A DNA stretch of 64,000 nucleotides from an uncultured Pelagibacteraceae bacterium. GTDB taxonomy: Bacteria > Pseudomonadota > Alphaproteobacteria > Pelagibacterales > Pelagibacteraceae. Of the stretch, positions 1 to 64,000 are shown piece after piece. Made by a program: the position numbers and the translations under genes. The stretch is taken from assembly GCA_902627745.1 (NCBI GenBank), contig CACOKG010000001.1, positions 391 to 64,390 on the forward strand, in the 5' to 3' direction. Each line of letters starts with the position of its first letter. Position 1 is the first letter of the stretch. The notes beneath the pieces were generated by a model. The model ran no database searches and was not told the DNA's origin. It worked only from the letters and a program-made list of their open reading frames with translations.

Positions 1-2
1 AA

Positions 3-1139
3 AAAGAGGAGATTACCGGCGCAGGTGTATTACAACTGCTTCAAGATGGTTTTGGTTTTCTGAGAGCCATGGAGTCAAATTATTTACCGGGTCCAGATGA
101 TATTTATGTAAGCCCAAGTCAGATTAGAAAATTTGGTTTAAGAACAGGTGATACTGTGGAAGGGCCAGTTAGAGCTCCAAAAGAGGGAGAAAGATATTTT
201 GCATTGCTACAAGTAAGTAAAATTAATTTTGAAGAACCTGATAAATCCAGACATAAAATTGCTTTTGATAACTTGACACCGCTTTATCCTGATAAACAAC
301 TGGTTATGGAGGTGGAGCAAGTAAAACCTGATAAAAAGCAAGATTTAACTCCAAGACTCATAGATCTTGTAAGTCCCATTGGAAAAGGTCAAAGGTCAAT
401 TATTATTTCACCGCCAAAGGCTGGTAAAACTATGATTTTACAGAGTATTGCTAACTCAATAGCAAAAAATTATCCAGAATGTTACTTGATTGTTTTACTT
501 ATAGATGAGAGGCCCGAGGAAGTAACTGATATGCAGAGAACTGTAAAAGGAGAAGTAATTAGTTCAACTTTCGATGAACCAGCACAACGTCACGTAGCTG
601 TTGCTGAGATGGTAATAGAAAAAGCTAAAAGATTAACAGAGCACAAAAAGGATGTTGTTATATTATTAGACTCAATTACGAGACTTGGAAGAGCTTATAA
701 TGCAGTAATCCCAAGTTCCGGTAAAGTTTTAACAGGTGGTGTTGATGCGAATGCTCTTCAAAGACCTAAGAGGTTTTTTGGTGCAGCGAGAAATATAGAG
801 GAAGGTGGATCGTTAACAATTATTTCTACAGCATTAATAGATACTGGAAGTAGGATGGATGAAGTAATTTTTGAAGAATTCAAAGGCACTGGTAACAGTG
901 AGACAGTTCTCGATAGAAAAATTGCGGATAAAAGAATCTATCCAGCTATTGATATTACGAAATCAGGCACAAGAAGAGAAGAATTGTTATTTGATAAAAA
1001 TGATTTACAGAAGATGAATGTTTTGAGAAGAATAATTGCACCAATGGGAACCATGGACGCTATTGAGTTTATCAATTCAAAACTTAAAGATACAAAAAAC
1101 AATGCTGAGTTCTTTAATTCAATGAACAAACCAGCATAA
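3..1139 (+). CDS. rho: Transcription termination factor Rho (5'-partial; the frame is open from the window edge)
   Basis: The frame upstream of 69 reads [22 protein letters not shown] (RNP-like DGFGFLR). P-loop [20 protein letters not shown] and GKVLTGGVD are present. Confidence 0.98.
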
Positions 1140-1181
1140 TTTAATTTTCCAATACCACATAATTGAAGCTATAATATTTGA

Positions 1182-2513
1182 ATGACTATTTATGCTTTAT
1201 CGACTGGTCCGGGTGTATCTGGTGTAGCAATTGTAAGAATTTCTGGCCCGGAGGCGTCAAAAGCAATTAAATTACTCACCAAGAAAGATCTACCTACTCC
1301 CAGAATAGCAACTCTTCGAAAAATAAACAACCTCAACACTTCTGAGTTGATTGATGAAGGTATTATTATCTGGTTTCCTGGTCCTGAGAGCTACACAGGG
1401 GAGGATATGGCTGAGTTCCATGTTCATGGGGGAAAAGCGATTGTTTTAGCATTACAAAACGAATTGTCTAAAATAGAAAATTTCAGATTAGCTGAGCCAG
1501 GAGAATTTACAAAGATAGCATTCCAAAACGGAAAAATAAATTTGTTAAAGGCAGAAAGCATAGGTGATTTAATTTCAGCAGAAACCGAAATGCAAAGATT
1601 ACAAGCTGTAAAAATTATGGAAGGTAAGTCAGCTGAGAAATTTGATGATTTAAGAGAAAAGTTATTAAAGATTTTATCTTTTGTTGAGGCAAAAATAGAC
1701 TTTCCTGAGGAAGATTTACCTGATGAAAATATTAAACAGATTAAAAAAGATACAACTGAAGTTTTAAACAAAATTAAAAAAATTTTAGATGATCAAAAAG
1801 TCGGTGAAATAATTCGCGAAGGTTTTAAAATTGCTATCATTGGTCCAACTAATGCTGGGAAATCTTCATTATTAAATAATTTATCAAATAGAGATGTAGC
1901 GATAGTGTCCGAAATTGCTGGAACAACAAGGGACGTGATTGAAACACATTTAAATATTGATGGTTATCCTGTTATTATTTCAGATACAGCAGGTATTAGG
2001 AGTTCTAAAGACGAAATAGAGAAAAAAGGTATTAAATTATCCTTAGATAGAGCAGAAAAAGCTGATTTGAAATTAGTTGTAGTAGATGCTAAAAGCATTG
2101 ATTTTAGCGGATTTTTAAACGATCTACTAAAAGATAATGCAATTTTAGTTATAAATAAGTCAGATCTTATCAATGGTGAATTAGATCCGGAGGTAAATAA
2201 ATTAGACCATGTTTTAATTTCATTAAAGGAAAACAAGAATTTAGATAAATTGATTTCAAAGATCAAAAATAAGTTAAAGACAAAATTTATCATAAATGAT
2301 GATATATTAATTACTAGAGAAAGACATAGACAACACTTGGTTCATTGTTCAGGTAATTTGAAAAATTTCCTAGAAAAAAATGATAAAAAAGATTTTGATA
2401 AAGCCGCTGAAGATTTGAGGTTAGCCACTAGAAATTTAGGAATGATTGTTGGAAAGGTCGATGTAGAGGAAATATTAGGTAGTATTTTCAATGATTTTTG
2501 TATTGGAAAATAA
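1182..2513 (+). CDS. mnmE: tRNA modification GTPase MnmE
   Basis: TIYALST start, SYTGED, GPTNAGKSS, GTTRD, DTAGIR, C-terminal FCIGK. Confidence 0.98.
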   Translation: MTIYALSTGPGVSGVAIVRISGPEASKAIKLLTKKDLPTPRIATLRKINNLNTSELIDEGIIIWFPGPESYTGEDMAEFHVHGGKAIVLALQNELSKIENFRLAEPGEFTKIAFQNGKINLLKAESIGDLISAETEMQRLQAVKIMEGKSAEKFDDLREKLLKILSFVEAKIDFPEEDLPDENIKQIKKDTTEVLNKIKKILDDQKVGEIIREGFKIAIIGPTNAGKSSLLNNLSNRDVAIVSEIAGTTRDVIETHLNIDGYPVIISDTAGIRSSKDEIEKKGIKLSLDRAEKADLKLVVVDAKSIDFSGFLNDLLKDNAILVINKSDLINGELDPEVNKLDHVLISLKENKNLDKLISKIKNKLKTKFIINDDILITRERHRQHLVHCSGNLKNFLEKNDKKDFDKAAEDLRLATRNLGMIVGKVDVEEILGSIFNDFCIGK

Positions 2514-2552
2514 GATCCTTGTAAAATTTTTTTTCAAATATAAATTTACATC

Positions 2553-4424
2553 ATGAAAAATGAATTTTCATTTGATGTTGTTGTAATAGGAGGAGGCCAT
2601 GCTGGTTGCGAAGCAGCAGCTGCTTCAGCTCGTCTAGGAGTAAATACTGCTCTATTCACTCATAATAAAAATACTATTGGTGAGATGTCATGTAACCCGG
2701 CAATTGGTGGTTTGGGTAAAGGTCATTTAGTCAGAGAAATAGATGCATTAGATGGCGTCATGGGAGTAATTGCAGACAAATCAGGAATACAATTTAGGTT
2801 ACTAAATAGGAGCAGAGGACCAGCTGTGAGAGGTCCAAGAACTCAATCTGATAGATCATTATACAAGCAATTTATGCAAGAAAAACTTGCAAACTATTGT
2901 AATTTAAGCATTTTTTCAGATCCTGTAACTAAGTTTATTTTTTCAAATAATACGATAAATGGATTTTTAACAATAAAAGGTAACAAGATTAACTGTAATA
3001 AAATAATACTTACTACAGGCACTTTTTTAAATGGTTTGATACATATTGGTGATGAGCGTACTCCAGCAGGAAGATATAATGAAAAACCTAGCACAGGTTT
3101 AAGTGAACAATTAGAAAAATATAAATTTAAAATAGGAAGACTGAAAACAGGCACTCCTCCTAGACTCGATGCTAGAACAATAAATTTCAAAAATTTGGAA
3201 AAACAAGCAGCGGATGACAATCCTTACTTTTTTTCCTTCTTAACGAAATCAACAACCAACAAACAAGTGTCTTGTTCGATGACATATACTAATGAAAAGG
3301 TGCATAAGATAATTGAGAAAAATTTGTCAAAGAGTGCGATGTATTCTGGTAGCATTCAAGGGGTGGGTCCTAGATATTGTCCTTCAATAGAAGATAAAAT
3401 AGTTAAGTTTGTTGAAAAGACGAGACATCAAATATTTTTAGAGCCAGAAGGGCTTAATGACCACACAATTTATCCAAATGGAATATCAAATTCTCTACCT
3501 GAGGTAGTACAAGCTGAAATACTCAACAATATCAATGGTTTAGAAAACGTAAAAATGATAAGACCAGGATATGCTATAGAATATGACTATGTAGATCCTA
3601 GGGAGCTTTTTTTAACTCTTGAGACTAAAAAAATTAAGAATTTGTATTTAGCCGGTCAGATAAATGGAACCACTGGATATGAAGAAGCTGCAGCTCAAGG
3701 TCTTGTAGCTGGTGTTAATGCAGCTTTGTCATTTATGAATAAAGAGCCATTCATTCTAGATAGGTCAGATGCCTATATTGGAGTAATGATAGATGATTTG
3801 GTTACCAAGGGTGTTGCAGAGCCCTATAGGATGTTTACTTCAAGAGCTGAGTATAGGTTAAGTTTAAGAGCAGATAATGCTGATTTAAGACTTACCAATA
3901 AAGGTATTAAAATTGGCCTAGTGTCAAGTGATAGAAAGTTAAAATTTGAGGATAAATTTGCTAAAATGAGTGAAATATCCCTTCAAATGTCGAGTTTAAG
4001 CATATCTCCAACAAAAGCTGAAAAACATGGTATTAAAATTGCAAAGGATGGTATTTTACGCTCAGCAGATGAAATTTTAGCTCAAAAAGACTCTAATATG
4101 AGTAAAATGCGTGATATTTGGCCTGAAATTAAGGATTTTGGGTTCGAAATTGATGAACAAATAGAAATTAATTCTCATTATAGAGGCTATTTAAAAAAGC
4201 AAAATGCAGATATTTTAGCATTTAAAAGAGATGAAAATCTAGTTATCCCAGATAATATTGATTATGATCAATTTTCGGGTTTATCAAATGAGGTAAAAGC
4301 TAAATTTAAGGAAATAAGACCAAAAACTATGGGTCAAGCTTTACGAATAGATGGAATTACTCCAGCAGCAGTATATATTTTGTTGTCACACGTTAAAAGA
4401 AAGTCTATTAAGCATATAGCTTAA
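2553..4424 (+). CDS. mnmG: tRNA uridine 5-carboxymethylaminomethyl modification enzyme MnmG (GidA)
   Basis: [46 protein letters not shown]. Confidence 0.98.
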
Positions 4425-5068
4425 TGGATTCGATAATTTCTAAAAATTACTCTCAAATTCAAGAACTTGATGTTTCACGTGAAACTTGTAATGAGCTTGA
4501 AAGCTTAATAAGCATGATTCAAAAGAAAAATCAGGAGATTAATATAATTAGTAAAAAAAGCTGGAAAAAACAGCATATTAGACAAAGACATATTGTTGAT
4601 TCAGCACAAATAATTGATTTTGTTGATTTAAAAAGCAATACAACCTCAGATTTAGGTACTGGGGGTGGAATGCCTGGTCTAATCATAGCAATCTTAATGA
4701 AAAAATTAAAAAACAGCATGAAAATAAAACTTTATGAAAAAAGTTATCACAAATGTGTTTTTTTAAAAGATGTCTCGAAAAAATTAGAATTGAATACAGA
4801 AATAATACAAAAAGATATTTTTAAAATTAAAAATATTGAAACTGGAACCATTATGTCTAGAGCTTTTAAACCAATGCCAATAATTTTAGATTTAGTGCAA
4901 AAAAATTTTGGAAAATATAAAAATATAATTCTGTTTATGGGGAAGAGTGGAAGAAAAATTTTAAATGATACTCTTAAAATTTGGGATTTAGACTACGAGG
5001 AAAAAAAAAGTTTAACAAGTAAAGATTCATTTTTGCTAAATATAAAAAGTATGGAAAAAAAAATTTAA
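4424..5068 (+). CDS. rsmG: 16S rRNA m7G527 methyltransferase RsmG (GidB)
   Basis: RHIVDS, SAM motif DLGTGGGMPG, SRAF; lies between mnmG and parA. Confidence 0.92.
   Translation: MDSIISKNYSQIQELDVSRETCNELESLISMIQKKNQEINIISKKSWKKQHIRQRHIVDSAQIIDFVDLKSNTTSDLGTGGGMPGLIIAILMKKLKNSMKIKLYEKSYHKCVFLKDVSKKLELNTEIIQKDIFKIKNIETGTIMSRAFKPMPIILDLVQKNFGKYKNIILFMGKSGRKILNDTLKIWDLDYEEKKSLTSKDSFLLNIKSMEKKI
4471..4486. promoter_or_regulatory. parS centromere-like site inside rsmG
   Basis: TGTTTCACGTGAAACT matches the parS palindrome TGTTTCACGTGAAACA at 15/16 and lies about 600 bp upstream of parA. Confidence 0.9.
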
Positions 5069-5862
5069 TGAAAACTATTTCAATAATAAATCAGAAGGGT
5101 GGAGTTGGTAAAACAACAACAGTAATTAACCTTGCGTCTGCATTAACTCAACTTGGAAAAAAAATTTTAGTTATTGATTTAGATCCTCAAGGAAATGCAA
5201 CAACTGGTCTTGGCTTATCTAATTTAGAAAGATCTGACGAAACTATCTATGGTATTTTAAATGGAACTAAGTCTATTTCACAAGTAATTAAAAAAACTAA
5301 ATTTGATAATCTTGATTTGGTATCTTCGAATGTTGATCTGTCTGGTTTAGAGGTTGAGACAGCTGGAGATAGCGATCGGGCATTTATTTTGAAGGTTAAA
5401 TTAGCTGCGTATTTAAATGATTCTGGAGGATCATATGATTATATACTCATAGATTGTCCACCATCTCTTAGTCTATTGACTGTGATGGCTCTTGTATGCT
5501 CAAACTCACTTTTAGTACCTCTTCAGACAGAATTTTTTGCATTAGAGGGATTAACTCAATTGATGAAAACAATTGATCGCATAAAAATTAATTTAAATCC
5601 TAATTTAGAAATTCAAGGGATACTTTTAACAATGTATGACAGAAGAAATAAACTATCATCACAAGTTGAACAAGAAGCAAGAAATTATTTTAAAGAAAAA
5701 GTATATCAAACAGTTATTCCGCGTAACGTAAGATTGTCCGAAGCCCCATCTCATGGAGTGCCTGTCCTGATTTATGATAAAAATTGTCCTGGCAGTAAAT
5801 CATATTATAGTTTTACAGATGAATTTATTAATCAAGAAAATCAAATAGGGAGCGCAGCTTAG
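5068..5862 (+). CDS. parA: Chromosome partitioning ATPase ParA
   Basis: NQKGGVGKTTT deviant Walker A, DLDPQGNAT, IDCPPSL, IPRNVRLSEAPSHG. Confidence 0.97.
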   Translation: MKTISIINQKGGVGKTTTVINLASALTQLGKKILVIDLDPQGNATTGLGLSNLERSDETIYGILNGTKSISQVIKKTKFDNLDLVSSNVDLSGLEVETAGDSDRAFILKVKLAAYLNDSGGSYDYILIDCPPSLSLLTVMALVCSNSLLVPLQTEFFALEGLTQLMKTIDRIKINLNPNLEIQGILLTMYDRRNKLSSQVEQEARNYFKEKVYQTVIPRNVRLSEAPSHGVPVLIYDKNCPGSKSYYSFTDEFINQENQIGSAA

Positions 5863-6701
5863 TGAATAAAATTAAAAGAGGATTAGGTAGAGGATTATCA
5901 TCATTAATAGGTGAAACTAAGATTGAAAAAAACACAAATAAATTATCCATTGGTGATCTTTATCCAAACAAATTTCAACCTAGGAAAATTTTTGATGAAG
6001 ATAGTTTGAATGATTTAGAAAAATCAATAAAAGAAAGAGGCATTATTCAACCTATTATAGTTCGAAAATCTGAAGAAAATTCAAAATTTGAGATTATAGC
6101 AGGTGAAAGACGTTGGCTTGCAGCTCAAAAAGCAGGTCTTCATGAAGTTCCAGTCGTTGTTACCGAAGCAGATGACTTAAAATCTCTAGAATTTGCAATT
6201 GTTGAAAACGTTCAAAGAAATGATCTTAATCCTCTTGAGGAAGCTCAAGGGTATCAAAGATTAATAAATGATTTTTCTTATGATCAAGAAAAAGTTTCCA
6301 AATTTATAGGAAAAAGCAGAAGTTACATTACTAATTGCTTAAGAATATTGACTTTGCCATCTGATGTTTTGAAATTAATTGAAAATAAAAAGTTATCTGC
6401 AGGTCATGCAAAAATATTAGTTGGTCTTGAAAATGCAAGCTTTGTTGCACAAAAAATTATTGAAAAAAAACTATCTGTACGACAATCAGAAAATTTTGTT
6501 AAAATTTTTAAAAAAAAAAAAGGTTCTTATATTAAATCAGTTGATCCTAACATCCAAAATCTTGAAAAAATAATTTCTGATAAGATAGGCTTAAATGTTT
6601 TAATTAAAAATAATAAAAAAAATAAAGGGACTATCACTTTTATTTATCATGATATTGATCAATTGAATAAAATAATTGATATTATAAAATCTAACTATTA
6701 A
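5862..6701 (+). CDS. parB: Chromosome partitioning protein ParB
   Basis: GLGRGLSSL, QPR, IIAGERRWLAA CTPase motif, ENVQRNDL, HTH region; GTG start. Confidence 0.97.
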   Translation: MNKIKRGLGRGLSSLIGETKIEKNTNKLSIGDLYPNKFQPRKIFDEDSLNDLEKSIKERGIIQPIIVRKSEENSKFEIIAGERRWLAAQKAGLHEVPVVVTEADDLKSLEFAIVENVQRNDLNPLEEAQGYQRLINDFSYDQEKVSKFIGKSRSYITNCLRILTLPSDVLKLIENKKLSAGHAKILVGLENASFVAQKIIEKKLSVRQSENFVKIFKKKKGSYIKSVDPNIQNLEKIISDKIGLNVLIKNNKKNKGTITFIYHDIDQLNKIIDIIKSNY

Positions 6702-6702
6702 T

Positions 6703-7683
6703 TTAAGATCGGCTTTTTTCTAAAATAAAGTCGGAAATAATTAAAATTGAATTACTGTAATTATTTTTAATTTCAAGTTCAATATCATTGATAGAACTAA
6801 TTAGCTCTTTTATTTTCGTAGGTTTCCATTTATCAAGTTGAATTTTAATAATATCTTTATCCTTCCAAAAGATTGGTGGTTTAGCTGCATTAATTGTTTT
6901 ATTTATGTCTTTATTTTTTTCAAATTCAATTGCAAGTTTTAGAATTCTTTTGGCTTTAGACAAGAAAGTTCTGAGAATTATAATACATTCATCATTATTA
7001 TAATTATTTTCACTTAAAATATTAATTGTTTTGTTAATGTTTTTAGCCAAGCAGTTATCAATCAATTCTGATGAAGCATAATTTTCACTCAAATTAACGA
7101 GTTTTAATATTTGTGCAGATGTTATTCGTTTTTTTTCTACTGAATAATCTTTTATTTTATTAAGTTCATTGTTTAAATTGTTTCTATCTCCACCACATTT
7201 TTCAACAATTAGATTAATGTTTTGTTGTGAGATTGAAATTTTTTCTTTTCTCAAAAATACGGTAGCTAATTTCGAGAGTGTATTGTTGTTATCTGGGTAG
7301 GTAGGTATACAAATTAAATCCTTATTTTTTTCAAACAAAGATCTTAGCTTTGATCTTGTGTCAAGAATTCCAGCATTTATAATTATCCTGATATTATTTA
7401 AATTTCGATCCACTAAATCTTTGATTGTCTCAAAAATTTTGTCTGAGGCTCTATTTATTATAATTGTTTTACTACTCTCAAATAATGAATTAGATAGTAT
7501 ATTTTCATAAAAAGTTTCTATTTCATCTCTAATTTGTTTTTCATCATATTTAAAAACTTTTATATCATTTTTGCTTAGTATTTTATTAATACACTCAGTT
7601 TTTAACCCTTCATTATTCCCATACACTAAGTAAAAGACCGCACTATCTTCAATTTTATTAAGTTCGAAAGTTTTCAAAATCAT
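6703..7683 (-). CDS. holA: DNA polymerase III delta subunit
   Basis: YLVYG N-terminus, SLF motif, KPPIFWK; order leuS-lptE-holA. Confidence 0.85.
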   Translation of the reverse strand: MILKTFELNKIEDSAVFYLVYGNNEGLKTECINKILSKNDIKVFKYDEKQIRDEIETFYENILSNSLFESSKTIIINRASDKIFETIKDLVDRNLNNIRIIINAGILDTRSKLRSLFEKNKDLICIPTYPDNNNTLSKLATVFLRKEKISISQQNINLIVEKCGGDRNNLNNELNKIKDYSVEKKRITSAQILKLVNLSENYASSELIDNCLAKNINKTINILSENNYNNDECIIILRTFLSKAKRILKLAIEFEKNKDINKTINAAKPPIFWKDKDIIKIQLDKWKPTKIKELISSINDIELEIKNNYSNSILIISDFILEKSRS

Positions 7684-8138
7684 TTCATTACAGCCAATCT
7701 GAGTAATAGCTTTTGTGATATTGTTGTGGCCAAATTTCTTTTTATATTTCTTTCATAATTTTTTTCTTCATATTTATCTGTCATTTTTTTAAAATTAAAT
7801 TTTTCATCAATTATAAATTTTTCAGAATTATTTTCTTTTTCTATCGAAAATGTAGTCACTGCATTTGTTTGATAATCAGTTATTGTACCAGCCGTATTTT
7901 TAGCTAATACACTTTTCGTATACCTTGTATCAAAACTAATATTAATTGTTCGATCAGACTGATCTTTACTATTTCTGTTTAAATTAGCAGCGACTAAATT
8001 GTTAATTTCTTTGTCTCCAGTAAAACTCGTGATAATGATTTTGTAATTTATCTTGTTTTGATTTGAATATAATGGCTTATATGCACAATGGCTAATTAAA
8101 TTCAAAGTTAGAATGATAAAAAAAATTTTTTTAAGCAT
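7680..8138 (-). CDS. lptE: LptE-like LPS assembly lipoprotein
   Basis: Lipoprotein-like signal ending in C-A-Y-K-P-L-Y; sits between leuS and holA. Confidence 0.65.
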   Translation of the reverse strand: MLKKIFFIILTLNLISHCAYKPLYSNQNKINYKIIITSFTGDKEINNLVAANLNRNSKDQSDRTINISFDTRYTKSVLAKNTAGTITDYQTNAVTTFSIEKENNSEKFIIDEKFNFKKMTDKYEEKNYERNIKRNLATTISQKLLLRLAVMK

Positions 8139-10682
8139 TTAAATAATTATATTCAAAAGTCTATCTTTTATATAAATCTTTCTTTTAATATTTTTTTGAT
8201 CTAAATATTTCATTACTTTCTCATCATTCTTAATAATTTCAAAGAGTTTTTCTTCATTTATATTTGGTTTTGTTTGAACTAGTCCTCTTTTTTTTCCATT
8301 AATTTGTATAACTATATTTATTATTTCATCATTTAATATTGACTTATCATATTCTGGCCATTTAAAATTCTTAATCCCAATCATACTCAGACATTCATTT
8401 GCAAAATGAGGAAGGATTGGTGTCATTGTAATTAGTATCTTTGTGTAATTCTCAATAAGAGTTTTTTCTGAATATGGCATTTCAATTTGTTTATTTAAGA
8501 AGGAGTACATCTCATATAAGTTTGCTACAATTTTATTATAACTAAAACTTTCTAGGTTATCGTGAATTTTTTTTAAGTACTTGTTTGTGTATTTATTTAT
8601 TTCATTATCATAGTCATTTTTATGTTTCTTTTTCATTTCATTGGCTATTTTTCCATTTAAGTTCCAAAGTTTTTGAATGAATTTAAACGCTGAATTAATT
8701 CCTTCCTCTGACCATTGAACATCCTTTTCTGGTGGACTATCAGACAAAATAAATAATCTTGCCGAGTCAGCACCAAAATTAGAAATAATATTTTCAGGAT
8801 CAATTGTATTTTTTTTGGATTTAGACATCGATTCTGAGGGTCCAACTGAAACTAATTTTGTTTTATCTTTTTTAAGATATTTCTTACCGTCTATATTTTG
8901 AATTTCCTCAGGACTTATCCAATTATTATCAGAGTCTTTATAAGTTTCATGACAAACCATTCCTTGAGTAAATAGACCATTAAAAGGTTCAACTATATTA
9001 AAATTATTATTTTCATAAGAAAGCGCTTGCATAAAAAATCTTGAATATAGTAAATGTAAAATTGCGTGTTCTACACCGCCAATATATTGATCTACAGGCA
9101 TCCAGTAATCAATATCTTCTTTTTTAAATCCATATCTAGTTTCTTCAGGGGAACAAAATCTTAGGTAATACCATGATGAGCAAACAAATGTATCTAAAGT
9201 ATCGGTTTCTCTTATCAATTTTTTTCCATCAATAGCTACTTCTCTCCAGTTATTAAGATTATCAAGTGGGTTACCTTTTACATTAATATCTATATTTTCT
9301 GGAAGTTCTATTGGCAACATTGATTTTGGTATTGGGTATGCATTTCCATTTTTGTCATAGGCAATTGGAATTGGACAACCCCAGTATCTTTGTCTAGACA
9401 CACCCCAATCTTTAAGTCTAAAATTAATTTGTTTTTTACCTAATTTTTTTTTTTCTAAAATTTTTATCGTCTCAACAACAGACTTGTTTGGGGCCTCAAG
9501 GCCATTTAGAAAATCTGAATTTATTAAAACCCCAGGACCTGGGTATGCCTCTTGATTAACTTTAAAGTTTTCATCTTGATCAGTAGGTCGCACAACTGTT
9601 TTAATCTCAAGATCATATTTTTTTGCAAAATCATAATCTCTTTGGTCATGTGCGGGGCAACCAAAAACAGCACCAAATCCATAATCCATTAATACAAAGT
9701 TTGCAAAATAAACTGGAACTTTTTGTTGAGGGTTCAATGGGTTGACTGCTTGCAGATTAGTTTTAAATCCAATTTTTTCTCCTACTGCTATTGCCTCTTC
9801 AGTTGTGCCTGTTTTCGAGCACTCATGTTTAAATTTCATAAAATCCTTACTTTTTTCATAATATTTAGAAATCTCATGATCAACTGATAACGCTAAAAAA
9901 GAGAATCCAAAAAGAGTGTCTGGCCTTGTTGTAAAACATTTTATATTATCTACAGGCAAGTCACCTGTAACTTTGAAATTAATCTCGCATCCGAATGATT
10001 TCCCAATCCAATTTTTTTGCATTGTTTTAACTTTGTTTGGCCATGATTCTAATTCATCTAAACCATCTAATAATTCTTGAGAAAATTTTGATATATTAAA
10101 AAACCATTGGTTTAATTTTTTTCTTTCGACTGTTGCACCGGATCGCCATCCCTTACCATCTATAACCTGCTCATTTGCCAAAACTGTTTCATCTATTGGG
10201 TCCCAGTTGACATAATTTTCTTTTCTATAAACAAGTCCTTTTTTATATAATTCTAAAAAAAACTCTTGTTGATGTTTGTAATAACTTTTATCACAAGTTG
10301 ATATTTCTCTATCCCAATCAATTGAAAGTCCGAGCCTTTTCAATTGCAACTTCATGTTACGAATATTAGTTTCTGTCCATGTTTTAGGATCAAGATTGTT
10401 TTGTTTTGCTGCGTTTTCAGCCGGCATACCAAAAGAGTCCCAGCCCATTGGATGTAATACGTTATAACCTTGAAGTGATTTGTAACGAGCTAATACATCT
10501 CCTATAGTATAATTTCTCACATGGCCCATATGAATTTTTCCTGAAGGATAGGGAAACATTTCAAGACAATAAAATTTTTTTTTGGAGGGATCAGTTTCTA
10601 CTTTAAAACTTTTATTTTTTTCCCAAAAGTTTTGCCATTTTTGTTCAACAGTTTTAAAATTATATCTATCCACTTCTAACAA
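8139..10682 (-). CDS. leuS: Leucine--tRNA ligase
   Basis: MFPYPSG, HMGH (HIGH motif), SMSKS (KMSKS motif), SRQRYWG. Confidence 0.98.
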
Positions 10683-10694
10683 AAATACTCTAAG

Positions 10695-11252
10695 TTATTC
10701 TCCAGGAGTACTCATAATGTAAGGTTTAAAATTTTTATCTTTAGACTGTTTTTTATAAATAGTTGCTTTTGCAAGTATTTGTTTTGTGATTTCTTTTTTT
10801 AATTGACCCTCTTGTTTATTAACCTTACAATTATTTGTTGAGATACATTTTTTATAAAAAATATTTACGTCAATTGCATCAGATCTTATTTCATTACTTA
10901 AAAACCTAATTGTTATTTTTATAGATTCGTTATCGTTATTCTGTTCTGAATACCAGTCGGTAATTATAACTCCACCGCTATAATTTGCAGAAGTTAATGG
11001 CATAAAATCCAAAACATCTAGAGAGGCTCTCCATAATTCATTTGAACTTGCAAATTCAAAATTAGTTCCTTGGTTTCCAGATATTGCATTATTTAATCTA
11101 AAACCCTTACCTTCTTCTAAATTTTTCTTAACTCTTAATTTAGGGTCAGGTGGATTTTTTCTCGCATCACCTGGTTTGAAAAAGCCTTTTCCACAAGACG
11201 TTAAAGTGAAGATTATTAGAATAATTGGAACTAATATTTTTATTTTAAGCAT
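10695..11252 (-). CDS. DUF3576-like lipoprotein
   Basis: Lipobox LTSC; LWRASLDVLDFMPL and GGVIITDWY are typical of the alphaproteobacterial protein upstream of leuS. Confidence 0.75.
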   Translation of the reverse strand: MLKIKILVPIILIIFTLTSCGKGFFKPGDARKNPPDPKLRVKKNLEEGKGFRLNNAISGNQGTNFEFASSNELWRASLDVLDFMPLTSANYSGGVIITDWYSEQNNDNESIKITIRFLSNEIRSDAIDVNIFYKKCISTNNCKVNKQEGQLKKEITKQILAKATIYKKQSKDKNFKPYIMSTPGE

Positions 11253-11334
11253 ACTTGCAATTTTAATTTTTAAAATGAAATTTGAATTAATACACTTTAA
11301 AATAACAAATATAGAAAAAAATTACTTACAATAG

Positions 11335-11352
11335 TGTTGCAAAATTACAACA
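11335..11352. promoter_or_regulatory. Palindromic putative operator upstream of the porin
   Basis: TGTTGCAAAATTACAACA (TGTTG-N8-CAACA) in the divergent intergenic region. Confidence 0.4.
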
Positions 11353-11460
11353 TTTTAGAAATAATTAGCTTAAATAAAGCAATTATAACGTTTTTTTAGC
11401 CTGAAATGATAGTTTGCGAGTGTTTATTATTAATAATTAACAATCAAAGGAGTAATTAAT

Positions 11461-12420
11461 ATGAACAATTTAAGAAAAATCGGATTATCAGCTTTAGCTG
11501 GTTCTCTAGCGACTTTTTCTGTAAACGCTGCTGACTTTTCAGTAAGCGGTGGCGCGTCAATAACTTTTGACGATCCAAACAGAGGATTTAGCGATAGAGG
11601 AAACGGCTTCTATATGGGTGATAGTCTTACATTCAGTGCATCTGGAGAAACAGATAATGGTGTTGGCGTTGCAGTTAGCTACGAGTTAGATGGTACAGCT
11701 GCTATTGACGACATGAAGATTACATTGTCTGGTGACTGGGGATCGATGGTATTCGATGGTCATGGCGGTTCATCTGCAATGGGTGCAGTGGATGACAAAA
11801 CTCCAAATGCTTATGAAGAAGCTTGGGATATTATCGATACTAACGGTTCTACAGCTGGTGGAGCTCCAACAGTTATTGGTGGTGGCGGTAGTGACGGTAT
11901 GTGGATCTACACAACACCAAGTATGGGCGGAGCAACTGCTACAGTAGCTTACCATAATTCAGGTGGAAGTGCTGCTGCAGAGTCTTACATGGACTTTGCT
12001 GTTGCAATATCTCCAGAGGCTGTTGAAGGCTTAACTCTAGGTTTCGCTGCTGCTGACAATGCAGTTGGAAACAGCATCGATCATGATAAAAACACTATGT
12101 ATGCTACATATGCAATGGGTGCTTTTACAATTGGTGCTCAAATCTCTGACTTAGATGATACTAGAGCTAACTCTGACCAAGAGTCTACTGCTTATGGTGT
12201 TACATATGCAGTTAACGATGATTTCTCAATCGGTTACAGTTACCATGAGTTAGAAACTGAAGTGACTACTGATCAAGATCAAGAGTCAACTGGTGTTTCT
12301 TTCTCATACACTTCAGGTGGAATGACACTTGGTGGTGCTATGAACGAAGTTCAAAACATGGGTGGAACTGCTGCGACTGACAGAGAAGGTTACGAGTTCA
12401 CGTTATCATTTGCATTCTAA
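11461..12420 (+). CDS. Outer-membrane porin (beta-barrel), probably highly expressed
   Basis: Signal peptide ending VNA, Gly/Ser/Thr/Asp-rich amphipathic strands, C-terminal Phe (LSFAF), AAGGAG Shine-Dalgarno, codon usage distinct from neighbours. Confidence 0.88.
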   Translation: MNNLRKIGLSALAGSLATFSVNAADFSVSGGASITFDDPNRGFSDRGNGFYMGDSLTFSASGETDNGVGVAVSYELDGTAAIDDMKITLSGDWGSMVFDGHGGSSAMGAVDDKTPNAYEEAWDIIDTNGSTAGGAPTVIGGGGSDGMWIYTTPSMGGATATVAYHNSGGSAAAESYMDFAVAISPEAVEGLTLGFAAADNAVGNSIDHDKNTMYATYAMGAFTIGAQISDLDDTRANSDQESTAYGVTYAVNDDFSIGYSYHELETEVTTDQDQESTGVSFSYTSGGMTLGGAMNEVQNMGGTAATDREGYEFTLSFAF

Positions 12421-12440
12421 TTTTATTAGAAAACAAATTT

Positions 12441-12472
12441 AAAAAGGGCCCCTTTTTAGGGGCCTTTTTTTT
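12441..12472. terminator. Bidirectional intrinsic terminator
   Basis: AAAAAG-GGCCCCT-TTTT-AGGGGCC-TTTTTTTT between convergent genes. Confidence 0.9.
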
Positions 12473-13001
12473 ATTCAAAAAAAGAAATTCCTGCAAATCC
12501 AGAAATGTTTAATAACCTTAGTTTCTTTATATTTTTTTTTGATATACCCCCTAAAGCAATTATATCTTTTTTTGAATAGTTACACATTAATTTAAATTTA
12601 TTTAATCCAAGAAAATTACTATTTTTTTTAAAGAGTGATGAAATGAATATGCCTTGGACTCTTTGACGTTCTTTTATTTTTATTTCCTTTAGATTATGTG
12701 CAGACCCTAAAATAATAAAATTTGAATAGATTGAGTAGTTTAAATGATCAAATCTATTATAAAAAGACGGCAAATAAACACCATCCAATTTAAATTTCAT
12801 AGCCATTTTGAAATCATTTGCTAATAAAAATTTATTACCTCTTTTTTTAAGAAAAGTTTTAAGTTTTAAAATTTTATTAGTATCGAATTTTGATGATTTA
12901 TAATCTCTATATATAAAAGTGGTTGTTTTATCTTGTTTGTTGATAATATTTGTATCAAAAGAATTTATAAAGTAATATTTTTTCAATAATTTATCATGCA
13001 T
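12471..13001 (-). CDS. Thiamine phosphate synthase (ThiE/TenI)-like TIM-barrel protein
   Basis: DGVYL, GSAHN, IALGGI, GFAGI motifs. ATG at 13001 preferred over the non-ATG start at 13013. Confidence 0.7.
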   Translation of the reverse strand: MHDKLLKKYYFINSFDTNIINKQDKTTTFIYRDYKSSKFDTNKILKLKTFLKKRGNKFLLANDFKMAMKFKLDGVYLPSFYNRFDHLNYSIYSNFIILGSAHNLKEIKIKERQRVQGIFISSLFKKNSNFLGLNKFKLMCNYSKKDIIALGGISKKNIKKLRLLNISGFAGISFFE

Positions 13002-13655
13002 AAAACTATTCAAAATTTAATAGACATTCAAAAAAAAATTGACTCAAGCTTAAAATCTTTAACAATCAACAAAGTACCAAAAATTATTGCAGTATCAAAG
13101 ACTTTTGGAATGGATAAAATATCACCTTTAATAGATCATGGTCACTTGGATTTTGGAGAAAATAAAGTCCAAGAGGCAATAGAAAAATGGAGTGATGTAA
13201 AGTCAAATAATGCGAATATTAAATTACATTTAATAGGGGGTCTGCAAACAAATAAGGTTAAATCAGCTGTTAGGTTATTTGATTTTATTCATTCAGTGGA
13301 TAGTGAAAAACTTGCACAAAAAATATCAAATGAACAACAAAAACAAAAAAAAGAATTAAAATTATTTATTCAAGTAAATATTGGAGATGAACAGCAAAAA
13401 TCTGGCGTAGATAAAGCTTCAGTTTCTAATTTATATTCGTACTGTAAAAGTCTTAATTTAAACGTGGTTGGACTTATGTGTATTCCTCCATTTGAAAAAC
13501 CATCAGAAAAGTTTTTTAAAGAGATGAATATGCTGAATAAAGATTTAAATTTAAACGAATTGAGTATGGGAATGTCTTCTGATTATCTAAATGCAATAAA
13601 AAATTCTGCTACATATGTGAGAATAGGGTCTAACATCTTTGGACAAAGAAGTTAA
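12996..13655 (+). CDS. yggS: PLP homeostasis protein YggS
   Basis: IAVSKT, FGENKVQE, LHLIGGLQTNK, LSMGMSSD, VRIGSNIFG. Confidence 0.96.
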   Translation: MHKTIQNLIDIQKKIDSSLKSLTINKVPKIIAVSKTFGMDKISPLIDHGHLDFGENKVQEAIEKWSDVKSNNANIKLHLIGGLQTNKVKSAVRLFDFIHSVDSEKLAQKISNEQQKQKKELKLFIQVNIGDEQQKSGVDKASVSNLYSYCKSLNLNVVGLMCIPPFEKPSEKFFKEMNMLNKDLNLNELSMGMSSDYLNAIKNSATYVRIGSNIFGQRS

Positions 13656-14146
13656 TTAATTTGAATTTTCGTTTTCTTATCAATTAATTTTAGCATTATC
13701 AAAAAATCTTTTTTTTTCATAGCTATACATCCTGCAGTGGGTTTATAATTATTTGTTAAGTGGATAAAGATACAGCTTCCTCTAAACTTAATCGGCTTTG
13801 AATAATTGTATTTTATTGGAATAAAAAAATCGTACTTGTGATCTTTTCTATGAAGTTTTTCACATTTGATCTTCTTTTTGATAGATATTAGTTTGTTGTA
13901 TTTTTTTTGATTTAAAGGGTCATCGCACCAACCCATATTTTTTTTGATTTCTATACATTTTATTTTAGTTGAAAAATTTCTTACCCTATCTGATCTGTAA
14001 TATAGATGTTCAATTGAAAAACGACCAATGGGTGTTTTTTTATCACCCTCTATTTTTTTTTTACTTAAACCATTTTTTCCAATACAGCATTTGAAATAGA
14101 AATCGTCAATTTGAAGTGTATGTTTATTTTTTAAGTAAATTATCAT
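13652..14146 (-). CDS. L,D-transpeptidase (YkuD-like) family protein
   Basis: EGDKKTPIG, WCDDP, GSCIFIH...PTAGCIA (His/Cys catalytic motif). Confidence 0.85.
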   Translation of the reverse strand: MIIYLKNKHTLQIDDFYFKCCIGKNGLSKKKIEGDKKTPIGRFSIEHLYYRSDRVRNFSTKIKCIEIKKNMGWCDDPLNQKKYNKLISIKKKIKCEKLHRKDHKYDFFIPIKYNYSKPIKFRGSCIFIHLTNNYKPTAGCIAMKKKDFLIMLKLIDKKTKIQIN

Positions 14147-14159
14147 ATGGTTATGTTAT

Positions 14160-14726
14160 ATGAATAATCATAATCTTGCGATCTATGAGCTTGATGAATT
14201 ATATAATATTTTTGTTGAAATTAACAAAGATATAAATTTTAATGTTGAGAAAACTGATCAACATCAATTATCTAATCTAAGTTTAAAATCGAATACATTA
14301 ATTCTAACCAAAAAAGAAATACCTGGTCTAAATAACCAAATAATTTTTGATAAATTTCCTACTTCAATCTTCAAATTATTGGAAAGAATCAATATTGAAT
14401 TTATTAAAAAAAATTTTCATGACCAATCTGAAATTCTAATTGGGGAATACATATTTAATATTAATTCACGAGAAATGTTTTTAAAAAATAACAAACTCAA
14501 ACTTACAGAAAAGGAGATTAGTTCAATAATATATCTCTTCAAAGCCAAAAAACCGGTGAGAATTCAGGAATTACAATCAAAAGTTTGGGGATACCAGTCT
14601 CAGTTAGAAACCCATACTGTCGAAACACATATTTATAGATTAAGAAAAAAAATTCTAAAAGTGTTTAAAGATAATTATTTTATTCTAAGCAACGATAATG
14701 GTTACGAAATTAATAAAAAAAAATAA
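14160..14726 (+). CDS. OmpR-type winged-helix regulator (CenR-like) with a degenerate receiver domain
   Basis: KLTEKE...VWGY...THTVETHIYRLRKK effector domain; the N-terminus lacks clear receiver motifs. Confidence 0.8.
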   Translation: MNNHNLAIYELDELYNIFVEINKDINFNVEKTDQHQLSNLSLKSNTLILTKKEIPGLNNQIIFDKFPTSIFKLLERINIEFIKKNFHDQSEILIGEYIFNINSREMFLKNNKLKLTEKEISSIIYLFKAKKPVRIQELQSKVWGYQSQLETHTVETHIYRLRKKILKVFKDNYFILSNDNGYEINKKK

Positions 14727-14817
14727 ATTTGCAAAAGAGCTTTTTTCTACAAAGTATAAGCCAAGAGTGATTAAACCTAAAAAAGGCAAAGGAAGTTTTA
14801 AAAGAAAAAAGAATTAA
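14698..14817 (+). CDS. arfA: Alternative ribosome-rescue factor ArfA-like peptide (39 aa; not in the ORF track)
   Basis: Manual translation MVTKLIKKNKFAKELFSTKYKPRVIKPKKGKGSFKRKKN*; the KKGKGS[YF]xRK signature is present and the ORF fills the gap exactly. Confidence 0.8.
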   Translation: MVTKLIKKNKFAKELFSTKYKPRVIKPKKGKGSFKRKKN

Positions 14818-15743
14818 AATCTTGCACCAATTTGTTGAATTACTCTTGATGATAATCTAGTTCCCTCTTCTAAACATTTTTCACTAGATAGATTGTTTAT
14901 AAAACCATGCAAATAACCAGCCGCAAAAAGATCGCCAGCGCCTGTTAAATCTCTTATTTTTAAATCTTTTTTTGCTTCAGTTTCAGTTATCTTATCTCCT
15001 ATTATTGATATTGCACCTTTATCTCCACGAGTAACTATAATATGTTTTTTTATTTCTTTTGCAAAATTGATTACTTCTTTAAAACTTTTAGCATCTATTA
15101 GTGACATAATTTCACTCTCATTTGCAAAAGTTAAGTCTAATTTTTCTTTAACTAATTTACAAAAATTTTTTTTATGTCTTTCTACACAAAATAAATCTGA
15201 TAATGACATTGCAACTTTATTTGAATAGTTAATCGCTTTTTCAAATGCTTTTTTTGGCTCACCTTCATCCCATAAATAACCTTCTAAAAAAGTCAATTCA
15301 CTTTTGTTTATCAATTCTCCATTTACATCTTTTTCACTGATTTTTCCTGCTATACCTAAAAAGGTACACATAGTTCTCTCAGAGTCTGGAGTTATTAAAA
15401 TCAAACAAGTACCTGTAGGGAGCTTTTCCTTTTGTTTTGAATAAAGAAATTTTACATTTTCTTTTTTTAATCCTTCCTCGTATTTGTCTCCAAAATTATC
15501 ATCAGATACTTTTCCTATAAATCCAACTTTGTTATTAAGTTGTGATAAACCTACAATAGAGTTAGCGACCGATCCTCCCGAGATTGTTTTTTCAATTCTT
15601 AAGCCACTTAAAATATTTTTAAACTCTATTTCATCGAAAATTAATTTCATAGTTCCTTTGGTAAGTTTATTTTTTGTAATAAAATTTTCTTCTACTCTGC
15701 AGATAACATCTACTATCGCATTACCAATCCCAAGTACTTTCAT
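14814..15743 (-). CDS. PfkB-family (adenosine kinase-like) kinase
   Basis: GIGNAIVD, GGSVAN, DLTGAGDLFAAG. Start set at MKVLG (15743). Confidence 0.9.
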   Translation of the reverse strand: MKVLGIGNAIVDVICRVEENFITKNKLTKGTMKLIFDEIEFKNILSGLRIEKTISGGSVANSIVGLSQLNNKVGFIGKVSDDNFGDKYEEGLKKENVKFLYSKQKEKLPTGTCLILITPDSERTMCTFLGIAGKISEKDVNGELINKSELTFLEGYLWDEGEPKKAFEKAINYSNKVAMSLSDLFCVERHKKNFCKLVKEKLDLTFANESEIMSLIDAKSFKEVINFAKEIKKHIIVTRGDKGAISIIGDKITETEAKKDLKIRDLTGAGDLFAAGYLHGFINNLSSEKCLEEGTRLSSRVIQQIGARF

Positions 15744-15744
15744 A

Positions 15745-16398
15745 TTATGCTTTTTTTGTTTTAATTGGTTTTTTTCTTTTAGGATAACAACTAGTACAAA
15801 TTTTACAAGATATCCCAAAACATTCTCTGGCTTTACAATATTCTCTTCCATAATATATAATTTGCAAATGAAGTTTGTTCCAATTTTTTTTAGGAAATAA
15901 TTTTTTTAAATCTTGTTCAGTTTGAACGACATTCTTTCCATTGGTTAAACCCCATCTTTGTGCCAATCTATGTATGTGTGTATCGACCGGAAAAGCAGGG
16001 TATCCAAAACCTTGAGACATGACAACACTAGCAGTTTTATGTCCAACACCAGGGAGATTTTCTAATTCCTCAAATGTCCTTGGTACCTTACCATTGTACT
16101 TATCAATTAATATTTTTGATAAATGATAGATACTTTTAGCTTTCACGCGAAAAATTCCTATCTTCTTTATTAATTTTTCAATTTTTTTTCTTCCTAATTT
16201 AACAAAGTGTTTAGGTTTATAAAATTTTGGATATATATTTTTAGTGACATTATTTACATTCACATCTGTACATTGTGCAGAAAGTAATACAGAAACCAAA
16301 AGAGTAAAAACATTTCTGCTTTTAAGAGGAACAACTATTTTTGGATAAGTTTTGTTTAGAATTTTTAGTATTAATTTTGCCCTTTGAATTTCGCTCAT
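15745..16398 (-). CDS. nth: Endonuclease III
   Basis: LLSAQCTD, HhH LPGVGHKTA, VDTHIHR, C-x6-C-x2-C Fe-S cysteines. Confidence 0.95.
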   Translation of the reverse strand: MSEIQRAKLILKILNKTYPKIVVPLKSRNVFTLLVSVLLSAQCTDVNVNNVTKNIYPKFYKPKHFVKLGRKKIEKLIKKIGIFRVKAKSIYHLSKILIDKYNGKVPRTFEELENLPGVGHKTASVVMSQGFGYPAFPVDTHIHRLAQRWGLTNGKNVVQTEQDLKKLFPKKNWNKLHLQIIYYGREYCKARECFGISCKICTSCYPKRKKPIKTKKA

Positions 16399-17174
16399 TT
16401 ATTGAAATTCATGAGATCTCTCATGGAATAAAGACCTGCCTTTTTATTCATGAGCCATTTTGCTGCTAACAAAGCTCCCTCAGAGTAAAGTGCCCTGTCA
16501 TAAGCTTCATGATTTAAGGTAATTATTTCTTTACCACTTGAAAATTTTACTTCGTGTTCTCCAATAACCTTTCCTCTTCGAATAGAGTTAAAATTTATTT
16601 TTTTACTATATGGAAAAGTTTTCTTATTTAAATATTTTTTACCCAATAAAGTATAAAAATTTTTTTTCTTTCCTATGGCAATTCCTTTACCCAACATTAA
16701 TGCTGTCCCCGATGGATAATCTTTTTTATGTTTGTGATGAATTTCAAAAATTTTACTCAAGAAATTTTTTCCCAATGAACTTGAGGCAATTTCTGTTAAA
16801 TACATTAATAGATTAATACCCAAACTCATATTCCCTGCTTTTAAAATTGGTATTTTTTTTGAAAACTTTTTAATAAGAATTTCTTCTTTTTTATTAAAAC
16901 CAGTTGTTCCTATTACAACTCTTTTTTTTAATTTAACCGCTAACTCTAAAACTTCAAATGTACATTTAGGAATCGTAAAATCAATTATTAGGTTTGCATT
17001 TTTAAACGAGTCTTCATTGTTAACACTAAGTTTAATACCATTAATTTTTTTGTTCATATGTTTGTTTTCTGTCAAGGATACTATTTTAAACAAACTATTA
17101 GATTTTACAGTCCTAATTATCTGTTGGCCCATTCGACCCATACATCCTGTTATGGCTAGATTTATTTTTTTCAT
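16395..17174 (-). CDS. dapB: 4-hydroxy-tetrahydrodipicolinate reductase
   Basis: GCMGRMG, IDFT, VIGTTG, EIHHKHKKDYPSGTA. Confidence 0.96.
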   Translation of the reverse strand: MKKINLAITGCMGRMGQQIIRTVKSNSLFKIVSLTENKHMNKKINGIKLSVNNEDSFKNANLIIDFTIPKCTFEVLELAVKLKKRVVIGTTGFNKKEEILIKKFSKKIPILKAGNMSLGINLLMYLTEIASSSLGKNFLSKIFEIHHKHKKDYPSGTALMLGKGIAIGKKKNFYTLLGKKYLNKKTFPYSKKINFNSIRRGKVIGEHEVKFSSGKEIITLNHEAYDRALYSEGALLAAKWLMNKKAGLYSMRDLMNFNK

Positions 17175-17186
17175 TTAAAAATAATT

Positions 17187-17909
17187 TTAAGATTTAAACG
17201 AATATAATATTATTGCCTTTAGGGCAATAAATGCATCTTTTAAACCAATCTTTTTTCCATCCTCATATGATCTACCATTGTAAGTAATTGGTACCTCATA
17301 AAACTTAAATCCTTTTTTGGATAATTTGATCGTGATTTCTGGTTCAAATGCAAAAGTTTTTTCTTGAAGAGTTATACTTTTTAAAATTGAGCTTTTAAAA
17401 ACCTTGTATCCAGTTTCCATATCAGTCAAATTTAAATTTATCAATGAATTACAAAAAAAAGTTAAAATTTTATTTGCTAGATAATGCCAAAAAAAATGAA
17501 TTCTAGTGTATTTACCTCCACCTAAAAATCGAGAACCATAAACAACGTCTGCATTTGTTTCAAAAAAGGGAAGCAATAATTTGTTATAATCATATGGATC
17601 ATATTCAAGATCTGCATCTTGAATAATTGTAATATCTCCCGTTATGTGTTGAATTGCAGTTTGAATTGCGGCTCCCTTACCTAGATTTTTTTCATGAAAA
17701 AAAACAACAGTTTTTTCTTTATTCTTTATTTCATTTAACAATTCTTTTGTTCCATCATCTGAGGAGTCATCAACGATGATAATTTCATAATCAACAATTT
17801 TATAGTTGTTAAGACTTTCAATTATTTTTTTTAAAATAGCCTGAATTGTTTTTTTTTCATTATAACAAGGAATGATTACTGAAAGTTTGAAATTTTTTCT
17901 ATCAATCAT
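17187..17909 (-). CDS. GT2 glycosyltransferase, DPM1 / polyprenyl-phosphate glycosyltransferase-like
   Basis: SVIIPCYNE, VDDSSDDGT, NLGKGAA, QDADLEYDP, VYGSRF, TDMETGYK. Confidence 0.9.
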   Translation of the reverse strand: MIDRKNFKLSVIIPCYNEKKTIQAILKKIIESLNNYKIVDYEIIIVDDSSDDGTKELLNEIKNKEKTVVFFHEKNLGKGAAIQTAIQHITGDITIIQDADLEYDPYDYNKLLLPFFETNADVVYGSRFLGGGKYTRIHFFWHYLANKILTFFCNSLINLNLTDMETGYKVFKSSILKSITLQEKTFAFEPEITIKLSKKGFKFYEVPITYNGRSYEDGKKIGLKDAFIALKAIILYSFKS

Positions 17910-18165
17910 CTTTTAACTTTTTATTGTGAATATCTTCATTTTGTTTTTTTTTATTTTTTATTTTTTTAATTACTATTCTTAAAGGGTATATGATAATTCC
18001 AAATATTGAGATAATCCCAATAAATATGTAAGCTATTATTGTCCCTAGCATTGGAAGGAGTGGTCCCAATCCTATATAAGCGTGTGCATTAGTAAATGTT
18101 ATTAAGACAATAAGAATCTGTAATAAAAGTATTTTAATCAATAAATTTGAGTTTATCTTTTTCAT
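17902..18165 (-). CDS. Small membrane protein: signal peptide, one TM helix, basic tail
   Basis: Hydrophobic N-terminus ending AHA|YIGLGP, second hydrophobic helix, Lys-rich tail; overlaps both neighbours. Confidence 0.7.
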   Translation of the reverse strand: MKKINSNLLIKILLLQILIVLITFTNAHAYIGLGPLLPMLGTIIAYIFIGIISIFGIIIYPLRIVIKKIKNKKKQNEDIHNKKLKDD

Positions 18166-19468
18166 AAAAATCACCTATATATATACCATCTTTCTTAAAG
18201 GAAAGATTCTTATCATAGCGATTTGATGGATAAAAAAAATCGAAATTTGAAGAATAAAGATATTTTCGTTTACAATTTTTAAAAAAATCATTTTCACAAA
18301 TAATTTTGAATATTTCTCCTTGGCTTGAACTTTGTACAAATAGATCATTACCTAAAAATTGAAGTCTGCCTCTAGTCGGACTAGCAAAATTTTCAGCTTC
18401 GAAAATGCTAGCAATGCTATTATCCTCTAAATTAATTTTGACAATTTTTGAATTTTTGGAACTAAAATTATTATTATCAAATACATACAAAAATCCATCC
18501 TGATGTAATCTTGGTGAGTGTTGTTTTGCAAAAAGATCAACCACAATATGATTAATATTATTATTGTCTAAGTCGTAAAATAAAATCATATCTAGAGACC
18601 TAAATGATAATATTAATATATTCTCAGACGTGAGAGAAATTTTTTTATTTATTAAGTTTATTTCATTTACACCTAGTTTTTGAATATCATTTAAATGAAG
18701 AGGATCGACACAAACCTCATCATCACTTAAAATTTTTCTATCTAAAACATTTTTAAATTCGTCATTTTTAATTAAAATTTCTATTAAACTAAAATTACTG
18801 ATTACCTTACCATTCAAACTGTTTAAAATTAATATGGTATCAAAAGCTGAATTTTTAATGTTACAATTTCTTAGCTCACTATTTTTTAAATCTCCATTTA
18901 AATCATTTGGTAAAGAGACAAATTTTCTTGAGGGAATAAATATTTTATTCTTCTCAACATCTACCCAATGATGATTTAAGCTATTGTTTCTCCAAACAAT
19001 ATTTCCAAATTTGTCTATTCGATAAATACCTTTTGTCTCAAATTTACCAATTAATAAATCCCCATTTTCAAATAAGTGGTAAGGAATAATTTTAGAATTA
19101 TTCCTGAAATTCGATAAGTCCCATGACCATATTACTTTATCAGGAGTTTCCATTAAAATAGGTTGAGTTTGATCATGTTTTACCAATAGATAATGATCAA
19201 ATTTTTCCTTAGGTCTATTGTCAAAATTAAAATTTGAATTAAAGCCAGATTTATTTTTGTCTAAAACTAAACTTTTTCTTGTATCTCTATCACCAAATTT
19301 TTTTTTTAAATTTATATTTAATCTTGTTTCAACATCATTAATAATAAAAGATAATCCTTCGTGAATTCTTTTTAATTTTAGATCATTACTTAAAAATCCA
19401 AGTAAAAAGATAAAAAATAATATTGATAATATAAAACAGAACTTTAAAAGTTTATCTATAATGTCCAT
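18134..19468 (-). CDS. Arylsulfotransferase (ASST)-family protein with an N-terminal membrane anchor
   Basis: NHH, DPLHLND, LSFR, KQHSP and FDN occur in ASST order; WSW and IVW beta-propeller-like segments. Confidence 0.8.
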   Translation of the reverse strand: MDIIDKLLKFCFILSILFFIFLLGFLSNDLKLKRIHEGLSFIINDVETRLNINLKKKFGDRDTRKSLVLDKNKSGFNSNFNFDNRPKEKFDHYLLVKHDQTQPILMETPDKVIWSWDLSNFRNNSKIIPYHLFENGDLLIGKFETKGIYRIDKFGNIVWRNNSLNHHWVDVEKNKIFIPSRKFVSLPNDLNGDLKNSELRNCNIKNSAFDTILILNSLNGKVISNFSLIEILIKNDEFKNVLDRKILSDDEVCVDPLHLNDIQKLGVNEINLINKKISLTSENILILSFRSLDMILFYDLDNNNINHIVVDLFAKQHSPRLHQDGFLYVFDNNNFSSKNSKIVKINLEDNSIASIFEAENFASPTRGRLQFLGNDLFVQSSSQGEIFKIICENDFFKNCKRKYLYSSNFDFFYPSNRYDKNLSFKKDGIYIGDFYEKDKLKFID

Positions 19469-20498
19469 AATTTTAAAATTATTAAGAGATCAAAAGAGGT
19501 TTAACAAGTTATTTCTTTTTTTATCAAATTTTGAAAATAATTTTTTTCAAATAGATAGACTTAAAATTAAAAATCCTGTGTTCATTTGTGGAATGGCAAG
19601 ATCTGGAACTACTTTTTTAACTCATTTATTAGATTCATCGAATTATTTTGGTACCTTTAAATATAAATATCTTCCATTCTATAAAATACCAATTTTTTGG
19701 AATTACATAAATAATTTATTTTATTTAAGTAAAAAAAAAAGACAGAGACTACATGGTGATAATTTAAAGGTAAATATTAATAGCCCAGATTCATTTGAAG
19801 AATTAATTTGGAAGAATTTTTTAGAGGATTATGATTTGAAAGGTTATTGGCAAAAAGTTGAGTATGATGAATTTAGTGATTTATCTAAAAATTTAGAATT
19901 ATTTATTAAAAAAATAATTCACATTAATAAGGTAGATAGATATTTATCGAAAAATAATAATAATATTTTTAGGATTAAATATTTATTAAAGAAATTTCCA
20001 GATTCAAAAATAGTCGTTGTTATAAGAAACCCTGTTGACTTAGCTTTTTCTTCCGCAAAAGTTCATTTAAAATTTCTAAAATATCATAAAACCATTAAAA
20101 ATTTTTCTGAGGAATTGAGCGAATTAGGGCATTATGAATTTGGATTTCAAAGAAAAATGTTTGATTTGACAGGAAATAAATCATTAAATCCACAAAATAT
20201 AAGATTTAAAACAATTAATTTATATTTAGATAGATATCTAGATTTATTAAATTTTATTAGCAAAAACTATTCCAAAGAAATCGAGGATAAAAAGATTGTC
20301 ATTTTGAATTATGATAACTTAAAAAAAATTAATGATTTATCGAAATTATTTCAATACTTAAACATTGATTTAAATGAAGATATGCGAAGTTATTTTGATA
20401 GTAACTTTGTATTAAACACTTATCAAAGAAATGAAAAATTTAAAAAAAAAATTGTTATGAAAGAATTTATAAATTTATCTAAATATTCAATAGTTTGA
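19461..20498 (+). CDS. PAPS-dependent sulfotransferase
   Basis: 5'-PSB loop FICGMARSGTT and 3'-PB IRNPVDLAFS; no signal peptide. Confidence 0.88.
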   Translation: MSIILKLLRDQKRFNKLFLFLSNFENNFFQIDRLKIKNPVFICGMARSGTTFLTHLLDSSNYFGTFKYKYLPFYKIPIFWNYINNLFYLSKKKRQRLHGDNLKVNINSPDSFEELIWKNFLEDYDLKGYWQKVEYDEFSDLSKNLELFIKKIIHINKVDRYLSKNNNNIFRIKYLLKKFPDSKIVVVIRNPVDLAFSSAKVHLKFLKYHKTIKNFSEELSELGHYEFGFQRKMFDLTGNKSLNPQNIRFKTINLYLDRYLDLLNFISKNYSKEIEDKKIVILNYDNLKKINDLSKLFQYLNIDLNEDMRSYFDSNFVLNTYQRNEKFKKKIVMKEFINLSKYSIV

Positions 20499-20507
20499 AT
20501 TATTTTT

Positions 20508-20675
20508 TTAAGCCACAAAATTATACACAATTAAAACAGAAGCTATGATAACTATCCAAATCAAAGAGTTTTTGAAAAATACTTTTGATTTTGAGTTTGA
20601 TCTTAAAAATTCAGGTAAAACAAGAATTAAAACCGCTATTAAAAAAATAGCTGGAACTATTTCTTCTAATCCCAT
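20508..20675 (-). CDS. Small two-TM membrane protein (55 aa; not in the ORF track)
   Basis: Manual translation MGLEEIVPAIFLIAVLILVLPEFLRSNSKSKVFFKNSLIWIVIIASVLIVYNFVA*; starts 3 nt after the dnaJ stop. Confidence 0.7.
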   Translation of the reverse strand: MGLEEIVPAIFLIAVLILVLPEFLRSNSKSKVFFKNSLIWIVIIASVLIVYNFVA

Positions 20676-20678
20676 TTT

Positions 20679-21815
20679 TTAACCATTCCAGAAACTTTTA
20701 GCTTTTTGAAAAAATTTTTTTATGCTTGGGTTCGATTTTTCATTTTCTATTTTTCTAAATCGTTCTAATAAATCTTTCTGCTCTTTATTTAAAAATACTG
20801 GAACTTCAGTTTTGACTTGAACATATAAGTCACCAAAATCACCCCTTCGCATAAACGGCATACCTTTGCCCTTTAATCTAAATTGCTTCCCATCTTGAGT
20901 TCCGTCTGGTATTTTAATTTTTGCTTTTTTTCCATCGATTGTAGGTATTTCTATCGTTGTACCTAGAGCTGCATCAGCAATTGAAATTGGAAATTCAAAA
21001 AATAAATTGACATCAGATCTTTTAAATAATTCATGAGATTTAACATTTATAAATAAATATAAATCTCCACTAGTACCCCCTCTTGTTCCAGCTTCACCTT
21101 TGCCAGCAAGTCTTATTCTCGTCCCATCATCTACACCTTTAGGTATTGTTACAGATACTTTTTTGTTTGTTTGTTTATTACCTTGCCCATTACAATCTCC
21201 ACACGGATTGGTAATTTCTTCACCGCTTCCTGAACATTGAGGACAAGTTTGTTGGACTGTAAAGAAACCTTGATTAGATCTTACTCTTCCATTTCCTCCA
21301 CAATAAGTACATCTTTCTGGACTTGAACCTGGTTTTGAACCATTTCCTTTACAAGTATTACATTTTTCAGACGTAGAGAATTGAATGTTCTGTTTTTTTC
21401 CAGTGTATGCCTCCTCTAGTGTAATTGATAAATCATATCTTAGATCTGAACCTCTGTTATTTGAGCTTCTTCTTGAACTTCTTCTACCTCCACCACCAAA
21501 GTCTCCAAAAAAATCTTCAAAAATATCCGAGAAATCTGCTCCGCTAAACCCTCCAAAACCTCCAAAACCACCTCTACCACCACCACCGTTTTCAAAAGCA
21601 GCATGGCCAAAGTTATCGTAGTTTTCTTTTTTAGATTTGTCAGAGAGAACACCATAAGCCTCACTGGCTTCTTTAAATTTATCTTCTGCAGATTTATCAC
21701 CAGGATTTTTGTCAGGGTGGTATTTAACGGCTAATTTTCTGTAGGCTGATTTTAGTTCATCAGGGCTTGCGCTTTTACTTACTCCCAAGACATCATAATA
21801 ATCTCTTTTAGCCAT
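20679..21815 (-). CDS. dnaJ: Chaperone DnaJ
   Basis: HPD J-domain, G/F-rich region, four CxxCxGxG repeats. Confidence 0.98.
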
Positions 21816-21843
21816 GTATATAACCTGGACAAATAGATGTCAG

Positions 21844-23769
21844 TTAAGCGCTTTTTTCTTTATTCTCGTCTTTTACTTCCTCAAAGTCCGCATCAACAAC
21901 ATTATCGTCTTTCTTTCCTTTATCATCTTTTCCATCATCTTTATCAGAATCTGGTTTTGTACTTTGTTGTGACTTGTAAATAGCTTCACCCAGTTTCATT
22001 GAAGCTTGTACTAATGTTTCTGTTTTTTTCTTGATGTCCTCAATATCTTCACTTTTAAGAGATTCTTTTAATGCATTAGATCCATCCTCAATTGCTTTTT
22101 TCTCAGCATCTGAAACCTTAGATCCATGCTCTTTTAGATTTTTTTCAGTCGAATGAATTAAAGTATCTGCCTGATTTCTAACATCAACAGACTCTCTTTT
22201 TTTCTTATCTGCATCTTTGTTCGCTTCGGCATCTTTTACCATTTTTTCAATCTCTTCATCACTTAATCCACCAGAGGCTTGAATTTGAATTTTTTGTTCT
22301 TTGCCAGTGCCTTTGTCTTTAGCTGATACATTCACAATTCCATTAGCGTCTATATCAAAAGTTACCTCAATTTGAGGAACTCCTCTTGGTGCTGGAGCAA
22401 TACCAACTAGTTCAAAATTACCAAGTAATTTATTATCTGTTGCCATTTCCCTTTCACCCTGAAGAACACGTATTGAGACGGCAGGCTGGTTATCTTCAGC
22501 AGTAGAAAATACCTGGCTTTTTTTTGTGGGTATCGTTGTATTTTTTTCAATAAGTTTTGTGGAAACGCCACCTAGAGTTTCAATTCCTAAAGACAACGGT
22601 GTAACATCCAGTAAAAGAACATCTTTTACATCACCCTGTAAAACACCAGCCTGTATTGCTGCACCCATTGCAACAACTTCATCAGGATTAACACTTTTGT
22701 TTGGTTCTTTGCCAAAGAAATTTTTTACCTCAGAGATGACTTTTGGCATCCTGGTCATACCTCCAACCATTACCACTTCATCAACATCGCTAGCTGAAAT
22801 TCCAGCGTCCTTCAAAGCAGTTTTACATGGTGGTATAGTTTTAGCGATTAAATCTTCAACTAAAGCCTCTAACTTTGCTCTGGTCATTTTTAAATTTATG
22901 TGTTTAGGACCAGTTTTATCAGCAGTTATAAATGGTAAATTAATATCTGTTTGCTCTGCTGCTGAAAGTTCAATTTTTGCTTTTTCAGCCGCCTCTTTTA
23001 GTCTTTGTAATGCTAACTTATCAGTTCTTAAATCAATACCACTATCTTTTTTGAACTCAGAAATTAAATATTCCACAACAGCATTGTCAAAATCTTCTCC
23101 ACCTAAAAAAGTATCACCATTTGTGGATTTTACTTCAAAAACTCCATCACCTAATTCAAGAATAGACACATCAAAGGTTCCACCACCTAAATCGTAAACT
23201 GCAATTTTTTTATTTTGTTTTTTATCCAAACCATATGCTAGTGAAGCTGCAGTTGGTTCGTTAATAATTCTTAAAACCTCTAACCCAGCTATTTTTCCAG
23301 CATCTTTTGTAGCTTGTCTTTGTGCATCGTTAAAATATGCAGGGACTGTTATTACTGCTTTTGTAACAGCTTGACCTAAATATTTTTCAGCAGTCTCTTT
23401 CATTTTTTGCAAAATAAAAGCAGAAATTTGTGAAGGTGAATATTTTTCTCCCTTAGCTTCAATCCATGCGTCACCTTTTTCAGAATTTACAATCTTAAAA
23501 GGTGCAGCCTCGATATCTTTTTTAACAGTTGGGTCTTCAAAATTTCTACCAATTAATCTTTTAACTGCGAAAATTGTATTTTCTGGGTTTGTTACTGCTT
23601 GTCTTTTAGCAGGTTGTCCTATTAATTTTTCTTTTTCTTCAGTAAAAGCAACCACCGAAGGTGTAGTTCTTGTACCCTCAGCATTTTCCAAAACTTTTGC
23701 TTGGCTTCCCTCCATTATAGCCACACAAGAGTTTGTTGTTCCTAAATCTATTCCAATTATTTTGCTCAT
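21844..23769 (-). CDS. dnaK: Chaperone DnaK
   Basis: [25 protein letters not shown]. Confidence 0.99.
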
Positions 23770-23789
23770 ATCAGTTATTCATTCTCTTC

Positions 23790-23817
23790 ATATAGGGTTG
23801 AAATTGAATTCTACAAG
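23790..23817 (-). promoter_or_regulatory. RpoH (sigma32)-type promoter of dnaK
   Basis: The minus strand reads CTTG-N17-CCTATAT, matching the alphaproteobacterial RpoH consensus, 20 nt upstream of the dnaK ATG. Confidence 0.75.
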
Positions 23818-23829
23818 TTCATTTAAATA

Positions 23830-24456
23830 TTATTTATCTCCTGAATTTTCTTTATTTTCCTCATTTTTTTCTGCTTTTTTTTCACTTTTTTTGGCCACAC
23901 CAACTAAAGCAGGTCTCAATAATCTGTCTTTAATTGTAAATCCTTTTTGTATTTCCTGAACAATTGTTCCAGGTTCTTTTTGATCATCCTCAATTTCAAT
24001 CATTGCTTGGTGAAAATTTGGATCTAATTTTTTGTTGAGACATTCAATAGGCTTAATTTTGTTTTTTAAAAAAATTGAAATTAAATCCTTATTTATAATG
24101 TCAAAATGTTCGAGTGTTTTTTTTAAAGCCTCAGTATCCTTTAAAGTTTCATCGTTTAATAGAATTTGTTTTGATCTTTCAAGATTATCTATTAAATTTA
24201 AAGCTTCTCTTGCAAAAGAAAAACCTCCATATTCAAAAGCATCTTCTTTCTCTTTTTCAAACCTTCTTCTTTGGTTCTCCATTTCAGCGAATGATCTTGC
24301 AAGTTTATCTTCTAGCTCTAAAATTTTCTCTTCTGGTGTTTTTTCTTGTTCTTGATTATTTGTTTCTAAATTTTCAGTTTTTTGATCTTGATTTAAATCT
24401 TTTTGATCTTTCTCAGATGTTTTATCTGTATTTTCTTGGTTTTGATCTTTTTCCAT
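23830..24456 (-). CDS. grpE: Nucleotide exchange factor GrpE
   Basis: AEMENQRRR, DPNFHQAM, GFTIKDRLLRPALV. Confidence 0.96.
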   Translation of the reverse strand: MEKDQNQENTDKTSEKDQKDLNQDQKTENLETNNQEQEKTPEEKILELEDKLARSFAEMENQRRRFEKEKEDAFEYGGFSFAREALNLIDNLERSKQILLNDETLKDTEALKKTLEHFDIINKDLISIFLKNKIKPIECLNKKLDPNFHQAMIEIEDDQKEPGTIVQEIQKGFTIKDRLLRPALVGVAKKSEKKAEKNEENKENSGDK

Positions 24457-24462
24457 ATGTAC

Positions 24463-24492
24463 ATATATGGTAAGAAAAAAATAAATTTCTAG
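24463..24492 (-). promoter_or_regulatory. Possible RpoH-type promoter of grpE (near-leaderless)
   Basis: The minus strand reads CTAG-N18-CCATATAT, ending 6 nt before the grpE ATG; the -35 element is imperfect. Confidence 0.45.
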
Positions 24493-25095
24493 ATGTTAAA
24501 AAAAAAAATTAAACAACTTCTTATAGGTACGAATAATAAAGGAAAATTAGAGGAAATTAGAGATTTATTACCAGCTAATATTAAAACATACCCAACATCA
24601 AAGTTTAATTTAAAGAGCCCAAGAGAAACAGGAAAGACTTTTAAAGAAAATTCTTTGATCAAATCTCGATATTTTTCAAAAAAAACAAATCTTATCTGTT
24701 TAGCTGATGACTCTGGTTTAGAAATTGATATCTTAAGTAAAAAACCAGGAATTTTTTCAGCAAGATGGGCTGGAAAAAAATTAAATTTTGATAAGGCAAT
24801 TCAAAAAGTTTATAGGGCGTTAGATAAAAAGGATAAAAATTGGAGAAATAAAAAAATTAATGCCAGGTTTGTTTGCGCTTTATCTATAAGTGATTTAAAT
24901 AATAAAATAGCCTGTGTTGTTGGAAAAGTTGAGGGGTATATCTCCAAAGAACCCAAGGGTAAAAATGGGTTTGGATATGACCCAATATTTATTCCTAAAA
25001 ATAAAATAAAAACATTTGGAGAGATGAGGCCATCTCAAAAGTATAAATTAGACCATAGGTCTGATGCTTTTAAAAAACTTAGAAAATTTCTTTAA
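24493..25095 (+). CDS. rdgB: Non-canonical purine NTP pyrophosphatase RdgB
   Basis: TNNKGK, ADDSGL, PGIFSARW, GFGYDPIF, HR near the C-terminus. Confidence 0.95.
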   Translation: MLKKKIKQLLIGTNNKGKLEEIRDLLPANIKTYPTSKFNLKSPRETGKTFKENSLIKSRYFSKKTNLICLADDSGLEIDILSKKPGIFSARWAGKKLNFDKAIQKVYRALDKKDKNWRNKKINARFVCALSISDLNNKIACVVGKVEGYISKEPKGKNGFGYDPIFIPKNKIKTFGEMRPSQKYKLDHRSDAFKKLRKFL

Positions 25096-26233
25096 TTTCT
25101 CCTTCATCAATTTTGTAAAAGTTTAATCTATGATTAATTTTGTTATTTTTTACATCAAAAATTCCTATTTTACCTTTGAATGAATTTTCTTTTTTAAAAA
25201 TATTGTTTACGTCTGAAAAATCAGATTTTAAAGATAAATAATAAATCAATCCCAAAAGATCATAACTTAATAAGCTGAGGTGATTTGGTTTTGAATTGTA
25301 CTTGTTTAAAAATTTTTTATTAAATGCTTCTAAATTTTGCTTATTGATCGATGGATAATATAAAGGCTGGATATTTTCCTCTAAAAATAAACTTTCATCA
25401 AACCATTGATTAAGTGTTATAAATAACTTATTTTTCGGTGATACATCGGTGTAGATAAGTGAAGTAATTACACTTTTAAGATTTTCATCAAAATCAGAAA
25501 TAATAACGGAGTCAAAATTAACATTTCCGATTGTATATTTTTTCTCTAGTTTTTTAATTTGTTCCTCTTTATCCACCAAATCTGAGTTTTCTACTCTTAA
25601 AATTTCATCAGCTAGGTTTTGTTTCCTCATCTGATAATTTGTTATTTTTTCAATTTGTTTTGTCAGTTTAGTTGGTTCTGTATCATAGATGTATTGTTTA
25701 GAAATTTTGATTTTCGATTGTTTGATGGCTCTTTTAATTTCTTTTTTATAATCAAGATCAGGTGTTAAAAAAATTGTTTTACTTACTTCACTTAATTCTA
25801 AAAAATTTTTAATTGCATTTAACTGGGATAAAGAATTTACTCCACTGCTTATCACATTTTTCGGTAGATCATTTGTTTTATTTGTTAAAGATAAAAAAAT
25901 AACATCTTGTATTTCATCCAAATACATTAAGCTTTTAAAAAAAATTGGACCAATAAAAATCTTTATTCCTTCATTCTTCAACTTAGAAGCTGATTGTAAA
26001 GTTTGATTAGGATCTATACCAGTGTCCATTGGATAAATTTCAATTTTGTCTGTTCCAATATCATTTAAAGCCATTCGGGTTGATTTAATTATTGACTGTC
26101 CTAATTCTTTATATTCACCAGATAAAGGTGCAAGTAGCCCAATTTTAATTTTTTCATTCTGTGAAAATGCAAATGAGTGATTTGTTAAATAGATAATTAT
26201 TAATGTAAAAATAATTTTAAAATTTTTTTTCAT
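25079..26233 (-). CDS. Periplasmic binding protein-fold, LpoA-like PBP activator
   Basis: Signal peptide, KIGLLAPLSG, IFIGP, LSYD, FKGKIG; divergent from rsmI as in lpoA loci. Confidence 0.7.
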   Translation of the reverse strand: MKKNFKIIFTLIIIYLTNHSFAFSQNEKIKIGLLAPLSGEYKELGQSIIKSTRMALNDIGTDKIEIYPMDTGIDPNQTLQSASKLKNEGIKIFIGPIFFKSLMYLDEIQDVIFLSLTNKTNDLPKNVISSGVNSLSQLNAIKNFLELSEVSKTIFLTPDLDYKKEIKRAIKQSKIKISKQYIYDTEPTKLTKQIEKITNYQMRKQNLADEILRVENSDLVDKEEQIKKLEKKYTIGNVNFDSVIISDFDENLKSVITSLIYTDVSPKNKLFITLNQWFDESLFLEENIQPLYYPSINKQNLEAFNKKFLNKYNSKPNHLSLLSYDLLGLIYYLSLKSDFSDVNNIFKKENSFKGKIGIFDVKNNKINHRLNFYKIDEGEIKEIF

Positions 26234-26265
26234 TTTAATGATACTATAATATTTTAACTATAAAT

Positions 26266-27129
26266 ATGATTGAAAATTTAAAATCTGCTAATAGAGTGTT
26301 CAAAAAAAGTCTATATTTAGTCTCAACTCCAATTGGGAATTTAAATGATATTAGTCTTAGAGCCATAGAAATTCTCAAAAGTTCAGATTACATTTTGTGT
26401 GAAGATACTAGAATTTCTAAAAATTTATTAGAAAAATACCAAATCAGATCAAATTTAATTGCTAATCATAAATTTAATGAGAAAAGAAATGTTGTTAAAA
26501 TTATAAAGTTAATTAATCAAGGGTCACTTATTTCTTTAATTTCAGATGCTGGCACTCCAGGTATTTCAGATCCAGGCTCTATTTTAGTTAACGAGTGCAT
26601 TAAGAATAACATAAATATTATTCCTATACCCGGTGCTTCAGCAGTCATATCAGCAGTATCAATATCAGGATTTTCAGAAAAGTTTTTCTTTTATGGATTT
26701 TTTCCTGAAAAGGATAAAACTTTAAAAGAGGATTTGGAAACTTTATCAAAATTAAATAGTTCAATCGTTTTTTTCATTTCTCCAAAAAAAATTAATAAGA
26801 TTATTCCTTTAGTTAAAAAAAATTTTATGGGAAGAAAAATTCTGATTTGTAGAGAAATGACAAAGTTTTATGAGGAATATAAAAGATTAAAAGTTGAGGA
26901 TTTAGAACCATTAAAGAGTAATTTAAAAGGTGAATTGACTATTGTTATTTCAGAGAGGATTCATGACAAAAAAGCTTCACAAACTTTAGGTGAATCAGAT
27001 AAAAGATTGATTAGAGTTATGATAAATAAACTAAGCGTAAAAGAAATAACAGATTTAATAATTTGGAAAAATAATATTTCAAAAAAAATTATCTATGATT
27101 ATTGTTTGAAAATTAAAAATGAAAAATAA
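26266..27129 (+). CDS. rsmI: 16S rRNA C1402 2'-O-methyltransferase RsmI
   Basis: LYLVSTPIGNLNDIS, CEDTR, SDAGTPGISDPG, REMTKFYEE. Confidence 0.96.
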   Translation: MIENLKSANRVFKKSLYLVSTPIGNLNDISLRAIEILKSSDYILCEDTRISKNLLEKYQIRSNLIANHKFNEKRNVVKIIKLINQGSLISLISDAGTPGISDPGSILVNECIKNNINIIPIPGASAVISAVSISGFSEKFFFYGFFPEKDKTLKEDLETLSKLNSSIVFFISPKKINKIIPLVKKNFMGRKILICREMTKFYEEYKRLKVEDLEPLKSNLKGELTIVISERIHDKKASQTLGESDKRLIRVMINKLSVKEITDLIIWKNNISKKIIYDYCLKIKNEK

Positions 27130-27712
27130 TATTCTTATTGCACTTTTTATTGGTTTTATTTTGAATGGATGTGCCGGTGTATCATCTTCAGGAATATTTG
27201 GAACAGGTGTAAGTATAGCGATTGATCCAAGATCTTTGGGAACACAGATAGATGATTCTTTAATGCAAAAAAATTTGACAGCTAGAATTTTACTAATGAA
27301 TAAAAATTATCTTTTGTCAGTTAAATCAAAGGTTCTAGATGGTAGAATATTTTTAACTGGAAAAGTTGATGAACCAGAGGAAAAATTAAGATTAACTAAA
27401 ATTGCTTGGGAAACTGATGGTGTGAGATCTGTTAGAAACGATATCAAAATAAAAGAGGCTTTTAATTTTAAACAATCAGCTAAAGATTTATTAATTACCT
27501 CACAATTGAGAACTGCCTTAATTATAAATAAAGAAATTAAGGCTACAAATTACCAAATAGATACCTATAAAAAGAAAATTTATATCTATGGTATTTCTCA
27601 AACTAAAGATGAAAAAGATCTTGTAATTTCAGAGGCAAAAGAAATTTTAGATGTTGAGGATGTAATTGCTAGTATTTTATTAGTCGATAATTTGAGGATT
27701 AAAACTAATTAA
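27119..27712 (+). CDS. Dual-BON-domain lipoprotein (DolP/YraP-like)
   Basis: Lipobox LNGC, DPRSLGTQIDD, GRIFLTG, GVRSVRN. Confidence 0.85.
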   Translation: MKNNILIALFIGFILNGCAGVSSSGIFGTGVSIAIDPRSLGTQIDDSLMQKNLTARILLMNKNYLLSVKSKVLDGRIFLTGKVDEPEEKLRLTKIAWETDGVRSVRNDIKIKEAFNFKQSAKDLLITSQLRTALIINKEIKATNYQIDTYKKKIYIYGISQTKDEKDLVISEAKEILDVEDVIASILLVDNLRIKTN

Positions 27713-29994
27713 TTTTTTTTATAATCAATTACATCAGCTGAATAAGCGGCAATTGATGCTAAATTCAATATATCAGAAGTTGATGATCTTAAAGGAGCTA
27801 TCTCGATTGGTAAACCTAAACCAATTAATAAAGGTCCAATCACTTTTGCTCTACTCATTGACTTGATCATTTTATATGAAATAGCAGCGCTATGCTGGCT
27901 TGGCATAATTAAAACATTTGAATTACCAACTATCTCAGAAAATGGGTAAAGTTCTTTATATATTTCCTCTAAGGCCACATCAGGCTGCATCTCGCCATCA
28001 AATTTAAAATCTACTTTGTCTGATTTTAAAATTTCAACAGCATCACTTAATCTTTTTGTTCTATCTGTGGCTGGCTCTCCAAAAGTAGAGTGAGATAAAA
28101 AAGCGACTTTGGGATCAAAACCAAATAGTTTTGCAACTCTTGCAGCTGATTTTGCCATTTCAGCTAATTCTCTAGCGTCTGGATATTCTATAACCGATGT
28201 ATCACAAATAAAGATTGTTTTACCTCTATTTACAACTAAATTTAATCCAAACATTATTTCACCTGGTCTGGGGTCAACGACTTTAATTATTTTTTCGAGC
28301 GAGGATGAATATCTTCTTGTGTTCCCAGTTATCATCGCATCTGCATCCTGACATGCAACCATACATGATGCCCAAATTACCCTGTCGTTTCTTACTAGTC
28401 TATCACAATCCCACTCCAACATCCCCTTTTCTCTTTGGAGTTTTTTAAATAAATATTTTACATATTTTTCTCTTTTAGCGGTGTCTTTTGAGTTTACAAT
28501 TTCAATATCAAAATTTTCGTTATAACCAATTTTTTTTATTTGATTTTTAATTAGCTCCTCTTTTCCAACTAAGATAGGTATACCTAAGTCAGAGTTTTTG
28601 AAAGCTATCGCAGCTTTAAGAGTATTTTCATCCTCACCATCCGCAAAAACAACTTTTTTTTGTTTTTTCTTAATATAGCTATTTACCCCTTGCATGATTG
28701 TTACTGTTGGATCTAATCGTTGCTTAAGTTGATCTTTATAAAAATCAAAATTATCAATTTTTTTTCTTGCAACTCCAGTATTAATAGCAGCTTTAGCAAC
28801 TGCGGCCGGTATAACACTTATTAATCTTGGATCGAATGTTGATGGAATTATATAATCCTTTCCATAATGAGGTCTTTCACCTCCCATTGCTGCAATGACT
28901 TCATCTGGCACATCTTCTTTAGCTAATTTTGCTATCGCATGTGCAGCTGCAATTTTCATATCTTCATTAATCGTTTTTGACCGCACATCTAATGCACCTC
29001 TAAAAATATATGGAAACCCTATTAAATTGTTTACTTGATTAGGATAATCTGACCTTCCAGTTGCTATAATTGCATCATCTCTTACTTCTTCGATTTCTTC
29101 AGGTGTAATTTCTGGGTCAGGGTTAGCACATGCAAATATAATTGGATTTTTTGCCATTTTTTTAACCATGTCTTTAGTTAATGCTCCTTTTGCAGATAAG
29201 CCTAAAAAAACATCAGCATTTAAAATTGCATCATCCAAAGTTCTTTCTTTTGTCTCAGTTGCATGACTTGATTTCCATTGGTTCAAATTATCTCGACCTC
29301 TGTAAATCACCCCTGTTCTATCTACCATCGTAATGTTTTTTTGGGGCACACCTGTTTTTTTAAATAAGTTAGCACAAGCCATAGCTGACGCTCCAGCACC
29401 ATTTATAACTATTTTAACTTTATCAATTTTTTTTTTACTTATATCCAAAGCATTAATTAATGCTGCCGTTGTGATAATTGCAGTTCCGTGTTGGTCATCA
29501 TGGAACACTGGTATATCAAGTATTTCTTTAAGCTTCTCTTCAATAATAAAACAATCGGGAGCAGCAATATCTTCAAGATTAATACCACCAAAACTTGGAG
29601 CAAAATTTTTTATACTATTAATGATTTCATTCGGATCCTGAGAGTCAATCTCTAAATCAATAGAATCTATATCAGCAAACCTTTTAAATAAAACAGCTTT
29701 TCCCTCCATAACTGGTTTAGATGCTAATGCACCTAAATTTCCCATACCTAAAATTGCCGACCCATTACTTATAACTGCAACAAGATTTCCTTTACTGGTA
29801 TAATCAAATGCTGTTTCAGGATTTTCACTAATAGCTCTAACCGGGGCAGCCACACCTGGAGAGTATGCTAAAGCGAGATCTCTCTTTGTCGTCATATTTT
29901 TTGATGAAGATATTTCAATCTTGCCTGGCTTTTTATCTTTGTGAAAATCTAGAGCTTCTTTATCTGTGTAATGATCAATTTTTGTTTTTTTCAT
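27709..29994 (-). CDS. maeB: NADP-dependent malic enzyme with phosphotransacetylase-like domain
   Basis: [39 protein letters not shown]; PTA-like C-terminus with DGEMQPD. Confidence 0.96.
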
Positions 29995-30044
29995 TTATGC
30001 TAATTAGGTGTACAAATGGGGTAAAATTAAGACTAATATGATTT

Positions 30045-31574
30045 ATGAATTTAGTTAAGTCAACAGGGACTTTTAGTTTTTATACTATTATAAGTAGATT
30101 ACTTGGTTATTTAAGAGATGTTTTGATAGCAATTTTTCTTGGAACAAGTTTTTTAGCAGATGTATTTTTTGTAGCATTTAGAATACCCAATACTTTTAGA
30201 AGATTATTTGCAGAAGGAACTTTTAATGCAGCTTTTATACCAAGTTACACTTCAGAATTAGTAAAAAAAAAATCTGGATCACAAAAATTTGCTAACGAAA
30301 TTTTTAATTTATTATTTTTAGGTCTATTGTTTTTAGTTTTAATCATAGAAATTTTTATGCCAGCTTTTGTGAGGCTAATAGCACCAGGCTTTGTTGACAA
30401 TTCAGAAAAAATTCAGCTAGCTGTCAATCTTACAAGAATAACTTTGCCATTTTTATTATTTGTTAGTTTATCCTCTTTTTTTGCGGCAATTCTTAATTCT
30501 CATAACAAGTTTGCTGCTGCCTCTGCAGCTCCAATAATCCTTAATATAGTTTTGATAGCAATTTTATTTTTTGGCAAATTCCTCAATGATGAATTGGTTT
30601 ATTATTTATCATATGGAGTTTCTATTGCAGGACTACTACAACTTGTTTTCTTACATCAATTTGCAAAAAAATTTTATTTTATAAAACTTTATTTTCATTT
30701 CAAAATTAATAGTAAGGTTAAATTTTTTTTCAAAAAACTTTTACCTAGTATTTTTTCATCAGGTGTTACTCAAATTAACATTCTTGTTGGTACTATAATC
30801 GCATCTTTTCAAGCTGGCGCAGTGTCTTATTTATATTATGCTGATAGGATTTACCAAATTAACCTTGCAATTGCAGGAATTGCGATAGGAGTGGTTGTTT
30901 TACCACAACTTTCTAAACATGTTTTTTTAAAAAAAAAAAATAAAATACTTTTATTACAAAATAAAGCACTTGAGCTCAGTATGTTTTTAAGTCTACCAGC
31001 CTCAGTTGCTTTGATTATAGGATCAGAACAAATTATTTCTGCATTATTTGGCTATGGTTCTTTTGATGAGTTGTCAGTATCCAACTCGGCAAATGCACTT
31101 TACTATTTTGGATTAGGATTACCTGCTTTTGCTTTAATTAAAGTATTTTCGACTTTTTTTTTCGCAAACCAGGATACTAAAACACCATTTTATATTTCAT
31201 TATTTTCAGTAATTTTAAATATATTAATAAGTGTTTATTTTTTTAGAGAAATTGGTTTTATAATTATTCCTATAGCCACAACGATTTCTTCATGGTTTAA
31301 TGCAATAATATTATTTGTTTATTTAAAAAACAAAGATTTATTTACTTTTAATGAATTATTTTTCGCCAGATTAATAAAAATACTTCTGTCATCTATACTA
31401 ATGGGAATATTTTTAAATTATTTAATTTTATTTTTTGAAAATAAATTGATCTATGAATATAATTTTAAATCTTTTTATTTGATACTTTCAGTTTTTTTAA
31501 GTCTTATATTTTATTTGAGTTTTTCATTATTTATCAAAGCTTTCAAATATGGTGATATTAAACTAAAGTACTAA
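30045..31574 (+). CDS. murJ: Lipid II flippase MurJ
   Basis: [29 protein letters not shown]; multiple TM helices. Confidence 0.96.
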
Positions 31575-31576
31575 TT

Positions 31577-32578
31577 ATGGGAAAAAAAATTTTTTCAGGT
31601 GTACAGCCTACAGGAAATCTTCATCTTGGAAATTATTTGGGAGCAATAAAAAATTTTGTAAAACTTAACAATGAAGATCAAAATGAGTGTGTGTTCTGTG
31701 TTGTTGATCTTCATGCTATTACAGTTGCTCAAGATCCAAAAAAATTAAAAGATAATATTCGTGAAACAGTAGCAACTTTTATTGCTAGCGGCATTGATCC
31801 TGAAAAAAGTATTATCTTTAATCAATCAAGAGTAAGTGCTCATTCAGAAACGGCCTGGATATTAAGTTGTGTTGCTAGAATGGGATGGCTTAATAGAATG
31901 ACCCAATTTAAGGAGAAAGCTGGAAAAGATAAAGAAAAAGCAAGTATTGGTCTTTATTCTTATCCTGTTTTAATGGCTGCAGATATTTTGTTATATGACA
32001 CAACCCACGTACCTGTTGGAGACGATCAAAAGCAACATTTAGAACTTTGTCGAGATATAGCTCAAAAGTTTAATAATGATTTTAATGCTGATGATTTTTT
32101 TAAATTACCTGAGCCACTAATTCAAAAAGAGTTTTCACGAATTATGAGTTTGAGAGATGGTACAAAAAAAATGAGTAAATCTGAATTATCAGATCTGAGT
32201 AGGATAAATTTAACTGACGATAAAGACCAAATAATAAATAAAATCAAAAAAGCAAAAACAGATACTTTGCCATTACCATCCACTAGTGCAGATTTAGAAA
32301 AAAGACCCGAAGCAAAGAACTTGATGGGTATTTATTCTAGTTTAATGGATGTAAGTTTAGAGGATACAATAAATAAATTTTCTGGAAAAAATTTCTCAGA
32401 ATTTAAAGAAAATTTATCACAAGTTATGGTTGACAGAATTTGTCCAATATCCTTGGAAATTAAAAAGTTGTTAAGTGAAAAGAAATATTTAGATAAAATA
32501 TTATTAGAGGGGACACAAAAAGCAGATAAAATAGCCTCAGAAAAGGTAAAAAAAATCCAAGAACTTGTTGGTTTTTAG
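31577..32578 (+). CDS. trpS: Tryptophan--tRNA ligase
   Basis: [23 protein letters not shown]. Confidence 0.98.
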
Positions 32579-32631
32579 AATTTTTTTTATTAACAAGTTT
32601 CATTTTTACAAATATTAATTATATATAAATA

Positions 32632-33171
32632 ATGTTCGTTCAGACCGAAATAACCCCGAACCCAAATTCTTTAAAATTCTTACCTGGTAAGAATGTTTCA
32701 AATAAAGGGTCATTTGAAATTACACAAAAAGATCAAACTAATAATGAGTTAGTGAAAAACTTATTATCGATAAATGGTGTTGAGGGCATTTTTCTAGGTA
32801 AAGATTTTATCTCAATAAATAAATATGACAATATATCATGGGATGAAATTAAACATATAGTAATTTCTTTAATCAACGATTTTTATTCAACTGGAAAAGA
32901 ATGTGTTATTGAAAATACCTTAATTGAAAATAATGAAAATTTAAAAGATATAGAAAAAAAAATAATTAAAATATTAGATGAAAAAATCAGACCTGCAGTT
33001 GCAAAAGATGGTGGAGATATTAAATTTAAAGAGTTTAAAGATGGTATTGTTAAAGTGCAGCTTCAAGGGAGTTGTTCAGGTTGTCCAAGTTCAACTTTGA
33101 CATTAAAACAAGGTGTACAAAATCTTCTTTGTCACTATCTACCAGAAGTTAAGAAGGTTGAGGCTCTTTAA
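32632..33171 (+). CDS. NifU/Nfu-family Fe-S carrier
   Basis: TPNPNSLKF N-domain, IRPAVAKDGGD, GSCSGCPSS. Confidence 0.93.
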   Translation: MFVQTEITPNPNSLKFLPGKNVSNKGSFEITQKDQTNNELVKNLLSINGVEGIFLGKDFISINKYDNISWDEIKHIVISLINDFYSTGKECVIENTLIENNENLKDIEKKIIKILDEKIRPAVAKDGGDIKFKEFKDGIVKVQLQGSCSGCPSSTLTLKQGVQNLLCHYLPEVKKVEAL

Positions 33172-33249
33172 ATGTTTAATTTTAAATTTAAAAATCTAAA
33201 ATTTTTAAATCAATTGATTTTTTTTAAGTCAAAATTTTATTTTGTTAGA

Positions 33250-34320
33250 ATGAAAAGAAAGAACTTAAAAATGTTTAAGTTTTTTGATGACAGACGAATT
33301 GGTGCAATCCCAAGAATATTTTTAACAAGTATTTTTGTTGTTTTTTCATTCTATCATATTCCATCAATAATTAATTTTGCTAACAAGCAACTTTTAGAAG
33401 ACAAAGAATTTCAAAATAATTCAAAAGCTATATTAGCTTATACACTCAATAAAAAAGAGGGTGTTGAGTCCGGTGGGGGAGATTTGAATGAAAAGGATTT
33501 ATTAATTGACATTTTTAGCCTAAACGACCTTGAAACCGATACTGTAAGATTAAATGCATCTACAATTAAACAATTATTTCAAGACACCGATTATAAGCTT
33601 GATGATGTAAGAGAAACAAAGTTAGTTAAGCCTGTCGCCTTAACTTTACTTCCTGGCGAAATCAAAATGATCGAAAGCACCAAGAAAAGAAAAGAGTTCT
33701 TTATTCAAATTGTTTTACCTTTAGTTTTAAAAGAAAATAATAATATTAGATTAGATCGGAAGACTTTGTTTAAAATTATAAATAAAAGCAATAATACTAA
33801 ATTAGAAAAAAAATGGCTTGAAAAAAAATACAAACAATATGGAGTAACATCCAAAGATTTAACAACACTTAAAATCAGAATGGATGAAATACCTGTTTCT
33901 TTAGCACTTGCTCAAGCTGCGAAAGAAACAGGATGGGGAACATCAAGATTTGCACAGGAGGGCAATGCACTTTTTGGGCAATGGACTTGGTCTGGTGAGG
34001 GCTTAAAACCAAAAGAGACTGACGAGAATAAGGGTCATAAAGTTATGAAATTTAATGTACTACAAGCCTCAGTTAGAGCTTATCAAAGAAATTTAAATAC
34101 CCATCGATCATATAAAAATTTTAGATTAGCAAGAGCACATTTAAGAGATAATAATCAACCTTTAGATAGTTTAATTCTTTCTCAATTTTTAAAAAATTAT
34201 GCTGAAACAGGAAATCAGTATGTGGAAGTTTTGCAAAAAATTATTAATCAAAACAATTTAAAAGATTTTGATGATGCTAAGTTACTTCCCTCGAGCAAAG
34301 AGCTTGAAAGTTTAATTTAA
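33250..34320 (+). CDS. Bax-like glucosaminidase (peptidoglycan hydrolase) domain protein
   Basis: LAQAAKETGWGTSRFA, NALFGQW, NLNTH, YAE; N-terminal TM. Start uncertain (33172, 33250 or 33271). Confidence 0.85.
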   Translation: MKRKNLKMFKFFDDRRIGAIPRIFLTSIFVVFSFYHIPSIINFANKQLLEDKEFQNNSKAILAYTLNKKEGVESGGGDLNEKDLLIDIFSLNDLETDTVRLNASTIKQLFQDTDYKLDDVRETKLVKPVALTLLPGEIKMIESTKKRKEFFIQIVLPLVLKENNNIRLDRKTLFKIINKSNNTKLEKKWLEKKYKQYGVTSKDLTTLKIRMDEIPVSLALAQAAKETGWGTSRFAQEGNALFGQWTWSGEGLKPKETDENKGHKVMKFNVLQASVRAYQRNLNTHRSYKNFRLARAHLRDNNQPLDSLILSQFLKNYAETGNQYVEVLQKIINQNNLKDFDDAKLLPSSKELESLI

Positions 34321-35378
34321 TTTTCCATTATAACAAATTGGGTTCCAAACCAACGCCAATTGCCGTTATCATTTAAGGAACAATTTATTCTTCCACGTCT
34401 TGGTAAAAATTTAGACTCGAAATTGATATAGAGAATATTTTTTTTGAATACCAAATTTGGTTGGCCCCATGAACCACCATCATTCGAATAACAATTAATA
34501 TTTTCAATATTTTTTTGATCTTCAAAAAATTCCACAATCAATTTAGGTGGATTATCTTTATTTTCTAATTTTTTTTCTAATGGTTTAAGCGATTTGTATT
34601 CTAGAGGATTATAATTTATTAGTGAGTTAAATCTTTTTAAATCTCCATACTTTTCATTTATCGGGAATCTTGGTAATTCAAATTTATCTTTATTGTTATC
34701 AATTATTCCAGAGTGTTGTCCAAAAGCAATTTCAAAATTTTTTGATATATAATTTTTCATAAAAAGAGAATATTCACCAAAAGGATATGAAAATATTGGT
34801 GGCACATACCCTAGTTTATCTTTAAAAATTTCAGTTGCTGTTTCTATATCGTTTATGAATTCTTTTTCTGTCATATCAATTAAATATTCATGTGTATGTG
34901 AATGGTGTCCTATATGGCCTATATCGGAGTCATCAATTTCTTTAATTTCATCCCACGTCATATACCCTTTTTTACCTACAGGTTCAGTAGATACAAATAA
35001 GATGAATGGAATTTTATTTCTTTTAAGATATGGCCAGGCCTCATTATAAAATGACTTAAATCCATCATCAACTGTAATTAAAATTTTCTTATTTTTTTTT
35101 ACTTTATTAAATTCATTTAAAAAATTGTTAGGGTCATAAAATTCATATCCTTGATTTTTAATGATTTTCATTTGCTCATCAAACATATCCATTCTTATAT
35201 TTGTTGATGGATATTTATTTTCATTAAATCGATGATACATCAATGATAAAACACCACTGTCTCTAGAATAAGATTTGATATTATTCTCTTGTGAAATAGA
35301 ATTAACTAGAAAAAAAAATTGTAAAATGAATAAGCTAATTATAGATGCCGCTAAAGATAAAATTTTTTTAATGATCAT
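34317..35378 (-). CDS. Polysaccharide deacetylase (CE4) family protein
   Basis: LMYHRF, ITVDDG, HSHTH, FSYPFGE, LPRF; N-terminal signal or anchor. Confidence 0.9.
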   Translation of the reverse strand: MIIKKILSLAASIISLFILQFFFLVNSISQENNIKSYSRDSGVLSLMYHRFNENKYPSTNIRMDMFDEQMKIIKNQGYEFYDPNNFLNEFNKVKKNKKILITVDDGFKSFYNEAWPYLKRNKIPFILFVSTEPVGKKGYMTWDEIKEIDDSDIGHIGHHSHTHEYLIDMTEKEFINDIETATEIFKDKLGYVPPIFSYPFGEYSLFMKNYISKNFEIAFGQHSGIIDNNKDKFELPRFPINEKYGDLKRFNSLINYNPLEYKSLKPLEKKLENKDNPPKLIVEFFEDQKNIENINCYSNDGGSWGQPNLVFKKNILYINFESKFLPRRGRINCSLNDNGNWRWFGTQFVIMEN

Positions 35379-35712
35379 TAATAATGATATTAATTACAGC
35401 ATTACACATGAAAATTCCAAAATAAATTATGAAAGATTATCAATTCTAATTAATGATTTTTTAAATAAAAAAAATTTAAATTTAGATAAAGTCTCTCAAA
35501 TTTATGTAAATCGAGGTCCAGGAAGTTTTGCGGGGATAAGAAATTCCTTATCAGTTGTTAAAGCTTTTCATTTAGCCAATAAAATTGATTATTATTGTTA
35601 TAGTTTTGAGGATTTTAGTCAAAAAAATGACGTTAAATACGAAAATATCCCAAAACTTTGCGATAAATTGAAAGTTGAAAAAAATTTGATAAATCCTATT
35701 TATTTGAGTTAA
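35326..35712 (+). CDS. tsaB: Shortened TsaB (YeaZ)-like protein, 128 aa
   Basis: LIID start, RGPGSFAGIR motif, C-terminal PIY; upstream of fur-miaB. Confidence 0.7.
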   Translation: MNKLIIDAAKDKIFLMIINNDINYSITHENSKINYERLSILINDFLNKKNLNLDKVSQIYVNRGPGSFAGIRNSLSVVKAFHLANKIDYYCYSFEDFSQKNDVKYENIPKLCDKLKVEKNLINPIYLS

Positions 35713-35720
35713 AATCAATT

Positions 35721-36158
35721 ATGTCAGATACAATTGAACAACAATGTTTATCTAAAGGGGTAAAATTAACTGATCAGAGACGAATTATTGCAAAGGTTAT
35801 TTCAGAGTCAAAAGCCGCTTATGGTGAGTCTGATCATCCAGATGTTGATGAGTTATATAGTCGTGTATCAAAAGTTGATCCAAAAATAAGCATAGCCACA
35901 GTTTATAGGACAGTTAAGCTTTTCGAAGAAGCAGGAATTTTAACTAAACATGATTTTAAAGGTGGTAAGGCTAGATATGAAGCAATGATAGAGAGTCATC
36001 ATGATCATTTGATTGATATAAAATCTGGTGAAATAATTGAATTTGTGGATGAAGAAATTGAAGAGTTGCAAAAAAAAGTTGCAAAAAAATATGGTTATAA
36101 GTTAGTAGACCATAAACTTGAGTTATATGGTGTCAAAGTAAACTCAAAAGATGAATAA
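35721..36158 (+). CDS. fur: Fur/Mur family metal-responsive regulator
   Basis: TDQRR, DHPD, ISIATVYRT, HHDHLID, HKLELYG. Confidence 0.9.
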   Translation: MSDTIEQQCLSKGVKLTDQRRIIAKVISESKAAYGESDHPDVDELYSRVSKVDPKISIATVYRTVKLFEEAGILTKHDFKGGKARYEAMIESHHDHLIDIKSGEIIEFVDEEIEELQKKVAKKYGYKLVDHKLELYGVKVNSKDE

Positions 36159-37479
36159 AAAGATATTTATCAAAACTTTCGGTTGTCAAATGAACGAATA
36201 TGACACTAACAGAATATTTGATACTGTGAGAGAAATAGGTTTTGTAAAAACTGAAAATCTAGATGAGTCTAATTGTTATCTACTTAACACGTGCCATATT
36301 CGGGATAAAGCTAAAGAAAAAGTTTATCATGAGATTGGTCGGGTTAAAAAAAATTTTAGATCACGAAAAAAACCAATCGTTATAGTTGCTGGATGTGTTG
36401 CTCAGGCTGAAAATGAGGAAATGATCAAAAGAGAACCATATATTGATATCGTGATTGGACCGCAAGCCTATCATAAAATAAATGACAAAATTGAAGAATT
36501 TTTATTCAAACAAAAAAAAATAGATGAAACCGAATTTGATGCAATCACAAAATTTGATTATTTAGATAATATTACGAATTCATCAAAAAAAATCTCATCA
36601 TTTTTAACTATTCAAGAGGGCTGTGATAAATTTTGCCATTTCTGTGTAGTACCATTTACAAGAGGTCCGGAATATTCAAGACCATTCAAAAAAATATTAG
36701 AAGAAGCAGAGAATTTGTCAGAAAATGGAGTTCGTGAAATAACACTACTAGGTCAAAATGTTAATGCTTATAATTATGAAAATTATAGATTGTCAGATTT
36801 AATTTTAGAAATAGAAAAGTTGGATGGAATTAAAAGAATTAGATATACAACTTCTCACCCAAGGGATATGACAGAAGATCTTATCAATGTATATGGTATT
36901 TCAAAGAAGTTGATGCCTTTAGTTCACCTGCCCGTTCAAAGTGGATCTGATAAGATCCTAAAGTCAATGAATAGAAAACATCAAATAAGTGATTATGTTA
37001 ATACTTATGAAAAACTTCAAAAAATTAACCCAAAAATAAAGTTTTCGAGTGATTTTATAATTGCCTATCCGGGTGAGGATGAGAAGGACTTTAATGAAAC
37101 ATGTGATTTAATTAAAAAAATTGAATTTATAAATTCTTTTTCTTTTATATTTAGTCCAAGACCAGGAACAACTGCAGCAAATTTTGAGTTAATTGATAAA
37201 GAAATTTCATTTCCAAGATTAGAAAAAGTTCAAAAACAATTATTTACCAATCAAATTAATATGAATAAATCGCTTGAGGGTAAAGAAATAGATGTTTTGG
37301 TTGAAAATAAAATAAATGGTGGCACAAAGTTTTTTGGTCGATCAGAATATATGACTTCAGTTATTTTTGATGGTAATGATTTAGATATGGGAAATGTTAT
37401 AAAAGTAAAAATAAATAGCAGTAATCAAAATACATTGTTTGGTAAAAGCTTAGATAATTCAGAACAAAGAGTGGCTTAA
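36151..37479 (+). CDS. miaB: tRNA methylthiotransferase MiaB
   Basis: TFGCQMN, NTCHIR, GCDKFCHFC radical-SAM motif, TRAM-like C-terminus. Confidence 0.96.
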   Translation: MNKKIFIKTFGCQMNEYDTNRIFDTVREIGFVKTENLDESNCYLLNTCHIRDKAKEKVYHEIGRVKKNFRSRKKPIVIVAGCVAQAENEEMIKREPYIDIVIGPQAYHKINDKIEEFLFKQKKIDETEFDAITKFDYLDNITNSSKKISSFLTIQEGCDKFCHFCVVPFTRGPEYSRPFKKILEEAENLSENGVREITLLGQNVNAYNYENYRLSDLILEIEKLDGIKRIRYTTSHPRDMTEDLINVYGISKKLMPLVHLPVQSGSDKILKSMNRKHQISDYVNTYEKLQKINPKIKFSSDFIIAYPGEDEKDFNETCDLIKKIEFINSFSFIFSPRPGTTAANFELIDKEISFPRLEKVQKQLFTNQINMNKSLEGKEIDVLVENKINGGTKFFGRSEYMTSVIFDGNDLDMGNVIKVKINSSNQNTLFGKSLDNSEQRVA

Positions 37480-37481
37480 AT

Positions 37482-38483
37482 TTGAGTAATACTATTAAAA
37501 AAGATATTAATTCATCACTAAAATTTGTTTATTCAGAAAATAATTCAATTAGTGTAATTTTTCATGAGAATGACCTCCTGATGGGTGTAGTTGGTGAATT
37601 TAACCAAAACTTAAAAGAGTTAGAAAAAATAACTAATTCAAGTATTTATTCCAGAGGAAATTCAATCTTAATCAAATCAACCTCAGAAAAAAATGAAATT
37701 TTGAAGAACGCAATTCAATTTCTTGCAAATCAATTTAAAAATAATGGTAGTATAGAACAAAAAGATATTTTATCTTCAGTTGATCAATTTATGATAAATG
37801 AAAAAGTAAAAAATACAAACGTTACTGATATAATAAAAACTCCAAAAAAATCTATAATTCCAAGATCAGAAAAACAAAAAGAGTATGTTAGAGCGTTGAG
37901 ACAAAATGAAATAATAATATCAGCTGGACCTGCTGGTACAGGAAAAACCTTTCTTGCTGTTGCTGTAGGTTTAACAATGTTGTTAGAAAAAAAAATAGAG
38001 AGGATCATACTTTCTAGACCTGCGGTTGAGGCAGGTGAGAGACTAGGATTTCTACCAGGAGATATGAAAGAAAAAGTTGATCCATATCTACGTCCTTTGT
38101 ATGATTCATTGTATGATCTTTTTCATTTTGAAAAAATTCAGAGAATGATAGAAATTGGTGACATTGAAATTGCTCCATTAGCTTTTATGAGAGGAAGAAC
38201 TCTAAAAAATTCTTTTGCAATTTTAGATGAAGCTCAAAATGCTTCTGATACACAGATCAAAATGTTTCTAACCAGGATAGGTGAAAATTCAAAAATAGTT
38301 GTCAATGGTGACCCTACTCAAATAGATTTACCTAATAAAAAAATGTCAGGTTTAGAAAGTTCAAAAAAGATATTATCGCATTTAAGTGAGATTGCAGTTA
38401 TAGACTTTGATCACTCCGATGTTGTGAGGCATCCTTTAGTTTCAAAAATTGTGAAAGCGTACAACAATAATGATCAAAGTTAA
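37482..38483 (+). CDS. PhoH-family ATPase (YbeZ)
   Basis: GPAGTGKT, RPAVEAGERLGFLPG, MRGRT, DEAQN, VVRHPLV. Confidence 0.95.
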   Translation: MSNTIKKDINSSLKFVYSENNSISVIFHENDLLMGVVGEFNQNLKELEKITNSSIYSRGNSILIKSTSEKNEILKNAIQFLANQFKNNGSIEQKDILSSVDQFMINEKVKNTNVTDIIKTPKKSIIPRSEKQKEYVRALRQNEIIISAGPAGTGKTFLAVAVGLTMLLEKKIERIILSRPAVEAGERLGFLPGDMKEKVDPYLRPLYDSLYDLFHFEKIQRMIEIGDIEIAPLAFMRGRTLKNSFAILDEAQNASDTQIKMFLTRIGENSKIVVNGDPTQIDLPNKKMSGLESSKKILSHLSEIAVIDFDHSDVVRHPLVSKIVKAYNNNDQS

Positions 38484-38937
38484 TGTGCTTTCAGAGGAAA
38501 ATTCTTGGTCAAAAAAAATAAAAAAAAAGGAATTATTTTTTAATAAAATTTGTAACAAGTTCCCAAAAAAATATAGATTTATTAACAAAAAAATTTATTT
38601 AACGCTGCTACTATCAAATAATAAAGAAATAAAAATTTTAAATAAAAAATTTAGAAATAAGAATAAACATACTGATGTACTTTCTTTCCCATTTAATAAA
38701 AAACAAAAAAAATTTAAAGAAAATTATCTTGGTGACATAATTATAAGTTTTAATTATATGAATAAGCCAAAAAATTTAGATAATTATGAATTTAAAATTA
38801 AAACAATAAAAATTTTTATTCATGGTTTTTTACATTTATTGGGCCATGATCATCAAAAAAGTAAAGAGTATAAAAAGATGTTAAATGAAGAAAAAAAAAT
38901 TTTTAAATTTATAGAAAAAACTTCCATTTTAAATTGA
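38470..38937 (+). CDS. ybeY: rRNA maturation endoribonuclease YbeY
   Basis: TDVLSFP, LGDIII, HGFLHLLGHDH. Confidence 0.95.
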   Translation: MIKVNVLSEENSWSKKIKKKELFFNKICNKFPKKYRFINKKIYLTLLLSNNKEIKILNKKFRNKNKHTDVLSFPFNKKQKKFKENYLGDIIISFNYMNKPKNLDNYEFKIKTIKIFIHGFLHLLGHDHQKSKEYKKMLNEEKKIFKFIEKTSILN

Positions 38938-40472
38938 AAAAAAATTTTATATTTGAGACTTTATTGATAATTTTTTTAGGAAGCTTAACTTCCTTAAGTT
39001 TACCTCCTTATAATTTTTTTTTTTTAAATTTTTTTACATTTAGTGTTTTCTTTATTTTTTTATTTCAGAGACTAAAACAAGGAATAAAAAAATCCTTTTA
39101 TTATGGATGGTTGTTTGGTTTTAGTTATTTTTTGTCCAGTTTGTATTGGTTAACTATATCCTTAAGTTTTGATCAAAATTTTAATTTTTTAATTCCCATA
39201 TCTTTAATCGTCATCCCGGCATTTTTAGGTTTATTTTATGCATTATGTATTGCTATTTTTTGTCTATACAAACCAAAAAATATATTAAGTGCTTTTTTCC
39301 TATTCTCTCTTTTGTTTGGTTTAATAGAATTTATTAGAGGAACAATTTTAACTGGGTTTCCTTGGAATTTGGTAATTTATAGTTTCTCTAAAATTAATAG
39401 TTTCTTAAGCATTTTGTCAATAATAGGAACTTATTCATTAAATCTTATAGTAGTCAGTTTTTTTACAGCTCCCGCCCTTTTCATATTTAGAAAATCTAAA
39501 AAAGAAGTGGTTGTATGTATCTTTTTACTGTTATTACCTATCATTTTTTATACATACGGGGAATTTTTAAAAAAAAATTTTTATAATAGTAAAGAGAAAG
39601 AACTTCCTTTTGCAGTAAGAGTAATTGGAGCGAATATAAGTTTAGATAGGTACTATAAAAATATTAATGCAGAGAGTGTGATTAATGAGCTAATTTCAAT
39701 TAGTTCACCTATTGAAGAAAAAAAGATATTTTTTGTATGGCCAGAGGGAATAATACCCAACACCTATGAAGATCAATTAGATTTATACAATGATATATTT
39801 GAAAAAAATTTTAGTGAAAATCATTTAATCGGTTTAGGAATAACAAGCAGAAAAACTATTAACAATGATTACGATTATTACAATTCATTTTCAATATTTG
39901 ATAATAAAGTAAATCTAATTGACAATTATAACAAAATTAAACTTGTACCCTTTGGTGAATTTGTTCCTTTTGAAAATATTCTTAACAAATTTGGTTTAAA
40001 AACAATCACAAATAATATTGGATCATTTGATAAAGGTGTTAACAGAAAAATTATTAAAATCCAAGGAGGTCTTAAACAAATAAATTTTTTGCCATTAATT
40101 TGTTATGAAATTATATATAGTGGAAATTTGACTAAAGATTTTAATTTCGATTTTATATTAAATATTTCAGAAGATGGATGGTTTGGTAAATCTATTGGAC
40201 CCAAACAACATTTTATCCATAGTAAATTTAGAGCAGTTGAAAATGGAAAGTACATAATTAGATCATCTAATAACGGGATGGCAGCAATTATAAATCCATT
40301 AGGTTATATTGAAAATAAAATAGATTATGGAGTTTCAGGTTACATTGATTTAGAAGGCATAAGAGATTTTAAACCAACATTGTTTTCTAAATATGGAAAT
40401 AACATATTTTTCACATTAATTTTATTGTATATTGTTTTCACTTTTTCATTTAATAGGATCAAAGATGAGTAA
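38934..40472 (+). CDS. lnt: Apolipoprotein N-acyltransferase
   Basis: TGFPWN, VWPE, KLVPFGE, ICYE catalytic triad motifs. Confidence 0.95.
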
Positions 40473-41634
40473 TTTAAAAAATTTTCTTTTTACAAGTGAG
40501 TCTGTTTCAGAGGGACACCCAGATAAAGTGTCGGATAGGATATCTGACATGGTGGTAGACACTTATTTATCTAACGATCCATATTCGAGAGTTGCATGTG
40601 AAACTCTTACAACTACCAATAAAGTTGTATTAGCTGGTGAGGTTAGGGGACCAGAAATTAAAAAAGATGATTTAATCAATAAGGTAAGAGAATGCATTAA
40701 AGATATTGGATATGATCAAGATGGTTTTACCTGGAAAGAGGCTACAAAAATAGAGAGCCATCTTCATTCACAGTCAAGTGACATTGCAATGGGTGTAGAC
40801 TCTTCGGGAAATAAAGATGAGGGTGCAGGAGATCAAGGTATTATGTTTGGTTATGCATGTAATGAAACAGATGTTTTAATGCCAGCGCCAATTCACTTTT
40901 CTCATAAAATTTTAAGGTTAATGGCGGAAGATAGAAAATCAGGTAAATTAAAAAACATAGAACCAGATTCTAAAAGTCAAGTAACTTTTGAATATGAAAA
41001 TGGTAAACCATCAAAAGTTAAATCAGTTGTAATATCTTCTCAGCATACCACAAATGTTAATCAAGAACAGGTAAGGGAATTATTGAGACCATATTTGATT
41101 AATTCTATACCAAAAAATTTTCTAGAAGATTTTAATGAGAATGAATTTTATGTTAATCCAACTGGAAATTTTGTAATAGGTGGTCCTGATGGAGATTGTG
41201 GTTTAACGGGCAGAAAGATTATCGTAGATACTTATGGTGGTGCCGCGCCACATGGTGGAGGCGCTTTCTCGGGAAAAGATCCAACCAAAGTAGATAGGTC
41301 TGCAGCTTATGCAGCCAGATATATTGCCAAAAATGTTGTTGCATCAAAAATTGCTAATAAATGTTTGATACAATTGGCTTATGCAATTGGTGTTTCAAAA
41401 CCATTATCTATCTATGTAAATCTTTTTGATAATGATTTAGATAAAAATAAATTTGTTGAAGATAAGATTAAAGAAAGTTTTGATCTTAGCCCAAGAGGAA
41501 TAAGAGAGATGTTGGGGCTTAATAAGCCTATATATGAAAAAACATCTGCATATGGGCATTTTGGAAGAGAACCAGATAAAGAAGGTGCTTTTTCTTGGGA
41601 AAATACCAACAAATCTGACATTTTCTTAAAATAG
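40465..41634 (+). CDS. metK: S-adenosylmethionine synthetase
   Basis: [35 protein letters not shown]. Start set at ATG 40465. Confidence 0.98.
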
Positions 41635-41691
41635 TTTTTATTGAAAAATAAAAAAAAACTTTTATAAATCCACCTACATTGTTAAATTATC

Positions 41692-41718
41692 AAAATGGGC
41701 TTTGGCCCATTTTTTTTT
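41692..41718 (+). terminator. Intrinsic terminator-like hairpin just upstream of nusA
   Basis: AAAATGGGC-TTTG-GCCCAT-TTTTTTTT, ending 15 nt before the nusA ATG. Confidence 0.75.
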
Positions 41719-41733
41719 GGAGTAAACAAAATT

Positions 41734-43287
41734 ATGTTAAATAAAAGAGCAGATAAACTTGAACTATTAAGAATCGCAGAAGCAGTAGCTTTAGAAAAAT
41801 CGATCGATAAAGACCTTATAATTAGTTCGATGGAAACTGGGATTGCTAAAGCAGCAAAATCTAAATTTGGCCAGGATAATGAGATTAAGGTAGTGATTAA
41901 TAGAGATAACGGCGATATTGAAATTTTTAGAAAATTGATAGTTACAGAAAATCCAGAAAATACAAATACTGAGATTAAGCTAGAGGATGCAATTATATTG
42001 AATGAGACTAATAAAGACAAAGTGATTGGAGATGAAGTTTTACAGCCATTACCCTCATTTGATTTTGGAAGAATAGCTGCCCAAACGGCTAAACAAGTAA
42101 TTAATTTTAATGTCAGAGAGGCAGAAAGAGAAAGACAATTTAATGATTTTATTGATAAAAAAGACACAATATTAAGTGGAATTGTGAAAAGATTAGAGTT
42201 TGGAAATGTGATCGTAGATCTTGGAAGAACAGAAGCAATAATTCAAAAAAATGAAATTATACCAAGAGAAAATATAAAAGCTGGAGATAGAATCAAAGCT
42301 TATTGTTTCGATGTAAGAAGAGAGCCTCGTGGTCAACAAATTTTTTTATCAAGAGCTCATCCAAAGTTTATGGAAAAACTTTTTGTTCAAGAAGTTCCTG
42401 AAATTTATGATGGTCTAATTGAGATTAAATCATCTTCTAGAGATCCAGGAAGTAGAGCAAAAATTTGTGTTAAAGCAGTCGATACATCACTAGATCCAGT
42501 TGGAGCATGTGTAGGAATGAGAGGATCGAGAGTTCAAGCAGTTGTTAATGAATTACAAGGTGAAAAAATTGATATTGTAAATTGGTCTGAAGATCCTGCA
42601 ATATTAGTATCTAACGCTTTATCTCCAGCTGAGGTGCAAAGAGTAAATGTAGATTTAGAAAGAAAAAAATTAGATGTAATTCTTACTGAAGAAAATTTAA
42701 GTAAAGCTATCGGGAGAAGAGGACAAAATGTAAGGCTTGCTACAAAATTATTGAACTTTGAAATAAATATTATGACAGATGCAGAGGACTCAGAAAAAAG
42801 ACAATTAGAGTTTAAGGAGAAAACAGAAAATTTTGTAAAGAATTTAGAGCTAGATGAAACTCTTGGACAACTTCTTGTGGCTGAGGGTTATTCCACCATT
42901 GACGATATAAAAGATAGTTCAGAAGAGAATTTATTAAAAATTGAAGGTATAGAGGAAGAAACTGCAAAAGCTCTTATAGAAAGAGCAAAAGAGTTTCATC
43001 AAAAAGATCAAGAAGATATTTCTGAAAGGATTAAAGAATTAGGTTTGGACGACGGACTAATTAATTTAAAGGGGTTAACTCCTGGAATGTTAGTTACCTT
43101 AGGTGATCAAAAAATCCTTACACTACAAGATTTTGCTGATCTAGCATCAGACGAACTGACCGGTGGATATGATTTAGTGAAAGGTGAAAGAGTAAAAATT
43201 CAAGGTTACTTGGAAGATTTTGCTTTATCAAAAGAAGAAGCAGATGAACTCATTATGTCTGCAAGAAAAATTATTTATGAAGATTGA
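41734..43287 (+). CDS. nusA: Transcription elongation factor NusA
   Basis: FGRIAAQTAKQ, RDPGSRAK, DPVGACVGMRGSRV, AIGRRGQNVRLA. GGAG precedes ATG 41734. Confidence 0.97.
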   Translation: MLNKRADKLELLRIAEAVALEKSIDKDLIISSMETGIAKAAKSKFGQDNEIKVVINRDNGDIEIFRKLIVTENPENTNTEIKLEDAIILNETNKDKVIGDEVLQPLPSFDFGRIAAQTAKQVINFNVREAERERQFNDFIDKKDTILSGIVKRLEFGNVIVDLGRTEAIIQKNEIIPRENIKAGDRIKAYCFDVRREPRGQQIFLSRAHPKFMEKLFVQEVPEIYDGLIEIKSSSRDPGSRAKICVKAVDTSLDPVGACVGMRGSRVQAVVNELQGEKIDIVNWSEDPAILVSNALSPAEVQRVNVDLERKKLDVILTEENLSKAIGRRGQNVRLATKLLNFEINIMTDAEDSEKRQLEFKEKTENFVKNLELDETLGQLLVAEGYSTIDDIKDSSEENLLKIEGIEEETAKALIERAKEFHQKDQEDISERIKELGLDDGLINLKGLTPGMLVTLGDQKILTLQDFADLASDELTGGYDLVKGERVKIQGYLEDFALSKEEADELIMSARKIIYED

Positions 43288-43297
43288 GAGATGAGCT

Positions 43298-45523
43298 ATG
43301 GAAAAAAAAACAAAATTAACAATATCAGGTGGCATAGCCAAAAAGTCTTTCAAAAATATAGATAAAGCAAAAAATCTTGGAAAAAATTCTGTAATAATCG
43401 AAAAACAAACTGGTAAATTTACTAATAGAGGTGGTTCATTTAAGTCAAACCCATCAAAGATTAAAAATAATTTTTCAAGCAACAAAGGAACTTTTGGTAA
43501 ACCGAATTATATCCCTAAATCACCACCTTTAACAAGTGATTTTGAAAGACGTAAATTAGCTGAGCAAAGAGCCACTAAAAGACTTAAAGAGGAAAATGAG
43601 AATAATAAGAATAAAAAATCAATAAAATCTAATACAAAAAAAAGAGAGTTAAAATTAACAGTCTCTAGAGCTTTGAGCGATCAAATTGAAGCTAGAGAAC
43701 GAAGTTTAGCTTCTGTTAAAAGGGCAAGACAAAAAGAAAATAGAAGTCTAACTAAAGAGGAAGTTCAAGAAAATTTAAAGCCCGTTAAAAGAGATATAAA
43801 TATCCCAGAGGTAATCACTGTTAGAGAACTTGCAAATAGAATGGCAGAACAATCAAGTAATATAATTAAGCATATGTTTGGAATGGGAGTAACAGTAACA
43901 ATAAACCAAAATCTAGCAGCTGATACTGCAGAATATTTGGTTAAAGAATTTGGTCATAATCCAATTCGAGAGGAAAAAGCAGAGGAGATAATCCAAAAAA
44001 TTAAAGCCTCAAGGACTGAAAATTTAAAGAATAGACCACCAATAATCACAGTTATGGGTCATGTGGATCATGGTAAAACTTCGGTTCTAGACGTCTTGAG
44101 AAGTGCAAATGTGGTATCAGGAGAGTTTGGTGGAATAACCCAACACATTGGCGCTTATCAAATAGACCATCAGTCTAATAAGTTAACATTTATTGATACA
44201 CCAGGCCATGCAGCTTTTACTGAAATGAGAGCAAGAGGATCAAAGCTTACAGATATTGTTGTTTTAGTTGTTGCGGCTGATGATGGAGTTAAACCTCAAA
44301 CAATCGAATCAATAAAACATGCAAAGGCTGCAAATGTACCAATAGTTGTAGCGATTAATAAATGTGATTTACCTGAGGCTGACCCTCAAAAAATTAAAAA
44401 TCAATTACTTGAACATGAGTTAATAGCTGAAGATTTATCAGGGGACACTTTGATGGTAGAGATATCAGCAAAAACTAAATCAAACCTGGATAAACTTATT
44501 GATGCGATCATTCTTCAAGCTGAAATTCTAGATCTTAAAACTGATTTTGAGTCAAAAGCCACAGGGGTTGTTCTAGAATCGAAAATTGACATTGGAAGAG
44601 GACCAGTTGCGACAATAATTGTAACAACTGGAACTTTAAAAAAAGGAGATTTTTTTGTAAGTGGTCTTAAGTGGGGAAAAATCCGAGCTATTATTAATGA
44701 TAAGGGGAAAAATATTGATGAAGCTCTGCCATCTTCTCCAGTAGAAATACTTGGAATAAATGGTGCTGCAAGAGCTGGAGATGATTTTATAGTTTTAGAT
44801 AATGAGAAAGAGGCTAAAACTTTGAGCGTAAATAGAGCTCAAGAGAGCAAAGATGGTAAAAATCCTCTGACATTTGCCACTCAAGAGTCTGCTTTTTCTA
44901 ATAAGTCCACTGAAGAATTGAATCTTATAATTAAGTCTGATGTCCATGGATCCTCAGAGGCAATAAAAAGTGCTATCAGTCAAATTAAGCATGATGAGGT
45001 AAAACCAAAAATAATTTTGGCAGATATTGGAATGGTTACTGAGACTGATGTGTCTTTGGCAAAGGCATCAAATGCAGTTTTGATAGCGTTTAATGTAAAG
45101 CCAAGTAAGGAAGCTAAAAGACTTGCTGAAAATGAAAAGATAAATATTTCATCATACAATATAATTTATGAAGTTTTAGATTTTGTTAAAAAAAGAATGT
45201 CTGGATTATTAACTCCTGATGTGGAAGAAAAAGTGATTGGAACCGCGCAAATTTTAGAAATTTTCAAAGTCTCAGGAGCTGGTAAAATTGCTGGTTCTAA
45301 AGTAACGGATGGAGAAATTAATAGTAATTCAGATGTAAGAGTGATTAGAGATGGTTCAATTGTTTTTACGGGAAAAGTTGGAAGTTTGTTCAGAGAGAAA
45401 AATCAAGTAAAACAGGTAAACAATGGTCAAGAGTGTGGAATTGCACTCAAAGATTACATGGATTTTAAAAAAGATGATACAATAGAGGCTTTTAGTGTTA
45501 CATCTAAAGAGAGGACAATATAA
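43298..45523 (+). CDS. infB: Translation initiation factor IF-2
   Basis: [30 protein letters not shown]. Confidence 0.98.
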
Positions 45524-45891
45524 TGGCAGATAGAATAGGAAAACCAATTTCACAAAGACAATTAAGAGTGGGTGAAATGATTAAACAATCTTTGAGCATG
45601 ATTTTTATAAGAAATGAGGCTAAAGTTCCAAATTTAGAAACAAATACTATAACAGTTACTGAAGTGAGAATGAGTCAAGATTTGAAAATAGCCAAAGCAT
45701 ATGTGCTTCCTCTAGGAGGAAAAAATGCAGAAGAAACTATTAATATTTTAAAAGAATACTCGTTTCTAATAAGAAAAATTTTATCTCAAAAAGTAGTGAT
45801 GAAATTTTTACCAAAACTACTTTTTAGAAAAGATGACTCTTTTGAGTATGCTGAAAAAATAGAGAATTTAATTAAACAAACAAATAAATAG
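45523..45891 (+). CDS. rbfA: Ribosome-binding factor A
   Basis: SQRQLRVGE, ITVTEVRMSQDLK, PKLLF; follows infB. Confidence 0.95.
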   Translation: MADRIGKPISQRQLRVGEMIKQSLSMIFIRNEAKVPNLETNTITVTEVRMSQDLKIAKAYVLPLGGKNAEETINILKEYSFLIRKILSQKVVMKFLPKLLFRKDDSFEYAEKIENLIKQTNK

Positions 45892-45903
45892 GAAAAAAGA
45901 AGT

Positions 45904-46152
45904 ATGAATAAAAAAGCTCAAGATTTAGCAATGCATGAAAAAGATACCGGATCATCAGAAATCCAAATTGCTTTGCTTACAGAAAAAATTGAAACGCTCT
46001 CAAAACATATAAAACAATTCAAAAAAGATAAACATTCATCTGTTGGATTATTGAGAGCGGTCAATAGAAGAAAAAAATTGTTAGATTATCTTAAAAGAAA
46101 TAAGGTAGACTCTTACAAGAATGTCCTGTCGAAATTGAATTTGAGAAAATAA
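45904..46152 (+). CDS. rpsO: 30S ribosomal protein S15
   Basis: DTGSSEIQIALLT, KDKHS, RRKKLLDYL, LNLRK. Confidence 0.97.
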   Translation: MNKKAQDLAMHEKDTGSSEIQIALLTEKIETLSKHIKQFKKDKHSSVGLLRAVNRRKKLLDYLKRNKVDSYKNVLSKLNLRK

Positions 46153-46167
46153 GAATCAAGATAGATA

Positions 46168-46212
46168 GAACGGAATGGAACGAAACGAACGAAATGAAAT
46201 GGAAATGAAATG
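46168..46212 (+). repeat. Purine-rich degenerate tandem repeat of nine G(G)AA(A)Y units in the pnp leader
   Basis: GAAC GGAAT GGAAC GAAAC GAAC GAAAT GAAAT GGAAAT GAAAT G; the last unit supplies the pnp ATG. Confidence 0.8.
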
Positions 46213-48282
46213 TTTAAAGTATACAAGAAGGAAGTTGAAGTAGCAGGTAAGAAGATAAGTTTAGAAACAGGTAAAGTAGCAAGACAGGCAGACGGAGCAA
46301 TCATAGCAACATGTGGGGAGACAGTCGTTTTAGCAACTGTCGTTGGTGCAAAAAAAGTTAATCCAGACATGGATTACTTTCCATTGTCTGTAAATTATCA
46401 GGAAAAATATTACGCAGCAGGAAAAATTCCTGGTGGATATTTTAAAAGAGAGGCAAGACCAACTGAGAGTGAGACATTAATCTCAAGATTAATTGATAGA
46501 CCGATCAGACCATTATTTCCTGATGAATTTAAAAATGAAGTTCAGTTGTTACCAACTGTAATTTCTTACGATAAAGAAAATGAAGCAGATATTTTATCAA
46601 TTATTGCATCTTCTGCAGCTTTAGCTATATCAGGAATGCCATTTATGGGCCCTATCGGAGCTTCTAGAGTTGGATATATCGATGGCAAATATGTTTTGAA
46701 TCCGTCAAAAACTGAACTTGAAAAATCAAAATTAGATTTAGTTGTTGCTGGAACAAAAGACGCTGTGCTTATGGTTGAGTCAGAAGCGAGCGGGTTAACA
46801 GAGGAAGAGATGTTAAATGCAGTAAAATTTGGGCATAAAGGATTTGTTTCAGTGATTAAAATGATAGAGGAACTGGCTAAAGAATGTAGGAAACCTGAGT
46901 GGACTGTTGAAAAGAAAGATTTATCTGATGTGAGGAAAAAACTAGAGGTAACTTTTACAGAAGATCTTAAAAAAGCATTTGCGACAAGAGACAAACAAGA
47001 CAGATCAAATCAAATTTCAGAAATTACTGATAAAGCAAAAAAACTTTATGAGGAAGACGAAAACTATACAGATCTTGATGTAAATTCTGAACTAAAAAAT
47101 CTTGAAAAAACAATTGTCAGAACAGATATTTTGAAAAATAAAAATAGAATTGATGGCAGGGGTTTGTCTGATGTAAGGCCAATCTCATGTGAGGTTGGTG
47201 TTTTGCCAAGAACACATGGCTCTGCTTTGTTTACAAGAGGCGAAACGCAAGCAATCGTAACTGCTACTTTAGGCACATCTGATGACGAACAAAGAATTGA
47301 GAGCTTAGATGGATTACAAAGGGAAAGGTTTATGCTTCATTATAATTTTCCACCTTTTTCTGTTGGTGAGACAGGTAGAATAGGAACTGGTAGAAGAGAG
47401 ATTGGTCATGGTAAATTAGCATGGAGAGCAATTCATTCTTCATTACCCTCAAAAGAATCGTTTCCTTATACTTTTAGAGTAGTATCAGAAATAACAGAGT
47501 CCAATGGTTCTTCATCAATGGCTACAGTTTGTGGAACATCACTTGCACTAATGGATGCGGGAGTGCCAATAAAAGAACCAGTTGCAGGTATAGCAATGGG
47601 TTTAATTAAAGAGGGTGATGATTTTAGCGTATTATCAGATATTTTAGGTGATGAGGATCATCTGGGTGATATGGATTTTAAAGTTGCCGGAACTAAAGAA
47701 GGAATTACTTCACTACAAATGGATATCAAAATTACCGGTATTACTTTTGAAATAATGGAGCAAGCATTAAGCCAAGCTAAAGATGGGAGACTTCATATTT
47801 TAGGAGAAATGAATAAAGCATTATCAGCATCAAGATCTGACGTTGGAAAACATACTCCAAAAATGGAAAAAATTAATGTCGATAAGAAAGACATTGCTGC
47901 TGTTATTGGAAAAGGTGGTGCAACAATCAGGGAGATTGTAGAAAAATCAGGTGCCAAAGTTGATGTAAATGATGAAGGAGTTGTAACAGTTGCTGCTCCA
48001 GATGAAGAGTCTAGAAGTGTAGCTATGCAAATGATTAAAGACATCACAGCAAAAGCCGAATTGAATAAAATATATTCAGGTAAAGTAATGAAGATTATGG
48101 AGTTTGGTGCATTTGTTAATTTTTTAGGAAAACAAGATGGTTTAGTTCACATCTCTGAACTTGCTGACAAAAGAGTTGCAAAGGTAACAGATGTTGTGAA
48201 AGAGGGAGATGAGGTAAAAGTAAAAGTAATTGGCTTTGACAGAGGGAAGGTTAAACTTTCAATCAAACAGGCAACAACTTGA
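46210..48282 (+). CDS. pnp: Polyribonucleotide nucleotidyltransferase (PNPase)
   Basis: [42 protein letters not shown] and S1 domains. Confidence 0.98.
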
Positions 48283-48292
48283 TGGTCTTAAA

Positions 48293-49066
48293 TTGAGTCA
48301 TGATGTAAAAAAATTTAAACTATTAAAAAAAATTATTGGGGCTCTTGGATATAAATTAATAGATAAGAAGTCAGCAAAGACAGAGAGATTAATTGATAAC
48401 TTTATATTCAAAATAGAGGATTTACTTAAAGTTCTTATAAATAAAAAAAAAATTACTAAGATTCTACAAATTGGTGCAAATGACGGAAAAAGTGATGATT
48501 TTTTATATAAATCTTTTAACAAAGATCTTGAGGGAATTCTTTTGGAACCAATGGAAGATGCTTATGCAAGTTTAAAAAAAAATTATGAACAATTTAATAA
48601 AGTTAGGTGTTTAAATTTGGCGTTAGATATAATGGACCAGGAAAAAATTTTTTTTTCTATTAACCCAAAATATTTTGAGCATTATAAAAAAAAATTTAGC
48701 GATAAAAATGTTAAATGGTTAAACATATTATCATCCTTTCATAGAGAACATCTAGTTAGACATGGTATAAAAGATAAACACATCATTTCAAAAAACATAA
48801 AATGTATTTCATTTAAAACTTTGATAGATAGATATGATTTTCAGGATTTAGATTTACTTATAATTGATACCGAAGGTTATGATTACACTTTAGTCAATAA
48901 CTTTATTGAGACAATGGATATGAGACCATTAATTATTTTTGAGTGGATACATGGTGAAAATGATGAGGTAAATAAATTGTTGAAAAAATTAATCGAGAAT
49001 AATTATGAATTTTTCAAAATTGGAAGAGATTTAATATGTTTTCAAAAAAATTTTTTATTCAATTGA
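48293..49066 (+). CDS. FkbM-family SAM-dependent methyltransferase
   Basis: LQIGANDG, LLEP, DLLIIDTEGYD, IIFEW. Start uncertain; TTG 48293 chosen to avoid overlap with pnp. Confidence 0.85.
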   Translation: MSHDVKKFKLLKKIIGALGYKLIDKKSAKTERLIDNFIFKIEDLLKVLINKKKITKILQIGANDGKSDDFLYKSFNKDLEGILLEPMEDAYASLKKNYEQFNKVRCLNLALDIMDQEKIFFSINPKYFEHYKKKFSDKNVKWLNILSSFHREHLVRHGIKDKHIISKNIKCISFKTLIDRYDFQDLDLLIIDTEGYDYTLVNNFIETMDMRPLIIFEWIHGENDEVNKLLKKLIENNYEFFKIGRDLICFQKNFLFN

Positions 49067-49081
49067 TAATTTTAAAAGATT

Positions 49082-50116
49082 ATGAAAATTCTCAGATTAA
49101 CGTATAAAAATGTTCTAAAACACTTATTTTTTAAGATTAATAAATCTTATTCATTAAATAAAAAACAACAAAACTTTTATAAAAAAAAAAATCTATTAAT
49201 AGGTAAAAAAAATTATCAAATTTTCACGCTTAAAAATGGAAGTATCTTTATGGATACTTCTGAGTCAAAATATTTTTATATTTATAAAAACTTTATCTTA
49301 CAAGATCTTTCAATTGATATTAAAGGTTTAAATAAAAATTCAAATATATTTAAATATGGAATAACTAAATTTTGTAAAAAATTTGATTTAGATGTTATTT
49401 CTATTATTTCAGGACGTGATGCTAAAGATAATTATTATCATTGGTTAATTGATGTATTACCTAGATTGATAATTTTAGAAAAGCAATTTAGAAAAAAAAA
49501 TATGAATTTACTTGTGCCAGATTATAACATTTCTTATCAAAAAGAGTCATTAAATTGTTTTTTAAAAGATAAGAAAATTAATTTGATTAGTCTTTATAAT
49601 CATAAGTTTTGTCAATTTAAAAAGATTATTTTGTGTTCAAATAATGAAAATTTTGAATATTTTAATTTTGCTCTTTTATCAAAAATGAAAAAAAAAATTT
49701 TACATCAAGCTAAAAAAAAAAACATTTTTTTTGGTAAAACTTTTGAAAAAATATATATTAGTCGTATTGATTCAAGAAACATAAGATCTTTTAAAGACAA
49801 TGTAAAAATTGAAAAAGTTTTAATTAAAAAAGGATTTAAAATATTAGTTTTATCAAAATACTCTTTTTTAGAAAAAGCTGTGATCTTTAATGGAGCAAAA
49901 ATTATAATTGGACTTCACGGAGCAGGTTTGGCCAATATAGTTTTTTCAAAAAGAAAAACAAAGATTATAGAGATCACTTCAAACAAATGGCCTGATATGT
50001 TTGAAAAGTTATCTAAATGCATGAATTTGTCTTATAAAAAAGTTATAATTAGTAATATTGATAAAAAAACTAACTTGGTAAATCTTTCAATAAATAAATT
50101 TATGAAATATTTTTAG
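49082..50116 (+). CDS. Glycosyltransferase family 61 (DUF563)-like protein
   Basis: NYYHWLIDVLPRL, IYISR, IIGLHGAGLAN, IIEI. Confidence 0.82.
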   Translation: MKILRLTYKNVLKHLFFKINKSYSLNKKQQNFYKKKNLLIGKKNYQIFTLKNGSIFMDTSESKYFYIYKNFILQDLSIDIKGLNKNSNIFKYGITKFCKKFDLDVISIISGRDAKDNYYHWLIDVLPRLIILEKQFRKKNMNLLVPDYNISYQKESLNCFLKDKKINLISLYNHKFCQFKKIILCSNNENFEYFNFALLSKMKKKILHQAKKKNIFFGKTFEKIYISRIDSRNIRSFKDNVKIEKVLIKKGFKILVLSKYSFLEKAVIFNGAKIIIGLHGAGLANIVFSKRKTKIIEITSNKWPDMFEKLSKCMNLSYKKVIISNIDKKTNLVNLSINKFMKYF

Positions 50117-50885
50117 GATCAGGCATTCCTACTTTATTGTATCCAGCATCAACATAATGAATTTCGCCTGTTACTCCATTTGCTAGATCACTTAAAAGAT
50201 ATAAAGCTGAATTTCCAACATCATGAATATCTACATTTCTTTTGAGAAAGGAGTGATCCTCATTCCATTTATACAAAAATTTTGCATCACCAATCGCTGA
50301 TGCAGCTAAAGTTTTTATTGGCCCAGCGCTGATAGCATTTACTCTTATACCTTTGGCGCCCAAGTCCCTAGCTAGATATTTAACACTAGACTCTAAAGCT
50401 GACTTACATACACCCATTACATTATAATTTGGAATAGCCTTATTAGCTTCATAACTAAGTGTGATTAAACTCCCACCCTTTTTAATTATTTTTAAAGCTT
50501 CTCTAGCAACCTCAGTAAATGAAAAGCATGAAATTAACATACTTCTTAAAAAGTTTTCTCTAGTTGTGTTTAAATATTCTCCAGACAACTCTGATTTATC
50601 AGAAAAGGCAATAGCATGGACTACAAAATCTATCTCACCCCATTTAGATTTTACATCCTCAAATAATTTTATTATGTCTTCTTTTTTCTCTACATCACAA
50701 CTAAAGGTTATTTTTGAGTTTAATTTTTCTGCCAGAGGAACTACTCTTTTTTTTAAGGCATCTCCTAAATACGTAAATGCTAGTTCAGCTCCTGCTTCAG
50801 ATAGTTTTTGAGAAATACCCCATGCAATAGATCTCTCATTTGCAACACCCATTATCAATCCTTTTTTACCTTTCATTAAACTCAT
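50100..50885 (-). CDS. fabI: Enoyl-ACP reductase FabI
   Basis: GVANERSIAWGI, YNVMGVCK, NAISAGPIKTLA. Confidence 0.96.
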   Translation of the reverse strand: MSLMKGKKGLIMGVANERSIAWGISQKLSEAGAELAFTYLGDALKKRVVPLAEKLNSKITFSCDVEKKEDIIKLFEDVKSKWGEIDFVVHAIAFSDKSELSGEYLNTTRENFLRSMLISCFSFTEVAREALKIIKKGGSLITLSYEANKAIPNYNVMGVCKSALESSVKYLARDLGAKGIRVNAISAGPIKTLAASAIGDAKFLYKWNEDHSFLKRNVDIHDVGNSALYLLSDLANGVTGEIHYVDAGYNKVGMPDPKNIS

Positions 50886-50887
50886 AA

Positions 50888-52099
50888 TTATATCTTCTCA
50901 AAAATTAAGGCAGCATTAGTTCCACCAAAACCAAAACTATTTGACATCACTGTATTTAAAGTCAAGTTAGTTTCAGTTTTCAAAACTATAGGAAATTTTT
51001 TAGCATCTTCATCTATTTCAGAAATATTAGCTGACCCAGCAATGAAATTATTTTTCATCATAATCAAGCAATATATAGCTTCATGAACTGACGCAGCACC
51101 AAGAGGGTGACCTGACAAAGACTTGGTTGAACTTATTTTTGGAATTTTTTCTCCAAAAGTTTCCTTTATAGCTTTAAGTTCAGTTATGTCACCTACCGGT
51201 GTAGAGGTTCCGTGAGTATTTATATAATCAATTTTGTGTTTAGTAGTAGCCATTGCCATTTTCATACATCTAACAGCCCCTTCCCCAGATGGAGCTACCA
51301 TGTCATATCCATCTGAAGTGGCACCATAACCAGTTAATTCTGCATAAATTTTGGCACCTCTAGCTTTTGCATGCTCATATTCTTCTAGTACTAGTACACC
51401 TGCTCCACCAGCAATTACAAACCCATCTCTAGTTTTATCATATGCTCTTGATGCTGATTGAGGAGTATCATTATATTTTGACGATAGAGCAGTCATAGCA
51501 TCAAACATAGCTGTCATTGCCCAATGTATCTCTTCACTTCCACCTGCAAAAACAATATTCTGTTTACCCATTTGAATTAGTTCCATTGAATTTCCAATGC
51601 AGTGACCACTAGTTGCGCATGCAGAACTCATTGTATAATTAGTTCCTTTGATTTTAAATGGAACTGCCAAAGTAGCAGACGCAGTACTTGCCATGGTTCT
51701 TGGAACTATAAAAGGACCCATCAATTTTGGGGTTTTTGCTCTTGTTTTGTCGGCTGCTAAAATAACGTTTTCAATTGAAGGCCCTCCTGATCCCATGACT
51801 ATACCAGTGCTAAAGTTGCTTACTTCTTTTTCCTCTAAACCCGAATCTTTGATTGCCTCTTTCATCGCAATATAGTTATAAGCTGAACCTGAACCCATAA
51901 ATCTAATTGTTTTTCTATCTATATGATCTTCAAGTTTGATGTTTGGCTTACCATGTACATGACTTTTTAAATTATGCTCTCTATATTCTTCAGCAAATGA
52001 GATCCCTGACTTTGAATTTAATAAAGATTGATGGACTTCTTCTTGATTATTGCCTAAACAAGAAACTACACCCAAACCAGTTATTACAACTCTTTTCAT
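50888..52099 (-). CDS. fabB: Beta-ketoacyl-ACP synthase I
   Basis: [33 protein letters not shown]; linked to fabA. Confidence 0.95.
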
Positions 52100-52599
52100 T
52101 ATTTAAATAACCCCACTTTTAAATTATCTGCTGAATAAATTTTTTTTTCGTCTGCTAATAATATCCCATTAGCCAAACCAACTGTTGTACCACCAGGAGA
52201 CATAATTTTTTTCATATCGATTTCATATTTGACTAATTTAACATTTTGTAAAACTTCTCCTGTAAATTTTACTGTACCAACGCCTAAGGCCCTGCCTTTT
52301 CCTGGATTTCCAATCCAGCCCAAATAAAATCCTACGAGTTGCCACATAGCATCAAGTCCAAGACATCCTGGCATCACAGGATCTTCTTTGAAATGACAAT
52401 CAAAAAACCAAAGGTCTTTCTTTATATCTAATTCAGCTTTTAAAGAGCCTTTTTTAAAAGCACCATTATTGTCATTAATTTCTGTAATTCTATCAAACAT
52501 TAACATTGGTGGAAGCGGTAATTTTGCGTTCCCAGGACCAAAAAGACCTCCGTTTCCACAATTTATTAAATCATCATAAGAATAGGAGTTTTTTTTCAT
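52099..52599 (-). CDS. fabA: 3-hydroxydecanoyl-ACP dehydratase/isomerase
   Basis: [35 protein letters not shown]. Start set at MKKNS (52599). Confidence 0.96.
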
Positions 52600-52647
52600 A
52601 AGATGAAACACCTTATTACTTGATTTTAGAAAATAATATACATAAAG

Positions 52648-52664
52648 TTTAGAATTATTATAAT
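52648..52664. promoter_or_regulatory. Irr/ICE-like box upstream of irr
   Basis: TTTAGAA-TTA-TTATAAT compared with ICE TTTAGAA-N3-TTCTAAA; 5 nt before the irr ATG. Confidence 0.65.
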
Positions 52665-52669
52665 TAATA

Positions 52670-53098
52670 ATGTTAAAAAATAGCGAATTTGTTAGCAAAT
52701 TAAGAAATTCTGGTTTAAGGCCAACTAAACAAAGACTTAAAATTTGTGAAGTCTTATTTAATAGAGATAAAACGTTTCACTTTACTATTAATGAATTAGC
52801 GAAAAATATTTCACAAAAGTTTGATGAGAAAATATCTTTAGCCACGATTTATAACACAATACATGCTTTTAAAGACAAGGGTTATTTAAAAGAAATTACG
52901 ATCAGCAGTGATAAAAGTTATTTTGATACAAATATAACTAAACATCATCATTTTTATGATGAGGATACAAATTTACTTATAGATTGTAATGATAACGAAA
53001 TTGGAAAAGTTAATATAAAAAATAATATTACAGGAAAAAAAATTAGTTCTGTGGAGGTTTTAGTCAGAGTTGCGAGTGATACTCAAAATCAGAATTAA
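52670..53098 (+). CDS. irr: Irr-type Fur-family regulator
   Basis: [26 protein letters not shown]; divergent from fabA as in other alphaproteobacteria. Confidence 0.85.
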
Positions 53099-53121
53099 AA
53101 AAACAATCTTTCTAAATTCAA

Positions 53122-53170
53122 ATTATAATTATTCTAAATTGTTGACATCAGTTTAGAACCATTATAAATT
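53122..53170 (+). promoter_or_regulatory. katG sigma70 promoter bracketed by two Irr/ICE-like boxes
   Basis: ATTATAA-TTA-TTCTAAA (53122-53138), TTGACA (53142-53147), TTTAGAA-CCA-TTATAAA (53152-53168), and TAAATT (53165-53170) 17 nt after the -35. Confidence 0.75.
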
Positions 53171-53199
53171 ATATTAGCAAGCTATTATGGGGAATAATA

Positions 53200-55437
53200 A
53201 TGAGTACTGAAAACATTAAAAATAAATCTTTTAAATCCAACCAAATGAACAAATGTCCATTTACAGGATCAGGAACACCTGCGAAATTTTCTGCTGGGAG
53301 AGGTCAAACTGTAAGAGATTTTTGGCCAAATAGTCTAAATCTAAAAATTCTCAGTCAGCACTCTAATTTATCTAACCCTATGGACAAAAAATTTAGTTAT
53401 GCGAAAGAATTCAAAAAACTTAATTACAAGGCATTAAAAAAAGATTTAAAGAAATTAATGACAGATTCTCAAGAATGGTGGCCAGCAGATTATGGTCATT
53501 ACGGTCCGTTATTTATAAGATTAGCTTGGCATGCCGCAGGAACTTACAGAACTGGTGATGGTAGAGGTGGAGCAGGAACAGGTAATCAGCGATTTGCTCC
53601 TCTTAATTCTTGGCCAGATAATGTAAACTTAGATAAAGCAAGATTACTTTTATGGCCAATTAAAAAGAAGTACGGAAGAAAAATCTCGTGGGCAGATTTA
53701 TTCATACTTGTTGGAAACGTAGCTCTAGACTCAATGGGTTTTAAAACTTTTGGTTTCGGAGCTGGCAGAACTGATATTTGGGAACCAGAAGACGACATTT
53801 ATTGGGGCTCAGAAAAAGAAATGTTAGGTGTAGAAAGATATAGTGGAAAGAGAGATTTGGAACAGCCATTAGGAGCTTCACATATGGGTTTAATATATGT
53901 AAATCCACAAGGTCCTGATGCTAACCCAGATCCAAAACTAGCAGCACATGATATTAGAGAGACATTTGGCAGAATGGCTATGAATGATTATGAGACAGCA
54001 GCATTAGTTGCTGGGGGACACACTTTTGGGAAATCTCATGGTGCAGCATCTGAGTCACATAAAGGGCCGGACCCTGAGGCCTCAAGACTTCAAGACCAGT
54101 CAACTGGATGGAATAGTGGATATAAATCTGGAAAAGGTGTTGATACAATAAGTAGTGGTATTGAGGGTGCCTGGACTCAAAATCCAATTCAATGGGATAT
54201 GGGTTATTTGGATTGTTTATATGGACATGAGTGGGAGCTTACAAAAAGCCCAGCTGGTGCTCATCAATGGACTCCCAAAAAAAATGGGCAAGAGATTAAG
54301 ATGGTTCCCGATGCACATCAAAAAGGTGTACTTCATCCACCAATGATGCAAACAACCGATATATCGATGAAAGTTGACCCTAGCTATGGACCTATTACTA
54401 AACATTTTCACCAAAATCCAAAAGAATTTCACGATGCTTTTGCGAGAGCATGGTTTAAACTAACTCACAGGGATATGGGACCAAGAGTTTGCTATCTTGG
54501 TAGCGAGGTTCCAAAAGAACAGCTGATTTGGCAGGATCCAATTGATAAACCTAAATATAAACTTAAATCAAATGATATAAAAGATTTAAAAAACAAAATC
54601 TCTAAATCAAAAATACCAATTTCAGATTTAGTTTCTACAGCATGGGCTTCAGCATCTACTTTCAGAGGCTCTGATAAAAGAGGTGGTGCAAATGGTGCAA
54701 GAATAATGTTGAAACCACAAAAAAATTGGAGAGTGAACAACCCAAAAAAATTATCGACTGTAATTAAAGCTTTAGAAAAAATTAAAAGTAAATTTGATAG
54801 TAAAAAGAAAATTGTTTCAATGGCAGACTTAATTGTGCTAGCTGGTGGTGTTGGTATCGAAATGGCTGCAAAAAAGGCTGGCCACAAAGTTCAAGTTCCA
54901 TTTTCAGCAGGAAGAGGAGACGCAAGGCAAGATCAGACTGATATAAACTCATTCGGTCTTCTAGAACCACAAGCAGATGGTTTTAGAAATTACCTAAATG
55001 GAGGAGCATCAAATGTTTCTGCAGAGGAAAAACTAGTTGATAAGGCTCAATTGATGGGTTTAACGGCTCCAGAAATGACTGCACTTGTGGGTGGAATGAG
55101 AGTATTAAACACAAATTTTGATGGCTCAAAACATGGTGTTTTTACTAAGAGACCTGGTTCTCTTACTAACGATTATTTCATAAATCTTTTAGATATGAAT
55201 ACCACTTGGAAAGAAGAGGATAAATCTGAGCAAACATTTGTTGGTAAAGATAGAAAAACTCAAAAAACTAAATGGAAGGCAACAAGAGTTGATTTAATTT
55301 TTGGTTCAAATTCTCAATTAAGAGCTTTATCAGAAGTTTATGCATGCGACGACTCAGGTAATAAATTTATAAATGATTTTATTGCCGCATGGGTAAAAGT
55401 TATGAATTCAGATCGATTTGACTTGAAGTTAAACTAA
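53200..55437 (+). CDS. katG: Catalase-peroxidase
   Basis: [35 protein letters not shown], duplicated C-terminal domain. Confidence 0.98.
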
Positions 55438-55459
55438 GCTATAAAGCAGAGCAAAAAAA

Positions 55460-56056
55460 ATGGCAAAAGCAAATTTTGAAGATTTCTACGAAGTTCCCAA
55501 TCTTAATTTTGATATATCAAAGTTAAGAGAGGACTTAGATAAAATTTTAAATGCTAAAAAATTTAACTCTCCTGGAGTTACCCACTTTGGTGCAATACCA
55601 TTAAACCAGGTTCCAAATGATAAAAGTTCTATCGAGGGAAATAATATTAGAGGAAAATATTGGACTATTGCAGATGAAACTGGAAAAGAAGTTTCTAGAG
55701 ATATTGATATAGATGAATCTAAATATACTCAATTAGTTCCTGAATTTGAAAAAACATATTTTAAAGAAGTTTACGAAACTTTAAGTAAAAGGTTTAAACT
55801 AGGTAGAGTAAGACTGTTATTAAAAGAACCAAGATCTACATTAAGCTGGCATAAAGATCCTGAATGCAGACTGCATGTACCCATTATTACTAACAAAGGT
55901 TGTTCTATGGTAATTGAAAATGTAGCAAAACATCTTCCAGCTGATGGTAAGGTTTGGATAACAAATAATACAAAATACCATAACTTTTTTAATGGTGGAG
56001 AACAGGCTAGAGTGCACCTAGTTGCATGTGTACTTGAAAGCCCGTTTGAAAAATAA
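55460..56056 (+). CDS. Aspartyl/asparaginyl beta-hydroxylase-like Fe(II)/2OG oxygenase
   Basis: WHKD (HxD), RLHVPIITN, YHNFFNGG (distal His), ARVHLV. Confidence 0.75.
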   Translation: MAKANFEDFYEVPNLNFDISKLREDLDKILNAKKFNSPGVTHFGAIPLNQVPNDKSSIEGNNIRGKYWTIADETGKEVSRDIDIDESKYTQLVPEFEKTYFKEVYETLSKRFKLGRVRLLLKEPRSTLSWHKDPECRLHVPIITNKGCSMVIENVAKHLPADGKVWITNNTKYHNFFNGGEQARVHLVACVLESPFEK

Positions 56057-56298
56057 TGGAATTAACAACCGGCATATTTAAAGCTGCTGGACAGATCTAC
56101 ACAAATAATAGAGGTTCAATTTTAAGAACCATTGTTTATACAATTGGTCACTTTGTAATTGCTATAACTGTTTTAATGCTTGTTGCTGATGTTTCGTTTA
56201 TGATAGCGCTCACAGATGCAATAGTAGAACCAATAGCTAACTCTATATGGTATTTTATTTTAGATAAGTGGTGGGCGAGTAAATCGAAAAATTCTTAA
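56056..56298 (+). CDS. Small membrane protein (DUF2061-like)
   Basis: RTIVYTIGHF...EPIANSIWYFILDKWW with two hydrophobic segments; TAATG coupling to the upstream gene. Confidence 0.65.
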   Translation: MELTTGIFKAAGQIYTNNRGSILRTIVYTIGHFVIAITVLMLVADVSFMIALTDAIVEPIANSIWYFILDKWWASKSKNS

Positions 56299-56753
56299 TC
56301 TAATACACCCCAAATATTGTCTGTCTTAACCCAACCTTCAAAATCTCCCGTATTTATTTTACACCAAATCCCATTGCATTTTTGAACTATTAGAACTCTT
56401 CCACTTTTAATTTTAGCCAATGGTTTAGAAAAATTTGTTGGATTTTCGAATAAAATTTTATCTTTTATGGGAATGATTGAATTTATCTTTTTTAATTGAG
56501 ACCAATGTATCCATCCACTGTTGTTTTTAAAATCAATTACTCTTCGCCAGTTCTCTTTTTTATCAATTTGTTTAAGAGGTAAATTCACTTTTTTATAAAT
56601 AAATTTTATGGGAAACTCAAAACTTGGTCCATACCTTACATTGACCTTACCTTTCTTTAAAGACAAGAAAGTTTCTTGAGCACAACTTATTGAGGTAAAA
56701 GATAATAAAAATAAAGTTACAAGAAAAAGTTTAAATTCTTTTTTTTTTAACAT
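56295..56753 (-). CDS. Exported tandem bacterial SH3-domain protein
   Basis: Signal peptide, VNVRYGP, WRRV, GWIH, WCKI, GWV, IWG. Confidence 0.85.
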   Translation of the reverse strand: MLKKKEFKLFLVTLFLLSFTSISCAQETFLSLKKGKVNVRYGPSFEFPIKFIYKKVNLPLKQIDKKENWRRVIDFKNNSGWIHWSQLKKINSIIPIKDKILFENPTNFSKPLAKIKSGRVLIVQKCNGIWCKINTGDFEGWVKTDNIWGVLD

Positions 56754-57492
56754 TTTTTAACTTTTTAAATTTAATTTTTCTGAAATTTAGATTTAATAAA
56801 TCTAAAACTAAAACTTGACCATTTAAATTTTCACCGATGGATAAAATTTTTTTTAAAATTTCATTTGCTTGCATAATTCCTACTGTACCAGCTACTGTAC
56901 CCAAGATGCCTTCATATTCACAATTTAATATATCATCTGAAATCTCATGTTCTTGATAAAAAGATCTTATACAAGGTGTTTTTTTATTTTTAAAATCAAA
57001 ACTAAAAATATGTCCATCAAATTTACTTATTGCTCCAGTTACAAGAAATTTTTTATATTTTCTTGAAAAATCATTAATAAAAAACTTTGTCTCAAAATTA
57101 TCTGATCCATCAATTATGTAGTCATAATTTTTTATAATTTTTTGATAATTGTTAATATTTAATCTTATTTTATGAGAGTTTACTTTTATTTTTGAATTTA
57201 TCCTTTTTAATTTTTTTTGAGCACACTTTACTTTGGATTTTTTTAAGTCTTCGATGCTGTAAAGACTTTGCCTGTGAATATTTGATAAATTAACAATATC
57301 AGGGTCAACAATGCCCAAAACACCTACCCCTGCTCTTGCTAAAAACTCAGCCGCAGGACAACCTAAACCTCCCATTCCAATAATTAAAACTTTTGCTTTA
57401 ATAATTTTTTTTTGGCCCAAGCTTCCAATATTTTTTAAAACTATTTGTCTTGAAAATCTCTCTATTTGATTTTTATCTAAATTGATATTCAT
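56731..57492 (-). CDS. MoeB/ThiF-family adenylyltransferase
   Basis: RFSRQI, GMGGLG, SNIHRQ, DGSDNF. Confidence 0.9.
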   Translation of the reverse strand: MNINLDKNQIERFSRQIVLKNIGSLGQKKIIKAKVLIIGMGGLGCPAAEFLARAGVGVLGIVDPDIVNLSNIHRQSLYSIEDLKKSKVKCAQKKLKRINSKIKVNSHKIRLNINNYQKIIKNYDYIIDGSDNFETKFFINDFSRKYKKFLVTGAISKFDGHIFSFDFKNKKTPCIRSFYQEHEISDDILNCEYEGILGTVAGTVGIMQANEILKKILSIGENLNGQVLVLDLLNLNFRKIKFKKLKNVKKKRI

Positions 57493-57926
57493 TTACCTGT
57501 TGAACCAAATCCACCTTTGCCTCTGATAGATTTAGGTAAATCATTTATTTCTTCTAATTCCATCTTGACCACAGGCGCTAATATCATTTGAGCAATTCTA
57601 TCACCATTATTAATTGAAAAATTTTCATTACCATGATTATAGATGATAACCTTTATTTCTCCTCTATAATCACTATCAATTGTTCCTGGAGTGTTTAACA
57701 CACTAATATTATTTTTCGCTGCCAAACCTGATCTTGGTCTTATTTGAATCTCGTAATCTTCTGGGAAAGCAACAGATAATCCTGTGGGAATTAAAACAGA
57801 TGTTTTGGGTTCTAGATTAATCGGTTCTTTTATAAATGCAATTAAGTCTACACCTGATGCGCCACTGGTTTTGTATTCGGGTAATTTTACAGCTGGGTCA
57901 AGTTTTTTGATTAAGACTTTAACCAT
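57489..57926 (-). CDS. dut: dUTP diphosphatase
   Basis: SGVDL, RPRSGLA, GTIDSDYRGE, GDRIAQ, RGKGGFGSTG. Confidence 0.98.
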   Translation of the reverse strand: MVKVLIKKLDPAVKLPEYKTSGASGVDLIAFIKEPINLEPKTSVLIPTGLSVAFPEDYEIQIRPRSGLAAKNNISVLNTPGTIDSDYRGEIKVIIYNHGNENFSINNGDRIAQMILAPVVKMELEEINDLPKSIRGKGGFGSTGK

Positions 57927-59131
57927 TAATTTATTTGAGCAACTATTCTATCTACAATTTCCTCTGATATCTCTGACTTCTTTTTTAATGAAAGTTTCTC
58001 TTTTTTCATTTCATTGTTTTTATAGAAAATTGTAACTTCATTATTTTCATTATCAAAACCACTTTCATCTTTTGAGACATCGTTAGCTATTATCCAGTCG
58101 CAATTTTTATCTTTTAATTTTTGAATAGCATTTTTCTCTAAACTTGTTGTTTCAGCAGCAAAACCTATCACCATTTTTGGTCTCATAGAGTTATGATTAG
58201 AAACATAGTTCAAAATATCGATATTTCTCTCTAAATTTAATGTTAAATTATCAACTTTTTTAATCTTTTCTTTATGTTCATGACTAGCTTTGAAATCAGC
58301 AACAGCAGCAGTAAATACAGCTATATCAGTTGGAAGATTTTTTTGAGTGGCCTTAAACATTTCTTCAGCAGTCTCAACTTTGATTAATTTAATATTTTCA
58401 TTTATTTTTAGGTTTGTAGGACCTGATATTAAAGTTGTATCAAAACCTCTTTTGCAGAGAGATTTTGCTATCTCGTAACCCTGTTTACCGCTAGATTTAT
58501 TTGAAATAAATCTTACAGGATCTATATATTCATTGGTAGGACCCGCAGTCACCAAAGCTTTAAGTTTATTATTTTTGATTTTACTAAACAAAAAATTTTG
58601 AATTTCTTCATAAATAACTAAAGGTTCAGACATTTTACCCTCGCCATATTCACCACAAGCCATATCACCTATTTCAGGGCCAATAATTTTGTAGCCAAAA
58701 CTTTTCAATGTTTTTAGATTATTTTGTGTAGTCTGATGTTCCCACATTCTAACATTCATTGCTGGAGCTAAAAAAACTTGTTTATTTGAAGCTAATATAA
58801 CTGTGGATGCTAAGTCGTCTGAGTTACCCTGGCTTAATTTGGAAATAGTGTTGGCTGTTGCTGGAGCGACGATCATAACATCGGCCCATCTTGATAAAGA
58901 AATATGGTCCATCTCTGTCTCATTTTCTAGACTAAATAAATCATCATAAACTTTACCTTGAGATAAAGAGGCTACAGATAATGGGGTCACAAACTCCTTT
59001 GCACTTTTAGTTAGTATTGTTTTTATCTCAGTATTATTCTTTCTAAACATTCTTATCGTTTCAAGACTTTTGTAAGCAGAAATTCCACCACATATTATAA
59101 AAAGAACTTTTTTGTTTGATAAATCTTTCAT
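57926..59131 (-). CDS. coaBC: Bifunctional PPC decarboxylase / PPC synthetase
   Basis: GGISAYK, APATAN, PAMN, TAGPT.EYIDPVRFISNKSSGKQG, GFAAET. Confidence 0.97.
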   Translation of the reverse strand: MKDLSNKKVLFIICGGISAYKSLETIRMFRKNNTEIKTILTKSAKEFVTPLSVASLSQGKVYDDLFSLENETEMDHISLSRWADVMIVAPATANTISKLSQGNSDDLASTVILASNKQVFLAPAMNVRMWEHQTTQNNLKTLKSFGYKIIGPEIGDMACGEYGEGKMSEPLVIYEEIQNFLFSKIKNNKLKALVTAGPTNEYIDPVRFISNKSSGKQGYEIAKSLCKRGFDTTLISGPTNLKINENIKLIKVETAEEMFKATQKNLPTDIAVFTAAVADFKASHEHKEKIKKVDNLTLNLERNIDILNYVSNHNSMRPKMVIGFAAETTSLEKNAIQKLKDKNCDWIIANDVSKDESGFDNENNEVTIFYKNNEMKKEKLSLKKKSEISEEIVDRIVAQIN

Positions 59132-59139
59132 CGTCTGAA

Positions 59140-60708
59140 TTAAAATATTAAAAGACCAAAAATTACAAGGATTAATAAACCAATAATAGATTGGTTTCTA
59201 AAAGCAGTCATTTCTGATTTTTGAGTGTTTAAGGCCGTATAGGAATTTGAGTTTTGTGGGATTTGTCCACTAGCAAGATAAGTAAGAGCTTGATTAGCTT
59301 TATCCATAATTTCAGGAAATTCTGGTAATCTTTTTATTACTTCAGATGTATTTTGAAGTGTCTCATTTAGTTTTGTCATTGGATCTTTTGTTTCTTTTAG
59401 CCAACTTTCAAGAACTGGTTTTGAAGTGGTCCAAATGTTTGTATTTGGGTTTAATTTTCTAGCTACACCTTCCACAACGACCATTGTTTTCTGTAGCATT
59501 AGAAGCTGAGGTTGAGTTTGCATGTTAAATTTTTCTGTGACATCAAACAACTGCTTTAATAATTTTCCTCCAGAAATATCTTTGACTGCTTGACCAAAAA
59601 TTGGTTCGCCGATGGATCTTAGGGCTTGAGCCAAATCATCTATTGGAACCTCTTTTGGCACAAGACCTGCAACTAAATGTACTTCAGCAACTTTACGATA
59701 ATCTCTTTGAATAAAACCAAATAAAATTTCAGCTAAAAATCTTTTACTCATTTTATCTAATCTACCCATAATTCCAAAATCAATAGGAACAATTTGACCA
59801 TCATTATCTATGAATATATTTCCTTGGTGCATATCTGCATGAAAAAAACCATCTCTTACAGCATGTCTTAAAAAATTTTGAATAATATCTTCTGCTATTT
59901 TTTCAGTGTTTAATTCTCTGTTTTTGAGCTCTTCCGTTTCTCTTATAGATATTCCATCCACCCAATCTAAGGTCATTACATTTTCGCTAGTGTAATTCCA
60001 ATAAATTTGAGGAACTCTAAATCCAACATCATTCTTTGTGTTTTCAGCATATTCATTTGCAGCAGCTGCTTCAAATCTTAAATCCATTTCTAGATTTGTG
60101 ATTTCTTTTAATAAAAATACTACTTCTACCAGCTTAAGTCTTTTTGTCTTTTTAATAAATGACTCTATTAAGAAAGCAAAAAGCATTATTGCATCAATCT
60201 CCTCATTAAATATTTTTTTTATGTTTGGTCTTAGAATTTTAATTGCGACGTCCTTAAGAACTCCATTGTCATTAATTTGAGCTTTGTGGACTTGAGCAAT
60301 TGAAGCAGCGGCAACTGGTTCACTTAAATTGATTATAGAGTCATAGCTTTCATTACCTAGATCATTTTTAATTATTTCTTTTGCTTGTATTAAAGAAAAG
60401 GGTGGTAATTTATCTTGAAGGTTCTCAAGTTTTTTGGAAAGTTCCTCTCCAATTATATCAGGTCTAGTGGCTAAAAATTGACCAAGTTTAATAAACGTGG
60501 TTCCCATTGACTCTAAAGAGTCAGATAGTCTCTCTCCTTCGTCTTTGTTTGCATCCACTTGTTTTTTAGGTGAAAAAGAAAATGATAACATCTTAAATAA
60601 AATCTTTATAGCTAATGGTGGTTCTTTAAATTTTGATACAATATTTAAAATATCAGAATTGGCTACTTTCCTTCCAAGTTTAAAGAGAATAATTAATTTT
60701 TTTATCAT
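59140..60708 (-). CDS. ubiB: Ubiquinone biosynthesis kinase-like protein UbiB
   Basis: IKLGQ, AASIAQVH, VAIKILRP, FFHADMHQGN, DFGIMG. Start set at ATG 60708. Confidence 0.95.
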   Translation of the reverse strand: MIKKLIILFKLGRKVANSDILNIVSKFKEPPLAIKILFKMLSFSFSPKKQVDANKDEGERLSDSLESMGTTFIKLGQFLATRPDIIGEELSKKLENLQDKLPPFSLIQAKEIIKNDLGNESYDSIINLSEPVAAASIAQVHKAQINDNGVLKDVAIKILRPNIKKIFNEEIDAIMLFAFLIESFIKKTKRLKLVEVVFLLKEITNLEMDLRFEAAAANEYAENTKNDVGFRVPQIYWNYTSENVMTLDWVDGISIRETEELKNRELNTEKIAEDIIQNFLRHAVRDGFFHADMHQGNIFIDNDGQIVPIDFGIMGRLDKMSKRFLAEILFGFIQRDYRKVAEVHLVAGLVPKEVPIDDLAQALRSIGEPIFGQAVKDISGGKLLKQLFDVTEKFNMQTQPQLLMLQKTMVVVEGVARKLNPNTNIWTTSKPVLESWLKETKDPMTKLNETLQNTSEVIKRLPEFPEIMDKANQALTYLASGQIPQNSNSYTALNTQKSEMTAFRNQSIIGLLILVIFGLLIF

Positions 60709-61412
60709 TAAAATTTCCACCCACTATGAATAGAAACTATTCCACCTGATAAATTTCTATAAGTACATTTTTTAAAATTGCTTTTAACCATTGCATCAAT
60801 TAATTCCTCCTGGTTTAGAAAATTTTCAATACTTTTAACTAGATATTCATAGGGCTGTTTTTCACCAACAACAAACTGACCAACAGAAGGTATAAGCTTA
60901 GAGTAATTTTTGTATAGGGTTTCTAAATTTGTATTCTGAATTTTTGAAAACTCTAAGCATAAAAAACGACCCCCAGGTTTTAAAACTCTATAAGCCTCAG
61001 AAAGAGCTTTATCTATTTTGGCAGTATTTCTTAAACCAAAACTTATTGTATAAAAGTCGAATGAATTATCAGATATAGGAATTTTTTCAGCTGGAGATAT
61101 AATCCAATTTATATTCTTAAAATTAGATAACTTTTCTTTTCCTTTACTTATCATCCCTTTATTTGGATCAACACACGTAACGTGAGATAATTTATTTACA
61201 TGTTTAACAAATAGTTTAGCTATGTCTCCAGTGCCACAAGCGACATCAATTAAATTTTGATTACTGGATGGATTCATCATATTTAATAGACTTTTTTTCC
61301 ACAATCGATGTATCCCTAATGACATGAAATCATTCATTAGATCATAACGATCGTATACTTGATTAAAAACATTTTGGACCAACCCTTTTTTATTTTGCAG
61401 ATATTGTTGCAT
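60708..61412 (-). CDS. ubiE: Ubiquinone/menaquinone C-methyltransferase UbiE
   Basis: YDLMNDFMSLGIHRLWK, DVACGTGD, ISFGLRN, RVLKPGG. Confidence 0.96.
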   Translation of the reverse strand: MQQYLQNKKGLVQNVFNQVYDRYDLMNDFMSLGIHRLWKKSLLNMMNPSSNQNLIDVACGTGDIAKLFVKHVNKLSHVTCVDPNKGMISKGKEKLSNFKNINWIISPAEKIPISDNSFDFYTISFGLRNTAKIDKALSEAYRVLKPGGRFLCLEFSKIQNTNLETLYKNYSKLIPSVGQFVVGEKQPYEYLVKSIENFLNQEELIDAMVKSNFKKCTYRNLSGGIVSIHSGWKF

Positions 61413-61444
61413 AATTCAAAAATATATTATCAATATAGTATTAA

Positions 61445-62308
61445 ATGCCAGAATTACCAGAAGTAGAAATTGTACGTCAATCTTTAGACAACGAGATTAA
61501 ACAAAAAAAGGTTAAAAAAGTATTAGTTAGAAATAGAAATTTAAGAACCAAAATCCCACTTAATTTTTCAAGATTCCTTAAAGGAAAAAAAATAGTCAAA
61601 GTAAAAAGATTTTCAAAATATCTGATTATTTGTCTGTCAAATCGAAGTTATTGTCTTTTACATCTTGGTATGTCAGGAACTATTCATCTAATTTATAATC
61701 GAAAAAAAAGTTTGGTGACTAATACTAGTTTTTATAGCTCACCTACATTACCCAAAAAACATAATCACGTAGAAATAATTTTTGATGATCTTAAAATTGT
61801 ATATAACGATCCAAGAAGATTTGGTTTTTTTGAAATAGTAGCTAATGAATATTTTTTAGATAAAAGATTCTCTAAACTTGGACCAGAACCATTTCAATCA
61901 GAATTTAATTCAAATTATATTTTTTCATTTTTAAAAGGGAAAACAAAAAATATAAAAAATTTCTTATTAGATCAAAATTTTGTATCAGGAATAGGAAATA
62001 TTTATGCAAGTGAAATTTTATTTTTATGTAAAATTAAACCTGATAAAAAAGTATCTTCATTAAATAAAGAAGATTGTAAAAAAATAATATCAAATTCTAG
62101 AAGAGTTTTGATTAATGCTATCAAAAAGGGAGGATCAAGTATCAGAGATTTTAAAAATACAGCGGGTAAATCAGGAAATTTCCAAAAGAATTTTAATGTT
62201 TATGAGAGAAAAGGACTTAATTGTAAGAGGTCCGGTTGCAACGGAATTATAAAAAAAAAAATGATTTCTAATAGATCTTCTTTTTTTTGTAATATCTGCC
62301 AAATATAA
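61445..62308 (+). CDS. mutM: Formamidopyrimidine-DNA glycosylase
   Basis: MPELPEVE, HLGMSG, DPRRFG, GIGNIYASE, C-terminal zinc finger. Confidence 0.97.
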   Translation: MPELPEVEIVRQSLDNEIKQKKVKKVLVRNRNLRTKIPLNFSRFLKGKKIVKVKRFSKYLIICLSNRSYCLLHLGMSGTIHLIYNRKKSLVTNTSFYSSPTLPKKHNHVEIIFDDLKIVYNDPRRFGFFEIVANEYFLDKRFSKLGPEPFQSEFNSNYIFSFLKGKTKNIKNFLLDQNFVSGIGNIYASEILFLCKIKPDKKVSSLNKEDCKKIISNSRRVLINAIKKGGSSIRDFKNTAGKSGNFQKNFNVYERKGLNCKRSGCNGIIKKKMISNRSSFFCNICQI

Positions 62309-62319
62309 TGATTATTTAA

Positions 62320-62348
62320 TTGACCAAAATTCATTCTCAAGTTATACC
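62320..62348 (+). promoter_or_regulatory. Probable sigma70 promoter of rpsT
   Basis: TTGACC-N17-TATACC, ending 9 nt before the ATG. Confidence 0.6.
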
Positions 62349-62357
62349 CCTGCGCAT

Positions 62358-62618
62358 ATGGCTAACACAAAATCAGCAATTAAAAGAATTAGAAGAATTA
62401 CAAAACAAACAGCTGTTAATAAAGCTAGAAAAAGTAGATATAAAAATGCTTTAAAGAAAATGAATTCTTTGATTGAAGCTAAAAAGAAGTCTGAGGCTTT
62501 AAAATTCTTACCCAAGTTGAATTCTGAGTTGATGAAAATAGCAAAAACAGGAATCATCAAAAAACAAAACGCTTCTAGAAACGTCTCAAGGTTTACAAAA
62601 AAAATAGCATCAATCTAA
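62358..62618 (+). CDS. rpsT: 30S ribosomal protein S20
   Basis: MANTKSAIKRIR...N..RKS...NASR. Confidence 0.96.
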   Translation: MANTKSAIKRIRRITKQTAVNKARKSRYKNALKKMNSLIEAKKKSEALKFLPKLNSELMKIAKTGIIKKQNASRNVSRFTKKIASI

Positions 62619-62908
62619 TTGAATAACACTTCAGGTTGTTAATTTTAATACAACTTTAAAATCTACAAAATCTGTGAACCTGAAAATTTTCCACACAATA
62701 TTTAGATTTAGTAAATAAACAAACATATTTAATTCAATTATAAATTTTATTTATATCTTTTTTTTATTTTTTTAATTTTTTTTCTGTCAAATACTTTTTT
62801 TAAAAAAAAAAAAAATTACACAATCCTAGATTTTATTTTTTTTTTACTTTTGAAAATTATTTGTTGCAATAATTTTATTATATTGTTCTAACTGAACTCT
62901 CCACATTT

Positions 62909-64000
62909 ATGAACAATTCTATAAATAATAACAGTTTAAAAGATTCTAAATCCGATATTCTAGATTGGAATTTAGTTCAAGCTGAAATGAAAAATAAATT
63001 AGGACTAGATATTTACGAGAGTTGGCTTAAAAAGATAACTTTTGTCGAGGAAATCAATAATTATATTTTATTATCTGTACCTACCAGATTCATTCGTGAT
63101 TGGATTACATCTAGATATTTAGATCAAATCTTAAAAATTATAAAAAATTATAAAAAAGAAATTATTCGAATTGAATTCAGGATCCATGAAAATAAACTAA
63201 ATTTAATTCAGGATAAAAATAATAATATCATAGAAAATAAAGAAAATGTTTCTTTCATAAAGGACTCTTATTTACAATATAATCGCATAGATCCTAACAA
63301 AAATTTTGATAACTTTATTACTGGTTCCAGTAATAAATTGGCATATGAAGCTTCTGTAAAAGTTTCAGAGAATATTTCACATTATAATCCACTTTATCTT
63401 TATGGTGGTGTTGGAATGGGCAAGACACATCTTTTAAATGCAATTGGTTATCATTTAAAAAAAGATAATAAGGTTATGTTTATATCGGCAGAACGTTTTA
63501 TGTATCAATTTGTAAAATCAATCAAATCTAATGATATGGTCAAATTTAAAGAGTACTTTCGTAATACAGATATTTTGTTAATTGATGATATACAATTCAT
63601 GAATGGTAAAGAGGCAATGCAAGAAGAATTTTTTCATACTTTTAATGCATTATTAGACAAAGGTTCTCAAATTATAATTTCTGCTGATAGATCTCCTAAT
63701 AAGCTGTCAAGAATTCAGGAGAGAATAAAGTCAAGATTTGCAGGAGGTCTAGTTGTGGATATTCAAAAAACTGATTTAGCACTCAGAAAAAAAATCATTG
63801 AAAGTAAAATAAGTGATTTAAATAATTTGTATCCTGAAAAGTTTAATATACCTGAGGAAATTAAGGATTTTATAAGTATTAAAATCACAACGAGTGTAAG
63901 AGAATTGGTGGGTGCAATAAATAGAATTATATCTTTTTCAAGAATTTATAACAAAATACCAAGCTTAGCTGAGACAAAAGTTATATTAAAAGATTTACTT
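62909..64000 (+). CDS. dnaA: Chromosomal replication initiator DnaA (3'-partial; not in the ORF track)
   Basis: Manual translation from ATG 62909: IYESWL, VPTRFIRDWI, FDNFITG, YNPLYLYGGVGMGKTHLL, LLIDDIQF, QEEFFHTFN, KSRFAGGL. Confidence 0.97.
   Translation, partial: MNNSINNNSLKDSKSDILDWNLVQAEMKNKLGLDIYESWLKKITFVEEINNYILLSVPTRFIRDWITSRYLDQILKIIKNYKKEIIRIEFRIHENKLNLIQDKNNNIIENKENVSFIKDSYLQYNRIDPNKNFDNFITGSSNKLAYEASVKVSENISHYNPLYLYGGVGMGKTHLLNAIGYHLKKDNKVMFISAERFMYQFVKSIKSNDMVKFKEYFRNTDILLIDDIQFMNGKEAMQEEFFHTFNALLDKGSQIIISADRSPNKLSRIQERIKSRFAGGLVVDIQKTDLALRKKIIESKISDLNNLYPEKFNIPEEIKDFISIKITTSVRELVGAINRIISFSRIYNKIPSLAETKVILKDLL

Follow-up and report, generated by a model that had tools for sequence, protein, structure and literature searches.

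How could two unrelated sulfotransferases, one likely located with PAPS in the cytoplasm and the other likely facing the periplasm, contribute to the same reaction when PAPS is absent outside the cytoplasm? This question is raised by a short gene cluster of an uncultured SAR11 bacterium, located in the window, i.e., the whole stretch of 64,000 nucleotides analyzed here. An earlier note on this DNA had described a four-gene cassette pairing a PAPS-dependent sulfotransferase (ST) with an ASST, and had proposed that sulfate crosses the membrane on a carrier, either a lipid-linked sugar or a peptide. As detailed below, a three-gene module emerges from comparisons across genomes, likely representing an undescribed way of sulfating the cell surface.

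The insert between dapB and dnaJ

The cluster and its flanks comprise the following features (positions in the window):

16395-17174, minus strand: dapB, left flank, named from reading of the sequence; an orthologue exists in 31 of the 36 genomes compared from the genus
17187-17909, minus strand: GT2 ORF (PF00535, 123 bits), in an accessory slot outside the core
17902-18165, minus strand: microprotein precursor of 87 aa (ATG at 18165; alternative start GTG at 18174), no Pfam family over cut-off; core
18076-18078, minus strand: codon of Tyr30, the invariant residue that directly follows the predicted cleavage site (+1) and is the proposed sulfate carrier
18134-19468, minus strand: ASST of 444 aa (PF05935, 33.8 bits, cut-off 24.2); core
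18518-18520, minus strand: codon of His317, predicted equivalent of E. coli AssT His436 (profile alignment to 3elq)
19461-20498, plus strand: ST of 345 aa (Sulfotransfer_3, PF13469, 64.7 bits); core
19590-19613, plus strand: predicted 5'-phosphosulfate-binding loop, residues 44-51, aligned with the TPST1 loop
20025-20051, plus strand: predicted 3'-phosphate-binding motif, R189-S197, aligned with the Arg...Ser motif of TPST1
20508-20675, minus strand: 55-aa ORF, a two-helix membrane protein between ST and dnaJ; right boundary of the insert
20679-21815, minus strand: dnaJ, right flank, likewise named from the sequence

The four ORFs of the insert are of the kinds read by eye in the earlier note, three by their Pfam families and the microprotein by its two hydrophobic segments in a hydrophobicity plot; no NCBIfam model exceeded its cut-off for any of five ORFs searched. 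All four do overlap their neighbors (GT2/microprotein by 8 bp, microprotein/ASST by 32 bp, ASST/ST by 8 bp), but the opposite strand of the ST had been missed. The ST lies on the plus strand and the other three on the minus strand, the ASST/ST overlap being head-to-head; hence the four genes do not form one transcript, and co-expression of ST and ASST, which are divergent with overlapping starts, is not given. One terminator-like site lies at the 3' end of GT2 (0.7 expected), and a promoter scan was uninformative (22 sites versus 31.4 expected). Metatranscriptome contigs with few mismatches from three RNA runs cover parts of the ASST and the ST, with word shares of 0.07-0.14 that may include DNA carry-over.

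Insertion at this site, as the earlier note had it, is supported by the 30 dapB loci compared: two contain the module, 19 lead straight into the 55-aa ORF or dnaJ, and nine carry other inserts. The 55-aa ORF belongs to the host backbone, since it is also found at empty dapB-dnaJ sites. A repeat search revealed no meaningful repeats and no att-like ends.

The content of the insert varies among the six genomes with the module between dapB and dnaJ. GT2 is present in the window and in loci L065 and L066, whereas L006 and L067 lack it and L068 has a GT4 in its place; this GT4 also occupies the slot in L182, where the module is missing. In a survey of the 2.5-kb surroundings of 104 other loci, comprising 480 ORFs whose clusters were read by eye, GT2 is the commonest neighbor family, with only 10 loci. 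Its best NCBIfam matches, all below cut-off, are AglJ, PgfS, ArnC and PpgS, i.e., the polyprenyl-phosphate-sugar synthase type. GT2 is therefore a swappable local passenger, which in this strain may help build the acceptor of the sulfate. Of the four-gene cassette, the link between the two sulfotransferases and the microprotein stands, whereas GT2 as a constant part does not.

A module of two enzymes and a microprotein

The pairing of the two sulfotransferase chemistries holds across taxa. Among 78 ST-anchored loci from several phyla, ASST is found in 68, the microprotein in 72 and both in 66; eight of the 12 incomplete loci lie near contig ends. Our survey of 400 genomes of the genus found ST in 23 and ASST in 25, with both enzymes in 22, ASST only in three and ST only in one. 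Loci L069 and L070 were excluded as duplicates of G023 and G241. Four weak matches to the ASST profile (G013, G079, G218 and G259) were removed before the genus count; two of them resemble an unrelated lipoprotein propeller, and the G259 locus has no ASST ORF. Linkage anchored on the ASST was assessed within the genus, where four ASST loci have none of the other parts, two of them stopping at a contig edge. Within the genus, the module occupies many different genomic sites. ST, ASST and microprotein occur together far more often than chance would allow, and these three genes are the conserved unit. Cultured marine carriers exist as well, such as the Ruegeria strains of L110 and L120. A literature search covering titles and abstract openings, with a minority of subscription papers in its range, retrieved no paper on such a module.

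The motif series NHH, HLND, SFR and QH, already noticed in the ASST, is present and conserved in its family. A single-sequence search of the PDB gave no match for this protein; the best match of the family profile is Cpz4 (E 3e-13), and the predicted structure (pLDDT 86), a beta-propeller, is closest to Cpz4 (Z 26.0, rmsd 3.3, 301 residues aligned) and then to AssT (Z 24.0), the next unrelated propeller scoring 19.5. The active-site residues of AssT are listed as His436, Arg374, His356, Asn358, His252 and Thr501 in the portion of PMC13426309 drawn on here. The QH motif aligns on Q435-H436 of 3elq, R290 corresponds to R374, H258-x-N260 is aligned with the H-x-N of Cpz4, and H167 is matched to His252 solely from its place in the motif series and its invariance; H167, H258, N260 and H317 are found in 89 of 89 ASSTs. 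Thr501 aligns with Arg in the ASSTs of the module and with Gln in Cpz4, itself an active enzyme. By its propeller fold and the other five residues, the ASST is, as modeled and aligned, a Cpz4/AssT-like enzyme that keeps the catalytic His. A hydrophobic N-terminal segment (residues ~7-27 by KD hydrophobicity), present in 85 of 89 ASSTs, suggests that the protein is membrane-anchored and likely faces the periplasm, in agreement with the earlier proposal of an ASST across the membrane. The ASSTs contain two or four Cys in 78 of 89 cases, a count that is scattered in the STs.

Neither the ST nor GT2 displays a membrane segment by hydrophobicity, and the ST is likely cytoplasmic, consistent with the soluble enzyme expected beforehand. 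The predicted structure (pLDDT 91) matches Stf9 (Z 18.4), Stf1 (16.6) and TPST2 (15.4). A single-sequence PDB search gave weak matches only; the seven best matches of the family profile are all TPSTs (E 5e-11 to 7e-5), at an identity as low as 12-16% and with mycobacterial Stf9 and Stf1 as closest folds. Membership in Sulfotransfer_3 is consistent with the fold and both binding motifs: in the 5'-phosphosulfate loop, R47 and G49 occur in 81 of 81 sequences and T50 in 77 of 81, and in the 3'-phosphate motif, R189, P191 and S197 occur in 81 of 81. Two TPST hallmarks, the membrane anchor and the acidic context of the target Tyr, are absent, the candidate Tyr having uncharged surroundings. The ST may still act in a TPST-like manner.

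The third component is the most conserved partner, and on sequence grounds the best candidate for the carrier. Residues 1-29 of the microprotein, which close with Ala-His-Ala, are predicted to be a signal peptide; the mature part begins with Tyr-Ile-Gly-Leu-Gly and contains one membrane segment and a basic tail. Tyr is kept in 86 of 86 aligned microproteins and in 150 of 150 independent library representatives; Y30, G32 and P61 are invariant across the 86 sequences, 84 of which have small-x-small directly before Tyr +1. From Tyr1 to Pro32 of the mature protein, the 86 sequences form a fixed 32-residue segment with zero gaps and a single charged residue in 2752 positions, and the tail that follows averages 5.3 Lys+Arg. 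The pN/pS ratio of about 0.15-0.28 (versus five relatives) reveals purifying selection. At E<=0.001, the family has 3503 representatives (clusters at 50% identity) and no Pfam model, and its matches in the ESM Atlas are unnamed clusters only. Among 7991 candidates scored for fusion to a longer protein, the one match seems to have been joined by chance to a piece of transketolase type. These results favor the peptide over the lipid-linked sugar among the two carriers suggested in the earlier note, which had left the microprotein without a role.

In other lineages, a membrane partner of 120 aa with a basic C-terminal tail usually accompanies the module. In 18 of 104 loci it was flagged as fused to the N-terminal end of the ST, and in the ESM Atlas it corresponds to unnamed clusters and to the N-terminus of 469-aa sulfotransferases. 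Trp30 of the microprotein occurs in 70 of 72 loci with this partner versus 2 of the 18 in which no partner was detected, and those two look fused by eye. G000, a genome 61% complete, gave no convincing match (best E 0.012), and versions of the module devoid of the partner are known from at least two lineages. The partner is the obvious candidate for a membrane passage, and its absence in this lineage counts against the shuttle proposed below.

Proposed passage of sulfate across the membrane

We propose, with a probability of roughly 55%, that the three parts form a shuttle in which sulfate passes from the ST to the Tyr of the microprotein, then to the ASST and finally to an acceptor in the envelope. 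The ST would likely load sulfate from PAPS onto the invariant Tyr, forming a Tyr-O-sulfate on a microprotein whose signal peptide would be cleaved directly before this residue. The ASST would then likely take the sulfate off Tyr through a sulfo-His317, in a ping-pong reaction as in AssT, and pass it to the acceptor, probably a glycan. The weakest step is the meeting of Tyr with the cytoplasmic ST, as the cleaved Tyr should face the periplasm. One possibility is a reusable arm, formed by the first 12 residues (uncharged and rich in Gly and Pro), that would reach back across the membrane; the other is a precursor that would receive its sulfate before export and be used once. TPSTs prefer acidic residues around Tyr, and the microprotein Tyr lacks them. 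Another point against the shuttle is that no acceptor gene is conserved among the neighbors; likewise, the module has neither a conserved transporter nor a conserved channel of the MBOAT-like kind.

A shuttle of this kind depends on PAPS. According to the part of 10.64898/2026.04.03.716430 considered here, the genus is unable to reduce sulfate. This genome encodes AprA over cut-off, with aprB- and aprM-like genes alongside. APS kinase and Sat, for which the earlier note had suggested a search, were not found in this assembly, nor was CysD, and neither Sat nor CysD was found in any of the 22 module genomes of the genus, 17 of which have AprA. The APS-kinase family is nevertheless present in 22 of 26 module genomes versus 36 of 50 controls, without clear enrichment and mostly as a short 135-aa form that is a putative kinase; all four near-complete module genomes combine it with AprA. 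Because no ATP sulfurylase was found, PAPS would be derived from sulfite and AMP, which AprBA would convert to APS, and an APS-kinase-like protein would convert the latter to PAPS. A route to PAPS in SAR11 is thus plausible.

The topological difficulty would vanish if the ST sulfated a diffusible phenol or pyrone that crosses the membrane and serves the ASST, the microprotein Tyr being a final acceptor or a structural element. Such is the mechanism of Cpz4, the closest structural relative, and tyrosyl peptides are sulfated by ASSTs in vitro (PMC13426309, in the portion used here). We nonetheless consider it unlikely: no shuttle-making enzyme or exporter recurs within 2.5 kb of the loci, the residue kept at a constant distance from the anchor is always phenolic and never Phe, which suggests chemistry, and microprotein distances track those of the ST best (Spearman 0.65 versus 0.44 with the ASST, kinship not removed). 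A flow in the opposite direction could also make use of these three parts and this topology, from environmental aryl sulfates through the ASST to Tyr, and from Tyr to PAP by a reversed ST that makes PAPS. The lack of Sat and CysD and of a conserved acceptor gene would suit this scheme, which is very improbable: transfer from Tyr-sulfate to PAP is thermodynamically uphill, AprA and an APS-kinase-like gene exist in most of these genomes, and the module is frequent, too, among organisms that should be able to make PAPS, judging from their taxonomy. Moreover, PAPS would be of little use to a genus described as devoid of sulfate reduction in the source cited above.

No better odds can be given to the sulfated microprotein as the product itself, a signal or surface tag from which the ASST removes or recycles sulfate. 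The TPST-like profile of the ST fits, as does the precedent of RaxST and RaxX, in which a bacterial peptide of 60 residues is reported to be sulfated on Tyr before export; however, the microprotein is membrane-anchored with no variable exposed part to signal, no peptide exporter recurs near the loci, and the transferase site of the ASST is complete. Slightly less probable still is that the genes are uncoupled in this lineage, decaying or separately used. The divergent overlap of ST and ASST, the 120-aa partner that was not found and the altered motif Tyr-x-Gly-Leu-Gly could be read in this way, but this divergent layout persists at three different genomic sites (L007, L039 and L040) with ASST identity down to ~40%, no catalytic residue is lost, purifying selection acts on the microprotein, and partner-less versions arise in two or more lineages. 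Least credible is a lipid-linked sugar made by GT2, sulfated by the ST and used by the ASST. Despite the polyprenyl-phosphate type of GT2 and its rank among neighbors, it is missing from most loci, even from the same site in close relatives, and the GT4 that takes its slot in L068 also exists independently of the module. Alkyl (sugar) sulfates are also poor ASST donors.

Relation to known systems

Beyond this locus, the module could represent a widespread trans-membrane sulfation machine, in which the N-terminal Tyr of the matured microprotein swings between a TPST-like ST and a periplasmic ASST, SAR11 having a stripped three-gene version that turns sulfite into surface sulfation; we hold this broader proposal tentatively, at slightly less than even odds. 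According to the part of PMC13426309 considered here, most ASSTs lack an identified natural substrate and role; the module names a concrete donor, Tyr-sulfate on a protein of roughly 50 residues. If the shuttle is real, it would provide a natural donor for a whole ASST subfamily and a sulfuryl counterpart of DltX. In SAR11, it would mean that waste sulfite supports surface sulfation in a lineage unable to activate seawater sulfate, suggesting that the APS made by AprBA serves for more than detoxification and that ~6% of the genomes sampled encode a strain-specific modification of the surface.

The enzymes have separate precedents. AssT of E. coli CFT073 (PDB 3elq) shares with the ASST the propeller, the equivalents of His436 and Arg374 and the invariant His...His-x-Asn series; it is a soluble periplasmic enzyme encoded with DsbL and DsbI, as described in the cited part of PMC13426309, whereas the ASST of the window has a membrane anchor and a genetic link to a PAPS ST. 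TPST1 and TPST2 carry out PAPS-dependent Tyr sulfation and are the best profile matches of the ST family, but they are Golgi membrane enzymes with low identity to it. RaxX, a likeness drawn by description, differs in being a secreted end product.

The closest precedent for the two chemistries in series is caprazamycin biosynthesis, a two-step sulfation in which Cpz8 charges a triketide pyrone shuttle for Cpz4 (PMC6731281, PMC13426309, in the parts used here; PDB 9kf4/9kf6). The latter source reports that ASSTs act on aryl sulfates and tyrosyl peptides, and that Cpz4 sulfates a sugar hydroxyl. In both cases a PAPS ST and an ASST are encoded together and would act through a carrier, a step that is proposed for the module. 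Nevertheless, the Cpz product is an antibiotic, whereas the module has no recurrent carrier synthase among the 480 neighboring ORFs, its ASST is anchored, and a Tyr microprotein is its constant companion.

For the microprotein, the parallel lies in DltX and the C-terminus of PatA, acyl-Tyr shuttles of MBOAT-SGNH envelope acylation (PMC12148441, in the part cited). In these systems, too, the carrier proposed for the activated group is a small membrane protein bearing an invariant Tyr, which would bring it from an enzyme fed from the cytoplasm to an extracytoplasmic transferase that forms a covalent intermediate. The module would move sulfuryl rather than acyl groups, its Tyr is N-terminal in Tyr-x-Gly rather than C-terminal in FXYXXF, and instead of MBOAT and SGNH proteins its partners are sulfotransferases, the loading enzyme being soluble.

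Gene content and the dapB-dnaJ junction

The earlier note placed a four-gene sulfation cassette between dapB and dnaJ, made of a GT2 glycosyltransferase, a small membrane protein, a PAPS-independent aryl-sulfate sulfotransferase (ASST, 444 aa) and a PAPS-dependent sulfotransferase (ST, 345 aa). The sequence bears out all four ORFs at those positions, and a Pfam search of the window ORFs identifies GT2 (123 bits), Arylsulfotrans PF05935 (33.8 bits) and Sulfotransfer_3 (64.7 bits), the 87-aa membrane protein precursor, or microprotein, having no family over cut-off. The ASST, microprotein and GT2 genes lie on the minus strand, in the same direction as dnaJ and dapB, and ST on the plus strand. 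Neighbouring ORFs do overlap, as claimed; ASST and ST share 8 bp at their starts, head-to-head on opposite strands. One more ORF belongs to the site:

20508-20675, minus strand, 55-aa two-helix membrane ORF at the right end of the insert, downstream of dnaJ

It has no Pfam family over cut-off and occurs in many, not all, genomes of the genus. Among 30 dapB loci (assembly G000, which holds the window, and 29 relatives), the module of ST, ASST and microprotein follows dapB in two and other inserts in nine, so that something is inserted in 11/30; the remaining 19, free of insert, continue directly into the 55-aa ORF or dnaJ. Contigs from two RNA runs likewise connect dapB with the dnaJ side. The junction (17175-20678; L175-L204) is an insertion hot spot for small accessory segments, among them a GT4 gene lacking the module (L182) and, in three genomes, a 478-aa ORF.

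GT2 is not the constant cassette part it was taken for. It accompanies the module at dapB-dnaJ in the window, L065 and L066, is absent from L006 and L067, and is replaced by a GT4 in L068; because it is missing or swapped at the same site in relatives, we regard it as a passenger. It is the commonest other neighbour within 2.5 kb, yet is found at 10/104 loci. Compared with window positions 18134-20498, L065 and L066 share 96% identity in ST and 84-85% in ASST, and L067 87% and 92%, respectively, a mosaic that suggests recombination inside the cassette. Elsewhere in the window (48230-50116, plus strand), genes for an FkbM-type methyltransferase and a GT61 are flanked by ORFs read as pnp and fabI and form a second small surface-glycan insert.

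Linkage of the module across genomes

Co-occurrence of the two sulfotransferases was confirmed in a single draw of 400 genomes from the genus: the ST profile (E<=1e-20) matched 23, the ASST profile 29 (25 after removal of four weak matches), and 22 had both. The module occupies many unrelated genomic sites in the genus. Of 26 ASST-anchored genus loci, 15 combine ASST, microprotein, ST and a 120-aa membrane protein, seven lack the latter alone, and four have ASST by itself, two of these at contig ends. Genome contigs were also scanned with the ST alignment alone. The best 80 of at least 398 confirmed relatives come from Alpha- and Gammaproteobacteria, Thermodesulfobacteriota, Nitrospinota, Bacteroidota, Acidobacteriota, Planctomycetota and others; removal of two duplicates left 78 loci, with ASST in 68, the microprotein in 72, both in 66 and the 120-aa protein in 64. 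Profiles for these final counts were refined with matches from the same loci; the linkage was already visible in an initial round, for which genus loci alone had seeded the microprotein and membrane-protein profiles.

Seven loci (L077, L084, L085, L088, L093, L106, L109) carry two full-length ASST genes with one ST and one microprotein, as expected if a single carrier serves several acceptor-specific enzymes. At several genus loci the neighbourhood includes glycan-related genes (GT4, AT3-SGNH, sulfatase-fold, deacetylase), a weak hint of a glycan acceptor. In genome G109 (L045:6199-11927), an ASST lacking the microprotein and this ST subfamily is part of a sugar-nucleotide cluster; an APS kinase and a protein with a weak Sulfotransfer_1 match are close by.

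Protein features and sulfate supply

The microprotein reads as an n-region, a hydrophobic h-region, Ala-x-Ala and then Tyr-x-Gly, a pattern from which signal cleavage before the Tyr is predicted. In 86 aligned microproteins, Tyr30 (Tyr1 of the mature part), Gly32 and Pro61 never vary, small residues occupy positions -1 and -3 in 84, and the mature Tyr1-Pro32 segment is gap-free with one charged residue in 2752; Lys and Arg after Pro32 average 5.3 per protein. Mature residues 1-12 are 58% Gly/Pro/Ala/Ser, versus 29% in the remainder. Four profile matches lack the Tyr in the ORF call: in two it lies one codon upstream, and the other two are truncated by contig ends. The profile matched 3503 representatives, and the best 150 of these all (150/150) show the Tyr with unchanged spacing. 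Comparison with five relatives gives a pN/pS of about 0.15-0.28. One homologue (P0200) carries the Ala-Tyr-Ile-Gly-Pro-Gly unit and hydrophobic segment in tandem duplicate.

The ST model (pLDDT 91) is nearest in fold to mycobacterial Stf9 (Z 18.4) and Stf1 (Z 16.6), followed by seven TPST entries (Z 14.8-15.4); the top seven profile matches in the PDB are all TPSTs. Both PAPS-binding motifs are conserved across 81 homologues. The window ST has no membrane segment; elsewhere, the three-helix 120-aa protein lies upstream of ST or is fused to it (flagged in 18/104 loci), and its basic C-terminal tail would put ST in the cytoplasm. This partner was not found in the window's lineage, where ST is divergent from ASST at three different genomic sites. 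Microprotein Trp30 occurs at 70/72 loci with the partner versus 2/18 without a detected one, and these two have a hydrophobic N-terminal ST extension that by eye looks like a fused partner. In a quick tree of ST sequences (81 rows; 13 skipped by the motif filter and one as too short), partner absence needs three changes, at least two forced by starred branches, and the covariation therefore reflects few independent events; it suggests contact between the microprotein and the ST side of the module, and a partner that the module can do without.

The ASST model (pLDDT 86) is closest in structure to Cpz4 (Z 26.0, rmsd 3.3, 301 aligned), then to AssT (Z 24.0), with other propellers at Z <=19.5; Cpz4 and AssT are also the sole matches of the ASST region profile. 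His317 and Arg290 align with AssT His436 and Arg374. The active-site series read earlier is kept: His167, His258, Asn260, Ser288 and His317 in 89/89 and Arg290 in 82/89, the residue list and ping-pong mechanism of AssT being those given in PMC13426309. A hydrophobic N-terminal segment (85/89) and Cys counts of two or four (78/89) suggest an anchored, periplasmic enzyme.

No APS kinase, Sat or CysD, which would mark a route to PAPS, was found in G000 (61% complete). This assembly has aprA over cut-off, next to aprB-like and aprM-like genes, and a CysQ-like gene that scores below its cut-off (196 vs 228.8 bits) on the same contig (G000:C15). Next after the aprM-aprB-aprA-like genes come a 116-aa ORF and a gene for a membrane protein (L174, L205), a putative sulfite exporter of the TauE/SafE type. 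Among 22 module genomes, AprA occurs in 17 and Sat and CysD in none; the APS-kinase family occurs in 22/26 module-linked genomes versus 36/50 controls, and most of these proteins are a short form of 135 aa. In SAR11, the gene for this form commonly precedes one for a 124-aa HxGH nucleotidyltransferase-like protein (L151:968-1749; also L152, L153, L164, L165; PF01467 19.7 bits, under cut-off). The two could form a minimal sulfate-activation pair, not found in G000. AprBA is described as yielding APS from sulfite and AMP, and cysC, cysQ and aprA are listed in most of seven SAR11 strains, although the paper's text counts cysC absent (PMC5069961); a genus survey gives no assimilatory sulfate reduction and a conserved aprA-aprB pair (10.64898/2026.04.03.716430). 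Given these AprA and APS-kinase counts and the cited AprBA activity, a sulfite to APS to PAPS route is plausible, its kinase step not being found in the incomplete G000.

A candidate sulfate relay and its closest systems

We favor, at a probability of roughly 0.55, a relay in which ST would move sulfate from PAPS onto the microprotein Tyr, and ASST would take it from Tyr-O-sulfate as sulfo-His317 and pass it to an envelope acceptor. Tyr is the candidate carrier because ASSTs use aryl sulfate donors and Tyr is the module's sole phenol. For loading, the uncharged 12-residue arm may span the bilayer so that a periplasm-facing Tyr reaches the probably cytoplasmic ST, or the Tyr may be sulfated prior to export.

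We consider a small-molecule shuttle between ST and ASST rather unlikely. An inward relay making PAPS is improbable, as is, to the same degree, a sulfopeptide that is itself the end product; an uncoupled remnant seems marginally less probable still, and the lipid-sugar carrier proposed earlier is the least credible.

No description of a module of ST, ASST and microprotein was found in the literature searched. The Tyr relay would resemble Cpz8/Cpz4 in chemistry (PMC6731281) and DltX/PatA in carrier logic (PMC12148441), but it lacks defining features of each; the observed module is real, and would be a variant of two-step sulfation.

Follow-up and report, generated by a model that had tools for sequence, protein, structure and literature searches.

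An 87-residue protein encoded on the reverse strand at positions 17902–18165 of the window, the whole 64,000-nucleotide stretch of uncultured Pelagibacteraceae DNA analysed here, may be a membrane-bound tyrosine carrier that is loaded with sulfate inside the cell, moved across the membrane and unloaded by an arylsulfotransferase (ASST). On the sequence evidence set out below, we judge the case for and against this proposal to be evenly balanced. The protein belongs to a very large, unnamed family in which the tyrosine at the predicted mature N-terminus is invariant; we found no published description of its motif or function in the literature searched, which included few of the subscription papers. 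Its gene lies in a four-gene cassette with genes on both strands (17187–20498), where it keeps company with an ASST, a PAPS-dependent sulfotransferase and a glycosyltransferase.

The microprotein open reading frame is a real gene that is under purifying selection after Ala29, since codons 30–61 differ from those of five orthologues at 45 synonymous and only 10 non-synonymous positions. Over codons 1–29 the corresponding counts are 24 and 39, so that the predicted signal peptide evolves faster than the mature part; the five orthologues are related to one another, and neither set of counts is independent. An AGGTGA sits 5 nt upstream of the ATG. The reading frame shares 32 bp with the tail of the ASST gene that precedes it and 8 bp with the beginning of the glycosyltransferase gene. 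Translation gives a basic N-terminus and a hydrophobic stretch, then T-N-A-H-A|Y30-I-G-L-G-P, a second hydrophobic helix ending in Y60-P61 and a Lys-rich tail, which closes the protein as a Lys/Asp C-terminus. This agrees with the first-pass annotation, which had described an AHA|Y site with the Tyr30 codon at 18078–18076, where TAT is indeed found, followed by IGLGP, one further helix and a Lys-rich tail. The protein is a YIGLG variant of what we call the YxG-type branch.

The predicted signal peptide (residues 1–29; 18079–18165, reverse strand) was assigned by pattern and by family conservation, and shows the features of a signal peptidase I substrate: a basic n-region, a hydrophobic h-region and A-x-A at positions -3 to -1. 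Cleavage after AHA is predicted from this pattern, and would leave Tyr30 (18076–18078, reverse strand), the proposed sulfate-carrying phenol, at position +1. The mature core, from Tyr30 to Pro61 (17983–18078, reverse strand), is delimited by the 31-residue Tyr-to-Pro spacing in alignment A10. A Kyte-Doolittle scan finds two hydrophobic segments, which would also accommodate an uncleaved hairpin as an alternative to the cleaved form. There are no acidic residues around Tyr30 in AHA-Y-IGLGP; typical protein-tyrosine sulfation sites, of the TPST or RaxST type, have acidic neighbours around the tyrosine, a difference that speaks against the proposal. The motif [AS]xA-Y-[ILVMF]-[DG]-[PL]-[GA] occurs once among the 1765 open reading frames of the genome. 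No Pfam or NCBIfam model scored above its cut-off for the microprotein in the family libraries and the atlas, and a PDB sequence search with the family returned only ATP synthase b, at E 0.75.

A search with the single sequence recovered 36 close relatives, one of them a fragment; the other 35 span the site and all carry the tyrosine. Profile searches extend the family to 51 of the 401 Pelagibacteraceae genomes searched and, phylum-wide, to 16 of 301; of 7991 scored candidates they accept 5493. At 50% identity the family comprises 12,219 clusters at E≤0.001, the weak tail of which may hold unrelated hydrophobic, Lys-rich peptides, and 1844 at 1e-10. The AYIGPG and AYLDPG relatives to which the first-pass annotation likened the protein do exist. 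Members were found neither in viral contigs nor, with two queries, in plasmids. Tyrosine occupies position +1 in all 150 of the best representatives and in 101 of 101 further homologues, and in none of the 251 is it replaced by phenylalanine. The profile itself contains the tyrosine, which makes this count partly circular; matches with E below 1e-14 could nevertheless easily absorb a Tyr-to-Phe change, and not one of them has it. Position -2 varies freely (Tyr in 91 of the 150 best representatives, Phe in 30, His in 16), and the strict avoidance of Phe at +1 beside this freedom argues that the hydroxyl of the tyrosine matters. Conservation of this residue, on which the first-pass annotation had staked its proposal, therefore holds, and so does that of the A-x-A site before it: Ala at -1 in 145 and a small residue (A, S, V or T) at -3 in all 150 of the best representatives, with Gly at +5 in all 150 as well. 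One close homologue has Asp at -1. The spacing from the tyrosine to the invariant proline is 31 residues, with no insertions or deletions, throughout the YxG branch (80/80 metagenome and 27/27 genome loci).

The neighbour that had been named as an arylsulfotransferase is one: the gene at 18134–19468 (reverse strand) encodes a membrane-anchored protein of 444 residues with one N-terminal hydrophobic segment and a match to PF05935 (E 2.5e-8; 33.8 bits against a cut-off of 24.2); it is only ~20% identical to other members of the family. Residues H166/H167, H258-x-N260, R290 and Q316-H317 are invariant in 18 of 18 aligned sequences, and the HxN...SxR...QH pattern recurs in 35 of 37 linked ASSTs. 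Positions 322–392 of the ASST profile align to E. coli AssT 433–513; if the first four alignment columns are ungapped, H317 (codon 18520–18518) falls on His436 of AssT, its catalytic residue (PMC13426309). Its start has no clear Shine-Dalgarno sequence. On the forward strand, positions 19461–20498 encode a PAPS-dependent sulfotransferase of 345 residues (PF13469, E 1.9e-17) without a transmembrane segment, which keeps R47-S-G-T-T, K164, R189 and S197. The catalytic motifs of both sulfate-transferring enzymes thus appear intact. Judged from charge and hydrophobicity, the predicted topology places the sulfotransferase in the cytoplasm, with Tyr30 and the ASST on the outer face of the membrane. 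Uncontrolled complex prediction of the sulfotransferase with peptide residues 30–75, both entered as 37-row alignments, reached ipSAE values of 0.16 and 0.13, where 0.32 is the mark, and speaks neither for nor against binding.

The association between the three genes extends well beyond the window. We examined flanks of up to ~12 kb around each fetched match at 62 genome loci, which comprise 40 of the 51 Pelagibacteraceae matches, all 17 non-self matches from the phylum and five close loci; the neighbour profiles were built from the same 62, and since the loci are related the counts are not independent. The third mature residue sorts these loci into 28 of YxG and 34 of YxD/E type. An ASST and a sulfotransferase both lie within 4 kb in 26 of the 28 YxG loci, drawn from alpha- and other proteobacteria; one of the remaining two has an ASST 4.3 kb away, and the other is a fusion to a phosphodiesterase-fold domain. 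Metagenomes gave 462 confirmed loci, many of them short; of the best 80, 57 have an ASST, 56 a sulfotransferase and 75 either; for the 23 that reach at least 6 kb, the figures are 21, 21 and 22. Conversely, the ASST profile matches 15 of 401 Pelagibacteraceae genomes, and the peptide gene stands directly behind the ASST in 14 of them. The exception, G252 (79% complete), has two ASSTs (L219, L225) with no adjacent peptide gene in the stretches examined. For the YxG subtype, the linkage to sulfation genes that the first-pass annotation had looked for is thus tight and reciprocal. Three loci (L074, L077, L153) carry two tandem ASST genes per one peptide gene.

The YxD/E loci have other neighbours. 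None of the 34 has an ASST and two have a sulfotransferase; 29 encode a membrane protein of alkaline-phosphatase fold and 28 a soluble enzyme resembling either TagF or a kinase-methyltransferase. PEP mutase, PEP-utiliser, carbamoyltransferase and ATP sulfurylase genes also occur near YxD/E genes. Both branches share one plan, an inside enzyme, a tyrosine peptide and an outside enzyme, with a different chemistry in YxD. In Pelagibacteraceae, YxD peptides adjoin biosynthesis genes of phosphonate and phosphoramidate type, with PEP mutase at L100 and L112 and a PEP-utiliser/PPDK-like protein together with a glutamine amidotransferase at L072, L096 and L108. One alphaproteobacterial genome (G548) holds three members, one YxG and two YxD (L072, L073, L077), the former with its sulfotransferases and each of the latter with its own partners; this pairing with different partners suggests that the third residue confers partner specificity. 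Several loci depart from the common layouts. At L086:4795–8222 a YIDPN peptide has a sulfotransferase of the same family on one side and, in place of an ASST, a membrane protein of sulfatase fold on the other; this may be a hybrid cassette. At L121:6026–7696 a YIDPG peptide forms the N-terminal part of a sulfatase-fold membrane protein with several helices, and an ATP sulfurylase gene adjoins. At L097:2–2011 (L011) a YIGPG peptide is fused to a domain of phosphodiesterase/nucleotide-pyrophosphatase fold, with two more alkaline-phosphatase-fold genes adjoining; the latter locus would represent a third chemistry for the family. We take the kinase-methyltransferase-like neighbour to be NoeA-like from weak methyltransferase matches and from PMC9758233.

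A protein from the YxD branch has probably been described before. Lani_1193, a conserved protein of ~65 residues, neighbours NoeA-like kinase-methyltransferases in 65% of 816 neighbourhoods; like the microprotein family it matches ATP synthase b weakly, and another of its neighbours has the alkaline-phosphatase fold. The paper assigns no motif, tyrosine or carrier role to it and leaves the sulfation branch aside (PMC9758233). We assign it to the YxD branch from this description rather than from its sequence. If it is a family member, its SignalP 6 results ('no signal peptide' in all five rows examined, SP 0.08–0.36; PMC9758233, supplement 8) count mildly against cleavage.

Fusion proteins bear further on the topology. 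A search for the microprotein segment within longer proteins gave 51 matches, of which 37 consist of a signal peptide, Y[LI]DP, a helix and a TagF-like domain that matches the free-standing neighbour at E 1e-46 or better; one of these, P0188, has an additional sulfatase-fold domain. Thirteen of the remaining 14 were inspected: two resemble truncated copies of the TagF-like fusion, and the others look as if read-through or a frameshift had joined them. The TagF-like protein, where it stands alone, is free of hydrophobic segments, and the fused domain is predicted to be cytoplasmic, on the opposite side from the tyrosine, because it follows the basic end of the helix. Fusions to a cytoplasmic enzyme of 370 residues favour a carrier that cycles rather than one that is loaded before export and used a single time. 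The carrier reading gains support from this combination of a parallel YxD branch and fusions to a cytoplasmic transferase.

We infer signal-peptidase cleavage, tyrosine sulfation, membrane crossing and a surface acceptor. The signal peptide may target the protein and leave a free N-terminal tyrosine. The cytoplasmic PAPS sulfotransferase would place sulfate on Tyr30, and the short N-terminal segment would then pass to the periplasmic face, where the anchored ASST would use sulfo-Tyr30 as its aryl sulfate donor; the sulfate would end on an acceptor at the cell surface, which is probably a glycan. In its simplest form the chemistry would run from PAPS through Tyr-O-sulfate and a sulfo-His of the ASST to that acceptor. 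The caveat attached to the first-pass annotation, that an exported tyrosine is no longer accessible to the cytoplasmic enzyme, marks the difficult step of the scheme, and we know of no precedent for a processed N-terminus retracting to the cytoplasm. Crossing might resemble the insertion, by YidC and the membrane potential, of short negatively charged N-terminal segments such as those of M13 procoat and Pf3 coat. M13 procoat has a signal peptide, a very short outer segment, one helix and a basic tail. The microprotein shares this layout with both coat proteins, a likeness of architecture that implies no sequence relation; unlike the carrier proposed here, they cross once and bear no transferable group. 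N-out insertion of negatively charged N-termini is reported to depend on YidC and the proton-motive force (PMC8548208), and sulfation could thus itself drive export, since such segments cross more readily with YidC and the membrane potential.

A small membrane partner encoded in related loci could move the peptide N-terminus. The commoner type, of ~120 residues with three predicted membrane helices, is present in 70 of the 80 metagenome YxG loci and a second type in 2 further ones; the partner slot lies between peptide and sulfotransferase, and the commoner partner is often fused to the latter. The rarer family consists of five sequences of 144–255 residues, one of which matches EMC3_TMCO1 (PF01956) at E 0.0027, below the cut-off. 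Its model (pLDDT 79.8) most resembles chains of a multipass translocon (Z 10.9, 136 aligned residues, rmsd 3.7), the TMCO1 translocon (Z 9.2) and the WRB/CAML complex (Z 8.7), over its whole length but all below the Z of 13 that the tool marks for helical bundles, which leans towards a place in the Oxa1/YidC superfamily; the matched translocon and WRB/CAML chains are presumably TMCO1 and WRB. Foldseek returned nothing at E≤0.001 for either type. The commoner partner gave no Oxa1-family Pfam match in 40 members and a fold with generic helical hairpins only, and no relation between the two families could be detected, although their helix order is similar.

Neither partner type adjoins the peptide in the window's YIGLG subtype. 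The search for the second covered the window's genome (61% complete) and the fetched loci. The commoner one was not found in the window's genome, nor in nine of ten genomes with a partner-less cassette (two of them 94% complete); the tenth carries it on another contig. Crossing would be helped by the small partner in most related loci and by a housekeeping insertase at the window locus, though YidC was not found in the 61%-complete assembly. Using hydrophobicity scale values, we also considered whether partner-less peptides have a more hydrophobic helix; this is true of five other loci and false of the YIGLG subtype, and the idea was rejected.

Taken across both branches, the family, processed by signal peptidase, could be a protein counterpart of a lipid carrier, with a free N-terminal tyrosine loaded inside, carried over by an insertase, unloaded outside and returned; we hold this wider reading tentatively and as somewhat less likely than otherwise. 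Its cargo would be sulfate (YxG) or a phospho-group (YxD), moved by an Oxa1/YidC-type insertase and the membrane potential, and unloading onto surface polymers would fall to a periplasmic ASST or an alkaline-phosphatase-fold transferase. The SAR11 locus would then be a minimal three-gene form that uses the housekeeping YidC.

Two known systems invite comparison. In the PatA/PatB MBOAT-SGNH systems, a tyrosine in a C-terminal FxYxxF motif acts as an acyl shuttle (PMC12148441). The comparison with DltX made in the first-pass annotation stands as an analogy of chemistry: in each case a small membrane protein with an invariant tyrosine, predicted to lie outside, would hold a group between two envelope-modifying enzymes. 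Motif, position and partners differ, however, and by its sequence the microprotein does not belong to the DltX family. It lacks the C-terminal FxYxxF hexapeptide, its conserved tyrosine being residue 30 at the predicted processed N-terminus, and it is paired with a PAPS sulfotransferase and an ASST instead of MBOAT and SGNH proteins. No MBOAT match was obtained among the 93 neighbour representatives scanned, and the window neighbours are the ASST, the sulfotransferase, the GT2 glycosyltransferase, dnaJ and dapB. As the predicted loader is soluble and cytoplasmic, the tyrosine itself would have to change sides, unlike that of DltX or PatA. In caprazamycin biosynthesis, the PAPS enzyme Cpz8 feeds the ASST Cpz4 through a sulfated intermediate (PMC6731281, PMC13426309). 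There, too, a PAPS-dependent sulfotransferase and a PAPS-independent ASST are encoded together; the intermediate is a small triketide pyrone, in place of which the cassette has a tyrosine microprotein, and no pyrone-type synthase gene lies between dnaJ and dapB. The membrane anchor of the cassette ASST, moreover, predicts the opposite side of the membrane from that of Cpz4.

The window locus is a reduced, rearranged variant without a partner gene that is still under selection. The closest matching loci belong to Pelagibacteraceae. The cassette is an insertion, for dnaJ and dapB are direct neighbours in all five of the genomes examined from elsewhere in the genus; its G+C content is 23.3% against 29.2% for the window. 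The glycosyltransferase (GT2, 240 residues; 17187–17909, reverse strand; PF00535, E 1.2e-35) is a variable passenger: the slot behind the peptide holds a GT2 gene in two of five orthologous loci, a GT4-type gene in one (L002:5939–7093) and none in two, which suggests a variable glycan acceptor, and glycan genes frequently flank the cassettes. The ASST and sulfotransferase genes stand head-to-head with starts that overlap by 8 bp (19461–19468), as in five of five orthologous loci, so that the promoter and ribosome site of each must lie inside the other gene; a promoter scan gave fewer sites than in shuffled sequences. Four metatranscriptome assemblies contain short, low-depth contigs, making up small shares and possibly derived from DNA carry-over, over parts of the cassette including 18066–18295. 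PAPS supply is only plausible. Neither Sat-type nor CysD-type ATP sulfurylase was found in the five cassette-bearing genomes tested, all of which have AprA (e.g. G000:C15:1363–3159, L237), and an APS-kinase-like gene, mostly a partial match, is present in four of the five and was not found in the window's 61%-complete genome. Given AprA without Sat or CysD, sulfite oxidation, in place of sulfate activation, might be the source of the APS from which PAPS is made.

Other explanations can be offered for these arrangements. The microprotein could be a non-catalytic subunit that joins the two sulfotransferases, with the partner where there is one, or completes the ASST active site, while something else, for instance a small phenol or a lipid, takes the sulfate across. 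The gene linkage, the constant length and the fusions suit this idea equally well; single-helix small subunits are common in membrane enzymes, the segment in the fusions could just anchor a cytoplasmic enzyme, and no crossing is needed, in keeping with the missing partner gene at the window locus. We nevertheless find it doubtful, if far from negligible, for it leaves unexplained the complete absence of Phe in place of Tyr (0/251), the pairing of the same tyrosine with two unrelated partners, one a beta-propeller ASST and the other of alkaline-phosphatase fold, and the reason why the anchor of a cytoplasmic enzyme should keep an invariant residue on the far side. Nor do the cassettes contain a conserved gene for a different carrier. 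More improbable is a static relay in which the tyrosine stays outside, receives sulfate through a channel or tunnel formed with the partner and hands it to the ASST. This is the mode of action of DltX and the PatA tail (PMC12148441), and it would agree with the predicted position of Tyr30 and the frequent fusion of partner to sulfotransferase. The cassette, however, encodes no MBOAT-like or other tunnel-forming catalyst, the partner is only ~120 residues long with three predicted membrane helices and is missing at the window locus, and a soluble PAPS enzyme needs the acceptor in its own active site.

Equally improbable, in our view, is that the peptide is the final acceptor, a stable sulfotyrosine made by the PAPS enzyme and displayed at the surface as a signal, to divert phages or to mask a receptor; the ASST would then edit it or draw on aryl sulfates from outside. 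ASSTs do sulfate tyrosine peptides in vitro (PMC13426309), and the closest PDB matches of the sulfotransferase family are protein-tyrosine sulfotransferases (E 3e-13). That match proved generic, since an unrelated second sulfotransferase, taken as a control, also matches those enzymes first, and we dropped it as a sign of a tyrosine substrate. The segment left outside the inner membrane, moreover, would be about five residues long and is conserved, not variable, and glycan genes often stand beside the cassettes. That the window locus preserves only a decaying system, its partner lost, its sulfotransferase inverted and GPG changed to GLG, seems to us very improbable. The head-to-head enzyme genes leave no intergenic promoter, the partner is absent and the ASST has diverged to the ~20% identity noted above; yet the window and four of the five orthologous loci have all three genes complete (a contig end truncates the other locus), the peptide core is under purifying selection and the catalytic residues are kept.

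A route for sulfate from PAPS through a tyrosine microprotein to an ASST would be new, as it lacks the features that define both DltX/PatA and Cpz8/Cpz4. ASSTs need aryl sulfate donors, and the natural partners of most of them are unidentified (PMC13426309); if the wider reading given above is correct, the microproteins would be that natural donor for a large class of these enzymes. Bacteria sulfate structures beyond the inner membrane although PAPS is absent there, and the cassette would give a three-gene, directly testable answer as to how. The surface-modification genes of Pelagibacter vary between strains and are thought to be relevant to phage recognition (bioRxiv 10.64898/2026.04.03.716430). 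Since the same peptide family also marks loci for phospho-group modification, one mechanism may span both chemistries, and could cover surface decoration with sulfate, phosphonate and phosphoramidate across many lineages, the most abundant bacteria of the sea among them.
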